This document shows, one piece after another, positions 1-63,002 of a DNA stretch of 63,002 nucleotides (its first letter is position 1; each line of letters starts with the position of its first letter). The notes beneath the pieces are model-generated. The model saw nothing but the letters and a program-made list of their open reading frames with translations. It had not been told where the DNA came from and did no database searches. A program made the position numbers and the translations under genes. The DNA is taken from positions 1 through 63,002 of IMG/VR virus record IMGVR_UViG_3300027782_000083; one strand, 5' to 3'. Source of the stretch: a virus. Taxonomy: Duplodnaviria; Caudoviricetes.

Positions 1-452
1 CCATTCATATAAACAACGGCAGAACCAAACCCACCATTAGAATTTGAAAAACTACCAAATCCATTAAAATACAAAAATCTGTGTGAACTTCCATTTTTAT
101 ATAGATTTACAATAATTCCTGTTGCACCACTATTAGACGATATGCCACCGCTAATTTGATAATAACCAGCAACATTTGGAGTAAACCGCATATTAGTTGT
201 GCTATCAAAACAGTTTGCAGTATCCCATTCTTCAGTCTGAAAGTTAATTTTTGTGTATGTTGTTGAGGATAAGGTTTGTGCTGAAGATTGATAAGCACTA
301 AACGCTGGCATATTACCGCTAACCATTGCTGTGCCTGTTACCGATGGAACAGTAACTAAGTTACCAGCACCCGATGCTAACTGTAATACACCGCTATTGT
401 CAGCAGATTGGGTAAGCCCTGAGGTGGTCGTTGCCGTTATGACGCTCGCCAT
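1..452 (-). CDS. Tail fibre/receptor-binding protein, C1q/TNF-like jelly-roll, allele A (truncated by window start)
   Basis: Not in the ORF track. ATG at 452 (TAATG overlap) reads MASVITATTTSGLTQSADNSGVLQL...MPAFSAYQSSAQ...FTPNVAGYY...VVYMNG, open to base 1. Confidence 0.7.
   Translation of the reverse strand, partial: MASVITATTTSGLTQSADNSGVLQLASGAGNLVTVPSVTGTAMVSGNMPAFSAYQSSAQTLSSTTYTKINFQTEEWDTANCFDSTTNMRFTPNVAGYYQISGGISSNSGATGIIVNLYKNGSSHRFLYFNGFGSFSNSNGGFGSAVVYMN
294..419. repeat. 126-bp exact repeat, copy 1 (copy 2 at 62877-63002)
   Basis: Direct comparison AGCACTAAACGCTGG...GGGTAAGCCC; flanks differ at 293 vs 62876. Confidence 0.95.
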
Positions 453-730
453 TACGCTTCTCCTTTTTTATACTTAGCTTTGACCGCCAAGCAGTCAGCA
501 ATGTATTTATCAATCTGTGCTTGGTCACCCTTTACTACACCATCAATGTAATCGGTGATGGGTGGGTATTCTGTGGCTCGTTTAGCAATATAAGCATGAG
601 CATCTACATAAGCCTGTACTGCGGCTTTATCGTATGCGACTTCATTGCCGTCTGCATCGTAAGCTACATCGCCTACTGTTTTTACAATTTGCGGATTAAG
701 TTTAAAAATTGCGTAAGTAGTATTTATCAT
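452..730 (-). CDS. Small tail-fibre assembly chaperone-like protein
   Basis: Start MINTTY with ATGA overlap; KRATEYPPI...KAKY motif typical of genes that follow fibre genes. Confidence 0.55.
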   Translation of the reverse strand: MINTTYAIFKLNPQIVKTVGDVAYDADGNEVAYDKAAVQAYVDAHAYIAKRATEYPPITDYIDGVVKGDQAQIDKYIADCLAVKAKYKKGEA

Positions 731-1284
731 GCCGCAATCTCCATAAGGGTAAGTTGAAATGAATAAAATTGCCAAGGCACACCAGCACCACCAGCACTAA
801 AATCTCCGACAATCGTATAAGAAATTGCACTAGTCGTAGCTGGCGAATCCAAAATAGTGTTAGTCGCTACTGCTCTAGCACCGCTAGATTCTTGATACCC
901 TGTGGCATTACCCCAGTTGCTACTTACTAATCCACCGTTTCTTAAAAAACTAACAAGAATATAGTTGCTTGAATTACCACCGTTTCTTTCTACTGTATAT
1001 GACATAAATGCTAATACTTTGCTTGAAGCACTTGTAGGAGTAAAAGATTGTGTTAAAAGAGTTAATGCAGAGCTAGTTGTTGTGTAATTTGCTGGTGCTT
1101 GCTGTGAAACCACTTGCAACACAGAACCAGTAGGTAATGCGGCTTTAGGAATAGATTGACCGCTAGAACCTGTGGTGATAAGAGTTCCGCTTACGGCAGG
1201 AAGTGACAATACCGTGCTTCCGCTTACCGCAGGCTCTTGCAAAGTAATACTCCCGCTCGTACTTCCGACTAAAACGATGCTCAT
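727..1284 (-). CDS. Tail fibre/receptor-binding subunit
   Basis: GSTSGSITLQEP N-terminus, GSVLQVV...DSPATTSAISY...LTLMEIAA. Confidence 0.6.
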   Translation of the reverse strand: MSIVLVGSTSGSITLQEPAVSGSTVLSLPAVSGTLITTGSSGQSIPKAALPTGSVLQVVSQQAPANYTTTSSALTLLTQSFTPTSASSKVLAFMSYTVERNGGNSSNYILVSFLRNGGLVSSNWGNATGYQESSGARAVATNTILDSPATTSAISYTIVGDFSAGGAGVPWQFYSFQLTLMEIAA

Positions 1285-2084
1285 ATATTTAATCCTTTAA
1301 GTCTAATAAAATCCCTAGGAAACGGTTTATTTGCGTTTTTGTACGCTTGCATTTCAGCCTGTATTGCCAAATTTTTTGTTTCAAAACTACCCAAAAAAAT
1401 ACGCTTGCCATCAATGGTAACTCTTGCTTTATACGGACGCAACCCTTTGCAGTTGTCAAAATGATATCTTTTAGCCATATTAATGGATACCTGCATAGCA
1501 CACTTTGGGCAAACAATTTTTGTATATTGCCGACCAATTAGCTTTTGCCGTCTTTTTTCTATTTGCTCTGCTGGTTGCTTTTTACCAACCTTTTTTTGAC
1601 GCATCTTTTCAATAGACTCTGATGGCATTGATTTACCAAGCCTTCCATGTGGCTTGTCTTTCATATAATCAGCCAGACTGAACTGTGTTGCTTTTTGCTC
1701 GTCAGTTAATTTTTTACCCTTGTTCCATGAGGGTCTACCTAAATTAGCAAGCCTTATTTTTTCAATCCATTCAGGACTGCGTATAAACTTTTTACCTAAA
1801 GCAGATGGTGGTTTACCACCGCCACAAACAAGATTCCAACCTATTTTGTCTGCTGGTCTTAGCTTGTTTTCAATCTCTAAACAGTAATCTTCTTCACCAA
1901 TCAACACGACCTTTTTGACTAAATTGTCCCAGCCGTATTTATTAATGGCATTTTTTAAATGAGTGTTTTCTGCTCTTTTTTTATGGTATGCCCATCTTTT
2001 TGGAGCGTCACTGGACACGCCAACATACCCCTGACTAAATATGTCAGAGTGGTCTTTGTGGGCTATCCAATAAACAGAAGTCAT
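1281..2084 (-). CDS. GIY-YIG homing endonuclease with NUMOD-type repeats and AP2-like C-terminus
   Basis: SVYWI...GYVGVS...RWAYH, GWNLVCGG, SWNKGKK, YKARVTIDGKRIFLGSF; ATGA overlaps at both ends. Confidence 0.75.
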   Translation of the reverse strand: MTSVYWIAHKDHSDIFSQGYVGVSSDAPKRWAYHKKRAENTHLKNAINKYGWDNLVKKVVLIGEEDYCLEIENKLRPADKIGWNLVCGGGKPPSALGKKFIRSPEWIEKIRLANLGRPSWNKGKKLTDEQKATQFSLADYMKDKPHGRLGKSMPSESIEKMRQKKVGKKQPAEQIEKRRQKLIGRQYTKIVCPKCAMQVSINMAKRYHFDNCKGLRPYKARVTIDGKRIFLGSFETKNLAIQAEMQAYKNANKPFPRDFIRLKGLNI

Positions 2085-2893
2085 AGTACAACCCATCTTT
2101 GCCCTGACGGAATTGTCACCACGGCACCACTATTTATCGTAATAGGTCCTACCGAGAAACCATTTTTATTAGTCGTCAGCGTATAACTTGCTGTGATTGT
2201 GACATTATTTTCGTAGATAACCCCGTTAGCCTGCGCTCCGCTAATTCCGCCCCATGCTCCAGCTTGATAGCCTTCAAAGCTGTTTTCAGTTGTGCTATAC
2301 CGAATCATGCCGTTTGCAGGGCTACTTGAGCGTTGAGCTGTTGTTCCTACTGGCAGTTTGATTTGTCCTGTCCCGCCAAAGGTAGCATCCGCTGCCGCTG
2401 TAATTGCCCCTGTAAACGCTGACGTTCCTGTAACTGCAAGATTTCCACCAATTGTTTCGTTGCCTGTGGTTTGCATAGATACCGCAGAATTTACCGCTTC
2501 TACTACGTTTGTACCGTTGTTATACACAAACATTGACTTACCAGCAGGGACTGCTATTCCTGTACCGCTGGTGTTTTTAACTGTGACTGCGTCTGCTAAC
2601 CCGTTGTTTATTAAGTATAATTTCTCAATCTGACAGCCTGAACCGAGAATTAACTGTCTGGCTCCGCCTGATGTTCCTGTGAGGTTTAAACGCAGATTAC
2701 GGGCAGTTTGAGATGCGTTTGTATCTGTTAGGGTAACTGTGACGTCTGCGCTAGAAAAAGCAACATCGGCTGAACCTGTAATAGCTTCGCCAACCGCAAC
2801 CGAAAAGTTGTTATTAGTCGTGGTTCCCCAGGTTCCCGTTTGGTCACCTGTGCCAATCAGTTCAATTTTTAGGTCACTATATGTAGATGCCAT
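2081..2893 (-). CDS. Tail fibre/adaptor protein
   Basis: MASTYSDLKIELIGTGDQTGTWG N-terminus; LPVGTTAQR...GMIRY fibre motif; C-terminal SVGPITI...PSGQRWVVL. Confidence 0.6.
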   Translation of the reverse strand: MASTYSDLKIELIGTGDQTGTWGTTTNNNFSVAVGEAITGSADVAFSSADVTVTLTDTNASQTARNLRLNLTGTSGGARQLILGSGCQIEKLYLINNGLADAVTVKNTSGTGIAVPAGKSMFVYNNGTNVVEAVNSAVSMQTTGNETIGGNLAVTGTSAFTGAITAAADATFGGTGQIKLPVGTTAQRSSSPANGMIRYSTTENSFEGYQAGAWGGISGAQANGVIYENNVTITASYTLTTNKNGFSVGPITINSGAVVTIPSGQRWVVL

Positions 2894-2900
2894 ATTATCC

Positions 2901-3782
2901 TTATGCTGCTATTTCTACCCAATTTGGGCTTTGTGTGTCAATAATATCAGTCCAAGTTGGTGTTTGTCCATCATTGATAGTCACCCAATTCGGTGTTTGA
3001 GAATCATCAATTGTTATCCAAAAAGACACCGTTCCAACTTGCCCTGTTGCCTGTACACCGACTACGTTTACATCCATGCCAATCTGTACGGTGACAGATC
3101 CTACAAATCCTGTGGCTTGCAGTCCAATTACATAAACAGGAATAACTACAACGCCTATTTGTCCTGTTCCCGCTACACCCGTCACATTGACTGAAGCACT
3201 CTGTATAACAGTAACTGAACCAACTTGCCCAGTCCCAGAAACGCCCGTTACACCTACAATTGCACCAGCTTGTACCGTAATGCTTCCAACGCTTCCTGTG
3301 GCTCCTAAACCCGTTACAGGGACTTCAGCCGTGCCGTTTGCTGCTACGCTACCGACTGAAACTGTCCCAACAACGCCTGTTACATTGACTATTACACTAG
3401 TCTGTACTGTGACACTTCCGACCTGCCCCGTAGCCTGTAAGCCTGTGACTGGCACATTGGCTGCACCACTTACGGTAACTGACCCTACAAATACTGTTCC
3501 TGCTACGCCTGTTACGTTTACAACCGCTGTTCCATTTACAGTCACAGACCCGACTTGTCCAGAGCCAGAAACACCTGTAACCGCTACGTCTGCACCCGCT
3601 TCTACAGTAACACTACCGACTTGTCCTGTAGCACTTAATCCTGTAACTGGAACATTAGCTGCACCGCTAACTGCAACACTTCCTACCTGCCCAGTGCCAC
3701 TAACTCCAGTTAATGCAACACTTACACTTGACGCCCCTAAATCCGAAAATGGCGCAGCGGAAAACGGAAAAAAGCCAAACAT
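2901..3782 (-). CDS. Val/Thr/Gly-repeat tail protein
   Basis: About eleven imperfect ~21-aa repeats VxVTGVxxTGQVGSVTV. Confidence 0.55.
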   Translation of the reverse strand: MFGFFPFSAAPFSDLGASSVSVALTGVSGTGQVGSVAVSGAANVPVTGLSATGQVGSVTVEAGADVAVTGVSGSGQVGSVTVNGTAVVNVTGVAGTVFVGSVTVSGAANVPVTGLQATGQVGSVTVQTSVIVNVTGVVGTVSVGSVAANGTAEVPVTGLGATGSVGSITVQAGAIVGVTGVSGTGQVGSVTVIQSASVNVTGVAGTGQIGVVVIPVYVIGLQATGFVGSVTVQIGMDVNVVGVQATGQVGTVSFWITIDDSQTPNWVTINDGQTPTWTDIIDTQSPNWVEIAA

Positions 3783-5141
3783 TTACAATACTACCCAACG
3801 GCTCCCCGAAGGCACCGTTATTGTTACTCCACTTGAAATCGTGACAGGTCCTACTGAGCTGGCTGAATATCCACTTGGAATTGAGTAGCTTGCCCCAACC
3901 GTCATGTTATTTACTATAAGACCGTTGCTTGAAATTAAGGTTTCCGCATTAAGAACACTAAAATAATCAATAGCGTTTAAGTTTGTTCCTGTAAAAGTAG
4001 AGTTAGTTTTATCGTAAACAAGGTTTAAAATACTGTAAGAACCTGCAAGACTTACTCGTTCTACATTGGTTCCTGCTGAATTTAAGACAAAACTGTTAGC
4101 CAGTGTGATAAAGCTACCAACACTTGAAGTTACAGCGTTAGATGCAGGACTTGCCGCAAAAATAGCAGAACCATCAATTTGCAAAGTTCCAGCCGTCACG
4201 CTTGGGGTAAGAACTTGGAAACAATCTTTAATTAAAACACTGGCGCTTGCATTAGATACCGCTACAGCCCAACACTTGTTTCCTACAATAGAAACTGTAC
4301 CTGTGCCAGAAATCTGAACACCTAAAGTACATTGCAATTCGCTGTTGATAATTTCAACATAATTTGAACCTGATTTGATAACTCTTGTGTCTACGGTACA
4401 GTTTGAAATGTAAGTGTTACCCGAACCTGTTATGGTCAAATTGGTTAACTTGATACCACTAATACGAGCCGCCGCAGACAGGGTTAATGTTCCAGAAATT
4501 TGCGTGTTAGCACCAGTAAGTTCAGAGGTGGCAATTGTTGTGTTTGCGCTTGAAACTGTAGGGCTTTCGCTGTAGCTTCCTGGATGAACAATCACTGTGT
4601 TCCTGCCAGCCCCAATCAAAGTCAATGCCTTGGTAATTGTCAACACAGGATTGATTAAAGTGCCGTCACCTGTTGTGTCGTTTCCGTCTTTACCAACATG
4701 AATCTCATTTGCGTAAATAGAATAATTACCAACAGTTCTTCCAGTGCCACCATAAGCAACACCTATAGTTGTACCTTGCCAAGTGCCAGAAGCCACCGTA
4801 CCTAAAGCACTTACATTATTAGAGCTATCCAAATTTACAGATTTACCAGCGGGATAGTCGCAAAATACATCCTTTGTACCAGCTGAGAAGTTTACTAATG
4901 ACCCACCATTACTAGAAGATAAAACCGTATCTCGACTTAATGTTGTTCCGCTAGACGTGTAAGTCCCAATCCCTACTTCAAATTCAGAGCCACCTTGAAG
5001 CGCAATGGTGTAATAGGTTGTATTGCCGTCTCCAATCACAGAAAAGGCTTGAAACCCTGTACTAGCACCCGCCAGAGTAAAGGTTCCCGTACCAGTCGTA
5101 GTAGAGGTTTCTTTAACCCTGTCTTTTAAAACAAGAGCCAT
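3783..5141 (-). CDS. Tail fibre/spike protein with probable beta-helix region
   Basis: MALVLKDRVKETSTTTGTG N-terminus; HVGKDGNDTTGDGT...TITKAL...VHPGSYSE beta-helix entry motif; PSGSRWVVL end. Confidence 0.6.
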   Translation of the reverse strand: MALVLKDRVKETSTTTGTGTFTLAGASTGFQAFSVIGDGNTTYYTIALQGGSEFEVGIGTYTSSGTTLSRDTVLSSSNGGSLVNFSAGTKDVFCDYPAGKSVNLDSSNNVSALGTVASGTWQGTTIGVAYGGTGRTVGNYSIYANEIHVGKDGNDTTGDGTLINPVLTITKALTLIGAGRNTVIVHPGSYSESPTVSSANTTIATSELTGANTQISGTLTLSAAARISGIKLTNLTITGSGNTYISNCTVDTRVIKSGSNYVEIINSELQCTLGVQISGTGTVSIVGNKCWAVAVSNASASVLIKDCFQVLTPSVTAGTLQIDGSAIFAASPASNAVTSSVGSFITLANSFVLNSAGTNVERVSLAGSYSILNLVYDKTNSTFTGTNLNAIDYFSVLNAETLISSNGLIVNNMTVGASYSIPSGYSASSVGPVTISSGVTITVPSGSRWVVL

Positions 5142-5150
5142 TTATGGCTC

Positions 5151-5588
5151 CTAGGCTATGCGGATAATAGCGTTACTTGCGTCTGCTGTGGGGAACACAA
5201 TCGTAAACGTTCCAGCGGTAGATGTCTTAGCACCACCAAAATCAAGAATACATACCGCAGGGTCGCCAGCTGCTGTGTCGTTATAAATCATTGCGCCATA
5301 TGCTGTAATGGTTGCAGATGTAAATGACAAGTCAGCAAAGTCTGTAAACGCTGTAGTACTTGTAGACGTTGGGGTAACGTTAGTCAACGCACCGCCACCA
5401 GCTGCATAAGTACCAGAAGCTGCTACTTCATTAGTTGCTGTATAAGCTGTAGTTGCGGCTGTAAATGACGCTGAGTTGTCATACATTGCTAGTTTAAAAG
5501 TATTACCAGTACCAGTCGTAAAGTTGTGAGTTGCCGTCATCAACTGTACTTTGAAGCTGGTACACATAAAGTTGCCTGTAAAAGCCAT
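5151..5588 (-). CDS. Tail-associated structural protein
   Basis: Thr/Ala-rich, CILDFGG...FTIVFP; lies in the tail module. Confidence 0.5.
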   Translation of the reverse strand: MAFTGNFMCTSFKVQLMTATHNFTTGTGNTFKLAMYDNSASFTAATTAYTATNEVAASGTYAAGGGALTNVTPTSTSTTAFTDFADLSFTSATITAYGAMIYNDTAAGDPAVCILDFGGAKTSTAGTFTIVFPTADASNAIIRIA

Positions 5589-5597
5589 TTTGGACTC

Positions 5598-5885
5598 CTA
5601 TTCGTCTAAAAGTTTAATTAATTCAGGATGACCAGCTTCCCGTAGCTTGTGAGCTAGTGTTACACGATCAAATTTTACCGCTTCATTCATGTAAAAGACT
5701 AGTACTTCCCGAATATGATTCCTAAAAGCAATTGCTTGCTCCCGAACCAAGGGATGAGACTGATCCCCTACTTGAATAATCTTATCCAATGCCCGTTCAG
5801 CGACTTCCTCTGGGGTAAATCCACCGTGGTCTTTTGTAAATACTTGGATACCGCTAGACTCGCCTAGCCCTTGTACGCTAATCAT
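5598..5885 (-). CDS. Hypothetical phage protein
   Basis: Translationally coupled ORF in the late operon. Confidence 0.55.
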   Translation of the reverse strand: MISVQGLGESSGIQVFTKDHGGFTPEEVAERALDKIIQVGDQSHPLVREQAIAFRNHIREVLVFYMNEAVKFDRVTLAHKLREAGHPELIKLLDE

Positions 5886-6541
5886 CTGACTGGATACCTC
5901 ACTTGTCCACTTCTATAGGCGTCTTGACGTTCTTTTGCATCACCTAATTGTTTCAAATCTGCCATCGCTGCGTCATAACGACCTTTGTACATGGTCATAG
6001 TATCAGCGTCTGTTTTCATAAAATTGGCAGCTTCTAAAAGCGCACCATATAACAACACAGAATCAAAGTTATCCCCAAGCCAAGATGTATTGGCAGTAAC
6101 AATAGACTGTGGGTAGTAGAAATAATGCAGTTCCACAGCGTAATTAGAGTTTGGAGTAGGTCCCAAAATAAAGGTGTTATTGTCAAAAATAGCGTAATAC
6201 TCAGGCTCTCCATAGAAAGCTGCGTCCGTGTCTGGGTAGGATTCACGGATAAAGTTAACATCTTTATTTAAAAGGTAGTGGTACTCATTCGCCGCATTAA
6301 TCACCGCAAGACTAAAAGTTGCCAGCCAGTCTGAGGGAGTTGCTAGATATTTATTGCCACTAGTCGTGTTACCCGTAACATTCTTACGGAAAGCTGGCAT
6401 CTGCACCGTGTTATAGATGCGTTGCTCGGCAAGCTGTACAAACCTAGCAATCTGCTCGGCAGACGTAAATGAGCCTACGGTTGCTGGGAAGTCGTTCTCA
6501 GCAAAACCTTTAATTGCAGAAGTTAACTGCGTATAGTTCAT
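5882..6541 (-). CDS. Head-tail adaptor/tail tubular A-like protein
   Basis: AEQRI...LGPTP...LLYGALLEA pattern of gp11-type adaptors. Confidence 0.55.
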   Translation of the reverse strand: MNYTQLTSAIKGFAENDFPATVGSFTSAEQIARFVQLAEQRIYNTVQMPAFRKNVTGNTTSGNKYLATPSDWLATFSLAVINAANEYHYLLNKDVNFIRESYPDTDAAFYGEPEYYAIFDNNTFILGPTPNSNYAVELHYFYYPQSIVTANTSWLGDNFDSVLLYGALLEAANFMKTDADTMTMYKGRYDAAMADLKQLGDAKERQDAYRSGQVRYPVR

Positions 6542-6807
6542 CCCATCTTCCCGCTAGACATTCTGCCTTTGGTTGCTGCACCAGCACCACGCATCTCAAT
6601 CTTGCCATACTGGTTTACGGGTCTACCGTTACCTTTACTAATCCCGTCAACCGAGATATTCATATCAGCCATTTCTTGAGCGCCAGTCATACCTTTTGAA
6701 GTCAGTCCCTTGGCAGAGATTGCCTTACCCTTCATTGTATGGGGAGGAGCATAGACTTTAGCGTCTCCAACTTCCTTGCCCATTACTTTTTTAGAGAACT
6801 TAGCCAT
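6538..6807 (-). CDS. Small basic protein (MRGAGAATKG motif)
   Basis: K/G/M-rich coupled ORF. Confidence 0.55.
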   Translation of the reverse strand: MAKFSKKVMGKEVGDAKVYAPPHTMKGKAISAKGLTSKGMTGAQEMADMNISVDGISKGNGRPVNQYGKIEMRGAGAATKGRMSSGKMG

Positions 6808-7013
6808 TATCGACCCCTTCCAGCAGATTTACGCATCATGCCTTGGTTTTTAACCTTAGCCAGATTACGACCCATTTTCTTCATGTCCATCTGGTTTTTG
6901 CCACCCATCTTAGGCTTGGCTTTCATACCAAGAACAGTAGGACCTGAGTCACCTAAATTTGTGCCTTCAGTCTTGCCTTTTTTGGCTACTCCGTCTGCGT
7001 CTTTCTTAAACAT
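6807..7013 (-). CDS. Small basic protein (ADGVAKKGKT motif)
   Basis: SD AGGAG; K/M-rich. Confidence 0.55.
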   Translation of the reverse strand: MFKKDADGVAKKGKTEGTNLGDSGPTVLGMKAKPKMGGKNQMDMKKMGRNLAKVKNQGMMRKSAGRGR

Positions 7014-7023
7014 TTTTAACTCC

Positions 7024-7446
7024 TTATGTTGTTGTTACCGTTACACTTCCTACCAAACAGCTTGGGGCAAGATCATTAGGAGTTAGTCCGTCATCTCTAG
7101 CACCACCAACAGGGTTCCATCCCCATTGAAATATTCTACTACCGCCCTCTGGATACCCAACACCTTGTAACGTATTGTCGTTAGATCCATTTAATTGCAA
7201 ACCACTTGTTCCAGATACCGTATAGCTTACATCAGGGCGTGGCTCCCGTACAGCCTGTGGGTCATCAACTGGATACATACCTAAAGACAACTGCGGTTGA
7301 TCTGGATCCCAACAGCTAGGACACACCTTAATGTTTTTTATCTGTTGTTTAACAACTAACTTCCGTAGCTCCTTTAACTTATACCGCTGACCACATCGGT
7401 CACATTCGGCAATAGCAAATTTGCCACTACTATATTTATTAGGCAT
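7024..7446 (-). CDS. Zn-ribbon late protein
   Basis: CDRCG...VCPSCWD, DPQAVREPRPD. Confidence 0.6.
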   Translation of the reverse strand: MPNKYSSGKFAIAECDRCGQRYKLKELRKLVVKQQIKNIKVCPSCWDPDQPQLSLGMYPVDDPQAVREPRPDVSYTVSGTSGLQLNGSNDNTLQGVGYPEGGSRIFQWGWNPVGGARDDGLTPNDLAPSCLVGSVTVTTT

Positions 7447-8365
7447 AGAATGTCGTCCTAGGTACGAACCTAGAAGCGGCTTTCTCTCTGTCCTCCGTAG
7501 AAGCCAGGAGCCACTGCTCCTCGTATTCTTGCTTTAAAAATTGCACTCTTGCCTGTCCATCTGGTAGCTTTTGAGCCATATAGAAAGCCAATCCAGCCAC
7601 CATACAAGGTAGTAAGCGAAAGGGAATATCAGGCTCTACCGTTCCATTAGACCCAGCATCCTGAATCCTACGCAACCTCCAATACACAAATGTATATGGA
7701 CCACCACCCGCATCGGGTGTGGGCCAGACATTAATAGAAGGAAGGTTCTGTATCGTAATTGCTGCACCTGTCGTATGACTTGCAGCTGTAGTGCCGTTCT
7801 GACCACGGTAGCAGTTTGTTAGAACGTTACCAATAACGTTGGCATAGCTGATTGTCTCATTGTCAATCTTGATAAAACCACCGATAGGAAGGGCGCTGGC
7901 GTCACTAACGGTAATAGATGTGGTCGTAGCATTAATTGTGCCGTTTAAGGTCACAGTGGTCGAATTAGACTGCCCTGACTGGCGGTTAAACCAGACCTGA
8001 ATAGGACGTCCAGTAGTCAGCTTATTGGGGATCGTAGAGTAGGTAGACTCCGAAATACGGGTAATGTTGATGTCAATCTGATTGCTTGTAACACCGTTAT
8101 TCTGACGAACTACATGATCTAATAGGTCAATCGTATTGACTGGAATAGGATAAATCCCTTGCCCAGTAACCATTGCAACTTGCCCCTGCTCAATAGTCCA
8201 GAGGTTAATGCCACGATTAGCCCACTCTACGGTCAACAGGTTCAATGATCTGCGGGCAGTCCGCATATCGTAACCCGTACGCAATTCCGTACCACAACGC
8301 TCAAAAGCCTCTTCAATGAGGTTATTGAGGTCTAGATTAAAGTTTGTCGTTCCTGATGTGGTCAT
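7439..8365 (-). CDS. Tail tubular A/head-tail adaptor-like protein
   Basis: IEEAFERCG, RRSLNL...WANRG, NVWPTPD, GLAFYMA. Confidence 0.6.
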   Translation of the reverse strand: MTTSGTTNFNLDLNNLIEEAFERCGTELRTGYDMRTARRSLNLLTVEWANRGINLWTIEQGQVAMVTGQGIYPIPVNTIDLLDHVVRQNNGVTSNQIDINITRISESTYSTIPNKLTTGRPIQVWFNRQSGQSNSTTVTLNGTINATTTSITVSDASALPIGGFIKIDNETISYANVIGNVLTNCYRGQNGTTAASHTTGAAITIQNLPSINVWPTPDAGGGPYTFVYWRLRRIQDAGSNGTVEPDIPFRLLPCMVAGLAFYMAQKLPDGQARVQFLKQEYEEQWLLASTEDREKAASRFVPRTTFYA

Positions 8366-8543
8366 TTAATTGTGCTTTTAATTTGGCAATTTCAGCGTCA
8401 CGTTCATTTAATTTTCTCATGAGTCCTGCGTTCATTTCTGCCCATGTGACAATTTCTTTCATGCGTTCCTTATGATCTTCAAACATAACTTTAAAGAGAC
8501 GATCTGATACTTCCATTTGTCGCTCTATAAAGTCTTTCATCAT
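8337..8543 (-). CDS. Hypothetical coiled-coil protein
   Basis: Coupled ORF. Confidence 0.45.
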   Translation of the reverse strand: MMKDFIERQMEVSDRLFKVMFEDHKERMKEIVTWAEMNAGLMRKLNERDAEIAKLKAQLNDHIRNDKL

Positions 8544-8791
8544 TTAACCTTTCGATACGGCTTTACTTTTTGCTTTACTTTTGACGGCTGGGGTACGAAC
8601 TGCTTTCCCTGTGCTTTTCCTTGCCGTTTTGCTCGTGTTGTTGCTGCGTACTCCTGTGGGCTTAGGGCTTCGATTGCTTTTTTTGGCAGGTATCTTTCCC
8701 CCGTCTCGGATGACTTCTTCCCTGACTTGGTTGTCCATTTCTGGTCGCCCCATGCCTTTAAAGAACGCTGAGATTTTGCTAAACCACTCAT
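8540..8791 (-). CDS. Small basic phage protein
   Basis: SLKAWGDQKWTTKSGK...GERYLPKKA; ATGA coupling. Confidence 0.6.
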   Translation of the reverse strand: MSGLAKSQRSLKAWGDQKWTTKSGKKSSETGERYLPKKAIEALSPQEYAATTRAKRQGKAQGKQFVPQPSKVKQKVKPYRKVK

Positions 8792-9060
8792 TTATAGCCA
8801 CCGCCAGCCGCCTTATATTTTTTAGCTACCAACTGCGCTTTACGAGCTGACCATTGACCTGCGCCAGTACCATGTGTTGCAGCTGCTTTTACTTGAGAAA
8901 CAATCCGCTTACGCAAGCTGGGTTTGGTGTAGTTACCCGCAGCATTGACCTTGCCACCCTCTTTGTATTCGGTAAAATCGGTATCGTCCCTACGAGACTT
9001 ACGCTTAGGTTTACCCATTTTAGTGGGCATAATAGCGCCCATTCCACGGCTAGGTCTCAT
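8788..9060 (-). CDS. Small basic phage protein
   Basis: YKEGG; NYTKPSLR...GQWSARKAQL...GGGYK. Confidence 0.6.
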   Translation of the reverse strand: MRPSRGMGAIMPTKMGKPKRKSRRDDTDFTEYKEGGKVNAAGNYTKPSLRKRIVSQVKAAATHGTGAGQWSARKAQLVAKKYKAAGGGYK

Positions 9061-9566
9061 ATCTTTGTCCTTCCCCGAATTGCTATGCCATCTGCTCGTT
9101 TAGAAGCCATGCCACCAGCTTTCATTTTCTTGGCTGAAAAAAGTTTTTCAACCATTCCTATCCGTTGGGGTTTTGTTGTTACTTTACTAACAATCTTTTC
9201 CCGTTCTGACTTAGTTGTACCTTTTGCGTAAAACCCAGCATTTTTCAATTCTTTAGAAACTTTGCCACCAGATTTGTAATTCTTAGTAATGTCACGGTTT
9301 GACTTAGGCATTGCTGCGCCACCACCGCCACTTTTGGGAGGATTTATATCCCAGTACTGCTTTTTAATATCACCTTGATTTTTACCTTGTTCAGCAATAT
9401 CTTTCCAATACTTCTTGGCCTCTTCTAAAGTGGTTTTAAACTTCTCTGCTACTTCAGGATTAGAAGCCTTATCGTTAGCCATAGAACGAGCCTTAGCTGG
9501 CGGCTCTTTGCCACCTTCCATACCTAGCTGGCTCATTATCTCCATGGCTTTGATAGGATCAGGCAC
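9057..9566 (-). CDS. Basic protein with C-terminal ADGIAIRGRT motif
   Basis: YKSGG, MKAGGMASKRADGIAIRGRTKI. Confidence 0.6.
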   Translation of the reverse strand: MPDPIKAMEIMSQLGMEGGKEPPAKARSMANDKASNPEVAEKFKTTLEEAKKYWKDIAEQGKNQGDIKKQYWDINPPKSGGGGAAMPKSNRDITKNYKSGGKVSKELKNAGFYAKGTTKSEREKIVSKVTTKPQRIGMVEKLFSAKKMKAGGMASKRADGIAIRGRTKI

Positions 9567-9927
9567 GAGTCTTTCCTCTTATTGCACAGCCGTCTGCACG
9601 AGCTGAGGCAGACTTAACTTTTCCACCCTTTTTATAGGATTTGTATCCTTCTAATCCGCCTGTTTCTCTTGCACTAGAAACATAATTTCTTGCTTGCTCT
9701 GCTTTTTGTTGTTTAGCCGCCATAGCAGCCTCTTGTGCTGCAGCTTGTGCATTTTTTTCATCTTCTTGAGCTTTATTGGCAATTGATTGCTGCTTGCTAT
9801 CATAAGCATCTTTAGCAATCATTTGAGGCAAAAACCCACCAACACCTTGACGAATAAGATTACCCGTCATGCCTTCACCAGTTACCATTCCAACAACAGG
9901 ACTAATATCACCAAATTTTAATCCCAT
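9559..9927 (-). CDS. Protein with C-terminal ADGCAIRGKT motif
   Basis: YKKGGKVKSASARADGCAIRGKTRA. Confidence 0.6.
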   Translation of the reverse strand: MGLKFGDISPVVGMVTGEGMTGNLIRQGVGGFLPQMIAKDAYDSKQQSIANKAQEDEKNAQAAAQEAAMAAKQQKAEQARNYVSSARETGGLEGYKSYKKGGKVKSASARADGCAIRGKTRA

Positions 9928-9929
9928 GG

Positions 9930-10520
9930 TTACACCATCTTTCCTCTGGTTTTACCACGAATAGCACATCCATCAGCTCGTTTAGACGCGGAAGATACTT
10001 TGCCGCCAGACTTATAAGAAGTTATGCCAGCTTTCTCGCGTAAGCTTTTTGTTAGGCTACCAAATTTAAGGTCACTCAAATTTGCTTTAGATTTTGGAGT
10101 TTCAATGTCAGATTTTTTATAAGGTTTCAAAATATCTGGACTTTTAAGAGACTCTCTAAATTCTTTAACTGTGGTTTTTTTATCTTTTGTTTCAGGCTTT
10201 GATTCTACTTTTGGTGCAGGCGCAGCTTCTACTTTTGGCGTAACTTTGGGAGCAACAGCTTCTGCTTTAGGAGTAACTTTTGGTGTAGAAACTTCAGTGT
10301 CATACAACTCACCAGTCTCGGTGTTGCGTTTTATTTTAGAAACTGCTCCAGTTTCATCGCGCAACTCACTAGAATCAACTTTAGAAACCTTTGGTTCGTC
10401 AGGAACTGCTCTACGCATACGAGCCATAATAATAGGGTCTGTGCGGTCAGCACCGCCTAACCATTCTTCTTGGGCCTTACTTAGGCCGCCATTATCAAAT
10501 TTACGCATTTTCTTTTTCAT
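9930..10520 (-). CDS. Basic protein with C-terminal ADGCAIRGKT motif
   Basis: YKSGGKVSSASKRADGCAIRGKTRGKMV. Confidence 0.6.
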   Translation of the reverse strand: MKKKMRKFDNGGLSKAQEEWLGGADRTDPIIMARMRRAVPDEPKVSKVDSSELRDETGAVSKIKRNTETGELYDTEVSTPKVTPKAEAVAPKVTPKVEAAPAPKVESKPETKDKKTTVKEFRESLKSPDILKPYKKSDIETPKSKANLSDLKFGSLTKSLREKAGITSYKSGGKVSSASKRADGCAIRGKTRGKMV

Positions 10521-10521
10521 A

Positions 10522-11049
10522 TTAGCAAGCCTTTCCGCCCATGTTCATTTTAATCATTTTGCCTTTGGTCTTACCTTTGACCTCTACACCACCACCTTTA
10601 GCCATGCCGTGCATGCGCTTTTCATGGCCTTTTACAGCTTTAGCAGCAACCTTCTTCATCATTGGTTTATCTTTAGAAATATCAGAGTGAGCCATACCGC
10701 CTTTTTTCATAGCGCCCATTTCAGCTGCTTCATGTTTAATCATGGACTTTGGAGCGCCCTTTTTCTTCATAAACTCAACTTCTTTTTTGACCATTACCTT
10801 CGATTCTTTAGACATGCCGCCTTTTTTCATGTAACCCATTTTGTTTCTCACCTCAGTTGGTAATTTAGCTAAACCTGGATTGCTATCAGAATCAACTTCT
10901 TTTAAGCCACCAGCTCTGAATTTACGTCCTTTATCTGCTTTCATAAACTCTTCTCCTACGGTTTTAGATACGCCAACTTTTTTGGCAAATTTTGGATTAT
11001 TAGCCACGGCTGCCATGAAATTATGCTGTTTTTTACTAGCGCTAGGCAT
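10522..11049 (-). CDS. Basic K/M/G-rich protein with repeated xxxGG motifs
   Basis: FRAGG, MKKGG x2, MAKGG, MNMGG, KGKTKG. Confidence 0.6.
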   Translation of the reverse strand: MPSASKKQHNFMAAVANNPKFAKKVGVSKTVGEEFMKADKGRKFRAGGLKEVDSDSNPGLAKLPTEVRNKMGYMKKGGMSKESKVMVKKEVEFMKKKGAPKSMIKHEAAEMGAMKKGGMAHSDISKDKPMMKKVAAKAVKGHEKRMHGMAKGGGVEVKGKTKGKMIKMNMGGKAC

Positions 11050-11287
11050 TTATTTTCCCCTGAATAAGCTGGTCAATTTTGTCTTCAAGTTTGTTAAACC
11101 TTGCGTCCATGTGTTCAACAATGCGATCCACTTCTGCTTTAGTAACGTTATCACGTGCTACCTCCTCACGGGTTTTATTAAGAAGAATATCAATCCGTTT
11201 TAGTTCGTTAAACTTTTCGTGCATGACGTATCCAATAAAAGCTATAAATATTGTAAGTCCACCAGTCCAAAGTTCCAATACATTCAT
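11042..11287 (-). CDS. Small membrane plus coiled-coil protein
   Basis: Start MNVLELW (ATGA overlap); N-terminal hydrophobic helix. Confidence 0.55.
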   Translation of the reverse strand: MNVLELWTGGLTIFIAFIGYVMHEKFNELKRIDILLNKTREEVARDNVTKAEVDRIVEHMDARFNKLEDKIDQLIQGKINA

Positions 11288-11604
11288 ACCATTTTCCCTT
11301 TGGTCTTGCCACGAATCTCGCATCCTCCACCACGAACCGATCCGCCTTCTTTGCAGTTCCAAGCCCGTAAGGACTTATTAATCCGTGAGTCTGGGTCGTT
11401 AGCAGTTTTAGCAGATGTGAGCTTTTTCTTCATACCTGACATCCTTGCACAGAACGATTTCTTTCTTGAACCGCCTTCTGGTTGTGGACGTTTTAATCCA
11501 GGTTTGCCAGGATTGGCTGCGTTATACGAAGCTCTACCCTTGGCATTTAAGCCACCTTCAGGGTTCTTACCCTCTTTGCGTTGCCACGCAGGAGTCTTAG
11601 CCAT
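11284..11604 (-). CDS. Small basic phage protein (DUF6321-like) with RGKT tail
   Basis: Start MAKTPAWQRKEGKNPEGGLN; SFCARM; RAWNC followed by KEGG...RGKTKGKMV. Confidence 0.6.
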   Translation of the reverse strand: MAKTPAWQRKEGKNPEGGLNAKGRASYNAANPGKPGLKRPQPEGGSRKKSFCARMSGMKKKLTSAKTANDPDSRINKSLRAWNCKEGGSVRGGGCEIRGKTKGKMV

Positions 11605-12109
11605 AGAAAATCTGTACTGAATCCATATTAGACATTTCTGCATACACCGATGTATTTGCCCGTACCCCTTCGCCTGGAATAATAGGTGAATTATTAAACA
11701 CATCAGTAGCAGCGGGTTCATAGGTAGCAATCCAACGACCAACTGCATATACAGCCGCAGTACTTGTAATGGTGCGTGAATTAATATCAGTCAGAGTAAA
11801 TGAATTTGCATCTACTCTAGTAATGCTATATGTGCCGTCAGTAGCTGAAACCCCAGAATTTGCTACAAAATGAATACCTATAATAGTGCCTGTAGTTAGA
11901 CCATGCGCTGTTTTAGTTACCGTTACGGTTGTACCACTTTGTGCATACGTTACGCTGGATGATACGGGAACGCTGGAAGCATCAAATAAAACTACATAGC
12001 CAGCAGTAGCTGTTCCAGTAAACGAAATGGCTTTAATCCGTGTACCGAAATTTACAAGATACCCACTTGAGTTTAAGTGCGCCTGTTTTACATCATATTG
12101 CATACTCAT
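11597..12109 (-). CDS. Virion structural protein (putative)
   Basis: Beta-rich, VTVTKTAHGL, IPGEGV; late operon. Confidence 0.5.
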   Translation of the reverse strand: MSMQYDVKQAHLNSSGYLVNFGTRIKAISFTGTATAGYVVLFDASSVPVSSSVTYAQSGTTVTVTKTAHGLTTGTIIGIHFVANSGVSATDGTYSITRVDANSFTLTDINSRTITSTAAVYAVGRWIATYEPAATDVFNNSPIIPGEGVRANTSVYAEMSNMDSVQIFYG

Positions 12110-12134
12110 AATTAATCTCCTAAGATGTTGAGTA

Positions 12135-12154
12135 GACTAGGGTTTTCCCTAGTC
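12135..12154. promoter_or_regulatory. Intergenic hairpin without U-tract
   Basis: GACTAGGG-TTTT-CCCTAGTC. Confidence 0.45.
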
Positions 12155-12165
12155 CGCCAGATTAA

Positions 12166-12705
12166 TTAAGAAGTAGCAAACGGAGTAGCAACAGTGCCTG
12201 TGCCTAACACTGTGCCTGTAACCATATACTTTAATGACGTAATTGCGTAGATCTGTACAAATGTACCTGCAACACCGCCAGTAGTTGTGCCATTAAAGTT
12301 AATAAAGTCATCACTTGCACCAGCAACGAAGCCACGGGCTGCGTCTGTTGTATCAGTATCAATAGACAATATAGCGCCTACATACTTGTCTGTGCCGTCA
12401 GTACCAATTTTCAAGGAAGAAGTAGAGATTGTGGTTGGAACCCAAATGGTGTACACAACGCCTTCATTATTGGCAGTGCTTGGATCTTGACCAGGACCAG
12501 ATGTGACTGGATTGGCTGAGGCGTTGATGGTTGGTAGTGTTAAGGTTAAAGCAGCCGCTAAAGAACCACCTACGGAGATAATACGTCCGCCATGAAGCTC
12601 TGGACTTAGGGTAGTGCTAGAAGTGATTTCAACAATAGTAGCTGGGCCTTGTTGATAAATGCCGCCCAATGAACGAATTGGACCTTGGAATGTGGATCGT
12701 GCCAT
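12166..12705 (-). CDS. Virion structural/decoration protein (putative)
   Basis: MARSTFQGPIRS, LTLPTI, NGTTTGG, ATPFA; downstream of the capsid block. Confidence 0.55.
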   Translation of the reverse strand: MARSTFQGPIRSLGGIYQQGPATIVEITSSTTLSPELHGGRIISVGGSLAAALTLTLPTINASANPVTSGPGQDPSTANNEGVVYTIWVPTTISTSSLKIGTDGTDKYVGAILSIDTDTTDAARGFVAGASDDFINFNGTTTGGVAGTFVQIYAITSLKYMVTGTVLGTGTVATPFATS

Positions 12706-12785
12706 GTTAATTCTCCATACAAAGTTAGCTTATTAATCGGTGTATGCGTCTGCTGGGACAGTTTAATAAGCTGGTTTCCCAGTTT
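12706..12785 (-). ncRNA. Candidate structured cis-regulatory 5' leader (chained pseudoknots)
   Basis: Three interleaved perfect complementary pairs of 6, 10 and 6 bp ending at the SD. Confidence 0.6.
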
Positions 12786-12790
12786 CCATC

Positions 12791-12818
12791 ATCTTACTAC
12801 TTTTTTATATACTTGCAA
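12791..12818 (-). promoter_or_regulatory. Sigma70-type promoter
   Basis: TTGCAA-N16-TAAGAT directly upstream of the structured leader. Confidence 0.5.
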
Positions 12819-12822
12819 CTTT

Positions 12823-12969
12823 TTATTTTGCTGCCATCATGTATAAACCAACGTTTGCACCTGCGTAGCAGAAGTAACAAATTGCCATAGGGGTGTTGCC
12901 TTTGAAGGCTTGTTCTATACCAATATAGGTATAAATTAAGCCTGTCAAAATAATGAGATTAGCACTCAT
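12823..12969 (-). CDS. Small membrane protein (48 aa)
   Basis: Not in the ORF track; MSANLIILTGLIYTYIG...GLYMMAAK, ATGA-coupled. Confidence 0.55.
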   Translation of the reverse strand: MSANLIILTGLIYTYIGIEQAFKGNTPMAICYFCYAGANVGLYMMAAK

Positions 12970-13184
12970 TTCTTTTTAGGTATTGTCTTACCCTTCTTGG
13001 GTACTTTTTTAGCCTTTTCTAGCATCTCTGGACTGACATAAGTTTTGCTCATTTTGATGGCTTCTTTCATGATTACTGTAAAGCCTTCTCCAATCAACCA
13101 GTCTTTAGCTTCTTGGTCTAATTCAATAGAAACAATAGCGCTACCATCGTCTAATTCTTTAATCAATTTGCATGAAATTTTCAT
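12966..13184 (-). CDS. Hypothetical protein
   Basis: ORF with SD AAGGA. Confidence 0.5.
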   Translation of the reverse strand: MKISCKLIKELDDGSAIVSIELDQEAKDWLIGEGFTVIMKEAIKMSKTYVSPEMLEKAKKVPKKGKTIPKKK

Positions 13185-13241
13185 ATTTTTCCTTTTATGT
13201 TTCGTATTATTTACATTAAGTGCCTTTTGGTAACATTTATG

Positions 13242-13595
13242 TTACAACTCAAGTGGATCAAATCCAAGTTCAATTGCTACCATTTTTGCTCGGTTTCTAA
13301 AAGTCTTATCGTGCTTTGTCCAAGCCTGTGTAACAGTATTCCAGCGACTGGCATGGATCATCTCATGAGCCATAGTCCTAATCACAGTATCTAAATGCCC
13401 ACAACGAGCGTCTGAAATTGTAATGGTATGAGCGTGATCTGTGCCGTCGTCATAAAGATAAGTTCCCATAGTATCTGGGTCGTGGTCTATAACAAACTTA
13501 ATTTCTTCAGGTAAGGGTAAACCCCAATCAGAAAACGGCTCTGTGCAATACAGCATTGCATAAATGTTTTCAATAATTTTTGGGGTCAGTTTCAT
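13242..13595 (-). CDS. SprT-like zinc metallopeptidase
   Basis: HEMIH...KHDKTF motif. Confidence 0.65.
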   Translation of the reverse strand: MKLTPKIIENIYAMLYCTEPFSDWGLPLPEEIKFVIDHDPDTMGTYLYDDGTDHAHTITISDARCGHLDTVIRTMAHEMIHASRWNTVTQAWTKHDKTFRNRAKMVAIELGFDPLEL

Positions 13596-14551
13596 ACTTT
13601 TATTAACTTACCACGGAAATAAATTAAACCCTCGTCTTCATTAACAACCTCTGCCAGCTCTGGGGGCATGAGTTTGCCGTTAATAAAGGTCAATACTGCG
13701 TATCCAGCTCTCCAGTTGACAGGGTTATTTTCTGTATATGCAAACTGATTATCTTTAATACAAGCCATTGTGCCAGTATCTACGCCATATCTTGTGCCTG
13801 TATAGTCTGTCCAAGGTGTTACTTTAAGGGAATGTAGATGACCCGAGACGAAACTTGTACCTGATCGCATTGTGTTGTTATAAACTGCATGGATACCATT
13901 GTGCCAACGGTGCTTAATCATACAAGTTTCGTTAACCATAATGGACCAAAACCACTTCCAATGCGGAGTATGGTCAGCAATATCAAAACCTTTGATACCC
14001 TCATATTGAGGTAAAACATTGGACAATTTGCCCGAAAACCGAAGGTCATGATTTCCAATCGTAATCATTAACTTACAGCCTGCTGGTCTTACCTTTTCAA
14101 TATCTCCTAGTCTTTCTTGAATTTCTTCTAGCTCTTCTTTTACAGTAGGGCCTTTTTGCCAACCAATGCGATGGTGTTTTGAAATACTAGCAAAGTCTGC
14201 TATATCTCCATTGAGAATAACAATTTTAGGTTTTAGATACTTTACAAACTCAACAAAACCTCGGTGGGCTGTCGTAATGTACTCTGGGTTGTAGTGGCAA
14301 TCAGAGCCAACTAAGATAGTGCCATTATCAAGGGTGACGTTGGCTTGCATCTGCTCATCGGGAATGTAAATCTTGGGTTGACCAGAGGGTGACAGAGCAT
14401 CTAGAACAATATCATATTTATTTTCTATTATTCTGCGCCTCTTCATAACATTGCGATTGCTAAGACCAATAGCTAGGCTAACCTTTTCAGGGGATTGGTG
14501 TTCTTTCCAAGCCGCAATAAATTCTTCGTCACTACACGATTTTCGTACCAT
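13592..14551 (-). CDS. Calcineurin-like metallophosphoesterase
   Basis: SDCH, NGDIAD, GNHD, SGHLH motifs. Confidence 0.8.
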   Translation of the reverse strand: MVRKSCSDEEFIAAWKEHQSPEKVSLAIGLSNRNVMKRRRIIENKYDIVLDALSPSGQPKIYIPDEQMQANVTLDNGTILVGSDCHYNPEYITTAHRGFVEFVKYLKPKIVILNGDIADFASISKHHRIGWQKGPTVKEELEEIQERLGDIEKVRPAGCKLMITIGNHDLRFSGKLSNVLPQYEGIKGFDIADHTPHWKWFWSIMVNETCMIKHRWHNGIHAVYNNTMRSGTSFVSGHLHSLKVTPWTDYTGTRYGVDTGTMACIKDNQFAYTENNPVNWRAGYAVLTFINGKLMPPELAEVVNEDEGLIYFRGKLIKV

Positions 14552-14609
14552 GACATACCTTTTTTTTAATCAAATCATATTATTAGAGAATTGTGAAAGA
14601 ATTATGAAA

Positions 14610-14634
14610 TAAAAAACCCCTCCGAAGAGGGGTC
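14610..14634 (-). terminator. Rho-independent terminator after the major capsid gene
   Basis: ACCCCTC-TTCG-GAGGGGT followed by a T-run on the - strand. Confidence 0.8.
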
Positions 14635-14654
14635 CAAACACTATAGTGTGTTTA

Positions 14655-15566
14655 TTAAGCGCCTGGTGAACCAAACATTCCTAGTGGATCCGAGAATCCA
14701 AAGGAATAACGCTCACGAGACTTGTAACGTACGTTACCAGTATCAAAGTCTCCGTCCATGCTGTTGCTCAAAGGAGTACGAACGAAATGCTTCATACCAT
14801 TAGGAACATCAGTGCAGAGGAAGTAAGCATTGGAATCGGTCAGGTAGTTATTAACTGTATAACCTTCTGGGATCGAACCGTTGTTTACGATAGCGTTGAT
14901 GTCATTGTCTGTAGTACCAACACGCAACTGAGTCTCTAAGAGACGGGTAGCTACGAACTGGAGTGCAGGTGGAACGACTAACTTCTTAGGTTTAGCAGCG
15001 ATTAACAAGCCACGCTCATCTGTCCAAGCAGCGATCTGAATAACTGCGGCTTCCAAGGAAGTCTCATTCAAGTCGGCAGGGGTAGATTGAGTATTGCTGT
15101 TTACACCACCAGAAACCAGTGGATGTGAGGTGCTAAATAAAGCCACACCGTCACCACCAGCATATACGCCAGCAGTAAAACCGTTGTTTAGAACGGAAGC
15201 TGCCTTGGTTTGCTTGGTGTATGCCATAGCACGAGCCAATGCCTTGGTATAACGAGCGGATAAGCTGTCATACAAGTTGTCCTCGATTGCCTCTTCGGTT
15301 AAAGAGAAGCCAAGGGCGATGGTTTCGTGGTTATAGCGAGCTGTGAAAGCCTCTTGTGCATTGTCATAAGCGATGGCAGAACCTTCGTTTTTGACTGGTG
15401 CAGCTGAGAAGCCAGACAGTTTTGTTTCTTCTTCAAACGAACGCTCAGAGGTCTCAGTATCGTAGATCTCTTTGTGTTGTTCACCATACGTTGCGTACTC
15501 CAAGCCAAACAAAGCGTTTAAGCCTGGAAGCAACTCTTTCAGTAGTTGTGCACGTGAAATAGCCAT
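14655..15566 (-). CDS. Major capsid protein
   Basis: MAISRAQLLKELLPGLNALFG, KNEG, ITEEA-like LTEEAIEDNLY, KPKKLVVPP; follows scaffold, precedes terminator. Confidence 0.85.
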   Translation of the reverse strand: MAISRAQLLKELLPGLNALFGLEYATYGEQHKEIYDTETSERSFEEETKLSGFSAAPVKNEGSAIAYDNAQEAFTARYNHETIALGFSLTEEAIEDNLYDSLSARYTKALARAMAYTKQTKAASVLNNGFTAGVYAGGDGVALFSTSHPLVSGGVNSNTQSTPADLNETSLEAAVIQIAAWTDERGLLIAAKPKKLVVPPALQFVATRLLETQLRVGTTDNDINAIVNNGSIPEGYTVNNYLTDSNAYFLCTDVPNGMKHFVRTPLSNSMDGDFDTGNVRYKSRERYSFGFSDPLGMFGSPGA

Positions 15567-15578
15567 TTTCTAAGCTCC

Positions 15579-16187
15579 TTATACGCCAGTTGAGTTGTTG
15601 TACTGATGCATAGTCGCATTTATCTTAACGATAAACTCAACAAATGCATCGGTGCCCGTTGCTGTATCTCTTACCACATCAATAATGCGGATAGGTAGAG
15701 TATTGGTAGTAGCTTGTGTACCTTCATCAATCGCTACAGCGGAGTTACCAGTGGTGGTAGATCCAGCGTTTTGAATCAGAGCAATGTTATTACCAATAGC
15801 AGAAATGCCCATTGCAGCAACAGTTGATCCAGAAGAACAAGAAACTACTTTGAACAGCGTGTCAGGATCATCTGCAACGACTGCAAAAATCTGCGTTCCA
15901 GATTTGATTGCCTGACTTGCTGGGTAGAACTGCTGTTGCTGAACTTGACCAGTTGAAGAATTGGTAAAACTAACACCTAAAAACACACCGCAAGGTGTAG
16001 CTGTAGTTGTGCCAGTATCTTTCTCAATTGTTCCATCTGAAACACGTTTTACTAAATCGCCATAGAAAATGCTTGTAGCATAGCCACTTGCAATTTGCAT
16101 CTGACGGGTTGCTCCCGCAAAGACCTGACCACCAATCAAATTAATTGGTTTTAGTCCATACGGAGCATCTACGGTAGGATAAGCCAT
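15579..16187 (-). CDS. Capsid-associated/cement protein
   Basis: APYGLKP, IFYGDLV, GVFLG, DDPD; immediately upstream of the MCP. Confidence 0.55.
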   Translation of the reverse strand: MAYPTVDAPYGLKPINLIGGQVFAGATRQMQIASGYATSIFYGDLVKRVSDGTIEKDTGTTTATPCGVFLGVSFTNSSTGQVQQQQFYPASQAIKSGTQIFAVVADDPDTLFKVVSCSSGSTVAAMGISAIGNNIALIQNAGSTTTGNSAVAIDEGTQATTNTLPIRIIDVVRDTATGTDAFVEFIVKINATMHQYNNSTGV

Positions 16188-16206
16188 AATAAACTCCTAA
16201 TTAAAA

Positions 16207-16653
16207 TTAACCTTTACCAAAGCTAGTCGTAGATTTTCTCTCACTAAAGAGTGGTGCTCTAGGATCACTTTGGCGCATAAAGCTACTGTCTACAGCGTCC
16301 ATCTGATTTTCTGCTTGCTTTTGGTAATGTGAATTACGCTGAGCAACAAATTCTTCTGGCGTTTTGCATAACAATAACCCTGCAATCTCAATATTGTCCT
16401 TAAAGCGACTATTGGGATCGACTAACAGTTGGAACTTCGGTTGCTCCTCTATTCGTACAGGTTCCCATCCTTCTCTGAGTTTGGCAGAGAGATTGCGGGG
16501 GTCCGCAGTACCTAAAGTAGAAGTTCTGATCCAGCGGTAAGCAAATCCTGCTTGCTTGTCTGGTTCTGGCAACAATTCAGGCGGTTTCCACTGCTGGGGA
16601 CGCATGTCTTGTTGACGGGTTTCTACTTCACGAGGTTTTCTGTTTTCAGCCAT
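16207..16653 (-). CDS. Head-module protein
   Basis: Start MAENRK; YRWIR, REGWEPV, GLLLCK. Confidence 0.55.
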   Translation of the reverse strand: MAENRKPREVETRQQDMRPQQWKPPELLPEPDKQAGFAYRWIRTSTLGTADPRNLSAKLREGWEPVRIEEQPKFQLLVDPNSRFKDNIEIAGLLLCKTPEEFVAQRNSHYQKQAENQMDAVDSSFMRQSDPRAPLFSERKSTTSFGKG

Positions 16654-17614
16654 TTTGGGACTCCAGTTTTGTAAGTTCGCGAGCATATTGCTCTGGTGTT
16701 AGATTAAATTTCTTAGCCAGTTGTACTTGCGTTGGCGTAAGTTTGACTCTTTTTGGAGAGGTAGACCTAGTCGCTGGCGCAACTACCGTGCTCGGTTTAC
16801 TAGTTTTTGCAGAGGGTTTGGCCTCTACCTCGAAAGAGTCTTTGGTCTCTTCGGAATTCCCAAATTTCTCTGGGAACCTTTGACGCATTTCTGTGTCAAT
16901 GGACTTGAAATAGTGGTCAGATCCTATCGGAACTCCTTCTCTTTCCAAGCGTCTATGAATGCCCATTGCTAGGTAACTCATATCATCATCAACTCCATAC
17001 CAGCTGTTTTTGTCCAGCCACGCTTGGGTTTTTGAGTCCAAACGTTGGGGTTGAGGTATTTTTACATCATTTTCCTGAGATTGTAAAGCCTCTTCTGAAA
17101 ATTCAGGTTTATACCTTTCCAATTCCTGAGATTTTAATTTGACTTCAGTTAACTTTTCTTGTGCATTTACTAAAAGCTCAGAATCGCCAGAGTCATAAGC
17201 TTCTTTGTAAGACCGTTTAGCATCTTCTAGTTCGCGAGTTATGTTTTCTTTGTAACTAGAAACTAAACTTTGCTCACCAGTTGTTAGCCTGTTTTTAAGC
17301 TTTTTGTTTTCTTCGATGATTTTTTGAGCAAAATCAATAGCTTCTTGACGCTCTTTGTCAGCAGCTTCTTTAGCTCTGCGTTCATCGTTGTAGACTTTTT
17401 TCATCTGCAACAACTTCTTCTTTGCTTCTCCGCTGAACTCTTCTAAGTCATCGTTATCAAGTTCTTCAACGATTTCCTTTGGCATAGGTTTTGCATTTTC
17501 CTTGTCCTCTGGGGGTGTATCGTCTTCAACCTCAACTTCAATAGGCTCTAATTCTTCGGCCTTATCTTCTGGCTCGTCTGGGAATTTATATTCTTCCAAT
17601 TCTAATTCAGGCAT
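16646..17614 (-). CDS. Scaffolding protein (putative)
   Basis: Acidic coiled-coil; C-terminal LTPTQVQLAKKFNLTPEQYA. Confidence 0.65.
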   Translation of the reverse strand: MPELELEEYKFPDEPEDKAEELEPIEVEVEDDTPPEDKENAKPMPKEIVEELDNDDLEEFSGEAKKKLLQMKKVYNDERRAKEAADKERQEAIDFAQKIIEENKKLKNRLTTGEQSLVSSYKENITRELEDAKRSYKEAYDSGDSELLVNAQEKLTEVKLKSQELERYKPEFSEEALQSQENDVKIPQPQRLDSKTQAWLDKNSWYGVDDDMSYLAMGIHRRLEREGVPIGSDHYFKSIDTEMRQRFPEKFGNSEETKDSFEVEAKPSAKTSKPSTVVAPATRSTSPKRVKLTPTQVQLAKKFNLTPEQYARELTKLESQNG

Positions 17615-17624
17615 GATTTTCTCC

Positions 17625-18035
17625 TTAAGGTCTGGTTATGCCACGGGGATCTTCGACTATTCCTTCTACAGAATCGTCATTGATGATCCTAAATTCGCGT
17701 CCGTGAATCTTTAATCGTGTGCCAGAGTTTGGTCTGGCTAGGATAAAGTCACCAACTTTGCACCAAGGCCCAGTAGGGAAACGGCTTGCGTCCTTGTAAC
17801 AATCAGGACCCATTTTGACAACAAAAAACACCGTTGATAGGACTTCTTCGTGACGCAGTGTGGTATCCGATTTGAGGATGCCGCTTTCGTAAGTCTCATC
17901 AACATCTGGAATAGCGCACAAAATTCGATATCCAGACGGTTCGGGTAGTTGTTTTGCTTTTTCATCTGCTGTTTGAGGCAGAGTTGTTACTGCGGATACG
18001 TCATCGGGATTTGAGCCGATTAGTATTTCAGTCAT
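17625..18035 (-). CDS. groES: GroES-like co-chaperonin
   Basis: PSGYRIL, SGIL, VVKMGP, KVGDFIL, GTRLKIHGREFRIINDDSV. Confidence 0.75.
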   Translation of the reverse strand: MTEILIGSNPDDVSAVTTLPQTADEKAKQLPEPSGYRILCAIPDVDETYESGILKSDTTLRHEEVLSTVFFVVKMGPDCYKDASRFPTGPWCKVGDFILARPNSGTRLKIHGREFRIINDDSVEGIVEDPRGITRP

Positions 18036-18219
18036 TAGATTTCTCCATTCGTTGTTTGAGGTCTGTTATTGCTAAACAAGCGGACTCAAGACCTCGTATT
18101 TGTCCACAAGCGTACTTATACTCCTCGTAATTTGCACAATTTCCCGCAGAAATAGCGTTTTGGAGCATATTTATGCGGTCACGGTACTCATTTAAGAGGT
18201 AATCCAAGTTTTTATCCAC
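18028..18219 (-). CDS. Hypothetical protein
   Basis: YEEYKYACGQIRGL; coupled to the portal gene. Confidence 0.55.
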   Translation of the reverse strand: MDKNLDYLLNEYRDRINMLQNAISAGNCANYEEYKYACGQIRGLESACLAITDLKQRMEKSND

Positions 18220-20654
18220 TATCTTTTCCCTGTTTGAGGTTTAGTTAGTTGTTGCATCTTGGAAAGTTCTTGCATTCTCTTGATTTCGACTTCCATAGCG
18301 TCTTTTTCTGTTTTTGCCAGAAGCTGAGCGCCAGCAATACGTTCTTGAGAGGCAATTCTTTCTCTTTCTACTTCCAAGCGAGCAGCTGCTTCTGCTGCAT
18401 CGGCTTGGTCTTTCAATGCTTTGCGCTGTTCCTCGGCCTGTTTGAGTTCGAGTTCCTTCGCTTGCATTTGAATTACTGGGTCTTGGGCTGCTTGTTGCGC
18501 TTGTTGGGCAGCGATTTCGGTCTGATTTCGCTGTAGCAAGGCATTGGAAGCATCGACCGCCATTTGTGAGATCTGAACTTCCAAATCTCGTGGTATTGCT
18601 TCGTCTTCTTCGCCTGTTGGCAGAGGCATTCCCATCATTTCTTGCATTTGTTTCTTATATTCAAAGGCTAAATGCTGTTGAATATGAGCCATGGCAGCCG
18701 AGGCAATTGCTTGAGCCTGTGGGTTTTGACCCATTAAAGCGGCAATTTTAGGGTCTTTCATGGCATTCATATGGATGGTAATGTGTGCCTGATGGTCCTG
18801 ATACATAAACGCCTTCACAGGTTTCATGTTTAGGATGTTCATGTTCTCCGTAATAGGATCTTCAGGCATCTGGTCGTCTTCAATCTTGACCAATTTCTTA
18901 GCGTTCTTAATACCCAAGACTTCTAACATCTGGCGGTGCAGCTGTCCTAAGTCATAGAGCTGAGGAGCTTGTTGGGCTAATTGCAGGACGGCTTGGTACT
19001 GAACAACCTTCTGGCTCATGGTCGCTGCATTAGGATCGGATACTGGGATTACATCGCAGTTATCGTAGTCCGACTGCTTGGCAAATCGGTTGCCAATATC
19101 AGGTTGGTAGCTGTATTCGTCAGGGGTGTAGTCACGGATGATGTCTTTTAAGAGTTTAAGCTCCTGTTTCATTGAGTAATGAACACGGGCTTGGACTGCC
19201 GACATGACTTTAAGAGTGCGCTCTAGAATTGCCAGAGTCGTACCGACTGGGGTGTTGGCTGACATATCGGCAATCTTCATATCAGATGCCGAGGCAAAGC
19301 GTCTTCCTTCTTCTACGATATTACCCAGTAAGGTATATAAAACTTGGCTGGGTTCTTTGTATGGAAGTGGGAGGATGTTGTCTTTTAACGCCCCAGAAGG
19401 AACGTCAACGTCCCTAAACTCTCCTGGAGAAATTGGGGTGTCGTCTCCTTTGACTCGCATGCCACGGGTCTTAAAGCCACCTGGCAAGTTCGCGAGTGTT
19501 CCAGCATCCACGAGCTGCCGAATAAGACTAGTACCAGACTTAGCAAAAGCACCGACAAGGTGAATAAGCCCAAAACAATAAAAACCAAAGCCTGGAACAT
19601 ATCCATAATGGACGAAATGCTGACGTTTTTGCTTAGTTTCATCTTCGGGTCTCCAATTTCTACGGATCGCTAATACCTGTTGCGTTCCCTTTTCAATGGT
19701 AACAATGTAAGGAAGAGCGATTCCTGTGGGTTCTCCGTCTTCATCTTTGTCCTCAAACCCTTCAATATCTAGGTTAACTTGGATTTCAAGGATCTTATAG
19801 CGGTCATCCGAGGTAGCCTGAAAGCCCATTTTCTGGGCAATCTTCTTCTCTACCTCATCAAAGGCGGTGCTAGGAGTGCCTAGGTCTACGTCTTTATAAA
19901 ATCCTGCCACCTGAAGTTTGCGTAATTCATTCTCGGTCTTACGCATGACGTGGGTCACACGCTCTGCGGTCTGTAGATCAGATGCGCCATAGGGAACGAT
20001 CAAGTCTTCTGCGGGAACAAATAAGGACACTTGCCGATCTAAGGATGGATCAAAGTAGACTTTCTTAAAGGCATTACCTGAGAGTCCTAGTCCCCAGCAC
20101 ATTCTCTCGTGCTCTGGGCGGTATTCAGGCATTTCTTCGGTGATCTGATAGTTCATGTCCTTTTGAACACGATCAGCAGCTGCCATCTTCTCAGCGGTTT
20201 CTTTGCCGATAATCACAGTCTTTACGGGTCCCGCTGGAGGCAAGGTCTCCATCACGGTTTCGGCTTGGAACTTAACAAGGGCTTCGGAGAGTAGGGGGTG
20301 ATAGACACCACAAGCGCCTTCCCAAGGTTCGGTGCGCTCTTCGATCTTCATTCCCAAAAGCTCGATGCCGTCTGTATAGGTCTGCATCCATTCCTTACGG
20401 GCGCCAATGTCGGAGTCAACATCGCCTAATAAATCACCAGCGATTTCAGTTAATGTTCCGTCACTTAAGTATTCTGCAAGGTTAGCGTCAAAGTCTTCTG
20501 CGCTTTCCTCTTTAGGCTCAATATCAATCTCTAAGCCACCAATCCCAATCTTTACGGATTCTGGATCTTCGATCTCAATCTCAATCGGCTCTTGCATCGC
20601 AGCAGCTGCTTCAAGTCCTTGGGGTAATTCATAAAGTGCTTTTTCAATAGCCAT
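18219..20654 (-). CDS. Portal protein
   Basis: 811 aa following TerL; HPLLSEA, GNAFKKVY, Gln-rich coiled-coil C-terminus (P22-like). Confidence 0.8.
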   Translation of the reverse strand: MAIEKALYELPQGLEAAAAMQEPIEIEIEDPESVKIGIGGLEIDIEPKEESAEDFDANLAEYLSDGTLTEIAGDLLGDVDSDIGARKEWMQTYTDGIELLGMKIEERTEPWEGACGVYHPLLSEALVKFQAETVMETLPPAGPVKTVIIGKETAEKMAAADRVQKDMNYQITEEMPEYRPEHERMCWGLGLSGNAFKKVYFDPSLDRQVSLFVPAEDLIVPYGASDLQTAERVTHVMRKTENELRKLQVAGFYKDVDLGTPSTAFDEVEKKIAQKMGFQATSDDRYKILEIQVNLDIEGFEDKDEDGEPTGIALPYIVTIEKGTQQVLAIRRNWRPEDETKQKRQHFVHYGYVPGFGFYCFGLIHLVGAFAKSGTSLIRQLVDAGTLANLPGGFKTRGMRVKGDDTPISPGEFRDVDVPSGALKDNILPLPYKEPSQVLYTLLGNIVEEGRRFASASDMKIADMSANTPVGTTLAILERTLKVMSAVQARVHYSMKQELKLLKDIIRDYTPDEYSYQPDIGNRFAKQSDYDNCDVIPVSDPNAATMSQKVVQYQAVLQLAQQAPQLYDLGQLHRQMLEVLGIKNAKKLVKIEDDQMPEDPITENMNILNMKPVKAFMYQDHQAHITIHMNAMKDPKIAALMGQNPQAQAIASAAMAHIQQHLAFEYKKQMQEMMGMPLPTGEEDEAIPRDLEVQISQMAVDASNALLQRNQTEIAAQQAQQAAQDPVIQMQAKELELKQAEEQRKALKDQADAAEAAARLEVERERIASQERIAGAQLLAKTEKDAMEVEIKRMQELSKMQQLTKPQTGKR

Positions 20655-20662
20655 ATCGTTCC

Positions 20663-22168
20663 TTAGTAATAACTGACTGCTCGTTTAGACTTGAAGTACT
20701 TAATATCGTCTTCCTCGTCTGTTTGTAATCTGATAAACCCGCCTTTTCTAAAACGTAAAAGGGCCTGTGTGCTTGAGTCCACCAAGTCATCGTGGTCGGA
20801 ATTTGGGAAAGCAGCCAATTCTTCAATAACCTCTTCTGCCCAACGCTTCCTTGGAGCCCATACTTTTCCTGATGCAAACATGTCTGCTACAGAGTTTACA
20901 CGGGAGATCTTGTCATTACCACGGGTTGGTGTAAATTCTTGTACTGGTATACCCATGGATCTTAGCTCAAATATAAGTGGCGCACCAGAGGCCTTGGCCT
21001 CAACGATAAACGCATCGGGTTCCCATTCTTTATACATTTCCATCGCGCGGATCTTTAATTCAGGGAACTCTAACCGTTCTTTTAGGGCGTCTAACAGAAT
21101 AATATTCGCGTCACTAGGATCTTCGTTTTTATAAAAAACCCCCCAGGTGGTGCATGCCGAGTAGTCTGAACGTTCGTTTTTAGTAAAGGCGGTATCCCAA
21201 GACTGAATAACAAAGTCACATGGAGGAGGTCTTTCACCTTCCCAGACTTGCCACCATTCTCGTTTGACTAGGGCGCCCTGTTCAGATGTTGGATCTTGTT
21301 GGTACTGAGCCTGCCATTTGGAAAGAGGCAATTCATCGCGCAGTTTAGTTAATTCATCTAGACTCCAGAACTCAGGCCATAAAGGTCTGCCATTTGGAAG
21401 AATCGCTGGAAGACTAATAATGTCCCAGACATCTCCATCTCTATCTATAATGGATTGGCAGATCTTTCCTGTAAGGTCTTTTTTTGCCCAGCGGGTCATA
21501 ACCACGACAATCGAGCCACCAGGTTGGAGACGCTGACGCGGTCCAGAGGTGTACCATTCAAAGATTTTGTCAAAGACTGTTGGGTCGGATGCGGCTAAAG
21601 CAGCCTCTTGTTCTGAGTGGGGATCGTCAATAATGAGTAGATCCGCGCCTTTACCTGTTACCGTACCACCGACACCAATCGCGAAGTAGTCTCCGTTTTC
21701 GTTGGTGGCCCAGCGTCCTGCAGCTTTGGAGTCTGATCGCAACGAGACATTGGGGAATATCTTGGAATAGGTTTCCGAGGCTACTAAGTTCCTAACCTTC
21801 CTTCCGAATCCTACGGCTAGTTCGGCTGTGTTAGAACATTGGATAATCTTCTTATGAGGAAATTTCCCAAGATACCAGGCGGGCAGAAGGTAGCTGGCAA
21901 ACTCTGACTTAGTATGACGGGGAGGCATATTAATAATAAGGCGTCTAGATTTTCCATTGGCGATGTCCTCAAATTTTTGCGCCATCAGCGCGTGATGTCT
22001 GCCGTAAATAAACCCAGGCCAGACGGATTGAACAAAGGATAAAAAGTCGATTTGCCCGACCTCTCGCTCTTGGGCAACATTTAAAGACTCCGTCAACGGA
22101 AGGAACGGCTTTTGCTCTTCCTCTGGCAAAAGACTAATCAACTCTAATAGGATTTCATCGTTGGTCAT
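20663..22168 (-). CDS. terL: Terminase large subunit
   Basis: NMPPRHTKS Walker A, LLIIDDPH Walker B, QSWDTA, HDDLVDS nuclease. Confidence 0.92.
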   Translation of the reverse strand: MTNDEILLELISLLPEEEQKPFLPLTESLNVAQEREVGQIDFLSFVQSVWPGFIYGRHHALMAQKFEDIANGKSRRLIINMPPRHTKSEFASYLLPAWYLGKFPHKKIIQCSNTAELAVGFGRKVRNLVASETYSKIFPNVSLRSDSKAAGRWATNENGDYFAIGVGGTVTGKGADLLIIDDPHSEQEAALAASDPTVFDKIFEWYTSGPRQRLQPGGSIVVVMTRWAKKDLTGKICQSIIDRDGDVWDIISLPAILPNGRPLWPEFWSLDELTKLRDELPLSKWQAQYQQDPTSEQGALVKREWWQVWEGERPPPCDFVIQSWDTAFTKNERSDYSACTTWGVFYKNEDPSDANIILLDALKERLEFPELKIRAMEMYKEWEPDAFIVEAKASGAPLIFELRSMGIPVQEFTPTRGNDKISRVNSVADMFASGKVWAPRKRWAEEVIEELAAFPNSDHDDLVDSSTQALLRFRKGGFIRLQTDEEDDIKYFKSKRAVSYY

Positions 22169-22386
22169 AGATCCCTTAAGCGTATATACGAAGGCCGTAT
22201 ACTCCTAGCCTTTCCCGCCACCCCTTTACATACCCCAATTTCTATAAGGGCGCGCATCTTCCGCGCTACATTTCCACGGCCTTTTTCACCCGTAAGTCTC
22301 ATTACATCATCAATAGTCGGCCCGTATCCGAAGTTCTTCCAGTACTCATCAATAATCAAGAACGTCTCTTTTTGGGCGGGGGTCAT
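22165..22386 (-). CDS. LexA-like winged-helix DNA-binding protein (no protease domain)
   Basis: MTPAQKE...GYGPTIDDV...LIEIG...GKARSIR. Confidence 0.7.
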   Translation of the reverse strand: MTPAQKETFLIIDEYWKNFGYGPTIDDVMRLTGEKGRGNVARKMRALIEIGVCKGVAGKARSIRPSYIRLRDL

Positions 22387-22541
22387 TGTTTCATCTTCTC
22401 AATTGCTTTTTCAGCCAGTATCTTAGAGCTCGCCTCGATACCTTCTAAGGCACAAACCGTTAACTTCTTCTCCAGAATCAGGATGTTTAATAAATTAGAC
22501 ACCCTGGCAATATCCTTCTGTATCTCATATATCGATCTCAT
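22383..22541 (-). CDS. Hypothetical protein
   Basis: Not in the ORF track; MRSIYEIQ...KMKQ, ATGA-coupled at both ends. Confidence 0.45.
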   Translation of the reverse strand: MRSIYEIQKDIARVSNLLNILILEKKLTVCALEGIEASSKILAEKAIEKMKQ

Positions 22542-22702
22542 TTGCCCTCCTGTTTTATCCAGCGGGGATCATTTTTCATAATTATTGAGTCATGTAGGTG
22601 GGTCAGCTCTTTTATCACTGTCCTCATTTCCATTACCGTTAACTGACTAGCCAGAATCATTACTTTTTCAACTCTCTCTTTACGGATATCCCCGCCAAAC
22701 AT
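22538..22702 (-). CDS. Hypothetical protein
   Basis: Start MFGGDIRK (TAATG overlap). Confidence 0.45.
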   Translation of the reverse strand: MFGGDIRKERVEKVMILASQLTVMEMRTVIKELTHLHDSIIMKNDPRWIKQEGK

Positions 22703-22944
22703 TACAGATCCATTTTCTGGAGGAAGAAAGGCGTTGACTCCCCTACCCACGCGCCCGCAATATTAAACTCAAAGTACTCAACAGCTTCCTCATACGTCAT
22801 ACCATCTCTTTCAATTAGGATATCAATCACTTTATCCTGGTCATAACAGATAGCCTGTATTCCCATTCTCTGTACCACTCCAAGGATAGCCTCGTCAAAA
22901 CCGTCAGCCTTCAGTAAGTCTGGATACTCTTCACTTATCTTCAT
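22702..22944 (-). CDS. Hypothetical phage protein
   Basis: ADGFDEAILG...EAVEYFEFNIAGAWVG. Confidence 0.55.
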   Translation of the reverse strand: MKISEEYPDLLKADGFDEAILGVVQRMGIQAICYDQDKVIDILIERDGMTYEEAVEYFEFNIAGAWVGESTPFFLQKMDL

Positions 22945-23135
22945 TAGTTCAACATCCCTGTTCGTTTTAAATAATCTATCTGATCTTGCGTCCGTTGTAT
23001 CTCAGCAATGAACTCATACTCAGCCAGCTCATGAGCGAACTCAATCGCGTTGATCTCTTCATTACTCAATTCTTTAGTGTCTAGCATATTCCTAAGAACA
23101 GCCATATAACTTTTGATGATTTCAATCATTTCCAA
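22944..23135 (-). CDS. Hypothetical protein
   Basis: Coupled ORF. Confidence 0.4.
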   Translation of the reverse strand: MEMIEIIKSYMAVLRNMLDTKELSNEEINAIEFAHELAEYEFIAEIQRTQDQIDYLKRTGMLN

Positions 23136-23155
23136 AATATACCCCCCTACCCTTT

Positions 23156-24106
23156 TTAATTTGAATTACTAAGGGGGGGTGTTTCACGTGGAACATCTTG
23201 TGATTCCTGTCCTGAATTTATAACCCCCTCCCCCACCTCGTTACCTTGTAACTCGTCAGGGTTATTACCTATGGACGCGCAAGTACTTGATTCAGAAGGA
23301 GTTGTCACTATAACAGCTGTTATAGTGAGGTCGTCTAACAGTGATTGAGCTGCTTTGGAGTCGGATTGTTTGAGTGGAATACTATGCAAACCATCACCAC
23401 CCGAATTGGTCGATTTTTGGGGGTCGGGGTCTGGTGGGGTCGCGCTTTCTGGGATTTCGGAAGGGTCTAGGGTCGCGCTATATTCTTCGTTATCGTCTGC
23501 GCTATCATCATTAATCGATGGGCGCGCCTCGGATAACTCTATTAATAGGCTTTCGGCCTTCCTTTTGGCTAGATCATTGATAGATCGGGAATTAGAAAAC
23601 GCTTGACGTAACCCTTCGATTAGTTTCCCTTTTATGTCTGCGCTTGAATGTAAGTGGAGATGGGTTTTAGTTTCATTGAATAAACTAACCTCGCTCATCT
23701 TGCCTATTAACTCTAAGGCCTTTAGCTTGTTACTAGTCTTTTCCCCTTCATTTACTGCAATACTTACTAGATTTTGTATAGCCATTGTTCTTATTTGAGC
23801 GGGAATAAGATATTCCCTAGCCTGATTAGCTAGGGTAAAGGCCTCTATCATTGTCGCGATCTTGGGGTTTTTTGCTAATCTATTAGCTTGCTCGGCCTGA
23901 GATTGTGGCTTAGCGTGTGAGTCGTAGGCCTCTCGATATGCCTTGGCCTTAGGTTTTCCCTCTGCAACTTTCCGCGCGAATTCCTTTTGTTTTTTGGTTA
24001 AATTGATCTTATCGGCATTGTGAACCCCTACTAAAATATTTTCTATTGGCGATTGTTTCAGGCCTTCAGTAATCTGCTTACGCGATAGCTTAATGGGTTT
24101 AGTCAT
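23156..24106 (-). CDS. Terminase small subunit (putative)
   Basis: LTKKQKEFA...AYREAY...ANRL.NPKI HTH; LKALELIGK. Confidence 0.7.
   Translation of the reverse strand: MTKPIKLSRKQITEGLKQSPIENILVGVHNADKINLTKKQKEFARKVAEGKPKAKAYREAYDSHAKPQSQAEQANRLAKNPKIATMIEAFTLANQAREYLIPAQIRTMAIQNLVSIAVNEGEKTSNKLKALELIGKMSEVSLFNETKTHLHLHSSADIKGKLIEGLRQAFSNSRSINDLAKRKAESLLIELSEARPSINDDSADDNEEYSATLDPSEIPESATPPDPDPQKSTNSGGDGLHSIPLKQSDSKAAQSLLDDLTITAVIVTTPSESSTCASIGNNPDELQGNEVGEGVINSGQESQDVPRETPPLSNSN
23180..23195. promoter_or_regulatory. parS-consensus palindrome
   Basis: TGTTTCACGTGGAACA; reverse complement TGTTCCACGTGAAACA matches TGTTNCACGTGAAACA. Confidence 0.7.
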
Positions 24107-24330
24107 ATGGGTATTTTATGGGTATTGGCTAAATTGGAGTATAGGATAATTTAGGATAGATGGTAAGTACTCTATTTATCTCTATGTTATTCCCTTGTAG
24201 GGTTTGATCCCTTGGACTGTTTCCCTTCGGGATTAGCCCGCGCGATATCCCCGCGATTAGGTCGTAAACCCTCACAATCTAAGGGTAAACCATTAAGGGA
24301 AAGCGATAATAAAATAATTCATTAAAACTA

Positions 24331-24358
24331 TTGACAAGCAAGTATATAAGCCTAAAAT
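24331..24358 (+). promoter_or_regulatory. Early sigma70 promoter
   Basis: TTGACA-N16-TAAAAT with AT-rich upstream sequence. Confidence 0.65.
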
Positions 24359-24437
24359 TATGCTCATATAGTAGGTGATTTATTGAGTTTATACCTACTA
24401 TATTATTGACCGCAAACCCTTATAGATAAAGGATTAT

Positions 24438-24605
24438 ATGACCAATATAGATACATCAATAGCATTATTAGGTTTTATTCATTTACTTAGCTCTATCATT
24501 TTGGCCTTAATTGGCTCTGATAGCGTGCTAGTGATCTCTCAATTCGTTATAGGTATTTTTGAGCTTTTTCTAGCTATTTACTTTTATCAAGAAAACCGCG
24601 CATAG
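24438..24605 (+). CDS. Small membrane protein
   Basis: Not in the ORF track; SD AAGGA; 55 aa hydrophobic. Confidence 0.5.
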   Translation: MTNIDTSIALLGFIHLLSSIILALIGSDSVLVISQFVIGIFELFLAIYFYQENRA

Positions 24606-24685
24606 AGCCACCTTTAAACCCTTTTAGAGGGTTTAGGGATTGCCTCTAGGTAATCATTTAATCAACTGCTATGGAGATTTAAAAA

Positions 24686-24844
24686 ATGACTAGAAAAGAG
24701 TACTTAACAGGCCTTGCCGAAGATTACGGGATTGCCCGCTCAGAAGTTTTCATGCTCGCTGATTTACTAGGTGAGAACGAAGATTATGACGGGCTTTTAT
24801 CTATGTTGGCCGACTATTCCGACAGTTTAGATTTTGACGAGTGA
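24686..24844 (+). CDS. Early hypothetical protein
   Basis: Not in the ORF track; MTRKEYL...LLGENEDYDGL; SD GGAG. Confidence 0.55.
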   Translation: MTRKEYLTGLAEDYGIARSEVFMLADLLGENEDYDGLLSMLADYSDSLDFDE

Positions 24845-24879
24845 AAGGGAAAAGGCCTAGAAATAGGCCTTACTTAAAA

Positions 24880-25062
24880 ATGAATACGAATGCAATTGTA
24901 GAAATTAGGGAAGTGTACGGGAATAAAACAATTTATCCCGTAAATGATACCGCGTTATATCTTGCCAGAATAGCGGGCACTAAGACGATAACCGAGCCAA
25001 CAATTAAAAACGCTAAGGCCTTAGGCTTTACTTTCGAAGTAAAACAAACCGCAACCATATAA
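24880..25062 (+). CDS. Early hypothetical protein
   Basis: Start MNTNAIV; VYGNKTIYPVN...IAGTKT. Confidence 0.55.
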   Translation: MNTNAIVEIREVYGNKTIYPVNDTALYLARIAGTKTITEPTIKNAKALGFTFEVKQTATI

Positions 25063-25187
25063 GGGGGTTTTATGTTTCCTAAACTTGATTTTCTATTTAA
25101 TGTCGCGCTTTACGCTTGCCTTGCCTATATTGGCCTAGTGGTCGCGAACGCTCTATTTCACTTTATTAACACTCTTTTGGGGTAATC

Positions 25188-25664
25188 ATGGAAAACAACG
25201 ATATAGCCACAATCATTCAAAAATCGGGGTTTGCCTCGCTTTATAGCAATAAATCGAGCTATGCCAAACCGAATGCACAGGAAAATTTAGAAGGTAGATC
25301 GTATTTTGCAACCGATAGCACTTTGAAATATTTTGGCGCGCGTATCAATAGCGCACACCATACCGCGAGCGGGTTATTGTTTTTTATTGTTGAAAGTAGT
25401 TTTTTGGACATGAATAAGACTAAACGCGGGTTTAGGTTTCACTTATTCGACATTTTCGGGCAAGAGATCGGAAAGCAAGAGCTAAGCGATGCAGTAAAAA
25501 CAAGCGAGCAAGCCAGAAAAGCGGGATATCGCTTTTTAGATCAATTTGATTTAACCGCGCACTATGCCAAAAAATTGGAGAGCATAGCCAGAAAAGCCGA
25601 TAAACAAGCGCAAGAGGCGCGCGCAATATGCGCTCAATTAACAGAAAGCGAGGCAATAGCATGA
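25188..25664 (+). CDS. Early hypothetical protein
   Basis: 158-aa ORF, TLKYFGARI. Confidence 0.6.
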   Translation: MENNDIATIIQKSGFASLYSNKSSYAKPNAQENLEGRSYFATDSTLKYFGARINSAHHTASGLLFFIVESSFLDMNKTKRGFRFHLFDIFGQEIGKQELSDAVKTSEQARKAGYRFLDQFDLTAHYAKKLESIARKADKQAQEARAICAQLTESEAIA

Positions 25665-25885
25665 GATTAAACCCTATACAAGCGAACATGATAGAAATAA
25701 CCCTACACAACGGGAAAAAGGTCTTATTTAGCTATTGCACACCTGTTGCAACATGGGAAGAAGGCCAATTTTTTAAAACTGAAAAGAAATGGAGTAACAC
25801 CACAACCCGCCACATTAATAAGTGGGCGCATTGTGCAATCACTAAACCACAAGCCTATTTTGACAATTTAGAGGGAATAGCATGA
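25661..25885 (+). CDS. Early hypothetical protein
   Basis: VLFSYCTPVA...WSNTTTRHINKW; ATGA-coupled. Confidence 0.6.
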   Translation: MRLNPIQANMIEITLHNGKKVLFSYCTPVATWEEGQFFKTEKKWSNTTTRHINKWAHCAITKPQAYFDNLEGIA

Positions 25886-26288
25886 AACCACGATCTACGG
25901 AATTTTATTCAGATGCCTACGCTTATGCAGTAGGTTATAGAGATGGGCGCAATTATTCCGCTTGTGAATTTCCCGATGTTTACCTATTTTCAGATCACCA
26001 CCAAAAATTATATTGTGATGGGTGCGAACAAGGAAAACGGGATTATGAGCGATACGACCACCACAACGCAACCCCCGCATATGCGCCAATACAGAGCGGG
26101 GTAATTGTATGACCTATTACCTATATCGCAATACAACCAATAAAAGCGAGGTTATAGCTCAATTTCCCGATAGGGATAGCGCGCTAGAACTAATGGAAAA
26201 ATTAGCCATGAACGAGAGCAACCCGATTGTATCGGGCTATTCTGTGCGCGATCATTCCCTAGCTATTTATGCCGATTTTGAAATTTAA
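25882..26288 (+). CDS. Two small early genes (25882-26112, 26109-26288)
   Basis: ATGA-coupled ORFs. Confidence 0.5.
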
Positions 26289-26310
26289 CCACTAAGCACG
26301 AGGCCACAAA

Positions 26311-27282
26311 ATGACACTATCTTACGGGGTTTATCTAGGCGATAAGTTATTACGGGCTTTTGCCTATGACACTCGCATAGCGGGAGATAAAGAGCGCGCT
26401 CTAAGACTCGCTAAGCGATTAGTAAACGATAACAAAATTTTTGAATGCGATTGCACCATTGAGCATTTTGGCTTAGGTGGTGTAGGAACTACTGTAAACC
26501 ACTAAACACGAGGCCAATAATGGAATTTAGATATATAGACCGCCAAGGGATAGCCCTAGATGATTACGGGCATGAAGTTAAAGATGAAAACGGGCAAATA
26601 ATCATAGTCCCGCCTAGTGAGCGCGGGTTTTACGATATTGCTTATAGACCAGATGAGCAACCAGAAGATTAACCACTAAGCACGAGGCCAAAAATGAAAA
26701 TTAACAAACTATTAGCAGTATTGGAAAACCTAAACCCTGATTTTGATTTGACAGTCTGGGCTAATGGCGAGCGCTATTCATTAGATGGAATAGATACTAG
26801 TTTTTTTGAGCAAGGGTTTATTGAATTAACCGCGTATATGGATAAGCGGGAAACCGCTTACAGAAATGCAGTATTGAACATTCAACACGAGGCCACAAAA
26901 TGATCTATTTTTGTTTAAGTAATGAAGGTGATCTCTATAACTTAGGGGATCATGGGGATTTTGAAAGCGCAGATTGTTGCGCTCAGGATATGCAACTGCA
27001 CCCGATTTGGGTAATAAACGAGCATACCGCTAGAAATTGGTCAGAATTTTTAACCGAACAATTAGCTAACACAATTAGCACCGAACACGAGGCCACAGAA
27101 TGAAAAAAATATACATAGCCAAAGGCTACAACTCATGGACAAATAATCAAATATGGCAAGCATTTAACACCAAGAACGAGGCTGATTCCTTTATTCAAGG
27201 TCTTACTGATCCGCATATTGTCATTATGGCTTATAAGACCACGACTCAATTAGTAAATACTTTATTAAGAGGCCAATTATGA
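26311..27282 (+). CDS. Five small early genes (26311-26505, 26520-26672, 26694-26903, 26900-27103, 27100-27282)
   Basis: Each ATG is the end of a junction repeat containing GAGG. Confidence 0.6.
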
Positions 27283-27767
27283 GAATAGTAGAAGAAAAGA
27301 TTTACCTATTTGAAGAACTTGAAGATATCGCAAAGGAAAGCGCGCGCGATTGGTGGAGAAATTTTGCAGACTATCCATTCCATGATGACAACATTAAAAG
27401 CATAAAAGCATTTTGTGGTCATTTTGGAATTACTTTAAAAGATTGGGCGATATACGGGCGCGGGGAACACTTAACAACCAACGCAGAGAATTGCCATTTC
27501 AGAGGATTTACTCTTGCAAAGGCTAAGGAATTAGCAGACAAAGGCTATTTTCCAGAATCAGGCCTATGGTTAGATGGAACAATGATCCATTCCTTTTATG
27601 AAGATTTTAAGAAAACAGGCGATGCGCTTTACGCATTTCAGCAAGCATTAGAGAGCGCGCTATATGCAATTACACAAGATATTGATTATCAGTATTCAAA
27701 CGAGGCAGTAGATGAAATGCTGATTATCAATGAGTACGAGTTTACCGAAAATGGTAAGCGATATTAA
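27279..27767 (+). CDS. Hypothetical phage protein
   Basis: YLFEELEDIAKESARDW...SNEAVDEMLIINEYEFTENG. Confidence 0.6.
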   Translation: MRIVEEKIYLFEELEDIAKESARDWWRNFADYPFHDDNIKSIKAFCGHFGITLKDWAIYGRGEHLTTNAENCHFRGFTLAKAKELADKGYFPESGLWLDGTMIHSFYEDFKKTGDALYAFQQALESALYAITQDIDYQYSNEAVDEMLIINEYEFTENGKRY

Positions 27768-27788
27768 CCACTTAATACGAGGCTAAAA

Positions 27789-28198
27789 ATGAGAATTTAT
27801 TATTTTTGCGACATATTTCAGCAAGATAGAGTCCTATACGCAAGCAAGAATTTTGCTAAGGATAAGGATTTTTTTAGAGGCTATCTTGATCGACTAGGGG
27901 ATCGTTTGCAATTGATCCAATTAGACGATGGAGAAAGTTGGAATTTTAATAACCACTAAGCGCGAGGCTAAAAATGAAGATTAAAGATCCTGTATTGATA
28001 TCAAAAACTATAAGCGCTCTTTATAGCGTTGATGTAGATGGTACAAAAATTGAAGTTACTTATTGGTACAACATGGATGATGAAGGTAAAGGCGGATGGG
28101 ATTATGACCTAGAACCCTTGTATGAAGGCCTAAGTGATGAAGAAATTAACGAACTTGAAGATGAATTTTCTTCTGTTATTAGTGATATAGGTGCATGA
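27789..28198 (+). CDS. Two small early genes (27789-27959, 27974-28198)
   Basis: Starts lie inside junction repeats. Confidence 0.55.
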
Positions 28199-30733
28199 AA
28201 TGACTATATATAGCGGAGTAATGATTAGAAAACAGTATTTTGAAATTGAAGTTGAGGCCGATGACCAAGATCAGGCAAGAGATTTAATCATGGATGCAGA
28301 GATTGAAAACGATTCCTATGAAACTGATTGGGAATTTTTTGAAGGAAGTATTACAGAAGTTGTGAAAGATATTGAAAAAACTTAACGGGAGATTGAAATG
28401 CCAACATATAGAGTAGTTTACGCAAGCTATTGCACCGAGATTGTCGAGGCCGAGAGCCAACAAGATGCCATTGATTTAGCAGAGGCGCAGTTTAGCCCTA
28501 CTTATGAATGGCACATGATTGAGGCCGATATAGATGAATCGTATAAGGAGAGTGAAAATGCTTAAACGATTTGTTAATTGGTTTGATGAAGGTTTAGATC
28601 AGTTTTACGGGGACAATAACCAAGGACTGATTTATGGTATTTATCACTATGAAGATCCAACGGATTTTCCTACTGAAGTGGAATGGTTTAAAACCGAACA
28701 GGAGAGAGCAAATGCCTAATTACACAGTCGTATTCGTATCGTATGGGTATGTAAATGTTAAGGCGGATAACCAAGATGATGCAATTGCTAAAGCCCATGA
28801 AGAATCTACATGGGATCATTTTGATACACCTGAATACATAAGAGTAGAGGAAAACGCAGATGCTTAATTACTTTTATGACAAAGACTCAGGAGTATATGA
28901 ACTGTATTACGGGGACGCAATGATTGTTGAATTACCTTATGCAGACCATATGACAGATCAGGATGCCGACAATTTGGCTAATGAATTATTTAATCAATAT
29001 ATGGAGAACAAAAATGCCTAAGATTATTAATTACAGCGTTTCTTATCATTGGTCAGACAATACACAAGAGAGAGTTTTTATTTGTGCAGAAGATCCAAGA
29101 CAATGTGGAGATTTATACCCTCCTGAGTATTTGTTGGAGGCGTTGGGAAAATACGCAAAAAATTTAGAGGAGAATGAAAATGCCTAAATATTTTGTGATT
29201 TTTACCGAGGAATCCACGAAGGATCATGGTTTTTATGTTGATGCTGAAAGCAAGGAAGAGGCTCACCAGATAGCACAAGAGAAGTATTACGCGATGGAAG
29301 ATGCCGATTCTATTAATACAACCTATTCAAATACTTTAGGAAGTGAGGTACAAGATGCTTAATTGGGAAGATCAATTTGATGCGTGGGATGCCAAGTATC
29401 AACCAATAAAAAATCATTTTGCAGAAAAACAACAAGGTAAGTTTGTCGAAGATAAGTTTGAAACTTATGGGAAAGAACTTGATTATGTATTGAGCATAGC
29501 CAATACTGAACCCGCGCGCGTATGGACTTTAGTGGATGGCGATGATGGCAATCTCTATATCGCTAGTGGGTATCACCTAGTTAATAGGGTTAATTACTTT
29601 ATTACCAAAAACCCATGCGAATTGGAGTTTGAAGAATACCCTTACTATATTTTTGACGAAGAAGAGGAAGAAGAAGATGAGTTATGACTCAGATTTTGAA
29701 AATACTTACATGGTCGAATTTGCATCAGGCAGAACAATTCATGTGGGCCAATTTACAGTTAAAGATGTAATTGAATACTGTGCTGATGAGTATGAAAACG
29801 AAGTTATTAAATCAATTTACGAAGAAGTTTATGTCGCGGGAGAAGATGATGAAAACAATGATTGAGGTTGATTTACCTGTTGGTGTATCAAAGGCCGAGG
29901 CAGAAGGCGCAGTCAAGCGCGCTTTTGATCCTAATTGGGTGGCAGAATGGTGGCATATTGATGACATTATTGAGCAAGATAATGGCGCAGAAGATGAACC
30001 ATATAGCGATTTAACAGAAGATGAGGCGCGGGAAGTATTGCGCCTAATGATTAAAGAACATAATTGTGAAATAGGTATTAATTGGGATGTCATAGACGCA
30101 TGGATTGACCATGTTAAAGGCCTAAGAAAGGAAATAGCATGAATAGCGATCTATTAGATGAGTATTGCGAGGCAGAATTTGGTCATGCTGATTGGTCTAT
30201 GTCATGGGATGATGTTGGGAATTTGGTTATTACTTTTCATAAAGAACCAAGGCCAGACTATATTGAAGAATTAGAAAGCGAAAAGGACTATGACGAAGAA
30301 CCTCCCGTTCAGGTGCGGATGCGTAAAGATTTAGCCGAGGAAGGTATTACAATTCCTGCTGGCAAGAGTTGGTCTGTCTATGACAATCTAGAGGATGTTA
30401 TCTACCTAAGCGCAAAAGATTTAGAGGGTGCAGTCGAGTGTGATACAGGCGAAGATCCTGATAGCCATGCTTTTTGCCCTGTAAAACTAGCAGATGGCAG
30501 AGTCTATTACATGATTGGAGTTGATCTGGATTGGATTCATGAGGATAAAGATGCCTAAAGACTACGAAGTTACCCTTTATTACGCGGGATCAACTACCAT
30601 TACTGTAACCGCACCAGATGAAGATGAGGCCATTGAATTAGCCCATGATAGATTGGCTGACCTGATTGACATGGATTTGATTGATGTAACAGACACAGAA
30701 TCATGCCAAGTAGATGGGAGTTACGATGATTAA
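28191..30733 (+). CDS. Array of small acidic early genes (28191-28385, 28398-28565, 28558-28719, 28712-28867, 28860-29021, 29014-29187, 29180-29362, 29355-29687, 29677-29865, ~29846-30142, 30139-30558, 30551-30733)
   Basis: Coupled ORFs; five carry a V-x-A-x-[SDN]-x-x-[ED]-A-like DpnD/PcfM-type motif. Confidence 0.6.
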
Positions 30734-31118
30734 CCTTAAGGAAGGTCGAGGAAAAGTGCCAATTAGAAATAGCACCGATCATGAGGCCACCCCTTATCTA
30801 TTGGTGGACTTCCCTACGCGGGAAGAGTTTGATGTGATGTATGCTAGGCACAAGGATCAAGCATTGAAGGATAAGTATTGGGATATCCTTCAGCACCGAT
30901 CACAAGGCAAGACTTTAGAACAGTCTGGTAAACCATTTGGCATTACACGAGAGCGGGTCAGACAGATCGAGGCCAAGTTTCAACGCAAAGTCTGTGAAAA
31001 ATATTGGTCGCAGACTGAGGCTAATTTGTCTAAGATATGCGGACTTTTGAATCTAGTAAAAACTTCTTTAGATTCTGAGATGCACGAAATGTTCCCACTC
31101 TCTGATGATAATCGTTGA
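30726..31118 (+). CDS. Sigma70 region-4 HTH protein
   Basis: GKTLEQSGKPFGITRERVRQIEAK. Confidence 0.7.
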   Translation: MINLKEGRGKVPIRNSTDHEATPYLLVDFPTREEFDVMYARHKDQALKDKYWDILQHRSQGKTLEQSGKPFGITRERVRQIEAKFQRKVCEKYWSQTEANLSKICGLLNLVKTSLDSEMHEMFPLSDDNR

Positions 31119-31863
31119 AATCGTCCCCGACTGTTTCGGACAACCAATAAGGATGGCCTGTATCTTTGGCAGACTTCTCTCCGATACTGTTGGGGTCATT
31201 GTCAGCAATGATGATCCCATTCCCAACTGCCCTCGCTATGTACTTCATGTTACTTGCACTAAAGCAAACATAGATCGTATAGCGGATATTACACGCCTTC
31301 ATACATTCCCTAACAGAGATCGCAGTCGAGTAACCCTCGCAAAATATCGGGACTCCTTTTGCGTTCATGCAGAAGGATGCACCTTTGGTCGTTTGACCAT
31401 GCAAGAACTTCTTATTCCCCTCATGATCGATGAGTTGAACTCCCACCAATCTGTTATCCATCCTCATGGGTATAACTAGGATGTCATTACCATCTTTAGT
31501 CCATACATTACCCATCTCATCTGGGAATCCCTTGGATGCCAAGTATGGATGGCTCTTTAACTCAGTCTGATGCAAGATCCAACCCGCTTTTTTAGATGCG
31601 CGTTCAGCAGATTCTTTAGCACGATGCCTAGATTCTTCAATACTTTTCTGGATCTGCGGGCTATTAATCGAATGGCCTTCGGCAAACCATGTAGCTGGCT
31701 TATCCATGGTAGCCCAATTCTGCACCCATCCTACATTACCCAAGAACTTATACCGCCCGTTACTACTGCGAGGCTTATCTTCTGTTGGAGTTGGAATCCA
31801 GCGGTCTAATTGGATACCACTCAATATGAGGCCATGTTGTTTTGCAAAGTCTTCAAATCTCAT
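31030..31863 (-). CDS. TOPRIM-domain primase
   Basis: HPYLASKG, LVGVQLI...KKFL, CEGYSTA, IIADND, DFND. Confidence 0.8.
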   Translation of the reverse strand: MRFEDFAKQHGLILSGIQLDRWIPTPTEDKPRSSNGRYKFLGNVGWVQNWATMDKPATWFAEGHSINSPQIQKSIEESRHRAKESAERASKKAGWILHQTELKSHPYLASKGFPDEMGNVWTKDGNDILVIPMRMDNRLVGVQLIDHEGNKKFLHGQTTKGASFCMNAKGVPIFCEGYSTAISVRECMKACNIRYTIYVCFSASNMKYIARAVGNGIIIADNDPNSIGEKSAKDTGHPYWLSETVGDDFNDYHQRVGTFRASQNLKKFLLDSKVRIS

Positions 31864-32048
31864 TTAACCTCCAGCAGATCTTCAATCTTGATACCGCGAT
31901 CTGCCAATCCTTTTCTGAATTTCTCCATGGCTTTCTTCTCTATGTTCATCACAGTATTTTTGCAAAGATCCATCTTCTTAGCAACCTCTGACTGACTCAT
32001 AACATAATCTGTAGGTAATGCTTTTACATTAGGATTCATGTTTTTCAT
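31860..32048 (-). CDS. Small sigma region-4-like HTH protein
   Basis: MSQSEVAKKMDLCKNTVMNIEKKAMEKFR. Confidence 0.6.
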   Translation of the reverse strand: MKNMNPNVKALPTDYVMSQSEVAKKMDLCKNTVMNIEKKAMEKFRKGLADRGIKIEDLLEVK

Positions 32049-32292
32049 GCCCTATATGAACGTACTTGCCATTCTCATCTTCGGGTACGTCAAAATCATA
32101 ATCTTCAAAATTATCATCAAACAATATATAGCTTTGATGCCCTGACATAAACCCCTGCACTACGTATTTAAAATCAGGATCATCATAAGCCCATGGAGCA
32201 TCTAATTCATATCCAGATTTACCGCAAAAGAACCCATAAGCGTATGCTTCCATTCTTTCATAATCTCTTTGGTTTAATTTTCTATCTTTCAT
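32029..32292 (-). CDS. Hypothetical protein
   Basis: Start MKDRKL, ATGA-coupled. Confidence 0.45.
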   Translation of the reverse strand: MKDRKLNQRDYERMEAYAYGFFCGKSGYELDAPWAYDDPDFKYVVQGFMSGHQSYILFDDNFEDYDFDVPEDENGKYVHIGHEKHES

Positions 32293-33776
32293 GCTGTTTT
32301 CCTTCCCTTTTGCGTTCCTTTTACCCATGCTATGTTCTTGTGCTTAACCCAATTATTAGTGGTCAAGGATGGGATGCGCGTTGTATGCACTAGGCCTTTA
32401 GGCCATACACCAAACTTCTCTCGGTACTTATGGCTTGCCCAATTAGGGTTATAGTTTTTGGATTGAGCAATATGTAATAGCTCTGAATAGAACATCTGCT
32501 TTTCGTTTTGATCTGTCTTACCCACACTACCAAGCGCAATCAACTCACCAGCGATTACATCAATCTGTTTCTTTTGTTTTACATGACCACAAGCAGAGCA
32601 AGTATCACTACCTTTAGGCCATAGCGCGGAGCATACAGGACACTTCTGTTCTTTCTTTTCCTTTTCAGTAGGCTCTTTCTTAGTCTTCTCTTCTTTATTG
32701 TGAAGATCTTGGACACCTTCTTCGTAAATTTTATCCCACTCATCCCTGAATCTAATGTAATTACCTGAGTGATCCAACCAAAGGGCAAACTCTTTCCCTT
32801 CGCATGGTCGCATAACGCGCCCTATCTGCTGAATGTGAGAACTAAGTGACTTACTAAATGGGCGAGCTGATACCCCAACCATAACATCAGGGACATCAAA
32901 CCCACGAGTAAGAATATCAGTAGCGATAAGCCCATGAATACTTGTGTCGGGCTTGGCGAAATCCTCGATGGCAGCCTTTTTAAATTCATCATTATCCTTG
33001 TATGAAATTGAAACAAAGTTATAACCTTTATTGGCAAACTGTTGAACTAAGTCTGCCCCGTGTGCTACACCAGCGCAGAACACAATAGTCTTACGAGGCC
33101 TTCCAAATATTTCATGGGTTTTTCTAATCCATTCAGTAACAATATCCCCTGTGATCTGCATACCGCGTTCTGTTACTTGGTCTGGACTCCATTCACCAGC
33201 CACCTTCTTTACCCCTGTCATGTCAATCTCTTTAGAGATAAATACTTTTAGGGGTGCAAGCCATGAACCATTGACCAAAGCGCCCGTTGTAGAGGCGCAG
33301 ATAACATTGGTATAGATCTTCCCCAGCCCTTTAGTAAAAGGGGTAGCGGTCAATCCAATAACTTTTAACTTGGGGTTTTCTGTAATCAGTTCGGTGATCT
33401 TTTTACGGGTAATGTGGCATTCATCCACAATCAATAGATCAATATCGGGGAACTGATTCCTGCGCTCTAGGGTTTGTGCAGAGCATACCTGGATACGCTC
33501 TGAAGTGTCATACTTCCAATGATTAGCTTGGTATACGCCATGTCTAATCCTGTATTTAGATAGTCGTAGGCTTGTCTGGTCTACCAATACAATACGATCT
33601 AAGATCATGGATGACTTCTTGTAGTTGTCTGAGGTAGCCTTCATCAAGGAGATGGCTACTTCAGTCTTACCGAATCCTGTTGGTGCATAGAGTAACTGCG
33701 CTCTATGACCCGCTTTAAACCCATCTCTTAGTGCATCGATGACCCATTGCTGATGCTCGCGTAACTTTAATTCCAT
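32289..33776 (-). CDS. SF2 (DExH) helicase with C-terminal Zn ribbon
   Basis: APTGFGKT, VDECH, GLTATP, QQIGRVMR, CPVC...CSACG. Confidence 0.9.
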   Translation of the reverse strand: MELKLREHQQWVIDALRDGFKAGHRAQLLYAPTGFGKTEVAISLMKATSDNYKKSSMILDRIVLVDQTSLRLSKYRIRHGVYQANHWKYDTSERIQVCSAQTLERRNQFPDIDLLIVDECHITRKKITELITENPKLKVIGLTATPFTKGLGKIYTNVICASTTGALVNGSWLAPLKVFISKEIDMTGVKKVAGEWSPDQVTERGMQITGDIVTEWIRKTHEIFGRPRKTIVFCAGVAHGADLVQQFANKGYNFVSISYKDNDEFKKAAIEDFAKPDTSIHGLIATDILTRGFDVPDVMVGVSARPFSKSLSSHIQQIGRVMRPCEGKEFALWLDHSGNYIRFRDEWDKIYEEGVQDLHNKEEKTKKEPTEKEKKEQKCPVCSALWPKGSDTCSACGHVKQKKQIDVIAGELIALGSVGKTDQNEKQMFYSELLHIAQSKNYNPNWASHKYREKFGVWPKGLVHTTRIPSLTTNNWVKHKNIAWVKGTQKGRKTA

Positions 33777-33816
33777 TATGTTCCTTAACTTCCGCAAACC
33801 CTGCGGTGTGGGTGTC

Positions 33817-34002
33817 TTATTCTGTTCTTTGTTTTAATGCCTGCTCTGTTATTGATTCATACAACATAAATGATAACTCTCGTAAAGCAAAAGCGGTGTC
33901 GGCTGCCTTGGTAAAATCACGTTGGTTTGCCTGTTCTTGAACCGCTCTTAACAATCTATGAGCTTTAATTGTATATAGAGAATAGTCTTCAAAGCTCATC
34001 AT
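33817..34002 (-). CDS. Hypothetical protein
   Basis: Coupled ORF. Confidence 0.45.
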   Translation of the reverse strand: MMSFEDYSLYTIKAHRLLRAVQEQANQRDFTKAADTAFALRELSFMLYESITEQALKQRTE

Positions 34003-34841
34003 TCACCTTTCTTTTTTTTCTTCATTGAGTTGATTGTCTTTATAAGTTCCGCATTTCTATTCTGAAACATGTCGCGACTCTCTCGTAATGCCTGATTGTC
34101 GATTTCCAGAATACGGATTTGTTCTCTAAGATTCGCAACAGTCTCTTCAATATCAATCTTCTCGATCTCTGATGCGTTCCATTGACCAATCGCGATCTTA
34201 TCTCTGAGAATCGTGTTTTCATCCGCCAGACTTTCGATGGTGTCAATAAGTTCACGCATCTTTTCTTCCGTTGGATCGTAAGCTTTCTCACTTGGTTCAT
34301 CTTTTGTTTCCTCTTTAGGTTCATCCTTTGGCTTCTTGCCAATCTTGGATGTATCCATAGTGGATTCGTTGCCATGCTTATCTACATAGGTCTTCATTAC
34401 CTTTGTTGATAGCGGTTCTCTTTCTTTCTTTACACGCCCTACTGTCATGGCTGATACGCCAATGTGCTTGGCTATCTGTGCGTTAGACCATGTGCTCCAC
34501 TTTGGATGCTTGAGCATAATCTCAATGGATCTGCGGTAGTCCTCCGCGCTCATGTTTAGGCCATGCTTGTTACTTCCAAGAGCAAATAATGTGGCATCTT
34601 CTATCGTGCCATTGATTACATTGGCCTTGATAGTTGTTGATCCACGCTGTCTTTCAGAAGATAGGCGATGGAATCCTTCGGCTAACCATGTGCTTGATCC
34701 ATCAAAGAATACTGTGATGGGTGGGAACTCAACCCCATCATCCATTTGTTGCGCGTATTCGTTTACCTTATCAAGGTTTAACTCTTTGCGTATCTGCGTA
34801 CCACCATCGATACGTATATCGGATATGTTTATTTCTTTCAT
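33999..34841 (-). CDS. ParB/Srx-like N-terminal domain plus HTH protein
   Basis: TQIR...VNEYA...FPPITVF...LAEGFHR; WSNAQIAKHIGVSAMTVGRVK HTH. Confidence 0.75.
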   Translation of the reverse strand: MKEINISDIRIDGGTQIRKELNLDKVNEYAQQMDDGVEFPPITVFFDGSSTWLAEGFHRLSSERQRGSTTIKANVINGTIEDATLFALGSNKHGLNMSAEDYRRSIEIMLKHPKWSTWSNAQIAKHIGVSAMTVGRVKKEREPLSTKVMKTYVDKHGNESTMDTSKIGKKPKDEPKEETKDEPSEKAYDPTEEKMRELIDTIESLADENTILRDKIAIGQWNASEIEKIDIEETVANLREQIRILEIDNQALRESRDMFQNRNAELIKTINSMKKKKKGE

Positions 34842-34878
34842 TTTCTTTCCTAGCAATTGGTCTTACAGTATATCAAAA

Positions 34879-35052
34879 TTAATCTTTGTAACCTACTAAA
34901 TCTGTTGCATCATCAGTTATCAAATAGCCGATGCTACCCGCGTTATCCCGTAATGCTTGAGATATTACTTCGTGCAACAGTGCCACGTTGATATTTGAAG
35001 TCGATACCAGCTTGGCGGTGTAAATCAGTTCCCAATTTTTAAAGTTTTCCAC
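34879..35052 (-). CDS. Small hypothetical protein (57 aa, GTG start)
   Basis: Not in the ORF track; SD AAGGGAG, MENFKNWELIY... Confidence 0.4.
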   Translation of the reverse strand: MENFKNWELIYTAKLVSTSNINVALLHEVISQALRDNAGSIGYLITDDATDLVGYKD

Positions 35053-35099
35053 ACGTACTCCCTTTAGTTATATATGTAACATTAACGCGATAAAGCAAG

Positions 35100-35351
35100 A
35101 TGCTGATTGGTGAACGCACTCCAGCCTCCCAGAGTGCGCCTTTAACTGTATGCTTATTGGAGCCACAGCACTCGCCAGACTTTCGTAGAATCGGATCTAA
35201 GCTTCGCCACCGATTTGTGCGCTGTTACATCTACTATCCCCCAGTTGCGCTTGTATCTATATCGCTGGTGTTTTTAGCCGTCCGATATAAACCGCGAGGA
35301 GAACAAAGAAGACGAACGAATTTAATCGTTTGTCCACATTGTCTTCCTAGC
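35100..35351 (-). ncRNA. Candidate structured leader RNA with 5-codon uORF
   Basis: Several stems; no long - strand ORF; begins at a predicted promoter. Confidence 0.45.
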
Positions 35352-35357
35352 CTGAGT

Positions 35358-35386
35358 AGATTACTCGAAAGAAAAATTATTTGCAA
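35358..35386 (-). promoter_or_regulatory. Sigma70 promoter of the replication operon
   Basis: TTGCAA-N17-TAATCT. Confidence 0.55.
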
Positions 35387-35402
35387 GAGATATTTATTAA
35401 AG

Positions 35403-35513
35403 GAAAACCCCTAGAGGATTAGTCTAGGGGTTTTATGGATCGTGGATCCGAGGCTTGCGTTGCACAAGTCAACTGCTAGGAAAACAATGTGCATGTCAGA
35501 GTGTGGGCTGACA
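35403..35513 (-). ncRNA. Candidate trans-acting antisense small RNA
   Basis: Predicted promoter, three hairpins and a terminator; central loop UUCCUAGCAGUU is complementary to four RBS regions. Confidence 0.7.
35404..35434. terminator. Symmetric Rho-independent terminator
   Basis: AAAACCCCTAGA-N7-TCTAGGGGTTTT. Confidence 0.8.
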
Positions 35514-35518
35514 CACTA

Positions 35519-35548
35519 AATGTACCACAAAATACCAAAATAGGTCAA
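35519..35548 (-). promoter_or_regulatory. Promoter of the candidate sRNA
   Basis: TTGACC-N18-TACATT with TGn extension. Confidence 0.5.
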
Positions 35549-35580
35549 TATGTAGTGCTATCAAGGGTTATTAAGGGGTA

Positions 35581-35871
35581 TCAACGGGTATCAATTATTC
35601 CGTTCTCAAAGAGCCAGCCGATGGTCTTGCGGTGGGCTTCTTCCCACATTTCAACCCGTTCTGCTTTACTTAGGTGTAAACCCTGATCCAGCTTGGAATG
35701 ACACTGAAAACAGAGAGCCGCCACCCTAAAATCGTGCGCCTTCAAGGATCTCCCTTTTCCGTCACGGAGCTGGTTTGAGTGCGCAGCGCAGACTGTGCCG
35801 TCTTCTTTACCGCATGCCTGACATGGGGATTGTCTAAGTATTTCAAGTAGTTTTTTGTTTCTATAAATCAT
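35581..35871 (-). CDS. DUF1364/HNH-like Zn-binding nuclease
   Basis: CQACG...AAHSN...LCFQCH. Confidence 0.6.
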   Translation of the reverse strand: MIYRNKKLLEILRQSPCQACGKEDGTVCAAHSNQLRDGKGRSLKAHDFRVAALCFQCHSKLDQGLHLSKAERVEMWEEAHRKTIGWLFENGIIDTR

Positions 35872-36350
35872 AGTAATAAGTCATTTACATAAAGAAAGCT
35901 ACTATTGGGTATGCAAACGCATTCCTCTGTTCGCACCTCATGGTTACGTCTCATTACTTTTGTTGGATATTTACCAGAAATTAAGAAGTATAAAAATATA
36001 TCGTCAAACTCCACAAAAAACAGAGCGGAAACTTTATATTCTTTACCTTGAGCTTCTAATTTTTCAAACTTTTTTTGGCTAAATTGAAAGTCTGGGAATG
36101 TGCCAAAGTTGTGAAACCTTCTACGATATTCCCCAATAGCCAGCAAATTACCATCGCGGTAGAACTCCCAATCCCAAATACTAAAGTTTTCTTTGGTTTC
36201 TATATCTACCCCTAAGAACTGTTCTAGCTCTCGCCTAGCATTGGACTGGTTCATAGAGTCTTGCTCTACTTGCCAGTCCTCCTTGCGATTAAGGCCTTTT
36301 TCTATTCGTTGCAACCATATTCCTTTAGCTTCTGTCGAAGTCTTTGGCAT
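35868..36350 (-). CDS. Possible PD-(D/E)xK-fold nuclease
   Basis: WDW...IGEYRRR, FFVEFDD. Confidence 0.4.
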   Translation of the reverse strand: MPKTSTEAKGIWLQRIEKGLNRKEDWQVEQDSMNQSNARRELEQFLGVDIETKENFSIWDWEFYRDGNLLAIGEYRRRFHNFGTFPDFQFSQKKFEKLEAQGKEYKVSALFFVEFDDIFLYFLISGKYPTKVMRRNHEVRTEECVCIPNSSFLYVNDLLL

Positions 36351-36613
36351 TCGGCCTGAACAATATGAAGTTGGTGTCGGAGCATCTGTTCTGTATCTTC
36401 TTTGTCCTGTAAGGCTACCAGACCAGCAAATGGGATAGGTTCATAACTAGCGCCTGTATTAACAATATGTGGGGGTGATGCATTTACCCATTCTGCTGAC
36501 TCTATATTAAGTGCTACTGGGTCTACTGCATCTTCGTAGCCTATGTGCGCAGGTGCTTCCTCTAATATCTTTTTGTAAGCTTGTTCTTTGTCTTCACTTG
36601 TCCAAGTAGTCAT
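36302..36613 (-). CDS. Hypothetical protein
   Basis: ATGA-coupled ORF. Confidence 0.45.
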   Translation of the reverse strand: MTTWTSEDKEQAYKKILEEAPAHIGYEDAVDPVALNIESAEWVNASPPHIVNTGASYEPIPFAGLVALQDKEDTEQMLRHQLHIVQAECQRLRQKLKEYGCNE

Positions 36614-37257
36614 GTTTTAATCTCCTCAAAGTTATAAAACCATTCATCCTTAGCACTCCACTTAGCGTGGTTCTCAACGCTATATACCTCGGAAGGTATA
36701 CGAAAATCAGGGGTCTTTAAGACAGCAGGGACTAACGATACGTCATACCAAAGGCATCGATTGTTGGGTTGACATGCAAACTGCCCGTTATCCAGCTTAA
36801 TAAAGTTATACGACTTATGCTCCTCGACCCCTTCGCTAAAGCTGGTATCCAGGCGGTTTGTTTCAGGACTAGCAAAGTCTATGGTGAACAGGTAGTTACC
36901 AAAGTGAAACTGCTTATCCTTGCCAAAGAATTTAACCTTCAAACCCCGTAAGTTTGACTTTTCAATTACCGCCATGTCATATGACAAGCAATCCCATATT
37001 TGTAGATGATCTAGCGGTAGGTGATGCAACGGGTCTACGAGGACTTCTTTCCATACATACGCACTAATGGGTAGCTTGTCATACAACGCCCCGTAGTTGG
37101 TCAGCATCGACTCAATGCGGAACGCTTGACCTTTGATGGCCTTGGCGGTCATCCACACACAGGGTTCTAGTTCTCCATGCCCCTTCTCGTGGTTGTAAAG
37201 AAACTCTCTACGCACAAAGCATTTAACGGGTGGGATGTTAGCGACTAGAAATGTCAT
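36610..37257 (-). CDS. Hypothetical phage protein
   Basis: GALYDKLPISA, LQIWDC, YLFTID, LDNGQFACQPNNR. Confidence 0.6.
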   Translation of the reverse strand: MTFLVANIPPVKCFVRREFLYNHEKGHGELEPCVWMTAKAIKGQAFRIESMLTNYGALYDKLPISAYVWKEVLVDPLHHLPLDHLQIWDCLSYDMAVIEKSNLRGLKVKFFGKDKQFHFGNYLFTIDFASPETNRLDTSFSEGVEEHKSYNFIKLDNGQFACQPNNRCLWYDVSLVPAVLKTPDFRIPSEVYSVENHAKWSAKDEWFYNFEEIKT

Positions 37258-37609
37258 TTCTCTTGTGCCTTTCTTAATCTAGCCCATTCAGATTCAATGT
37301 ATTCTTCTGACAACGGCTTGGCTATCTTGATTACCCCATCCAACATATCTTCTGTGACTGTGCAAGTCCATACATGGTCGGTCTTATAAAACCGCATGAC
37401 AAAAGTGCCAACAGGAAACTCTTTAAACGCTGTCATTTCTCTTGTGCCTTTCTTGCTTGTTTAATCTCTTCTAACATCTTTTGCATCAGATCTGCGCAAT
37501 AACCCATAAAAGGAAATTTGGTTGTTCCATTAGCGACACTACGTGCCAGCCCAATAGTATTTTCAACTGTTCGTATGCTCACCTTTCTCATTTCTCTTGT
37601 ACCTTTCTT
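37253..37609 (-). repeat. Three ~23-bp junction repeats encoding RKAQEK*
   Basis: GTCATTTCTCTTGTGCCTTTCTT at 37253 and 37432; variant at 37588. Confidence 0.85.
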
Positions 37610-38167
37610 AGTATTGCTCTAGCAAAATGTAATGCGCAGTAGGAGCAGTCATCAATCAAAGCCTGTGCCACTTCTTGTATTTCCTCATCTGTTAGTGTCT
37701 TTGCTGGATGGGTGTAGAGTGGAATATCAAACTCATCGTTAGTTTTTGTTTGCCCAAATCCATAGATTGTTCCATCAGGTAGTGTCTTCATCCACGCTAC
37801 TGGTTTATTGTTCATTTCTGAATCCTATTCCATAAGTCAGACAACGACATGCCTTTAATCTCTCCCCATCCAATGTGTATACAGGCATACATAATGAACA
37901 GGAAGAACGCAAAGACTACGGCAAAGATCAGCACCGCACAGGTGGCTACGAACAAAGCAAACATATTAAGTATGGTGACTATCATTTTGTACGCTTCCTT
38001 TTAATGGCTGGCAACCCAACAGTAACATCTGGCTCCATCATGGCAGCGCCTAATTTTTTTGATAACGTTGGGATTTCTTCTACAGTATAGTTACCGCTCA
38101 TTAAAAAACCAACCATGGCAAAACCAACATATATGGCCTCTAGATGTTCTTTGTCTTGGTCGGTCAT
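37254..38167 (-). CDS. Small genes 37254-37436, 37433-37591, 37588-37815, 37812-37985 (membrane), 37982-38167
   Basis: ATGA-coupled ORFs. Confidence 0.5.
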
Positions 38168-38445
38168 TTCATCTCCAATGTTTCTATTTGTTCAGTCAGA
38201 ATAGAACCTAAATCTTTACCTTTAATAGCAATCATTTGAGCTTCTTTGCAGTCATAGACCATCTGCGCGGCATCTTTAATAGCTTTGTTATAACCACTAG
38301 TAAAAGCATCGTTACCATCAAGAGCCATGGTTATAGCGTCTCGAATAATGACTGATGCTTTACGGCCTTTGGCTGCTTCCTTCAATTTTAAATATTGCTT
38401 TTCTGGCAAATAGACTGAATACGGTATTAGTTTTTTTGCGTCCAT
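38164..38445 (-). CDS. Ribbon-helix-helix-like DNA-binding protein
   Basis: YSVYLPEKQYLKLK...KASVIIRDAI. Confidence 0.5.
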   Translation of the reverse strand: MDAKKLIPYSVYLPEKQYLKLKEAAKGRKASVIIRDAITMALDGNDAFTSGYNKAIKDAAQMVYDCKEAQMIAIKGKDLGSILTEQIETLEMK

Positions 38446-38849
38446 TCCTGAAATTCCTTATGTAATCTATCTAATAATATTTGCGCGCTTCGGTTAGTTT
38501 TAAGGTCAGATCTGGATGGTATGTTCAAGTAATTCCTTACCCAATCAGTTGCATCTTCCATATCTTCATCAAAGATTTGCTCTTCTGAATACAGATACTT
38601 CCAAAACCTGGGGTCTTTACAGAGCATCGCAGCAATACGAATTGCGCGATCCCCTTCAAATTCCTCTTGCCTATCCATTGGCTCTTCGTTTTGGTTGAGT
38701 CTAACCATAACAACTTGATAGCGCGATCCAACAAAATCCCGTAGAAGTTCTTCTGGGATATCGTCTGGGTGCATTGATAAGGTTAAGACATAGCCTGTCT
38801 TATCTTGTTTTAATGCAACCTTTACGCCTTCAAATTGAAGAGTCTTCAT
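38427..38849 (-). CDS. Hypothetical phage protein
   Basis: AAMLCKDPRFW...IPSRSDL. Confidence 0.55.
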   Translation of the reverse strand: MKTLQFEGVKVALKQDKTGYVLTLSMHPDDIPEELLRDFVGSRYQVVMVRLNQNEEPMDRQEEFEGDRAIRIAAMLCKDPRFWKYLYSEEQIFDEDMEDATDWVRNYLNIPSRSDLKTNRSAQILLDRLHKEFQEWTQKN

Positions 38850-39162
38850 TTTTACCTTCCAGATAACTTACAAGATATTTAAGGTGCTGTATCTCTTCCC
38901 AACGCATGATACAAATCTTTGCTAGTTCTTCATTCTCAGCAATATAAGCTTTAAGACGATCCTCTTGTTTTCTAGCAATTAACTCCCAGTCAGTCTTGTT
39001 TGACTCAGCATCCATGCGATCCCATTCTTCTAGTGTTTCAAGAAGATTAGAAGCTTCATTGCGATCTGGCAATTCAAAAACTTTATTTATTTTATTTTTA
39101 GATCCTACTGGACGGCCTCGTTTTTTTAAGACTTCTAACTTAATCTTTTTATTGGTATTCAT
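38830..39162 (-). CDS. Hypothetical protein with AT-hook-like motif
   Basis: KKRGRPVGSKNK. Confidence 0.5.
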   Translation of the reverse strand: MNTNKKIKLEVLKKRGRPVGSKNKINKVFELPDRNEASNLLETLEEWDRMDAESNKTDWELIARKQEDRLKAYIAENEELAKICIMRWEEIQHLKYLVSYLEGKNEDSSI

Positions 39163-39171
39163 GTTATCTCC

Positions 39172-39447
39172 TTAATATGGCAAGTCATCGTCAGATACCG
39201 ATGGCTTAGATTGACCACCTTCCCATGGCTCAGATGCAGACAGGGATAGGTACTTCTTACCAGCAGCAGACTCTTTAGACCATCCTGATAGGGATACCTT
39301 AACCAATGGTCCTTTGGACTTGTCCATCATATTAATGAGGAAAGTCTTATCTAAATAGACATCACCGCGCATATCAGGGTGATTATCAGACTTCTTTTGG
39401 GTATTGCGAAACATCGCACCTGAGTTTGGTTTTTGTTCAAAAGCCAT
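39172..39447 (-). CDS. Single-stranded DNA-binding-like protein
   Basis: HPDMRG...SLSGW...KYLSLS, acidic DDDLPY tail; follows ERF. Confidence 0.55.
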   Translation of the reverse strand: MAFEQKPNSGAMFRNTQKKSDNHPDMRGDVYLDKTFLINMMDKSKGPLVKVSLSGWSKESAAGKKYLSLSASEPWEGGQSKPSVSDDDLPY

Positions 39448-39449
39448 GA

Positions 39450-40148
39450 CTACTCCTTGTTAAATTTGTTTTTGGTTTCTGTAAACTTACCCATCATCTC
39501 TTTAAAGAAGATGGCATCTGTAGTCTTAACTAAATCAAATAAGACCTTGTTCTTTTTAAAGATGTGCATTACATCTTCCTCGTTACTGCAAAGATCAAGC
39601 AACATATGGCATGAAGTCTTAATTAGACCTAGCCATTCTGCGGGATCACCATCAGGTTTAGCTGGCGCTGTAATCTGCCATTCACCTTTCTGGCCTACGA
39701 TAGGCTTTGGCTCGGTTTTCTTAGGTTCAGGTGTAACTTGTGGCGTTACAGCTGGTTTCTTAGCTACCTCTACCGCACCAGTCGTAGCATCCAAGGCGTC
39801 ATGCTCACAAATTTCAAAGCAATTTACCCAGAGATACCTCCGCAAATAACTTTGAACAGCGCCCAAATTTTGCACGTCATGGCAACCTTTAAGGGCAGCA
39901 GAGGACATTGGTGAAGTAAACATAATGGATGTGCCATCACTTACATCGGTAATCTGTAGGAACGCCATCTCATGGTTAAACGACACTACACCGCACAGCC
40001 CTATATCATTGCAGATCTTCTGAATTGCTGGCAAAAAGTCAGACAACTCAAAGTATTCATACCCTGCAAACTTGTTCTTTCCAGACTTGTTCAGCTTTGT
40101 GTTTTGCAACAAGATCCTAGCCTCTTGTAACTTTTTATATACAGTCAT
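39450..40148 (-). CDS. ERF-family ssDNA-annealing protein
   Basis: KSGKNKFAGYEYFELSD, QNLGAVQSYLRRY, EHDALD. Confidence 0.8.
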   Translation of the reverse strand: MTVYKKLQEARILLQNTKLNKSGKNKFAGYEYFELSDFLPAIQKICNDIGLCGVVSFNHEMAFLQITDVSDGTSIMFTSPMSSAALKGCHDVQNLGAVQSYLRRYLWVNCFEICEHDALDATTGAVEVAKKPAVTPQVTPEPKKTEPKPIVGQKGEWQITAPAKPDGDPAEWLGLIKTSCHMLLDLCSNEEDVMHIFKKNKVLFDLVKTTDAIFFKEMMGKFTETKNKFNKE

Positions 40149-40156
40149 ACTTCTCC

Positions 40157-40927
40157 TTAGAATAGGCCGTCAGCCGAGTAAATAACAGTTTGTGGTTGAA
40201 TTAAACGTCTTACGTTTTCATTAGAACAGTAAGCCTGGATAGCGCGTTGTAACTTCAGGTACTTATCATGCTTGTCAGAATCACCGCCATTGGTATGGCT
40301 TAAGAAATATTCACGAGCAAGGATAATAACCTTCTCATTTGGATCTGCCATGATTCCGTCTAGGAATACACGAGCAAAACGCTTAAGTTTCTCAGTATCT
40401 TCCCCGTGGTAAGCAGCCATGGTCAATGCTGCATGTATGATTGACCCAGTTAAATACCTACGATTGCTAACAAAAACATCAGTAGCAAACTCCACATATG
40501 GTTTCATAACAACCAAAAAGTCTAGCTTTTGCATATCTGTAAGACGCTTTGGATGAGCAATGATTGGAACTAAATTAATGTGTTTAGCTTCCATCCAAGG
40601 GGCTGCACCGCTAATCTTTACTCCATCGATCAGGCTTCTGCGTCTGCCTGAGTCAATGCTCATGGCTGCTTCTTTAGAAAGACCTTTGGTAATCATCATA
40701 TAAACAGGCACATTAGCTTTAACTACTGCTGTTAAGCGGTGCTGACCATCTGCCAATGTTCCATCGTCATAAAACGCAATCCCTTGATGGGTAATCTGCC
40801 AGTCATTATTTAAAATAGACTTTGCTAAATCTGTTACTGCTCTTTCAGAAATTCTGCGATTAACTGGATTACTGGCTAACATGTTTCGCGCCATGTCTGG
40901 CGTAACTTGAACTAAATCAGTTCTCAT
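40157..40927 (-). CDS. ParB-fold (DGQHR) protein
   Basis: VTPDMA...NRRI...QGIAF...LADGQHRL...IDSGRRRS. Confidence 0.7.
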   Translation of the reverse strand: MRTDLVQVTPDMARNMLASNPVNRRISERAVTDLAKSILNNDWQITHQGIAFYDDGTLADGQHRLTAVVKANVPVYMMITKGLSKEAAMSIDSGRRRSLIDGVKISGAAPWMEAKHINLVPIIAHPKRLTDMQKLDFLVVMKPYVEFATDVFVSNRRYLTGSIIHAALTMAAYHGEDTEKLKRFARVFLDGIMADPNEKVIILAREYFLSHTNGGDSDKHDKYLKLQRAIQAYCSNENVRRLIQPQTVIYSADGLF

Positions 40928-41799
40928 AACTGCTCCTTTACGTAAGTTTTATATTGTGTACACCATGTATTAACTGGGCAAAAGTTTTCACATCGAGTAC
41001 GCTCGCCCTTGCGTACTTCAATTTCGTAGTTGCTACCTAAGTCTGCGAGTGCAGCGGTGGCAAGTTCTTCTGTTTCGTATAAAGAATGAGCACGTTTGTT
41101 TCCAATTTTCCGCACTGCCCATACTGTAGGCTTTTCCCACATTTCTTCTGGAGTACAGTCTGGAAGTTCTCCGTCAGTTTCAATAGCAAACTCACAAGCA
41201 CTATGCAAAGCGATCCTATTAGCAATAAACGCATCTCTTTCTTCCTTGCTCCATAAACGAATTGGCAACTCTTTAATTGGTGCTTCAGGATAGCCTTCAC
41301 GGGTAGTGGACTCTCTACGATTCCAATCACGAATGATGGCTACGATACCTACGCTAGTAACTGGGATTCTTTTTACATCTTCAACTAGGCCAGCATAGAT
41401 ATTGAGTTGAACTTCCCACTCAAACTTCTCATTCATTACCGCCCAAACTGTAGTGGTTTTGTAGTCTTTAACATCGATGCCATCAGGATTAATTACCTGA
41501 AGATCAATAGCGCCTGAGATACTCCAGCCTTCGTATTCCTTATGGATACGCTGTTCAACGATATGGTTCTCGTCTTTGCCGTGTTCTAAAACATTATGAA
41601 CAGCAGACCCGAAGATAGACCAAACCATGTCAGAGGCATCTTGCTCAATCTCATCCTCAAACTTTTTAGTCAATGCCACAATCTTAGGGCTATTGAGAAG
41701 TTGGGTAACAGACAGATGAGCCTTGCCTTTGCTGTAAGTTGGCCTATCCAAGACGTTCATAAACGTCTGCGGTATATTAAACTTATTGGTTAACTTCAT
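40924..41799 (-). CDS. PD-(D/E)xK (Cas4/RecB-like) exonuclease
   Basis: GSAVH, ISGAID, DYKT, QLNIY, RCENFCPVNTWC. Confidence 0.8.
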   Translation of the reverse strand: MKLTNKFNIPQTFMNVLDRPTYSKGKAHLSVTQLLNSPKIVALTKKFEDEIEQDASDMVWSIFGSAVHNVLEHGKDENHIVEQRIHKEYEGWSISGAIDLQVINPDGIDVKDYKTTTVWAVMNEKFEWEVQLNIYAGLVEDVKRIPVTSVGIVAIIRDWNRRESTTREGYPEAPIKELPIRLWSKEERDAFIANRIALHSACEFAIETDGELPDCTPEEMWEKPTVWAVRKIGNKRAHSLYETEELATAALADLGSNYEIEVRKGERTRCENFCPVNTWCTQYKTYVKEQL

Positions 41800-41800
41800 C

Positions 41801-42028
41801 TTATTTCCCCGCCATCAATAAAACAATGCCAAGAAGCATGACAAACCCAGTGCATCCAATTAATACCAAGCGCTCTAAGTTACGCTGACGATGCCACTCT
41901 GGGGGATGGATAAACAGGCTTTGGATATAAATCATGTCCTCATCATCGATGGGCATGGGCTTGGGGGACTCTTTATAACGACATCCGATCTGTACCCCAG
42001 TCGAAGTGGTATAAGGTGTAGTTTTCAT
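41801..42028 (-). CDS. Small membrane protein, first gene of the recombination operon
   Basis: C-terminal hydrophobic helix; RBS AACTGCTAGGAAGATCAAATG. Confidence 0.55.
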   Translation of the reverse strand: MKTTPYTTSTGVQIGCRYKESPKPMPIDDEDMIYIQSLFIHPPEWHRQRNLERLVLIGCTGFVMLLGIVLLMAGK

Positions 42029-42123
42029 TTGATCTTCCTAGCAGTTAATCAGATTGTAGTTTGCATGATAAAATTACATATGTCAATAGGTCGTACCCAT
42101 ATTTATTCACCTGTTGCATTTTC

Positions 42124-42147
42124 TCACTATAACAGGTGTTATAGTGA
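42124..42147. promoter_or_regulatory. Palindrome in the divergent promoter region
   Basis: TCACTATAACA-GG-TGTTATAGTGA. Confidence 0.55.
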
Positions 42148-42177
42148 CAAAGTGAATGAAATCAATAACTTAGAAAG

Positions 42178-42528
42178 ATGACCATGAAAAATGTTGTTGT
42201 TTTACCCTGGCCTCCTAAAGAATTGTCACCAAATTCAACCTTGCATTGGGCTAAGAAATCTAAGAAAAAGAAAGAGTATCGGACTGCTTGTTGGGCATTA
42301 GCGCTAGAAGCTAAATTAAAAGCCCCCGAAGGCGAAGAAAAGATAGATATAGAGATAACCTTCTGCCCACCAGATAAACGTCATAGAGACGCGGATAACA
42401 TGATTGCATCCATTAAGGCTGGGCTTGACGGGGTAGCCGATGCGCTCAAGGTAAATGACCGCAGATTTTTGCCCAAATTTATATTTACCGACTCTGTTAT
42501 GGGGATGGTCATTGTCGAGATAAAATGA
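42178..42528 (+). CDS. rusA: RusA-like Holliday junction resolvase
   Basis: LPWPP, PPDKRHRDADN...K...DGVADAL..ND. Confidence 0.8.
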   Translation: MTMKNVVVLPWPPKELSPNSTLHWAKKSKKKKEYRTACWALALEAKLKAPEGEEKIDIEITFCPPDKRHRDADNMIASIKAGLDGVADALKVNDRRFLPKFIFTDSVMGMVIVEIK

Positions 42529-42558
42529 AGACGGAGCTATGCTCCTTCACGTCCTCAT

Positions 42559-42589
42559 AGGGGTAGCCTAAAAAACTACCCCTTTTTTT
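42559..42589 (+). terminator. Rho-independent terminator
   Basis: AGGGGTAG-loop-CTACCCCT followed by a T-run, between convergent genes. Confidence 0.65.
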
Positions 42590-45500
42590 ACTCTTCGTAC
42601 TTCTCTAACTGATCGTTAAACCGTTTCATAATGGTGGCCTTCTGATTCTCAATCCGCTTGATACGATCTTTCGGTAGTCCTCTTTCAATAAACTCTTTCT
42701 TTTGTTTATTGAGCGCGTTAATCTGGTTCTCTACCGTGTTAGCCATCTGCCACATTCTGGCCTCTGGGTATTCTTTTAGGTATGGACCTACAGGTTCTTT
42801 GTTCTTTATGCGACCCTTGATCTCATTCTCATGGTCAGCCATCTTAACAATGTTGTTATAGAACCTTTGGGATTCAGCAGCATTAGACTGTGTTTCGCCA
42901 TAGAAACGACCAGCCAAAGGAATGCGGTAGGAAGGTAGCTCTTCACCTGTAATCGCTGACTTAATAGTCTGTTCGGTTTTCATTAGCTCGCGACCAGCAC
43001 CACCAGTAACTTGACCAACAACATAGTCAATCTCATCTGCCGTTGGGCTTATAAAGCCTTTGCTGTATTTAGTACCGCCAGATGCCAAGTTTAGGAAGTA
43101 AGAGATCTGCTTACTGATTTCGCTGGCAGTTTCACGGGAGCGCATGTAACCTGGGGTTGGGTTAGTAGCGCGATCTTCCTTATAGATTGGTCTGCCAAAC
43201 GCATCTTTGTTAGATTCTAGCGCTGCAAATGGGTCTGCGATAGTTGGCAATACAGTCTGCAATGACAGTCCAGAACTACCGATTGGGCTAAACGCACCAG
43301 CAAAAGCGCCAGTCAAACTAGCTACCTTTTTACCAGCATCTTTGCCACCATTAAGAACAAATTCAGTAGTTATACGACCTAAGTTAGGAAGGATGTGTAA
43401 GCCTAATGGATATGGGATTGTGACGAACTTACCATCTGGCATTGGGATAATAAAGTTACGCTCACGGATAAACTCTGGTGGTTCATCTTCGCGGTATCCA
43501 GCTGCAGCCAGCATGATTGCTTGCATTGTGCCAAGCGCAATACCACCGCCAATAATAGCTTTACCTTTTGGTCCTCTTAAGGTCTGAGCAAGACGGGCAG
43601 TACCCTGAACTGACGCATTAAAGAACGCATAGTACGCATTGACACGGGCTGATAGCTGGCCTTTTTTATCAAAGTTAACAGTCAAATTTTTAGCAACGAT
43701 GGCAGCCTGCTGTTTAGATAAGCCCTTGTCGCGAGCAACCATGTAAGCTGATAAGCGAACTGAGTTTTCCATCATGTCGTTAAAGTCAGACAGCGCACCA
43801 ATGATTGCTTTAAATGCTTTCTTGGTATTGCCACCTGGCTTTAGCTTTTTTAACTCATCTTCAACAATCTGCTTATCTTCATCAGTACGAATCAATGAAT
43901 CACGATAGCCAGTCTGAGCGCCTTCTTTTCTGAACTCTTGGAATGCTTTAGCCCATTTACCTGTGGTGTCAGTCTTGCCCTTACGCTCATCGCGCAGTAC
44001 ATTTAATATCCCACGCATAGCAGGGAATATGTTTTTGGTTACTTTGGCTTGCTCACCAGCAATAGCCGTAGTAGAAAGGTTAACGTTAGCACCGCCTACG
44101 TCACGAATTAAGTTAACCACACCGAAGATTGGGTTGTACTGGGTATTGACGGCTGCAAACCAACGGGTAACTTTGCCAATAATTCCTTCGATAGTGCCAA
44201 GATTATCTGCATCTAAGTTCATTAAAGAATGAACCATGCGCTGGGCCTGTGGATCGTTCTTGTTAAAGAAAATGTAGCGATCCTTGCCGTCAATGCGGAC
44301 AGGGAATACGTTATCGCCAAAGCGTTTTAAGTTATCAATCTTAAGCTTGACTGATTCCTCGGTAAACTCTATAGGTAGTCCAGTTTGAGGATCAGTAAAT
44401 TGCTTTCTTTCTTTACTAATGTAACGAGTCTTAGGCTCATCCATCAGATTTTTAGCAATAGCCTCAGCATCATCAAAGCCAAGTCTTCTTAACTCTTCTA
44501 ATAAAGCATCTTTGCTCTTGATTGCATCTGGGTTTACAGGCAGCCAAAATCCAGGGTTAGGATTCATCAAGGCCAAGCCGTATAAAGCCTTGCCTACTTT
44601 AAGTTTTTCTGCACGAATCAGGGCGCGCTCACGCTGGGCAATTAGGTTTCCAAGAATGTCTTGGACTTCCTTCTCAGAACCCATAGCCCGTTTGCTAAAC
44701 TTGCCACGGACACCAAATCCTTTACTTGCACCAGTAGCTCCAAGGCCACCAGTCTTGGCAAAGTCATCTTCAATACGGAAGAGCGGGACATAATGTTCGT
44801 ATGTGTCATTCCAAGCATCAATAGTCGCTTGGCTTTCTGCACCAGAAGCAACTAAGATGTTCTGGGTTTTCTTAATCATGTTGTCAAACTGCTTGGCAAC
44901 ATTCTCTAAAGCGGCTTTCTTCTGTGGATCTAGTTTGGCTAGGTATTCTCTAGCGTCCTTAGTAGAGATACCAGAAGCGCGATCTTGTAACTCCCATGGG
45001 GTTTCTCTTTCCTTGCCAGTGATTGGGTCTTTTTTATTGACCTCATTCATCTTGTTGTTACGCTCTTCTGCATGGCGGTTATGCAGATATTCTTTAAGAT
45101 CCTGTGGTGTCAGCTTGAGCTTGTTCAAATTCTTAATGGCTGGCATTAACTCATTAAGCAAAAACTCACGGATACCAGTAGCTGTTCTGCCATGGTAAAG
45201 CTGTTCTTTCTGGTATACGTTTAAGTTTTCTTCAATCTCACCCGCTGCCTTTTCAATCGCTTGCTGGGCGCGCTTGGTATCAATCTGTTTGTCTTGAATC
45301 TTGTAGATGAAGTTATCTATGGCCTCATCGCTGATGCCACCAAAGTGCTTGATGTTGTCTTCTGGGAAAGCCCAGTTAGCCTGAACCTTCTGGCCTAGGT
45401 AATTGCGAGCTTCTTTAGTAGGCTTTTCCTGACCATCTTTGCCAACTTCTTCATAACGAATATCAGCAACTTCAGGATTAAATTCTCCTGTATTACCTAT

Positions 45501-48500
45501 AGCTGATTTAAGTTGATTAGATTGAAAAGCAATAATTTCGTTGTATGGCTTGTTATCAGGATCAGTTGTTGCATAAATAATACCGTCATAACCCTCTGCT
45601 TTTATTGCGTCCGCATACTCTTTTGATATTAATTCTGGAAACTCTTTGCTCCCGTTAGCAAAAGATTTTCTTGCCCAATCAAGCATAGCGTCATCATCTA
45701 AAACTAAAGGATTTTCTATCTTTGCATAGAGAGGCATTACATTAGCGCCTTCTCTAAATGGCTCAGTCATTGAACCTATATTGTGCATAGCTGGCTGGAT
45801 GTCAGATCTATCGCTCATCCAAATTGCAGGACCGCTCATTTTTACATCAAAACCGCCTGGTTTTAATATAGATAAGTCTTTAGCAGTAGCATGGTATAGA
45901 ACCATTGGACTACCATCTTCATTGGTAATTTTAGAATTACCAAACCATTTCCTAAACTGAGGTGTGTTAGTTTTTAATGTTGGCTCTTCCTCTAAAGCTG
46001 CTTCTTTTTGGATTCGTGCGTCTGTGGTGCTGTACTCACCAGTGTTACCAATTGCAGATTTAATTTGATTAGAGTCAAAAGGAATATATTGTTCTGGTAT
46101 TCCACCTAACTCGTCTCTAGCATCAATGCTCATTGTGGCTTCATCACTTGTTGTGATAATTCCATCGTAACCCTGAGCTTTCCACTTATTAATCTGGTCC
46201 TGAATATCTTTCCTACTCATGCCAGTTCTTTCGCTAAACCTGTTTGCTTCTAAAGCTGACAGGCGTAGTGGATTTTTAATAGATAAATATACTGGGTAAA
46301 CGCGACCACGTTCTCCTTCAGTTCCTGTTCCGTAATCTCTAATATAGTTGTTAACTCTTTCAACAGCTGCACTAGAATCAACTTTTTTAAGTGTAATATT
46401 TTCGGTATATGGGTCTGTTACAGCATCATAGTCAACATCAACTTTACTTAAAGCTTCCCATTTTCCTTTTCCTAAATACTTATAAACACCATCATCAGTA
46501 CCATAATATTTACCAACTTGAGGATTATCATGGTCAGATAATATGCCAGCATAAGGAACTGTTTTTCCTGCCATGCTTGTATCATCTGATAACTTAAATT
46601 TTGTTAAAGCATTTTGACGCCTCTTTAATAAATCAGTTTGTGCATAAGCACTTGATTCTAGTGGACTGTCACTAAACCAAGATGCTGGATCAAAAATATC
46701 AAAGTCTGGCTTGTCTGTACCATGGTAAACAACTTTAGGGCTACCATCTTCATTAACAACTTTAGAGTCACCAAAGAACTTCTTAAACTGAGGAGTATCA
46801 GTTTTAATTGTTAGACCTTCTTTCTTCATGGTCGGGAAGTCATAACCTTCGGTCTGAGCCAGCCTCTGCATATCCTTTGGAGTCTGTGCAAATATCTGGT
46901 CAGAGACAATCATTATGCGATCTAGCGCTGATTGATAGTCTGGGTTTAATCCAATAACTTTGCGGAAAACTTCCATTAACTTAGTTAATGCTGTTTTCTT
47001 ACCCATGTTTACTGTGGATAAATAAGACTGAACGTTCTTTTCAGTTAGCGCTCTAACAAATAATTCATGGATATCAGTCAAAATTGAGCGATTATTTTTG
47101 CGTCCTACTTCATTTAATAAAGGATGCCATTGACTTTTTGGAAGATCTCTTTTCTGACTTTCAATCTGATCTTTGACTGCGTTGTATATCGAGCGTAACT
47201 CGTTATAGATAACCTTTTCTGGTCCTTTGAAGTTCCGCTTAATAAGCGCGTCTAACTGTACTTGGCTAATAACATGCAACAACTCGTGCATGAGTGTGCT
47301 GTAACGCGTACCAGTTGGTGTAGTAGAAGTAGGCTTGCCTTCTTTAGCTTCTTTAGTTCCAACTTCAAATTCAGCTTGGCCTTTAGAATTTAAGCCGTTG
47401 AAAACAACTTTGAAGTATTGAATATTCTTAGTGCGGCCAGTAGCAAGGCCAGAAGCACCATAGTAATTTCTTCTTTTTGAGCCATTGAGTACTTCAATTT
47501 TTATTGGAACACCAGAATCTTCAATTGCTTTGATGTTTACCAATAAGCGATCAGCAATAGCTTTAGCTGCCTCGTTAGGCGCGTTCTCCACAAGCCATCC
47601 AGCTACCTGAGATCCATCAGTCATTGCCTCAATCTCTTTAGCTATCTGCTCAATTGGTTTTTTAGACTTAAATTGTTTAGGCTCTTCAGGGTTCCTGTCT
47701 GGATCAGTGACCTTTTCAACCTCAGCAAATAGATCTGGCTCAGTCTTCTTAGCAAAAGAATCTTTAATAAGCTGGTCTACTGGGCGCTTTGGAACATCGC
47801 CAAACATGTCTGCGCCTTCTTTGCTACCTTCGTTATAAGCATTGTCAAATAGGTTAGACAGATTCTCGCCAATAGCTTTAGATGAACGGGAATTGTCAGC
47901 AAACATCTGGACAATCTGATTAGCCATTGGGTTGGTAGTCATATCAGCTTGCTTGGCTGCATCAGAAAGGCTGGTATTGTTGCGCCTTGCATTGATAGCT
48001 ATCTCAACAGCCTCATTAACTAATGGGCGAACATCATAATCACCAGCGTCTGTAAGACGGATAGCCTTAGATGCTGCCATGTTTAGGGCGCGAACAATGT
48101 TACGAGCCTCTTCGTCCCGCGCTTGGAAGGCTAACTCTGTGAGCTTGTCGTTACCATAAGCCTGTTGGAAGATGGCTGCATCAACGCGCTCTACGGCTTG
48201 CTTGGTAGGATTGCCTTGCTTATCTATTAGGTTGCCTTGCTCTGTAGTAGGCATGGCTTTAATGAAGTCACGAATAGTCTGCTGGCTTACATCACCAGCA
48301 TCGGTAAAGCTAACTGTAGAAAGATCAAGGCGATTAGTATCGTTCTTGGCTTGCTCTACGATATTGAATGACAGGCCAGCACCAGTGTTACTAACATCAC
48401 CAGTATTTGCGTTAACCTGATCCATAGGCATAACACGAACCAACATAGGGTTCTGCATGCCCTCAATGACGTTCTTATCTATGCCATGTAAATCATCGTT

Positions 48501-50258
48501 TAACAGAGCGTTTCTGTAGTCTGTTGCCGTTCCTTGATTGTAGGCAGCCTGTAATCCAGCTACACGCCCGTTGGTAATGGCTCTAAATGCTGGAACACTA
48601 GGATCTACATAGGCTGCGTTCTTTGTGCCGTCTGCGTTATGGGAAGGAATAACTTCACCAGCTTCAATAACGCCATACTGGATTGGAACTTTCTTGCCAT
48701 CAGATCCAGTAACAGTATCTGTTCTACCTAAACGGGTAGGATCAATCTCACTACCAGCTACGATAGGTGCGCCTGTTCCATAGTCGCGAGACATGCTGAC
48801 ACGGCTATAGTCTGGCTCATTAGCAATCTTGGTCATCTGAGCAATAGATGCAGGGGTAGATCTATCGCGGTTCTGGATACCTTCCCAGACATTTGTGGTT
48901 GGTGCTGGAGGTATGGGTGGTTGCTCAATTGGGGGAGCGGGAGGGACAGGGGGTACAGGAGGAGGCGTAGTCCCCCTGAACTCGTCAATCATCGCCTGAG
49001 TATCTTGCGATTCAGATGGCGGAGCAGCCATTGTAGGTGCTTCAGGTGGTACTACTGGTTTTTGCCCAAACTTTTGGTTTAGTTGTTGGTATTCAGCTCG
49101 TTCTTCTGGGGTGAAATACCTACCTAATTGACCAGGAATCTTTACTTGATTTCCATTTTCATCAACAGTGATCTGATCTTTAGTTCCCTTGGATATGGCA
49201 TTTAATTCATTCCATCGAGCGCGTTGCTCTTCCTCGGAAGGACCTTGTAACGTATCGGTTGTGCCTGGCTTTACAGGGGTCTGATAGGCTTGGATAGCTC
49301 GTGATGTACCACCAATACCAGCACCAGCCGCAGCAGCGCCAAAGAAGGCTTCTTTGTACTCATTAGCAGCTTCATCACCTGTTAACTCTAAGCCAGCTTG
49401 CCAACGCTCTGCAGCCTGTTCTAATACCTCTAATGGGGCTTCTGCAATAATACCAGCGGAGGCGCCTACAGCAGCGCGCTTACCTACCTTGGCAGCTACC
49501 TGACGGGCAGATAGTTCTTTAATGATTTCTTCGCCAGCTTTCTTGGTTCCAAGACCACCTAATCCAGCGGTAAATCTGTCTGCAAAATATCCCAATGGTG
49601 CGGTTGCACCAGCAGTCATGGCTGCTTTTGTAAGGTTTAGCTCTCTAGGGTCATTTTTTTCTATTGCCTGACGGGTCAAGAAGTTACCAAACTGTTGGAT
49701 TCCGTATGTTCCTATACCAACTAGAGCGCCTACCACTGGGGCAGCAGGTCCAAGAGGAGCAGCTAATGCCGTAGCACCAGCACCAGCGGCTAATGGACCA
49801 GCCATCTGTGGGGCAGACTGAAGAACTTGTTCAGTAATGAAACTAGGGACTTGAGCAGCAGCAGCGCCCAGTCCTTGTTGCTTGTAGATACGTTCAATAT
49901 CGCCAGCGGTTAAACCTGGGGTCTCTTGTGGTTTTGCCTGTTCGCGCTTGATCTCCCGCATTTTGGCTGCGGTCTCAGCATCTGTGCCAGTAATGGCAGT
50001 ACCAGCTAAACCTAGGCCACCAGTTATATCACCAAGCGCTTCAACACCACGCTTGGCAGCGCCAATGTTTCTTTCAATAAAGCCTATGTCTTCTGGTCTG
50101 CGTTGTCCAGATGGGACTTCTGGAACGGTTGCTTCTGATTTTTGTGATGAAAGAAGAGATTGCGTAACTCTTTTGGCAGTAGCGCTAATAACTGATGGGT
50201 CAGTTCCGTCTGGAAACTCTAAACGAGTTCCATCGAATAGCTCAGCGTATACCGCCAT
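42588..50258 (-). CDS. Giant polyvalent (probably injected) protein: ddrB-like ParB, HExxH peptidase, two ART-PolyVal-like domains, LPD38-like C-terminus
   Basis: IQNRDR; MHELLH; two TPQF.K.FG.SK...V.YH.T...KSAIGNTGE units; NLTVNF...YAFFNASVQG. Confidence 0.75.
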   Translation of the reverse strand: MAVYAELFDGTRLEFPDGTDPSVISATAKRVTQSLLSSQKSEATVPEVPSGQRRPEDIGFIERNIGAAKRGVEALGDITGGLGLAGTAITGTDAETAAKMREIKREQAKPQETPGLTAGDIERIYKQQGLGAAAAQVPSFITEQVLQSAPQMAGPLAAGAGATALAAPLGPAAPVVGALVGIGTYGIQQFGNFLTRQAIEKNDPRELNLTKAAMTAGATAPLGYFADRFTAGLGGLGTKKAGEEIIKELSARQVAAKVGKRAAVGASAGIIAEAPLEVLEQAAERWQAGLELTGDEAANEYKEAFFGAAAAGAGIGGTSRAIQAYQTPVKPGTTDTLQGPSEEEQRARWNELNAISKGTKDQITVDENGNQVKIPGQLGRYFTPEERAEYQQLNQKFGQKPVVPPEAPTMAAPPSESQDTQAMIDEFRGTTPPPVPPVPPAPPIEQPPIPPAPTTNVWEGIQNRDRSTPASIAQMTKIANEPDYSRVSMSRDYGTGAPIVAGSEIDPTRLGRTDTVTGSDGKKVPIQYGVIEAGEVIPSHNADGTKNAAYVDPSVPAFRAITNGRVAGLQAAYNQGTATDYRNALLNDDLHGIDKNVIEGMQNPMLVRVMPMDQVNANTGDVSNTGAGLSFNIVEQAKNDTNRLDLSTVSFTDAGDVSQQTIRDFIKAMPTTEQGNLIDKQGNPTKQAVERVDAAIFQQAYGNDKLTELAFQARDEEARNIVRALNMAASKAIRLTDAGDYDVRPLVNEAVEIAINARRNNTSLSDAAKQADMTTNPMANQIVQMFADNSRSSKAIGENLSNLFDNAYNEGSKEGADMFGDVPKRPVDQLIKDSFAKKTEPDLFAEVEKVTDPDRNPEEPKQFKSKKPIEQIAKEIEAMTDGSQVAGWLVENAPNEAAKAIADRLLVNIKAIEDSGVPIKIEVLNGSKRRNYYGASGLATGRTKNIQYFKVVFNGLNSKGQAEFEVGTKEAKEGKPTSTTPTGTRYSTLMHELLHVISQVQLDALIKRNFKGPEKVIYNELRSIYNAVKDQIESQKRDLPKSQWHPLLNEVGRKNNRSILTDIHELFVRALTEKNVQSYLSTVNMGKKTALTKLMEVFRKVIGLNPDYQSALDRIMIVSDQIFAQTPKDMQRLAQTEGYDFPTMKKEGLTIKTDTPQFKKFFGDSKVVNEDGSPKVVYHGTDKPDFDIFDPASWFSDSPLESSAYAQTDLLKRRQNALTKFKLSDDTSMAGKTVPYAGILSDHDNPQVGKYYGTDDGVYKYLGKGKWEALSKVDVDYDAVTDPYTENITLKKVDSSAAVERVNNYIRDYGTGTEGERGRVYPVYLSIKNPLRLSALEANRFSERTGMSRKDIQDQINKWKAQGYDGIITTSDEATMSIDARDELGGIPEQYIPFDSNQIKSAIGNTGEYSTTDARIQKEAALEEEPTLKTNTPQFRKWFGNSKITNEDGSPMVLYHATAKDLSILKPGGFDVKMSGPAIWMSDRSDIQPAMHNIGSMTEPFREGANVMPLYAKIENPLVLDDDAMLDWARKSFANGSKEFPELISKEYADAIKAEGYDGIIYATTDPDNKPYNEIIAFQSNQLKSAIGNTGEFNPEVADIRYEEVGKDGQEKPTKEARNYLGQKVQANWAFPEDNIKHFGGISDEAIDNFIYKIQDKQIDTKRAQQAIEKAAGEIEENLNVYQKEQLYHGRTATGIREFLLNELMPAIKNLNKLKLTPQDLKEYLHNRHAEERNNKMNEVNKKDPITGKERETPWELQDRASGISTKDAREYLAKLDPQKKAALENVAKQFDNMIKKTQNILVASGAESQATIDAWNDTYEHYVPLFRIEDDFAKTGGLGATGASKGFGVRGKFSKRAMGSEKEVQDILGNLIAQRERALIRAEKLKVGKALYGLALMNPNPGFWLPVNPDAIKSKDALLEELRRLGFDDAEAIAKNLMDEPKTRYISKERKQFTDPQTGLPIEFTEESVKLKIDNLKRFGDNVFPVRIDGKDRYIFFNKNDPQAQRMVHSLMNLDADNLGTIEGIIGKVTRWFAAVNTQYNPIFGVVNLIRDVGGANVNLSTTAIAGEQAKVTKNIFPAMRGILNVLRDERKGKTDTTGKWAKAFQEFRKEGAQTGYRDSLIRTDEDKQIVEDELKKLKPGGNTKKAFKAIIGALSDFNDMMENSVRLSAYMVARDKGLSKQQAAIVAKNLTVNFDKKGQLSARVNAYYAFFNASVQGTARLAQTLRGPKGKAIIGGGIALGTMQAIMLAAAGYREDEPPEFIRERNFIIPMPDGKFVTIPYPLGLHILPNLGRITTEFVLNGGKDAGKKVASLTGAFAGAFSPIGSSGLSLQTVLPTIADPFAALESNKDAFGRPIYKEDRATNPTPGYMRSRETASEISKQISYFLNLASGGTKYSKGFISPTADEIDYVVGQVTGGAGRELMKTEQTIKSAITGEELPSYRIPLAGRFYGETQSNAAESQRFYNNIVKMADHENEIKGRIKNKEPVGPYLKEYPEARMWQMANTVENQINALNKQKKEFIERGLPKDRIKRIENQKATIMKRFNDQLEKYEE

Positions 50259-50269
50259 AATTTACACCT

Positions 50270-52381
50270 TTAAACAGGGTTGCCGTTCTTATCAAATTTC
50301 ATTACACCTGGGGTTTTTGTAGCCGCAGGGGGACTGCCACCAAAAATTCTGCTAAAGAATCCTGGTTTCTCAATCTCTGGTGGAAATTGTACCTCAGCTG
50401 GCGCAATGTATGGACGCTTGATACCAGCTTGGTCAAAATAAGCCTTTTTAATTGAGTTAATGGCATCGTTATAAGCCTTGTACTTAGGATCTCCTGGCTC
50501 ATACATATCGCGTTGTTTATAGAGTAATGGCAGTTGATCGTCTTGATTAATCAAAGCTTGAACTTTTAATAAAGATTTATCATCAGCACCAGCAGCAATT
50601 TGAGAAGCCAATAACTTTCTGTTATATGCCTGACCAAGTGCAGTTTGCATCGCATTTAGATTACCTACATCGCGACCATACTTAGCCTTCTCTTGTTCAA
50701 CACTCTGTGTAAGTAATAACTTATTAAGTTCATTTTGTTTTTCAGCGCGTTTGCCATAAGCGCCAAGACCTTTTTCAGCGCCATAAGCAAAATTAGATAG
50801 TGCATTTGAGCGCAATGATGGGTCTGGACTGCCTTGCATTGCACCTAAACCAGCATAAGTTAGCGCTTCGTAAAAAGCTTTATCTTTACTATCTGCAATT
50901 TCTTTTTTAATGTTTTCTTCTGCTGCTTTTGATTTTTCAAAAACGTTAGCATTTTCATACAAATTCTTATATGCAGCAGCTTCTCTTTCTTCTAAAGATC
51001 TGATGCGCTCATCAAGAGCATCTGAAGGACTTAGTTTTTTAACTACATCGCCAGTTTTAAAGGCTACGATACCGCCACCAGCCATTTCCTCTGGAACCAT
51101 ATCTCCTGTAGCGATGCTGGCAATACCAGAACGCAAGGCTGGAGCCATGATCTGATCCGACTCAGGGTTCATCTCCATGCGTCTACGGATCATTAACTGC
51201 TTTTCAATCATGTCTACTTCTAAAGGCGTTAAGCTAGGGTTATCAAGTAACTCTGTTAACTGTCTGGTGTTCATTGTCTTAATATCACCGCCAGTAGCAT
51301 AGGCTAGACCACCCTTAGCCATCTCTTTAATCTGACCGCCTTTGGCTTTGAATCCACCTGACATGCCGTAGATACCTAGGGCTGACATACCTAGGCCACC
51401 AAGCTGGGAGGCTGTGCTTGGAGGAGCTGTATATACCTGTTGAGCAGCCTGAGATAACGGAATACCACGGGTCATATCCGACATAAATGCCAATTGCTGA
51501 TATGGGTAGTTACGCTGTTTGAGGAAGTCTTGATATGCCAAGTCCAGACCTTGCTGAGCCTGAGCTTGTTGCACAGCGCCTACTTGTTGTTGAGCTGCAT
51601 TAATAGCTTGTTGCTGACCAAACTGAGTTTGACCAAGTTGACCCAAAGTACTGGCTCCTTGGAGTGCCTGTCCATAACCTTGTAAGCCAGCGGTTGTACC
51701 AAACTGTTGAGCCTGTTGAGCAGCTTGGAAAGCGTTCTGAGTTCCAGTGGCTTGAATGTTTGCCATCTGTTGTTGAAGGTTGCGATTTCTTTCCTGCTCA
51801 GCCAATAGCTGTCTAGCACCGCCATATGTTCCTTGACGGGCAGCACCAAGATTTGCACCAATGTTACGCATCTGGGCGTCACGGAATGCCTCATTTTTCT
51901 GAACGTCTACGACATTCTGCATGTAAGGAGACATATAAGCAGCAGTCGCATTAGGGTTAGTAGCCATGTTGCGATAGTCTGCTCCTGCGCCTAATGACCC
52001 TAAGCCAGCTGCTCCAGCCATGGCAGTTCCAGCGCCAACCTGACCAGCTACCTGTTGGTTAGCCACATTTTGGAATACCCGTTCTTGCGTGGGATTAAAC
52101 CCAGCAATCCGCTGACCACCGTAGGCTTGATATGGATTTTGGTTAATATCTGTGAGAGCCTCGGACTTACCCAGCATGGTCTCAACATATGGGCGGGCAT
52201 ACTCAGGGATTGATGTTTGAGTAACAGTCTGGCTGGCTGGGGGAGGACTACCGCCACCACCGCCACCGCCCTTACCACCGCCACCACAAATGTATCCACC
52301 ACCGAGCTTACGCTGGGTGACGCTATCGCCTAGGGGCTCACCAAAGGCTTCTAACTCTCTACGAGACCAATTCTGTTTCAT
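50270..52381 (-). CDS. Internal virion/DNA ejection protein
   Basis: Gln/Ala/Gly-rich, YMSPY, MAKGG-type repeats; upstream of the giant gene. Confidence 0.6.
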   Translation of the reverse strand: MKQNWSRRELEAFGEPLGDSVTQRKLGGGYICGGGGKGGGGGGGSPPPASQTVTQTSIPEYARPYVETMLGKSEALTDINQNPYQAYGGQRIAGFNPTQERVFQNVANQQVAGQVGAGTAMAGAAGLGSLGAGADYRNMATNPNATAAYMSPYMQNVVDVQKNEAFRDAQMRNIGANLGAARQGTYGGARQLLAEQERNRNLQQQMANIQATGTQNAFQAAQQAQQFGTTAGLQGYGQALQGASTLGQLGQTQFGQQQAINAAQQQVGAVQQAQAQQGLDLAYQDFLKQRNYPYQQLAFMSDMTRGIPLSQAAQQVYTAPPSTASQLGGLGMSALGIYGMSGGFKAKGGQIKEMAKGGLAYATGGDIKTMNTRQLTELLDNPSLTPLEVDMIEKQLMIRRRMEMNPESDQIMAPALRSGIASIATGDMVPEEMAGGGIVAFKTGDVVKKLSPSDALDERIRSLEEREAAAYKNLYENANVFEKSKAAEENIKKEIADSKDKAFYEALTYAGLGAMQGSPDPSLRSNALSNFAYGAEKGLGAYGKRAEKQNELNKLLLTQSVEQEKAKYGRDVGNLNAMQTALGQAYNRKLLASQIAAGADDKSLLKVQALINQDDQLPLLYKQRDMYEPGDPKYKAYNDAINSIKKAYFDQAGIKRPYIAPAEVQFPPEIEKPGFFSRIFGGSPPAATKTPGVMKFDKNGNPV

Positions 52382-52811
52382 GTTTTACACGCTCCCTAAT
52401 CCAACGACAGTCAGCTTTATTCATTTCTAAAACTACCAAATCTCCACCGTCATCATGCATACCTTCCAACCGCACAACCTCGGTAAAGCCTAATTTCTTG
52501 TCATAATTCATAGCCCTAGTATTAAGACTATTAACTATGGCAATTATTTTCTCTACGCCTAAATAGTTAAAAGGAAAATCAAATGCTCCAAATAATAGTC
52601 CTTTTGGGGTGTACGACTCTACCAAGTTAATAACGTGCATCTGGCAAGTCTTTCCTATAAAAGCCGTAAACCCTACTACCCATTCAATTTTATTTTCTTC
52701 ACCTACCCAAAACAAGGCTTGCAAATCGCCACAAGGTTGAACGCCAACATGTTCAAGCAATATCTCTGCTGCTTTTTGCTTGGCCTCAAATGACTGTGCG
52801 CTCTGTAGCAT
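52359..52811 (-). CDS. GNAT-fold protein in the virion-core module
   Basis: FDFPFNYLGV...NTRAMNYDKKLGF. Confidence 0.55.
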   Translation of the reverse strand: MLQSAQSFEAKQKAAEILLEHVGVQPCGDLQALFWVGEENKIEWVVGFTAFIGKTCQMHVINLVESYTPKGLLFGAFDFPFNYLGVEKIIAIVNSLNTRAMNYDKKLGFTEVVRLEGMHDDGGDLVVLEMNKADCRWIRERVKHETELVS

Positions 52812-54806
52812 TTATGCAGGAAGATACTTCTCAGCTTTAATTTGCTTACCTTGCTTCTTATTGCCTGTTCTAGCCTTACGAACTTTATCCATCATGGCAT
52901 ACAGGCGCTTAGCACCTGCATCAGTAGAGCCGTTCCCTAGATGACTTACTACATCCGCTGGAACAACGAACTCCCCGTCAGCCAATCGTGCGGGCTGTTT
53001 GTTACCAATAACCCCAGGAATAGAATCAGACATACCATCACCAGGACCTTTAAGCATCCTACCTCCATCTGAGTACCCTCCTAAACTAGTCATACCGCCA
53101 GCAGCCATTGGTTGATAGGTTTGATTTGAAGAATCAAATGTATAGCTTGGTCTAGCGTTTTCTCTGCTTGAAAGAGCAGAAAAGAATCGTGAAAATTCAG
53201 AAGGCTGGACCTGTGGTGAAGAAACATTTGTATAAGTTTGATTTGCTTGATCAAATTGATACCTAGGCATTTGCCCTTGCTCTGCCTGACGCATCAAATT
53301 TTCTATCAGCGCTAAACCACCAAAAGAATAGTTCTTTACTGAACCGCCTTCTTCAAATCGTTGGGTGTAACGAGCACCACCCATTCTGCTTCTACCCATA
53401 GGATCTTGTTCATAGAACGCAGACAGGTTGGCATCTTTACCAATTTGACGATCTACACCAACGCCTACCCTACGAACAGAGTCCATTACATTGCGGTCAT
53501 ATGGGGTCCGTTGAATATTAGCCATGGCATTTACTCTTGTTTGAGGGTCAATATTCTGACCGATCTGAGCAATTCCGCCATACATACCTTTTTCTGGATC
53601 TACCATAGTAGGAATAATATTAACGTCTCTTGGCTGACCGCCATAAGCCTGAGCCATTCTGTCGCCATATTGGGCGCCCTCTATCATGCTACTAATAGAT
53701 GGTCGCATTGCCTCTGCATAAGTTGGCATGTTTTTACGCAAAAATTCTTGCTGGTCTAATGCTTTGAGTGTTTTTTCTAGCTCTTTAGTAGAAGCGCCTT
53801 TGATGTTTTTCATAATCATCTTATTGCGTTCTTCATCTAAATCAACATCACCGCCAGCGGCATATCCCATTCCAAACAAACCTTTTTGTAGGTTGCCCTG
53901 ATCCATGCCCATAGCGGAGTAATCACCGCCTAACTCATCGTCATAGTTCCTCATAATGCCACCACTAGCGGCAGCAATTGGATTGCTAGATGGCAAAGGT
54001 ACGTTAGGATTAATAGCACCAGTCTTTGCTGAATATGGTTGCATCGGAGTAAAGCCCTGATCAAAGTAATTCCGTTCTCTGGAATCAATGATTGGATTAC
54101 CTGATGACTCATATCTTGCCGTAGCGTATGGCGCTGGATAATTACCTGTGGGTGTCGTTGGGGTTGAGGTATATTCAAATGGTCGAATACTGCCAGGATC
54201 AGGCATTGTTCCCGCCCCTGGACCCTTTTGCTTGCCACCAAGTAAAGACAGGGCTGTAGTTCCAGCTAGACCATATCCGAGCATTTTCATTCCACTTGGT
54301 CCAGATCCAGCAACTGGGGCTGCTCCTTGAGCAATCATTTGCGGTGTTACTACATCAGGAGCAACTGTCATGCCAGCGCCTCTAAGCGCAGCAGCTCCTT
54401 CTGGATAAACACCTTGAGCGGCAGCTGCCGCCTCAAACGCTGCTGGACTTGAAGAAGCTGTTAAACCTTGTGCAGCTTGTAGCGCTGGAGTTGGTGTAGA
54501 AACTGCGGTTGCTGCTGGTCCAGGCGTAACCATCGGCACTGTCCCTGCTGGCCCTCCCCAGAATGGCCCAGCCATTAATGCTTGAGCTTCTGCACCACCA
54601 AGACCAAATGCACCCAATCCATATGCTCCAGCACCGCCAATAAGACCGCCAGTAAGCATACTGTTCAGAATATTTCCGTCACCAGTAACGGCACTGTATA
54701 AACCGCCAACACCAGCACCAATTAATGCACCACCGCCAATAATGGCTGCTGTGCCACCTAGTCCCACTGCTGTGCCTACTGTAGCTGCTACGCCAACGAA
54801 TGCCAT
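52812..54806 (-). CDS. Internal virion/ejection protein
   Basis: Gly-rich hydrophobic N-terminus; GPGDGMSDSIP...ARLADGEFVVPADVVS. Confidence 0.6.
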   Translation of the reverse strand: MAFVGVAATVGTAVGLGGTAAIIGGGALIGAGVGGLYSAVTGDGNILNSMLTGGLIGGAGAYGLGAFGLGGAEAQALMAGPFWGGPAGTVPMVTPGPAATAVSTPTPALQAAQGLTASSSPAAFEAAAAAQGVYPEGAAALRGAGMTVAPDVVTPQMIAQGAAPVAGSGPSGMKMLGYGLAGTTALSLLGGKQKGPGAGTMPDPGSIRPFEYTSTPTTPTGNYPAPYATARYESSGNPIIDSRERNYFDQGFTPMQPYSAKTGAINPNVPLPSSNPIAAASGGIMRNYDDELGGDYSAMGMDQGNLQKGLFGMGYAAGGDVDLDEERNKMIMKNIKGASTKELEKTLKALDQQEFLRKNMPTYAEAMRPSISSMIEGAQYGDRMAQAYGGQPRDVNIIPTMVDPEKGMYGGIAQIGQNIDPQTRVNAMANIQRTPYDRNVMDSVRRVGVGVDRQIGKDANLSAFYEQDPMGRSRMGGARYTQRFEEGGSVKNYSFGGLALIENLMRQAEQGQMPRYQFDQANQTYTNVSSPQVQPSEFSRFFSALSSRENARPSYTFDSSNQTYQPMAAGGMTSLGGYSDGGRMLKGPGDGMSDSIPGVIGNKQPARLADGEFVVPADVVSHLGNGSTDAGAKRLYAMMDKVRKARTGNKKQGKQIKAEKYLPA

Positions 54807-54807
54807 A

Positions 54808-55227
54808 TTATTTCCCTCCCTCTAACAGAGGTTTTGAGTTATCTACACACATATTTTCCAGCTTTTCTATATCCGTTTCAGGGGTTGAATAGATGTTCTG
54901 AAAGACTACTGTTTCTATGATGTAAGCCACTTTGCGACCTGGCTTAGCCATAAAGGTCATCGGAGCTACCAGCTCTTGGGTTGTGCCGTCTTCTAATAGG
55001 ATTCTCATCCGACCAGACACCATATTGCAAAGATGCTCCATGCGATGGTGCTTGCCAATAATCAAAGCGCCAGCAGGCATGGTCACTTCTTTGATATAGA
55101 TATTCGGTCCAAAATGATGCTTCTCTTCGCACTTAATCTGAGGCTGGGCAATAGCTGCCTCATAAAGCGTATTGACCTTCTGCTCTAGGATAGAAGGCTC
55201 TTTAGGCTTTAGTGCGAGTATTGTCAT
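54808..55227 (-). CDS. Cupin-like protein
   Basis: HHFGPNIYIKEVTMPAGALIIGKHHRMEH...GRK. Confidence 0.55.
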   Translation of the reverse strand: MTILALKPKEPSILEQKVNTLYEAAIAQPQIKCEEKHHFGPNIYIKEVTMPAGALIIGKHHRMEHLCNMVSGRMRILLEDGTTQELVAPMTFMAKPGRKVAYIIETVVFQNIYSTPETDIEKLENMCVDNSKPLLEGGK

Positions 55228-55751
55228 ATAGTAGCCTTGAACTTGTACTTAGGATCATCAGACCGCATTACCTTTGCTCCTAATTGTTGGAACATTTGGA
55301 TTGTTATTGGTGCTGGTATAGAGTCGTAAACTGTAGTAATACCTTTATTCTTCAAGTACTTATAGAAATACTGCATATCATTAGCAAGATCTTTCATTGT
55401 CCCGACTGTAAAAAAATGAATCTGCGCAGTGTCTTTTCCTAATGGTTTAAAGCCCATCACTGAGCTCTCAAATGGAATTAACTGGAGACCATTTTCAATC
55501 TCCTTCTGTACTCCAGCCATTGCTGGTTCTACGGGTAAACCCTTATTCTTAAAGTAATTAGAAATTACTTTCATTATTTGAATTTGTTTAATATTCTCAT
55601 TGGCAGCGGTCAATCCACCTTTTGCCATACCTTGCGCTGGCATTTGAGGCATTGGTTGCTGTGGCAGCGCAGTTTGAGGAGCGCCAGCTGGTCTCGACAT
55701 TATTTGAGATTGATAGGTAGGCGTGTCTATTAAACTGTCAAAGAAGCTCAT
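55224..55751 (-). CDS. Hypothetical protein (MAKGG motif; possible GNAT-like C-terminus)
   Basis: Pro/Gln-rich N-terminus and MAKGG, then a globular domain. Confidence 0.45.
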   Translation of the reverse strand: MSFFDSLIDTPTYQSQIMSRPAGAPQTALPQQPMPQMPAQGMAKGGLTAANENIKQIQIMKVISNYFKNKGLPVEPAMAGVQKEIENGLQLIPFESSVMGFKPLGKDTAQIHFFTVGTMKDLANDMQYFYKYLKNKGITTVYDSIPAPITIQMFQQLGAKVMRSDDPKYKFKATI

Positions 55752-55785
55752 ATGGGCCTTACAGGGTTAAATTGATTAAAGTTCA

Positions 55786-56085
55786 TCATGTAATAGTCAC
55801 CGTTACCGTCCCCACACTAGCTGTGGCTGATACTCCAAATAGATAAGAAATATAAGGTACAACAATCCGCAAGTCTTCGCCAACTTGAAATACAGTGCCG
55901 TCTGGCAAATTGTACCCCGATGTTGGTAAATTTAATAGCCTGATCCCGTCTGCCTGTAAAGGCACATTGGAGTCTAACTGGGTAAAATATAGCCGTAAAA
56001 CGCTGATTAACTGAGAAAGCTGTTGCTGATCGTAATCTGGTGTCGCAAGCGGAAGAGCTGGCGCCCGAAATCGTTGCATTGCCAT
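55786..56085 (-). CDS. Tail-associated protein
   Basis: APALPLA...LRLYFTQLD; ends SATASVGTVTVT. Confidence 0.5.
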   Translation of the reverse strand: MAMQRFRAPALPLATPDYDQQQLSQLISVLRLYFTQLDSNVPLQADGIRLLNLPTSGYNLPDGTVFQVGEDLRIVVPYISYLFGVSATASVGTVTVTIT

Positions 56086-58130
56086 TATCTGCGCCCATCT
56101 GGTCTACCGTCTAAACGAGGGCTACCTAACTGCCACTGGACGTTTAAGTCTGTAGAGGCAATCTCAATAGCCATCTGTCTAGCCCTAGCCCGCATGAAGA
56201 TCTGTTCGGTAAAGACGTCTACGGAGGTTTCAATGACTTGCTCAGAATCTATGTTGGAATAAGCATTTCCAGGAAAGTTGCGTGGTTTGATATACATAGT
56301 CACCGCAGGCAAAGTGGCAGTTGACCCAGTAAAACTAAGGTCAGGAATAATTCGTTTAGTCAAGATAAACTGATCTCCGTCTACCAAATCAAAGTCTGAA
56401 GACGAAATAAACGATGTCATTGCTGTAGTGTCGTCATTTAGACCCTGCTCGTGGTTGTAAATAATACTGTCAGCCGTTATAGCGGTTGATACAACACTTT
56501 GAGAAATATTGACGGTGTAAGTCCCAATACCACCTGTTCCAGTTCCTAAAGCCGTTATAGTGGTTCCTACTGCTACGCCAGTACCTGAAATGACTGAACC
56601 TACTTGTAAGATGCCTACCGAGACCGCAGTGACTGTCAAAGTTGTAGAAGCAATAGAACCTGTAACATAGGTTCCTGTGACCGCTTGAGGGTATTCCCTT
56701 AAAGACGAGTCTGACCACGCAGTACGATCTATCGTGCCGTAGTACCAAATCTTCTCTAAATGGTTGTAAATGACGTAGGCGTTATTGATTTGACTATCTG
56801 CCGTTGGGTAGAACCACCATATCTCGTTCCAGCCCTCATTGGTTCCTGAAATAACTTGATCGGCTTGGTCGTAGTTAAAGTTTTGAAAAACGTGGTTTCT
56901 TAGGGTACAAGGCAAAGTCTCAACCCGTCCTGTGTAGGCATAGAACTTATCATGACCCATCCAATAAGCGGTGTTATTTACGGCTACAACAGCACGAGGA
57001 CCAATAATAGAAATATTGTCCGAAAGCTCATTAAGACTAAAGACGTCTGTGGTTCCTACAAACTGGAGAGAATTTAAAGTTCCTTCGGTATAGACCAAAA
57101 TCTCTTGACGGGTTGCTATAGCACAAACAATTTGAGAACCACGAGAAACCCGTATAAAACCTGCCGAGTTTGTAACTAAAGGCGTCCAGACGTTAGGTTG
57201 ATCTTGAGTAGCCCAGCGGATTAATAGAGGGTCAAATGAACCTCCTCCATAAGGGGTAGCACCAAAACAAAGTAAGTGTTTGTCATTTTGAGAGACTAAA
57301 ATCTGCATCGCCTGTGTAGGCACATCAGCTGGGGCTACTCCATTTATAGTTGTGGTAGACAAAAGAGTGGCTCTTACTCCCGTTCCTCCAGAATATTGCC
57401 AATAATAGATAGCTCCGTTACGGATATTAGCGACTAGATCATTGTCAAAGTTTTGTAAAAACCAATCCCGTTGAGGATTAACCACTGGTGTAGCACTTCC
57501 AGAACCCCAAGCACCACGACTCCACGTGCCTGCTCCCCAACCATTTCCAATAGAAGCATTGTTATTTCCTACGGGAATTTGAAAGGCGGCTGTAATTCCA
57601 GTCCCGCCTCCAGAAGTTGAAGATGTAGCAGCAGTTGCAGCGGTAATCGTAAAAGAATTGGCGGTAATTTGATCGACAATAAATTCAGTATTTAGGTTAG
57701 CCGCACTAATCCCGCCTACCGCTGTTGCACCTGAAAATGTAACATAGTCTCCGTCAACAGCTCCGTGGGACGTAATTGCAACAGTAACGGTTTTAGAGCC
57801 ATTAATTGTAGTAAAGCAATTGTTAGTTGTAGGGCTGATAAAAGTCTGTCGGATGGGCGTAATGTCATTCAGAATCTGACCCGCTTCAATGTAAAGTTTT
57901 TTAGATGTCCCAAGGGCTAAGAAGTTATCCGAAGCTGTGGTAATCCAATTAAACATCTGACGGCAAATACCTGCTACTACAAATGTTCCGTAACGTAACC
58001 AACCACCTATTTTCTGTGGGTAGCCAGAGCGAAAGCGAATTTTGTCACACTCGTAGAAACCACCCTCGTTTGTATAGTTGGTTTGGTCTCGGTTGACACC
58101 TGGTTTGAACTGTAGTTTTTGTAGTGGCAT
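56085..58130 (-). CDS. Tail tubular B/DNA-stabilisation (P22 gp10-like) protein
   Basis: [35 protein letters not shown]...WQLG. Confidence 0.65.
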
Positions 58131-58131
58131 A

Positions 58132-58608
58132 TTAGCTTAAGAATAAGGCACGTTCATCGTTCCTGCGGGTTACTAGACCTTTCAGTACTTTACCCCCAGC
58201 CAGCGTATATTTCAAGAACTCTTCTGCCGCTTCTTCCATTTCGCCCCGAATAACCTTCTGACGGAGGGTGCTGCGCTGTAGTGTTCCCAGACCAACATTA
58301 AAGCTAAAACTAACAAGAGCATCGAATTGACCTTGAGTGAGCTTGACAGGACAGTAGCGTTCAACACCTCGCTCAAAGCGATTAAGATCGTCTCGAAGAA
58401 TGTCATCTACTTCCTCCATAGAAAAGGTACGGTCGTCTTTATATTCCAAGGGTGTACTATCCCGTTCTTCTATCTTTAAAGCACCCTGACGTGGGTAGAG
58501 TACATGCCCGACACCAATCGTCCACAATTTTGCGGGACAGCGATATGGACGTTGACGAACACCCTCATGGTGCTTAATCATTTTGATAGCTTTATCGCTC
58601 ACACGCAT
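58132..58608 (-). CDS. Endolysin, GH24 lysozyme
   Basis: IKHHEG...[35 protein letters not shown]. Confidence 0.9.
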
Positions 58609-58702
58609 GGACAATTAATAAAAAAGTGTAGTTAACAAAAGCGGCTAACCCAAGGCAAACGCCAACAGGATACGCATTGAATAGATTTATAAAATCGTTC
58701 AT
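58592..58702 (-). CDS. Small hydrophobic peptide (36 aa)
   Basis: Not in the ORF track; [36 protein letters not shown] overlaps the lysozyme start. Confidence 0.35.
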   Translation of the reverse strand: MNDFINLFNAYPVGVCLGLAAFVNYTFLLIVHACER

Positions 58703-58753
58703 CTCTATACATTTTTAACTAACGTGCATAATTTTTTAAGTTTTTTATACACA

Positions 58754-59236
58754 TTACTTCTTAAATGCCTGTGTGCCAAACCAGAAAGAAACAATACTTG
58801 CCCAAATAATCTGGGTTTCATCATCCCATAGGAGGTTTAACGCCACGTCAAATGGCACTTCTCGATGGAAGGCAAACCAGAACCCAAACAGTTCTACAAA
58901 CATGAACATCAAGAACATCCCGTAGGTAATGGCTGGTCTAACCATTGCCCGTGAATTTGTAACCCACTGGGAAGCACCTTTGCCAATCTCGATGTCGTGA
59001 GCATACAAAGACGCTCTTTCTTGGGCTTGGGTCTGCATCTCAATCTGCTGGGTCTTAATCTCTTCTACATGAGCTTGAGCTTGAAAGCCTCTCTCCATCA
59101 TCTGTAGTTCCCGTTCTGTCTGCAAACGAGCCATTTCCATCTCATGCTTCTTGTCGGACTTGTCTTGGAAAAACCCAAGCAGGCTAGGCAGTCCACCTGA
59201 CAGGAACGATATAAGGGTAGTAAATAGGGTAATCAT
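58754..59236 (-). CDS. Holin-like membrane protein
   Basis: VRPAITY, two C-terminal TM segments, SFWFG; upstream of lysozyme. Confidence 0.55.
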   Translation of the reverse strand: MITLFTTLISFLSGGLPSLLGFFQDKSDKKHEMEMARLQTERELQMMERGFQAQAHVEEIKTQQIEMQTQAQERASLYAHDIEIGKGASQWVTNSRAMVRPAITYGMFLMFMFVELFGFWFAFHREVPFDVALNLLWDDETQIIWASIVSFWFGTQAFKK

Positions 59237-59493
59237 TTCTTTCCTCTTTCTTCAAGGAGTTTGACCCGCACATGGAGGTCATGGAGTTCTTTGTACAGTT
59301 CCTCACGCATCTTTGCCCTGCGCTCGGCTGATATAGGGCTGTCTGTTGGTATGCCTTCAGAGGTAATCAACGCTGGCATCTTGCCTTCAATCTGGGTCAG
59401 GCGGGTCTGAAATGAGGATACTTGACCGAGTAGCCACGCTATACAGGCTACTAAGATCGGAATAACCGCCTTTAGTACGTCTTGCATATTCAT
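59233..59493 (-). CDS. Membrane-anchored coiled-coil protein
   Basis: N-terminal TM segment. Confidence 0.5.
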   Translation of the reverse strand: MNMQDVLKAVIPILVACIAWLLGQVSSFQTRLTQIEGKMPALITSEGIPTDSPISAERRAKMREELYKELHDLHVRVKLLEERGKK

Positions 59494-59942
59494 CTTTTAG
59501 ACCCCCATACTATGTAATAAGCAATCCAAGCAGCTACCAAAAAGCACCAGAACTGCACCCATTTAACCTTTGATAACTCGGCATCAAAGTACTTCTTGTC
59601 TTCCTTCTCAAGCCGTTCAATCTCGGTCTTGATGTCTAGCACCTTCTGCCATTCTTTGGTGCCGTGCTGCTTTATAAAGTCCACCCTTAGTTTGTACTCT
59701 TCATCGCTTATCTTCTTGCGGTGTTTGTACTCCTCAAGGGCTTTAAATATTGCCCGTTCCTTCTTTAACTCTGCTTCTCTACGCTCACGAATCCTTGCGT
59801 TTGCTTGCTGCTTTGCAACATCTACTGCTTCCTTCTGTACTTCCTCGATGTTCTTGCCAATCTCTCGACCAGCTTCCCGTCCAGTTTTTATCCCTTCACT
59901 GATGCCCTTAGCACCAGCCGACAACCCAAGTTCGTCTGCCAT
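59490..59942 (-). CDS. Coiled-coil protein with C-terminal TM
   Basis: ORF composition. Confidence 0.5.
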   Translation of the reverse strand: MADELGLSAGAKGISEGIKTGREAGREIGKNIEEVQKEAVDVAKQQANARIRERREAELKKERAIFKALEEYKHRKKISDEEYKLRVDFIKQHGTKEWQKVLDIKTEIERLEKEDKKYFDAELSKVKWVQFWCFLVAAWIAYYIVWGSKR

Positions 59943-59950
59943 AGCTCAAT

Positions 59951-60163
59951 TTAAAATACCTCTCCGCCAGCGGCTGGAACAGATGTTGCATGGATCAAAA
60001 TATGCTGTTTTAAGTTTAGTGGCGCACCACAGTCTGAGCAGAAGTCCGCATCTAATTCAGATTCATCTAAGTCAAATCCACAGGCGGCACAGACAATCTC
60101 GACTTCGTGGTGTGGCTCAATCAGCCCGCTATCTAAAGTTCTAGCTTGAATGGTTTGTTTCAT
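59951..60163 (-). CDS. Zn-ribbon protein
   Basis: CAACG...CSDCG. Confidence 0.5.
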   Translation of the reverse strand: MKQTIQARTLDSGLIEPHHEVEIVCAACGFDLDESELDADFCSDCGAPLNLKQHILIHATSVPAAGGEVF

Positions 60164-60363
60164 GGCAAAGTCGCAATGTACGCACTAGCATCCGTCATCA
60201 CATTCCCATCGGCATCTTGCAGTTCTGCACCAGCTAAGACTTCTTTTTTGAAGTTAGCGTAGTCGGTGTTGGCTGGGTCTGTTGGAATAGCCATAAAACT
60301 TCCATCTTCTTTGTTTTTAATCAAACCAATACTATTTTGAAATCCTTTTATTAGTTTGTACAT
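60160..60363 (-). CDS. Small tail-fibre chaperone-like protein
   Basis: IPTDPANTDY motif; follows a fibre gene. Confidence 0.55.
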   Translation of the reverse strand: MYKLIKGFQNSIGLIKNKEDGSFMAIPTDPANTDYANFKKEVLAGAELQDADGNVMTDASAYIATLP

Positions 60364-61455
60364 TTATAACTCCGCAGATAAATTAAAATATGACGAAGAA
60401 TTACTAAGATACATACCTGAAGCATTTCCAGCAACCAAACCTGAGCCGCCTGAAGCAGTTATTCGCAACAGTTTGTTTGAAGAACCACTATCAATAGTCC
60501 ATGTTGTAGCACCACTAGCAGAACCTGTTGAAGTCCAAGCATTAAGGTTATTGTATGAAAGAGTAGGTATTGCTCTCATTTCTGTTGGTGTTACAAATGC
60601 ACCAATAGCGGCAGAAGTTGTATATGCTTGACCTATCATAATTGGTATTCCTGAACCCGACAAACCATAATAATAGCGTTGGCAAAGCATTAATTCAGTA
60701 CCATAAGGTCTGTAATCAAAGCTAGTAGCTGTAGAGCCTACCTCTAGTTGGATACCTGTGACATACCATGTAGCACCAGTATTTGCCGCTAGCTTTACAC
60801 CACCAGTTAATCCACGCTCCACATTTGCCCATGCCGTACTTGCGGCTGACGAGTAAGTTGTTCCAAATCCAAGGTCAAAAAATACAGCAAGACCCCTTTG
60901 ATTAGTTGTTTCCCAAGTTCCGCTTGTATCGCCAGCAATCGTTATTGTTTTGTATTCAAAAGTATTTGCTGAGTTAATTGTGTAACTTGCAATATATCCT
61001 CTATCAGCATTATTGTTTTCAAAACAAACACCAAATGTTCCAGTTAAACTAGACCTGACCCAAAACGACAATGTAATAGTTTTAGCGTTAGCCGTTCCAA
61101 ATCCAAAATCAGCCATATTAAAACCCTCAATAAACTGGGCTAATAAAGGTTGATTAGTTGCAGTTGTTGTTGCAGTTCCTGCTGTAGCTTTTAACGCATA
61201 AGAAAATCCAGTAGGAATAACTGAAGTTTGCTGTTGAAATGTCATTGATTGGTCAACAGGTGCATCGGCTCTAAATCTGTCTGTTAAATAACTAGAGCCA
61301 TTACTTGATATAGTTACTGCCGCACCAGCGTTTCTTTGGTCAATGACTTGTCCGCCATTGATGATGCGGTTGAGGAATGGTCTTGTAGCACTTGTTTGTG
61401 CCGAGCCATCAGAAAAAGTTATAGATGGCGAACTGCCGTTAATGATTGTAGTCAT
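60364..61455 (-). CDS. Tail fibre/carbohydrate-binding receptor protein
   Basis: NRIING...DQRNAG, TLSFWV, GIQLEVGSTATSF, ELMLCQRYY, LSAEL. Confidence 0.7.
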   Translation of the reverse strand: MTTIINGSSPSITFSDGSAQTSATRPFLNRIINGGQVIDQRNAGAAVTISSNGSSYLTDRFRADAPVDQSMTFQQQTSVIPTGFSYALKATAGTATTTATNQPLLAQFIEGFNMADFGFGTANAKTITLSFWVRSSLTGTFGVCFENNNADRGYIASYTINSANTFEYKTITIAGDTSGTWETTNQRGLAVFFDLGFGTTYSSAASTAWANVERGLTGGVKLAANTGATWYVTGIQLEVGSTATSFDYRPYGTELMLCQRYYYGLSGSGIPIMIGQAYTTSAAIGAFVTPTEMRAIPTLSYNNLNAWTSTGSASGATTWTIDSGSSNKLLRITASGGSGLVAGNASGMYLSNSSSYFNLSAEL

Positions 61456-62207
61456 ACTTGTTCCTTACGCTTTTGATGCCATGCCTTAACAGCTTGACTG
61501 ATTTTCATTTTATCCTCGTCTGTGTAAACTCTTTTTGCTCTTGATGCACGCATCTTAGCTTTAGTTTCTTCGCTATGCTTGCGACCTTTGTTAGGACTAT
61601 CATGTTCTGCCCAATAAGCCTTTTGGCTTGCGGACATTTTGGCTTTGGTTTCTTCTGTGTGCGGTATGCCTTTAGTTGGACATGGTCTGCCTTTAAGGGC
61701 TTCTGATAGCTTTCTTTTGCCTTCTTCAGGGTAAGCTTTACCTTTCATGCCTGACTTGCTTCCAAGCGGTCTATTGAGCTTCTTGCCTGTTCTGCTAATA
61801 GACATCTGCTTTCGTGTTTCTTCTGAAAACTTTTTACCCCATTGCGGGTTATTTTCACCAAGATAGCGTTCTCTGAGCCAAGGTCTTTTAATGCCTTTTT
61901 GTGGGTGTGGCTTACCCCACATATGATGCAATTCACCAGCACCAGCACCTTCACCACCTACTGTCAAATTAGCCAGCTTGTAACCTAGTCGCTTTAACTG
62001 GTCAATGCGTTCTTGCTCGCACAAATAGGCGAGTTCTTCGTCAATGTCTTTGGCTAAATAATTGATGGTGTAGCCGTTTGCTTTTTCAACAACACGCTTC
62101 CAATAAATGTTGCGATTCTGCTTGGAGTTGGCACGATAGTCCTTACCCTTTCCAACATAGAAAGGAATGTTAGTATCTTTACGAATATGCTCGTAAACAT
62201 AGAACAT
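61452..62207 (-). CDS. GIY-YIG homing endonuclease with NUMOD3 repeats
   Basis: FYVYEH...FYVGKG, NLTVGGEG, KGRKHSEETKAKM repeats. Confidence 0.8.
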   Translation of the reverse strand: MFYVYEHIRKDTNIPFYVGKGKDYRANSKQNRNIYWKRVVEKANGYTINYLAKDIDEELAYLCEQERIDQLKRLGYKLANLTVGGEGAGAGELHHMWGKPHPQKGIKRPWLRERYLGENNPQWGKKFSEETRKQMSISRTGKKLNRPLGSKSGMKGKAYPEEGKRKLSEALKGRPCPTKGIPHTEETKAKMSASQKAYWAEHDSPNKGRKHSEETKAKMRASRAKRVYTDEDKMKISQAVKAWHQKRKEQV

Positions 62208-62209
62208 TA

Positions 62210-62308
62210 TTATTTTGCTCCTACGGATGGAGTTACCGCATTAGCAGTAATACTCCCGTTGTACATGGGAGTTGTTATTCCGTTTGTGCCGTCTAAGGTT
62301 ATAGGCAT
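62210..62308 (-). pseudogene. Truncated tail-fibre N-terminal stub (32 aa)
   Basis: MPITLDGTNGITTPMYNGSITANAVTPSVGAK, then TAA TAA TG leading into the endonuclease gene. Confidence 0.45.
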
Positions 62309-62478
62309 TATACTAACTCCTCATCTGTTGGTCGTGGCAAGGTTGGATGATTCCAAACTTTTATGTAATCGCCTTTGCCGTCTGAGTCGTTTTGAAGTTG
62401 AATAACCCCATTAATAGCATGAAAATCTACATCTGTTAATGATGGATAAATTGATTTAATTTTTTCGTATAAAGTCAT
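62308..62478 (-). CDS. XkdW-like small fibre chaperone (56 aa)
   Basis: Not in the ORF track; LQNDSDGKGDYIKVWNHPTLPRPTDEEL; TAATG-coupled. Confidence 0.6.
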   Translation of the reverse strand: MTLYEKIKSIYPSLTDVDFHAINGVIQLQNDSDGKGDYIKVWNHPTLPRPTDEELV

Positions 62479-63002
62479 TATGCAGCCCTCACTAAAACAC
62501 CATTAAATACTCCACCACCAGCGTAAATTACTGGGCTTGTTCCTGTTATACGAATATATGATTCTATATAATCTGTTGTTCCATTCATAGAAATTATTAT
62601 TTGCAAAGATGGCGATATAGTAGTTCCGTTTGGCTGAAAATATGCGTATTGATTGTTTCCAGCACCATTTATATAAAACTGAATATACACATCTGTAAAA
62701 CTGCTTGACACTCCCACCAAAGGAGTCATCGTAAACAAATAATAACCAGCAACATTTGGTGTAAATCTGTAATTTGTTGTTGGGTCGTAACGATTATTAG
62801 TATCAAAAAGTTCGTTATTCCATTGTGCTTTTGTCCATGTTGCACTTGAAATGCTTTGGTCTGAACCTGAACGACTAGCACTAAACGCTGGCATATTACC
62901 GCTAACCATTGCTGTGCCTGTTACCGATGGAACAGTAACTAAGTTACCAGCACCCGATGCTAACTGTAATACACCGCTATTGTCAGCAGATTGGGTAAGC
63001 CC
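62478..63002 (-). CDS. C1q-like tail fibre/receptor-binding protein, allele B (5' end continues at 420-452 if circular)
   Basis: MPAFSASRSG...FTPNVAGYY...MNGTTDYIE...GVLVRAA. Confidence 0.7.
   Translation of the reverse strand, partial: GLTQSADNSGVLQLASGAGNLVTVPSVTGTAMVSGNMPAFSASRSGSDQSISSATWTKAQWNNELFDTNNRYDPTTNYRFTPNVAGYYLFTMTPLVGVSSSFTDVYIQFYINGAGNNQYAYFQPNGTTISPSLQIIISMNGTTDYIESYIRITGTSPVIYAGGGVFNGVLVRAA
62877..63002. repeat. 126-bp exact repeat, copy 2
   Basis: Identical to 294-419. Confidence 0.95.

Follow-up and report, generated by a model that had tools for sequence, protein, structure and literature searches.

Does the minus strand between positions 35403 and 35548 of this phage genome encode a small RNA, and which transcripts would such an RNA recognize? 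An earlier note, made from the letters of the 63,002-nt stretch alone (hereafter the window), had proposed a small RNA (sRNA) that pairs with a ribosome-binding-site (RBS) motif common to four transcripts and represses their translation. The gene, its homologues, its targets and the transcripts around it were analyzed computationally, and the parts of the gene are the following.

35519-35548, minus strand: sigma-70-type sRNA promoter, TTGACC-18-TACATT, with TG before the −10 (consensus scan, 9/12 matches).
35399-35520, minus strand: predicted sRNA of ~113 nt, with a likely start near 35512 and an end in the U-run 35407-35399 (fold, covariance model R1).
35491-35516, minus strand: 5′ hairpin of the sRNA, GUGUGUCAG / CUGACAUGC (minimum-energy fold and RNAalifold).
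35469-35491, minus strand: seed region CACAUUGUUUUCCUAGCAGUUGA (unpaired in the RNAalifold consensus).
35480-35473, minus strand: invariant seed core CCUAGCAG (the same in 20 of 22 aligned sRNAs).
35454-35468, minus strand: small hairpin CUUGUG-CAA-CGCAAG (minimum-energy fold and RNAalifold).
35437-35449, minus strand: small hairpin GGAUC-CAC-GAUCC (minimum-energy fold).
35404-35434, minus strand: intrinsic terminator of the sRNA, a 12-bp stem followed by UUUUCCUUU (minimum-energy fold and RNAalifold).

Most of the anatomy described by the earlier note was recovered. The promoter is present at 35548-35519, and the first hairpin, the GGAUC/GAUCC hairpin and the terminator (35434-35404) all belong to the minimum-energy fold, whose energy of −40.4 kcal/mol corresponds to z = −5.2 relative to shuffled sequences. 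The promoter hexamers are kept in 12 homologues, mostly as TTGACA and TATATT. When 12 homologues were folded together with RNAalifold, the first hairpin and the terminator were retained, and 8 of the 22 predicted pairs had changed on both sides, including three of the six pairs of the 5′ hairpin; five pairs of the terminator show compensatory changes. The CUUGUG/CGCAAG hairpin shows little covariation because it is nearly invariant across homologues, and relatives retain both arms of the GGAUC/GAUCC hairpin in a rearranged form. A simple terminator scan of the window does not list the sRNA terminator, in our reading perhaps because A-U pairs of the stem take up part of the T run. One element had to be given up: the outer stem UGCACA/UGUGCA that was thought to present the loop appears neither in the minimum-energy fold nor in RNAalifold, both of which give CUUGUG/CGCAAG, and its 5′ half is absent from two relatives (L159 and L163) in which the 3′ half is unchanged. 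The only stem flanking the core that can always form is short, of 3-6 bp. The locus thus has sequence features of the general class of trans-acting sRNAs, namely its own promoter, a Rho-independent terminator, a conserved unpaired seed and a covarying leader target, and we regard it as well supported that an antisense seed lies here within a small-RNA gene of its own.

Covariance model R1 scores the sRNA of the window at 122 bits. A search with the core pattern returned 24 viral loci, to which R1 added more divergent members, so that the sRNA is conserved in at least ~25 IMG/VR contigs of uncultured podoviruses; in related contigs it lies upstream of the ParB-like gene. The core pattern gave six matches in bacterial and archaeal genomes, all in unrelated sequence without the remainder of the sRNA, and R1 gave none there; likewise, a blastn search of the 1.1-kb region against 50,697 deposited phage records returned no match. 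R1 also found nothing in the five deposited phage records that are closest by terminase, an empty result that shows little. The closest isolates by that gene are HTVC023P-type podoviruses, and a scan of 30 ORFs reported neither an integrase nor a repressor family; the phage, which is uncultured and from fresh water, is probably an HTVC023P-like podovirus with a lytic cycle. The Rfam search that the earlier note had called for gave a single match across the whole window at the gathering threshold, to the neighboring RF02932. When 34700-35900 was searched at E values up to 10, only chance-level rows appeared, with no family for the sRNA and no match to the C4 family, in agreement with the earlier view that P1 C4 and P4 CI resemble it in logic but that the sequence is not recognizable as either. 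Our literature searches, and the passages of PMC9599517 consulted, yielded no description of an sRNA from this group of uncultured freshwater podoviruses.

The variable bases of the seed lie 5′ of the core CCUAGCAG and co-vary with a target in the next transcript, whose features we list together with the genes that follow.

35358-35386, minus strand: putative promoter of the leader / non-coding RNA transcript, TTGCAA-17-TAATCT (conserved hexamers).
35335-35351, minus strand: primary target GCUAGGAAGACAAUGUG, predicted first 17 nt of the leader transcript, complementary to the seed (duplex energy, covariation).
35294-35351, minus strand: long 5′ hairpin of the leader, whose 5′ arm is the sRNA target and whose 3′ arm resembles the sRNA seed (fold of the window).
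35170-35292, minus strand: Betaproteobacteria-1 RNA, Rfam RF02932, immediately downstream of the leader hairpin (score 90.2 bits; gathering score 49.4).
33999-34841, minus strand: ParB-like gene (PHROGs).
33797-32289, minus strand: helicase gene (PHROGs; Pfam ResIII, Helicase_C).
31863-31030, minus strand: primase gene (PHROGs).

The leader site forms the best non-self duplex of the genome, at −29.1 kcal/mol, among 41,982 windows with a mean of −7.9 and a standard deviation of 3.0 kcal/mol. In each of the 12 loci that were scanned, no target ranked above it. The duplex has 17 pairs, one of them G-U, exactly as had been claimed for 35351-35335; what did not hold is the accompanying leader uORF, since its five codons in the window are conserved neither in frame nor in length and L004 lacks the ATG, and the site is better described as the 5′ end of a non-coding transcript. 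Particularly informative was the comparison of 20 unique seed/target combinations from different loci, which we scored with an anchored script; MAFFT staggers the variable seed columns. On average, 10.55 of 14 variable positions were paired in cognate combinations versus 6.86 of 14 in non-cognate ones, the mean duplex energy was −25.7 versus −16.4 kcal/mol, and the cognate leader was the first-ranked target for 15 of the 20 seeds. The window and L046 share the same seed and differ at three target positions, all of which preserve pairing by an exchange of A-U for G-U or of G-U for A-U. As a strand test, we counted 21 G-U pairs versus 32 A-C mismatches in the seed-leader duplexes with their ends included, an uninformative result. 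The distance between the sRNA and its target ranges from ~45 to ~137 nt across loci (L175, L015 and L044 among them) with the pairing kept. The earlier argument that G-U-preserving substitutions point to recognition between RNAs is therefore supported at this site, by extensive compensatory change in the aligned sequences, and at this site only.

The leader appears to be a transcript of its own, starting ~45 nt past the sRNA terminator from a conserved promoter. In 18 aligned loci TTGCAAA and the TA..CT of the −10 element are invariant; the assignment is nevertheless a putative one, as the promoter falls below the threshold of the consensus scan. Its first bases would form one arm of the long hairpin at 35294-35351, and a comparable hairpin is the minimum-energy fold in most of 20 leader homologues. 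The two arms of the leader also match each other better within a locus than between loci (−16.2 kcal/mol for cognate versus −11.5 for non-cognate duplexes). With −23.9 kcal/mol for the hairpin against −29.1 for the sRNA-leader duplex, the hairpin is about as stable as the duplex, so that invasion by the sRNA would not be assured. We also considered the hairpin as a second terminator and rejected the idea, since its 3′ arm is U-rich in the window and not in relatives such as L160.

Directly after the hairpin lies a full-length member of the Betaproteobacteria-1 family. The match spans model positions 1-120 and exceeds the gathering score, and in 11 further loci the full model is found at the same position above the gathering threshold. 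The sRNA itself lies outside this model. Downstream, the order is Betaproteobacteria-1 RNA followed by the ParB-like, helicase and primase genes, which match phrog_1033, phrog_16 and phrog_2249. Rfam files the Betaproteobacteria-1 motif as an sRNA gene; we found no statement of its function, and the name does not occur in the main text of the discovery paper (PMC5737381), whose supplements probably describe the motif.

The other proposed targets are RBS sequences elsewhere in the genome.

42035-42046, minus strand: RBS box AACUGCUAGGAA of the recombination operon (exact 12-nt complement of the seed).
34845-34859, minus strand: RBS box CAAUUGCUAGGAAAG of the ParB-like mRNA, with its AUG at 34841 (15 pairs, 2 G-U).
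34867-34875, minus strand: putative extended −10 promoter TGATATACT of the ParB-like operon (TGnTATACT kept in L003-L012).
24662-24676, plus strand: degenerate box UCAACUGCUAuGGAG, a doubtful target (before a 52-codon ORF at 24686-24844).

The two minus-strand boxes have the pairing originally described for them, 12 of 12 bases at 42046-42035 and 15 pairs with two G-U at 34859-34845, and among the 41,982 windows they form the second- and third-best non-self duplexes (−25.5 and −24.1 kcal/mol). When 239 candidate translation starts were considered, two non-self sites reached −24 kcal/mol or lower, against a mean of 0.04 and a maximum of 1 for 100 shuffled seeds. The recombination-operon box precedes the first gene (42028-41801) of an exonuclease / ERF operon, and in 27 of 80 related loci CTGCTAGG and then a start codon are found at the exonuclease gene or upstream of it. 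The ParB box is conserved in 10 related loci. The fourth site did not stand: the box at 24662-24676 reaches −20.5 kcal/mol, which equals the mean best match of shuffled seeds. In the relative G004, the homologue of the ORF at 24686-24844 has an intact CTGCTAGG box. Of the claim that three of the sites lie just after promoters, the consensus scan bears out none directly, as it lists the sRNA promoter only; conserved hexamers do suggest the others, and the ParB-operon promoter is put forward in this sense because the −35/−10 scan missed it.

Relatives carry a repeated AACUGCUAGGAG box. In the 11 records that encode an sRNA of the CCUAGCAG type or a related one, CTGCTAGG occurs 46 times against ~14.5 expected from length; 34 of these copies stand directly before a possible start codon and eight are the sRNA gene itself. 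A sister clade with another seed (G011-G014) lacks CTGCTAGG in three of its four records and has two copies in the fourth. In two relatives whose core has changed (G006 and G007), the pairing with the box is kept further upstream, in G006 as an exact match of 13 nt. An unbiased search for enriched 8-mers at start sites was noisy and recovered the box only in G005. Covariation with the seed was not detected at the ParB site, where cognate duplexes average −22.1 and non-cognate ones −21.8 kcal/mol over nine loci, and leader compensations such as those of L003 (U to A) and L007 (U to C) have no counterpart at the boxes. The covariation that the earlier note had proposed to look for in related phages is thus present for the leader and missing for the ParB box.

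Two further features were observed in the course of this work. The window contains a second repeated start-site motif, CACGAGGCCA-N3-4-ATG, in five copies and with no antisense partner, so that repeated RBS cassettes exist here without an sRNA. Hammerhead-like elements lie upstream of RBS boxes in relatives and are absent from the window. The hammerhead core consists of CUGANGA ... GAAA ... UH with three stems; a strict version of this pattern was found seven times in G005, G006, G007 and G010, with all six stem I pairs in five of the seven, and the corresponding Rfam matches were sub-threshold only (E 0.36-0.63, 21-25 bits versus gathering scores of 48-56).

Taken together, we consider it probable, though by no means secure, that this locus encodes an independent trans-acting antisense sRNA with a co-evolving partner in the leader and, in this clade, additional partners in the RBS boxes. 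A possible but less likely explanation is that the sRNA is real and acts in trans, that the 5′ hairpin of the adjacent leader is its sole functional target, and that the RBS-box matches are a by-product. RNA that pairs with the leader would resemble an anti-RBS in any case, because the leader of this clade starts like a box (GCUAGGAG, then a start-like triplet). Covariation confined to the leader speaks for this explanation, and the noise-level box at 24662-24676 and the RBS cassette without an antisense partner fit it as well. Moreover, the sister clade has the sRNA-leader pair and no repeated second target, so the RBS sites may be incidental to the conserved function. Yet the CAG(UU) that follows CCUAGC in the sRNA is invariant and has no partner in most leaders, in which the sequence ahead of GCUAGG is variable and probably precedes the transcript start; in the boxes, AACUG is its pairing partner. 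The second and third ranks of the two RBS sites in the genome and the shifted register by which G006 and G007 maintain box pairing also count against a by-product.

An improbable alternative dispenses with the independent sRNA: 35520-35294 would be one cis leader of a read-through transcript in which the seed, the 5′ arm and the 3′ arm form alternative helices, providing attenuator or riboswitch-like control of the Betaproteobacteria-1 RNA and the replication genes. All parts are indeed on the same strand and always adjacent, and the three segments permit two mutually exclusive helices. RNA libraries bear on this reading and on the independent sRNA alike. Contigs from four lake and wastewater metatranscriptome runs of four studies cover 34993-35367, that is, the leader and the Betaproteobacteria-1 RNA, and a single contig from run X1 covers 35342-35557, spanning the terminator and the leader promoter; it runs upstream past the sRNA promoter, however, and DNA can be present in RNA libraries. 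In runs X2-X4 no contig reaches the sRNA, and none of the runs covers the ParB gene part, gaps that contigs and filters make meaningless, and as assembled contigs these data are incapable of showing RNA ends. Against the single cis leader, a 12-bp GC-rich terminator with a U-run, kept by compensatory changes, separates the segments; a conserved −35/−10 pair lies between this terminator and the target; and seed and target keep pairing across spacings of ~45 to 137 nt that include unrelated inserts. Finally, that the shared motif is a DNA operator of a phage DNA-binding protein such as the ParB-like one, with the inverted copy in the sRNA as another operator, is very improbable despite the inferred promoters near the sites and the adjacent ParB-like gene, because seed and leader are complementary over 17-20 nt that are otherwise unconserved, with G-U tolerated, which fits RNA pairing rather than a protein that reads one motif, because the boxes are nearly all in mRNA sense before start codons (the sRNA gene accounting for eight others) and in relatives come after hammerhead-like cleavage sites and not promoters, and because a promoter, hairpins and a terminator belong to the element itself.

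Returning to the independent trans-acting sRNA, its action in trans, the repressive sign and timing of that action and any effect on the RBS boxes are what we infer from these observations, and the following course seems reasonable. The host RNA polymerase would make the ~113-nt RNA between the near-consensus promoter and the strong intrinsic terminator, leaving the seed unpaired between the first hairpin and the second. Its primary, co-evolving partner would be the first 17-20 nt of the next transcript. When unbound, these leader bases would form the 5′ arm of the ~58-nt hairpin, and since the 3′ arm of that hairpin resembles the seed, the sRNA would have to compete with it; pairing would most likely take place on the nascent leader, before the 3′ arm is synthesized. 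As an outcome, the leader / non-coding RNA may be refolded or cleaved and the output of the replication module lowered, by the same logic as in P4 CI and in the ColE1 pair of RNA I and RNA II. The core CCUAGCAG(UU) of this clade could in addition pair with the 5′-proximal RBS boxes of the recombination and ParB operons and block ribosomes. We conclude that the sRNA is probably an RNA switch for replication and for the genes of the RBS-box operons. The multi-target translational master switch of the earlier note is plausible but unproven: conserved complementarity and the repeated box speak for it, but the ParB site shows no covariation, the sister clade pairs with its leader alone and the fourth site is not significant in this genome.

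The P1/P7 c4 RNA and the P4 CI RNA are encoded on the same strand as their own targets and just upstream of them. Those targets are the start of the downstream transcript and ribosome-binding sites, specificity comes from covariation of seed and target among related phages, and in P4 the primase-helicase is among the CI-controlled genes. The arrangement described here is similar, with the seed at 35491-35469 upstream of the target at 35351-35335 on the same strand. Unlike c4 and P4 CI, which are processed from the target transcript, our sRNA has an anatomy that argues for a promoter and terminator of its own, it pairs with the 5′ arm of a hairpin ahead of a structured non-coding RNA, and it has no sequence or structure match to the Rfam C4 family. 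As the phage looks lytic, with no integrase family reported among 30 ORFs, a role in lysogenic immunity is unsupported. The pair is also reminiscent of ColE1 RNA I and RNA II, in which, next to replication functions, a small RNA binds 5′-proximal sequence of a longer and structured transcript by base pairing; as in ColE1, binding would compete with folding of the target, so that timing on the nascent RNA would decide. In contrast to RNA I, the sRNA is not encoded opposite its target, and complementarity must therefore be kept by co-evolution of two loci. This analysis obtained no evidence for a primer function of the Betaproteobacteria-1 RNA or for an origin close to it. P1 c4, P4 CI and ColE1 RNA I are thus similar in logic, with no family membership. 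If the boxes are real, a further parallel is found in phage T4, in which RegA is a translational repressor and RegB a nuclease that cuts GGAG in early ribosome-binding sites. In both cases one phage factor would shut off many early/middle mRNAs through a shared RBS sequence, although here the factor would be an RNA and the shared sequence a longer box, AACUGCUAGGAG, near the mRNA 5′ end.

For the Betaproteobacteria-1 motif, until now an orphan in Rfam, these results provide a setting: it is phage-borne and heads a ParB-like/helicase/primase module. Its phage location, its conserved 5′ hairpin and its dedicated co-evolving antisense partner are contributed by the window. The sRNA represents a further family of antisense regulators, one that belongs to abundant uncultured podoviruses of fresh water, and its more than 20 natural matched seed/target pairs constitute a ready panel of orthogonal RNA-RNA pairs with which the mechanism can be tested by compensatory mutants. 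Tentatively, and going well beyond the pairing itself, we suggest that the sRNA might form, together with the 5′ hairpin of the Betaproteobacteria-1 RNA (or of its non-coding alternative), a fast-evolving lock and key that sets the replication output of lytic freshwater podoviruses and discriminates co-infecting relatives, much like a ColE1-type copy-control/incompatibility determinant. In one clade, the sRNA might also be an RNA counterpart of T4 RegA, silencing early/middle mRNAs with a common 5′ box whose 5′ ends would be set by promoters or by hammerhead self-cleavage. If true, the RBS-box regulon would amount to a global shut-off of early genes carried out by RNA.

The promoter, first hairpin, GGAUC/GAUCC hairpin and terminator that the earlier note had assigned to a small RNA (sRNA) were all confirmed on the minus strand, in a candidate antisense gene of ~113 nt (35399-35520) whose exposed stretch at 35469-35491 we call the seed:
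35548-35519, minus strand: promoter, TTGACC-18-TACATT with a TG before the -10, confirmed
35516-35491, minus strand: 5′ hairpin, confirmed
35449-35437, minus strand: GGAUC/GAUCC hairpin, confirmed
35434-35404, minus strand: 12-bp terminator followed by UUUUCCUUU, confirmed
Folding of the 121-nt RNA yields -40.4 kcal/mol, a z of -5.2 relative to dinucleotide shuffles. The second hairpin proposed in the earlier note survives only in part. Both the minimum-energy fold and RNAalifold replace its outer UGCACA/UGUGCA stem with a small CUUGUG/CGCAAG hairpin (35468-35454), and in two related IMG/VR loci (L159, L163) the 5′ half of the outer stem is missing while the 3′ half is unaltered. A stem of 3-6 bp beside the core CCUAGCAG is possible in 18 of 18 distinct versions, in changing sequence (GUU/GAC, UCU/AGA, UUAU/AUAA, GGUUAG/UUGACU), which is weak evidence given the offsets permitted. 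No Rfam family matches the sRNA; since the C4 model gave no match, we rejected it as a C4 family member, in line with the earlier note, which had not recognised it as P1 C4 or P4 CI. The sRNA promoter is immediately preceded by an HNH endonuclease ORF (phrog_131, 35581-35871, minus strand).

Of the 43 IMG/VR loci found by searching with the ParB-like protein, many carry the sRNA upstream of that gene, at 95% to ~73% identity. Promoter hexamers, hairpins and terminator are all conserved in an alignment of 12 homologues, with compensatory changes in 8 of 22 consensus pairs and the seed region unpaired in the consensus structure. A pattern search with the core found 24 viral loci and six matches in bacterial or archaeal genome contigs; these six were discarded as unrelated sequence, and a covariance model trained on 22 sequences found no sRNA in them. 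The model did recover more divergent members (L022, L043, L042, L026, L040, L035, L041, L028, L033, L013/L014), and found no sRNA in the five deposited phage records with the nearest terminases. With blastn, the sRNA region had no match among 50,697 deposited phage records. The phage itself, a complete IMG/VR record of 63,002 bp (CheckV 100% complete), is by its large terminase an HTVC023P-like podovirus (identities of 57-58% to phage DSL-LC04, phage 023Pt_psg01 and Pelagibacter phage HTVC027P, and 53% to HTVC023P). The window has no tRNA genes, and carries two homing-endonuclease-like ORFs (phrog_314; 1281-2096 and 61452-62207, both minus strand).

When each of 12 loci was scanned with its own seed, the strongest duplex always fell 40-140 nt downstream of the sRNA terminator, in the leader of the probable next transcript. 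We compared 20 unique seed/target combinations in an anchored, ungapped test, in which cognate pairs formed 10.55 of 14 variable positions against 6.86 of 14 for non-cognate ones, with mean duplex energies of -25.7 and -16.4 kcal/mol, respectively; the cognate target ranked first for 15 of the 20 seeds. Individual changes agree: in L003/L169 the seed has gone from U to A and the target from A to U, and where the entire 5′ flank of the seed differs (L163, L160, L173) so does the target. L046 shares its seed with the window, and the three differences between the two targets all still pair through G-U. In a distant clade (L026, L040-L043, L035) the core itself differs, the seed is CU-rich and the leader starts with a matching AUGAGAGA-type sequence. 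Such sequence covariation is strong evidence favouring RNA-RNA pairing, which the earlier note had read from preserved G-U pairs at the leader and ParB sites; it holds at the leader only, as no covariation was found at the ParB site.

The leader target (35351-35335) most likely forms the extreme 5′ end of a separate transcript, because TTGCAAA and TA..CT hexamers with 17-nt spacing are invariant between terminator and target, which starts ~6 nt beyond them; a simple promoter scan omits this promoter, so the 5′ end counts as an inference. The five-codon 'uORF' that the earlier note placed here is not conserved. Directly after the ~58-nt hairpin predicted at 35351-35294, whose 5′ arm is the target, lies a full-length Betaproteobacteria-1 RNA (RF02932; 35292-35170, minus strand; 90 bits), followed by the ParB-like gene, helicase and primase. 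Hairpin and RNA keep this arrangement in 11 further loci. The RNA is phage-borne, between the sRNA and the ParB-like/helicase/primase module, and the conserved hairpin lies outside its Rfam model. Nine other scanned sRNA-bearing loci have no Rfam match in its place, and most of them instead have another conserved sequence 3′ of the leader hairpin, which starts with CCGUACUCCAAACGAUAUCA and continues via CCUAAAUGGG and ACAUAGGCC (L026 ~1180-1262; L042, L040, L041, L035, L033, L037, L160), which stays below the gathering score of every Rfam family and may be an undescribed structured RNA. One relative (G001) carries a second Betaproteobacteria-1 copy far from the sRNA locus (L148 16258-16378, plus strand, 83 bits), with no sRNA recognised beside it. 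Only L003 and L007 conserve the 57-codon ORF that separates the Betaproteobacteria-1 RNA from the ParB-like gene. Also downstream of the RNA is a hairpin, GGCGCACUC ... GAGUGCGUU (window 35100-35135, minus strand; G002 ~19594, minus strand), whose Shine-Dalgarno-like loop (CUGGGAGG in the window, CUGCUAGGG in L004/G002) is a weaker second seed match (-17.9 and -24.5 kcal/mol, respectively).

The earlier note had also listed complementary sites elsewhere, and we scanned both strands of the whole genome for duplexes with a 25-nt seed, 41,982 windows in all, with a mean of -7.9 kcal/mol and an sd of 3.0.
Best duplexes with the seed, behind the sRNA's own antisense
35351: site 3, leader, -29.1 kcal/mol
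42050: site 1, recombination operon, -25.5 kcal/mol
34862: site 2, ParB-like gene, -24.1 kcal/mol
Elsewhere: next best site in the scan, -22.6 kcal/mol
24649: site 4, -20.5 kcal/mol, ranked ~11th
The leader, recombination and ParB sites are thus the three best in the genome, and the pairings claimed for them are as described: 17 pairs with one G-U (leader), an exact 12-mer (42046-42035) and 15 pairs with two G-U (34859-34845). In a set of 239 candidate translation starts the real seed has two non-self sites at -24 or below, whereas 100 shuffled seeds gave a mean of 0.04 such sites and a maximum of 1. The site at 24662-24676 (plus strand) does not hold up: it requires a bulge, and it scores no better than chance, level with the mean best duplex of shuffled seeds (-20.0). 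It is preceded by a hairpin of bidirectional-terminator type (AAACCC ... GGGUUU, 24617-24637) rather than a promoter, the closest strong one being TTGACA-16-TAAAAT at 24331-24358.

Sites 1 and 2 cover a Shine-Dalgarno sequence 5-7 nt upstream of an AUG, within a repeated RBS box. Upstream of the ParB-like gene TGnTATACT-N8-9-AACTGCTAGGAG is conserved in 10 loci, suggesting that an extended -10 promoter drives an mRNA with a very short leader; in the recombination operon a perfect TTGACA, kept in relatives, comes with a weak -10. A single 2,556-codon ORF of the structural region (42588-50258, minus strand) adjoins the divergent promoter region in which site 1 lies. CTGCTAGG followed by a start codon occurs at or upstream of the exonuclease gene in 27 of 80 loci. 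Across 11 records it was observed 46 times (~14.5 expected from length), in a crude classification 34 times before a possible start codon, eight in the sRNA gene and four elsewhere. Relatives hold many more boxes (six exact ones in G005, five each in G010 and G009), mostly within the opposite-strand small-gene block. Several (G005, G006, G007, G010) follow by 6-8 nt the predicted cleavage site of hammerhead-like elements with an CUGAUGAG ... CGAAAC ... GUC core and all three stems (L155 8870-8925, 9380-9437, 10110-10163; also G006, G007 and G010), the box there being AACUGCUAGGAG; their Rfam matches are below threshold (E 0.36-0.63); the window lacks the pattern. The box would then lie near an mRNA 5′ end, whether set by a promoter or by predicted self-cleavage.

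We lean towards an independent antisense sRNA that acts on the nascent leader and probably also represses recombination and ParB translation through the RBS box. Besides their second and third rank in the genome, the RBS sites are favoured as targets by the CAG(UU) after CCUAGC, which is invariant in the sRNA, has no leader partner in most loci and pairs with the box AACUG; by the absence of CTGCTAGG from three of four records whose sRNA has a different seed; and by G006 and G007, where the core is altered and box complementarity persists in a shifted register (a 13-nt exact match in G006, a bipartite recombination site in G007). Against them stand the ParB site, with -22.1 kcal/mol for cognate and -21.8 for non-cognate pairs in nine loci, the lack of any counterpart in the boxes to the leader compensations, and the sister clade (G011-G014), where the leader is the sole target. 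Core and box co-occurrence is not independent evidence, as only two clades are behind it. The multi-target repressor of the earlier note therefore keeps its two RBS sites and lacks covariation to back them, and targeting of the leader alone is a less likely but serious reading.

The arms of the leader hairpin, which is similar in the minimum-energy fold of nearly all of 20 homologues, co-vary as well (-16.2 cognate against -11.5 kcal/mol non-cognate; cognate arm first in 9 of 20); its 5′ arm being the sRNA target, the 3′ arm therefore resembles the seed. Such arms would suit a leader acting purely in cis with no independent sRNA, which we consider improbable given the conserved terminator and promoter hexamers between seed and target. 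A second cassette, CACGAGGCCA-N3-4-ATG, occurs in five copies (26297-27093, plus strand) before consecutive small genes, in the form (AACCACUAA)RCACGAGGCCA-N3-4-AUG (~0.9 copies expected by chance); nowhere in the genome does it have an antisense counterpart, which speaks against the RBS sites as targets, since a cassette can be repeated without implying an sRNA. That the shared motif is a DNA operator is very hard to credit, given the seed-leader covariation.

Close relatives are represented by contigs in four metatranscriptome runs, each of a different study (wastewater, two lake waters, fish gut). These contigs, 95-99% alike to the window, span 34993-35367, which takes in the leader, the Betaproteobacteria-1 RNA and a further ~170 nt; a contig from the run X1 spans 35342-35557 and continues upstream. 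This is a hint that RNA libraries contain the non-coding region and is not proof of a discrete sRNA, because contigs are blind to RNA ends and RNA libraries can hold DNA.

Our literature searches found no description of this sRNA. The terms sRNA, small RNA, noncoding and ribozyme do not occur in the main text of PMC9599517, a paper on this phage group, and the Betaproteobacteria-1 name is absent from the main text of the motif's discovery paper (PMC5737381).

The P1/P7 c4 and P4 CI RNAs lie upstream of their targets and on the same strand, with specificity that co-varies among relatives, and in P4 the replication genes are under CI RNA control; our sRNA is alike in this logic. It differs from the C4 family by its own predicted promoter and terminator. 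It lies in a phage with no indication of a temperate lifestyle among 30 scanned ORFs, a subset in which no integrase or repressor family was reported. Like ColE1 RNA I, an antisense RNA directed at the 5′ part of RNA II, it would pair with the 5′ region of a structured RNA beside replication functions. T4 RegA/RegB use a shared RBS signal for shut-off, a likeness that holds only if the boxes are real targets.

The gene anatomy, the complementarity, the covariation with the leader and the conservation and ranking of the RBS sites are shown by the sequences; from them we infer trans action, together with the sign and timing of regulation and the effect at the RBS. The sRNA would bind the 5′ end of the neighbouring non-coding RNA or leader as that end is being made, in competition with the 5′ hairpin that the RNA itself forms. 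Folding or stability of the non-coding RNA or leader would then be expected to change, and output from the replication module to fall; within this clade the sRNA would probably repress translation of the recombination and ParB operons too, through the RBS box.
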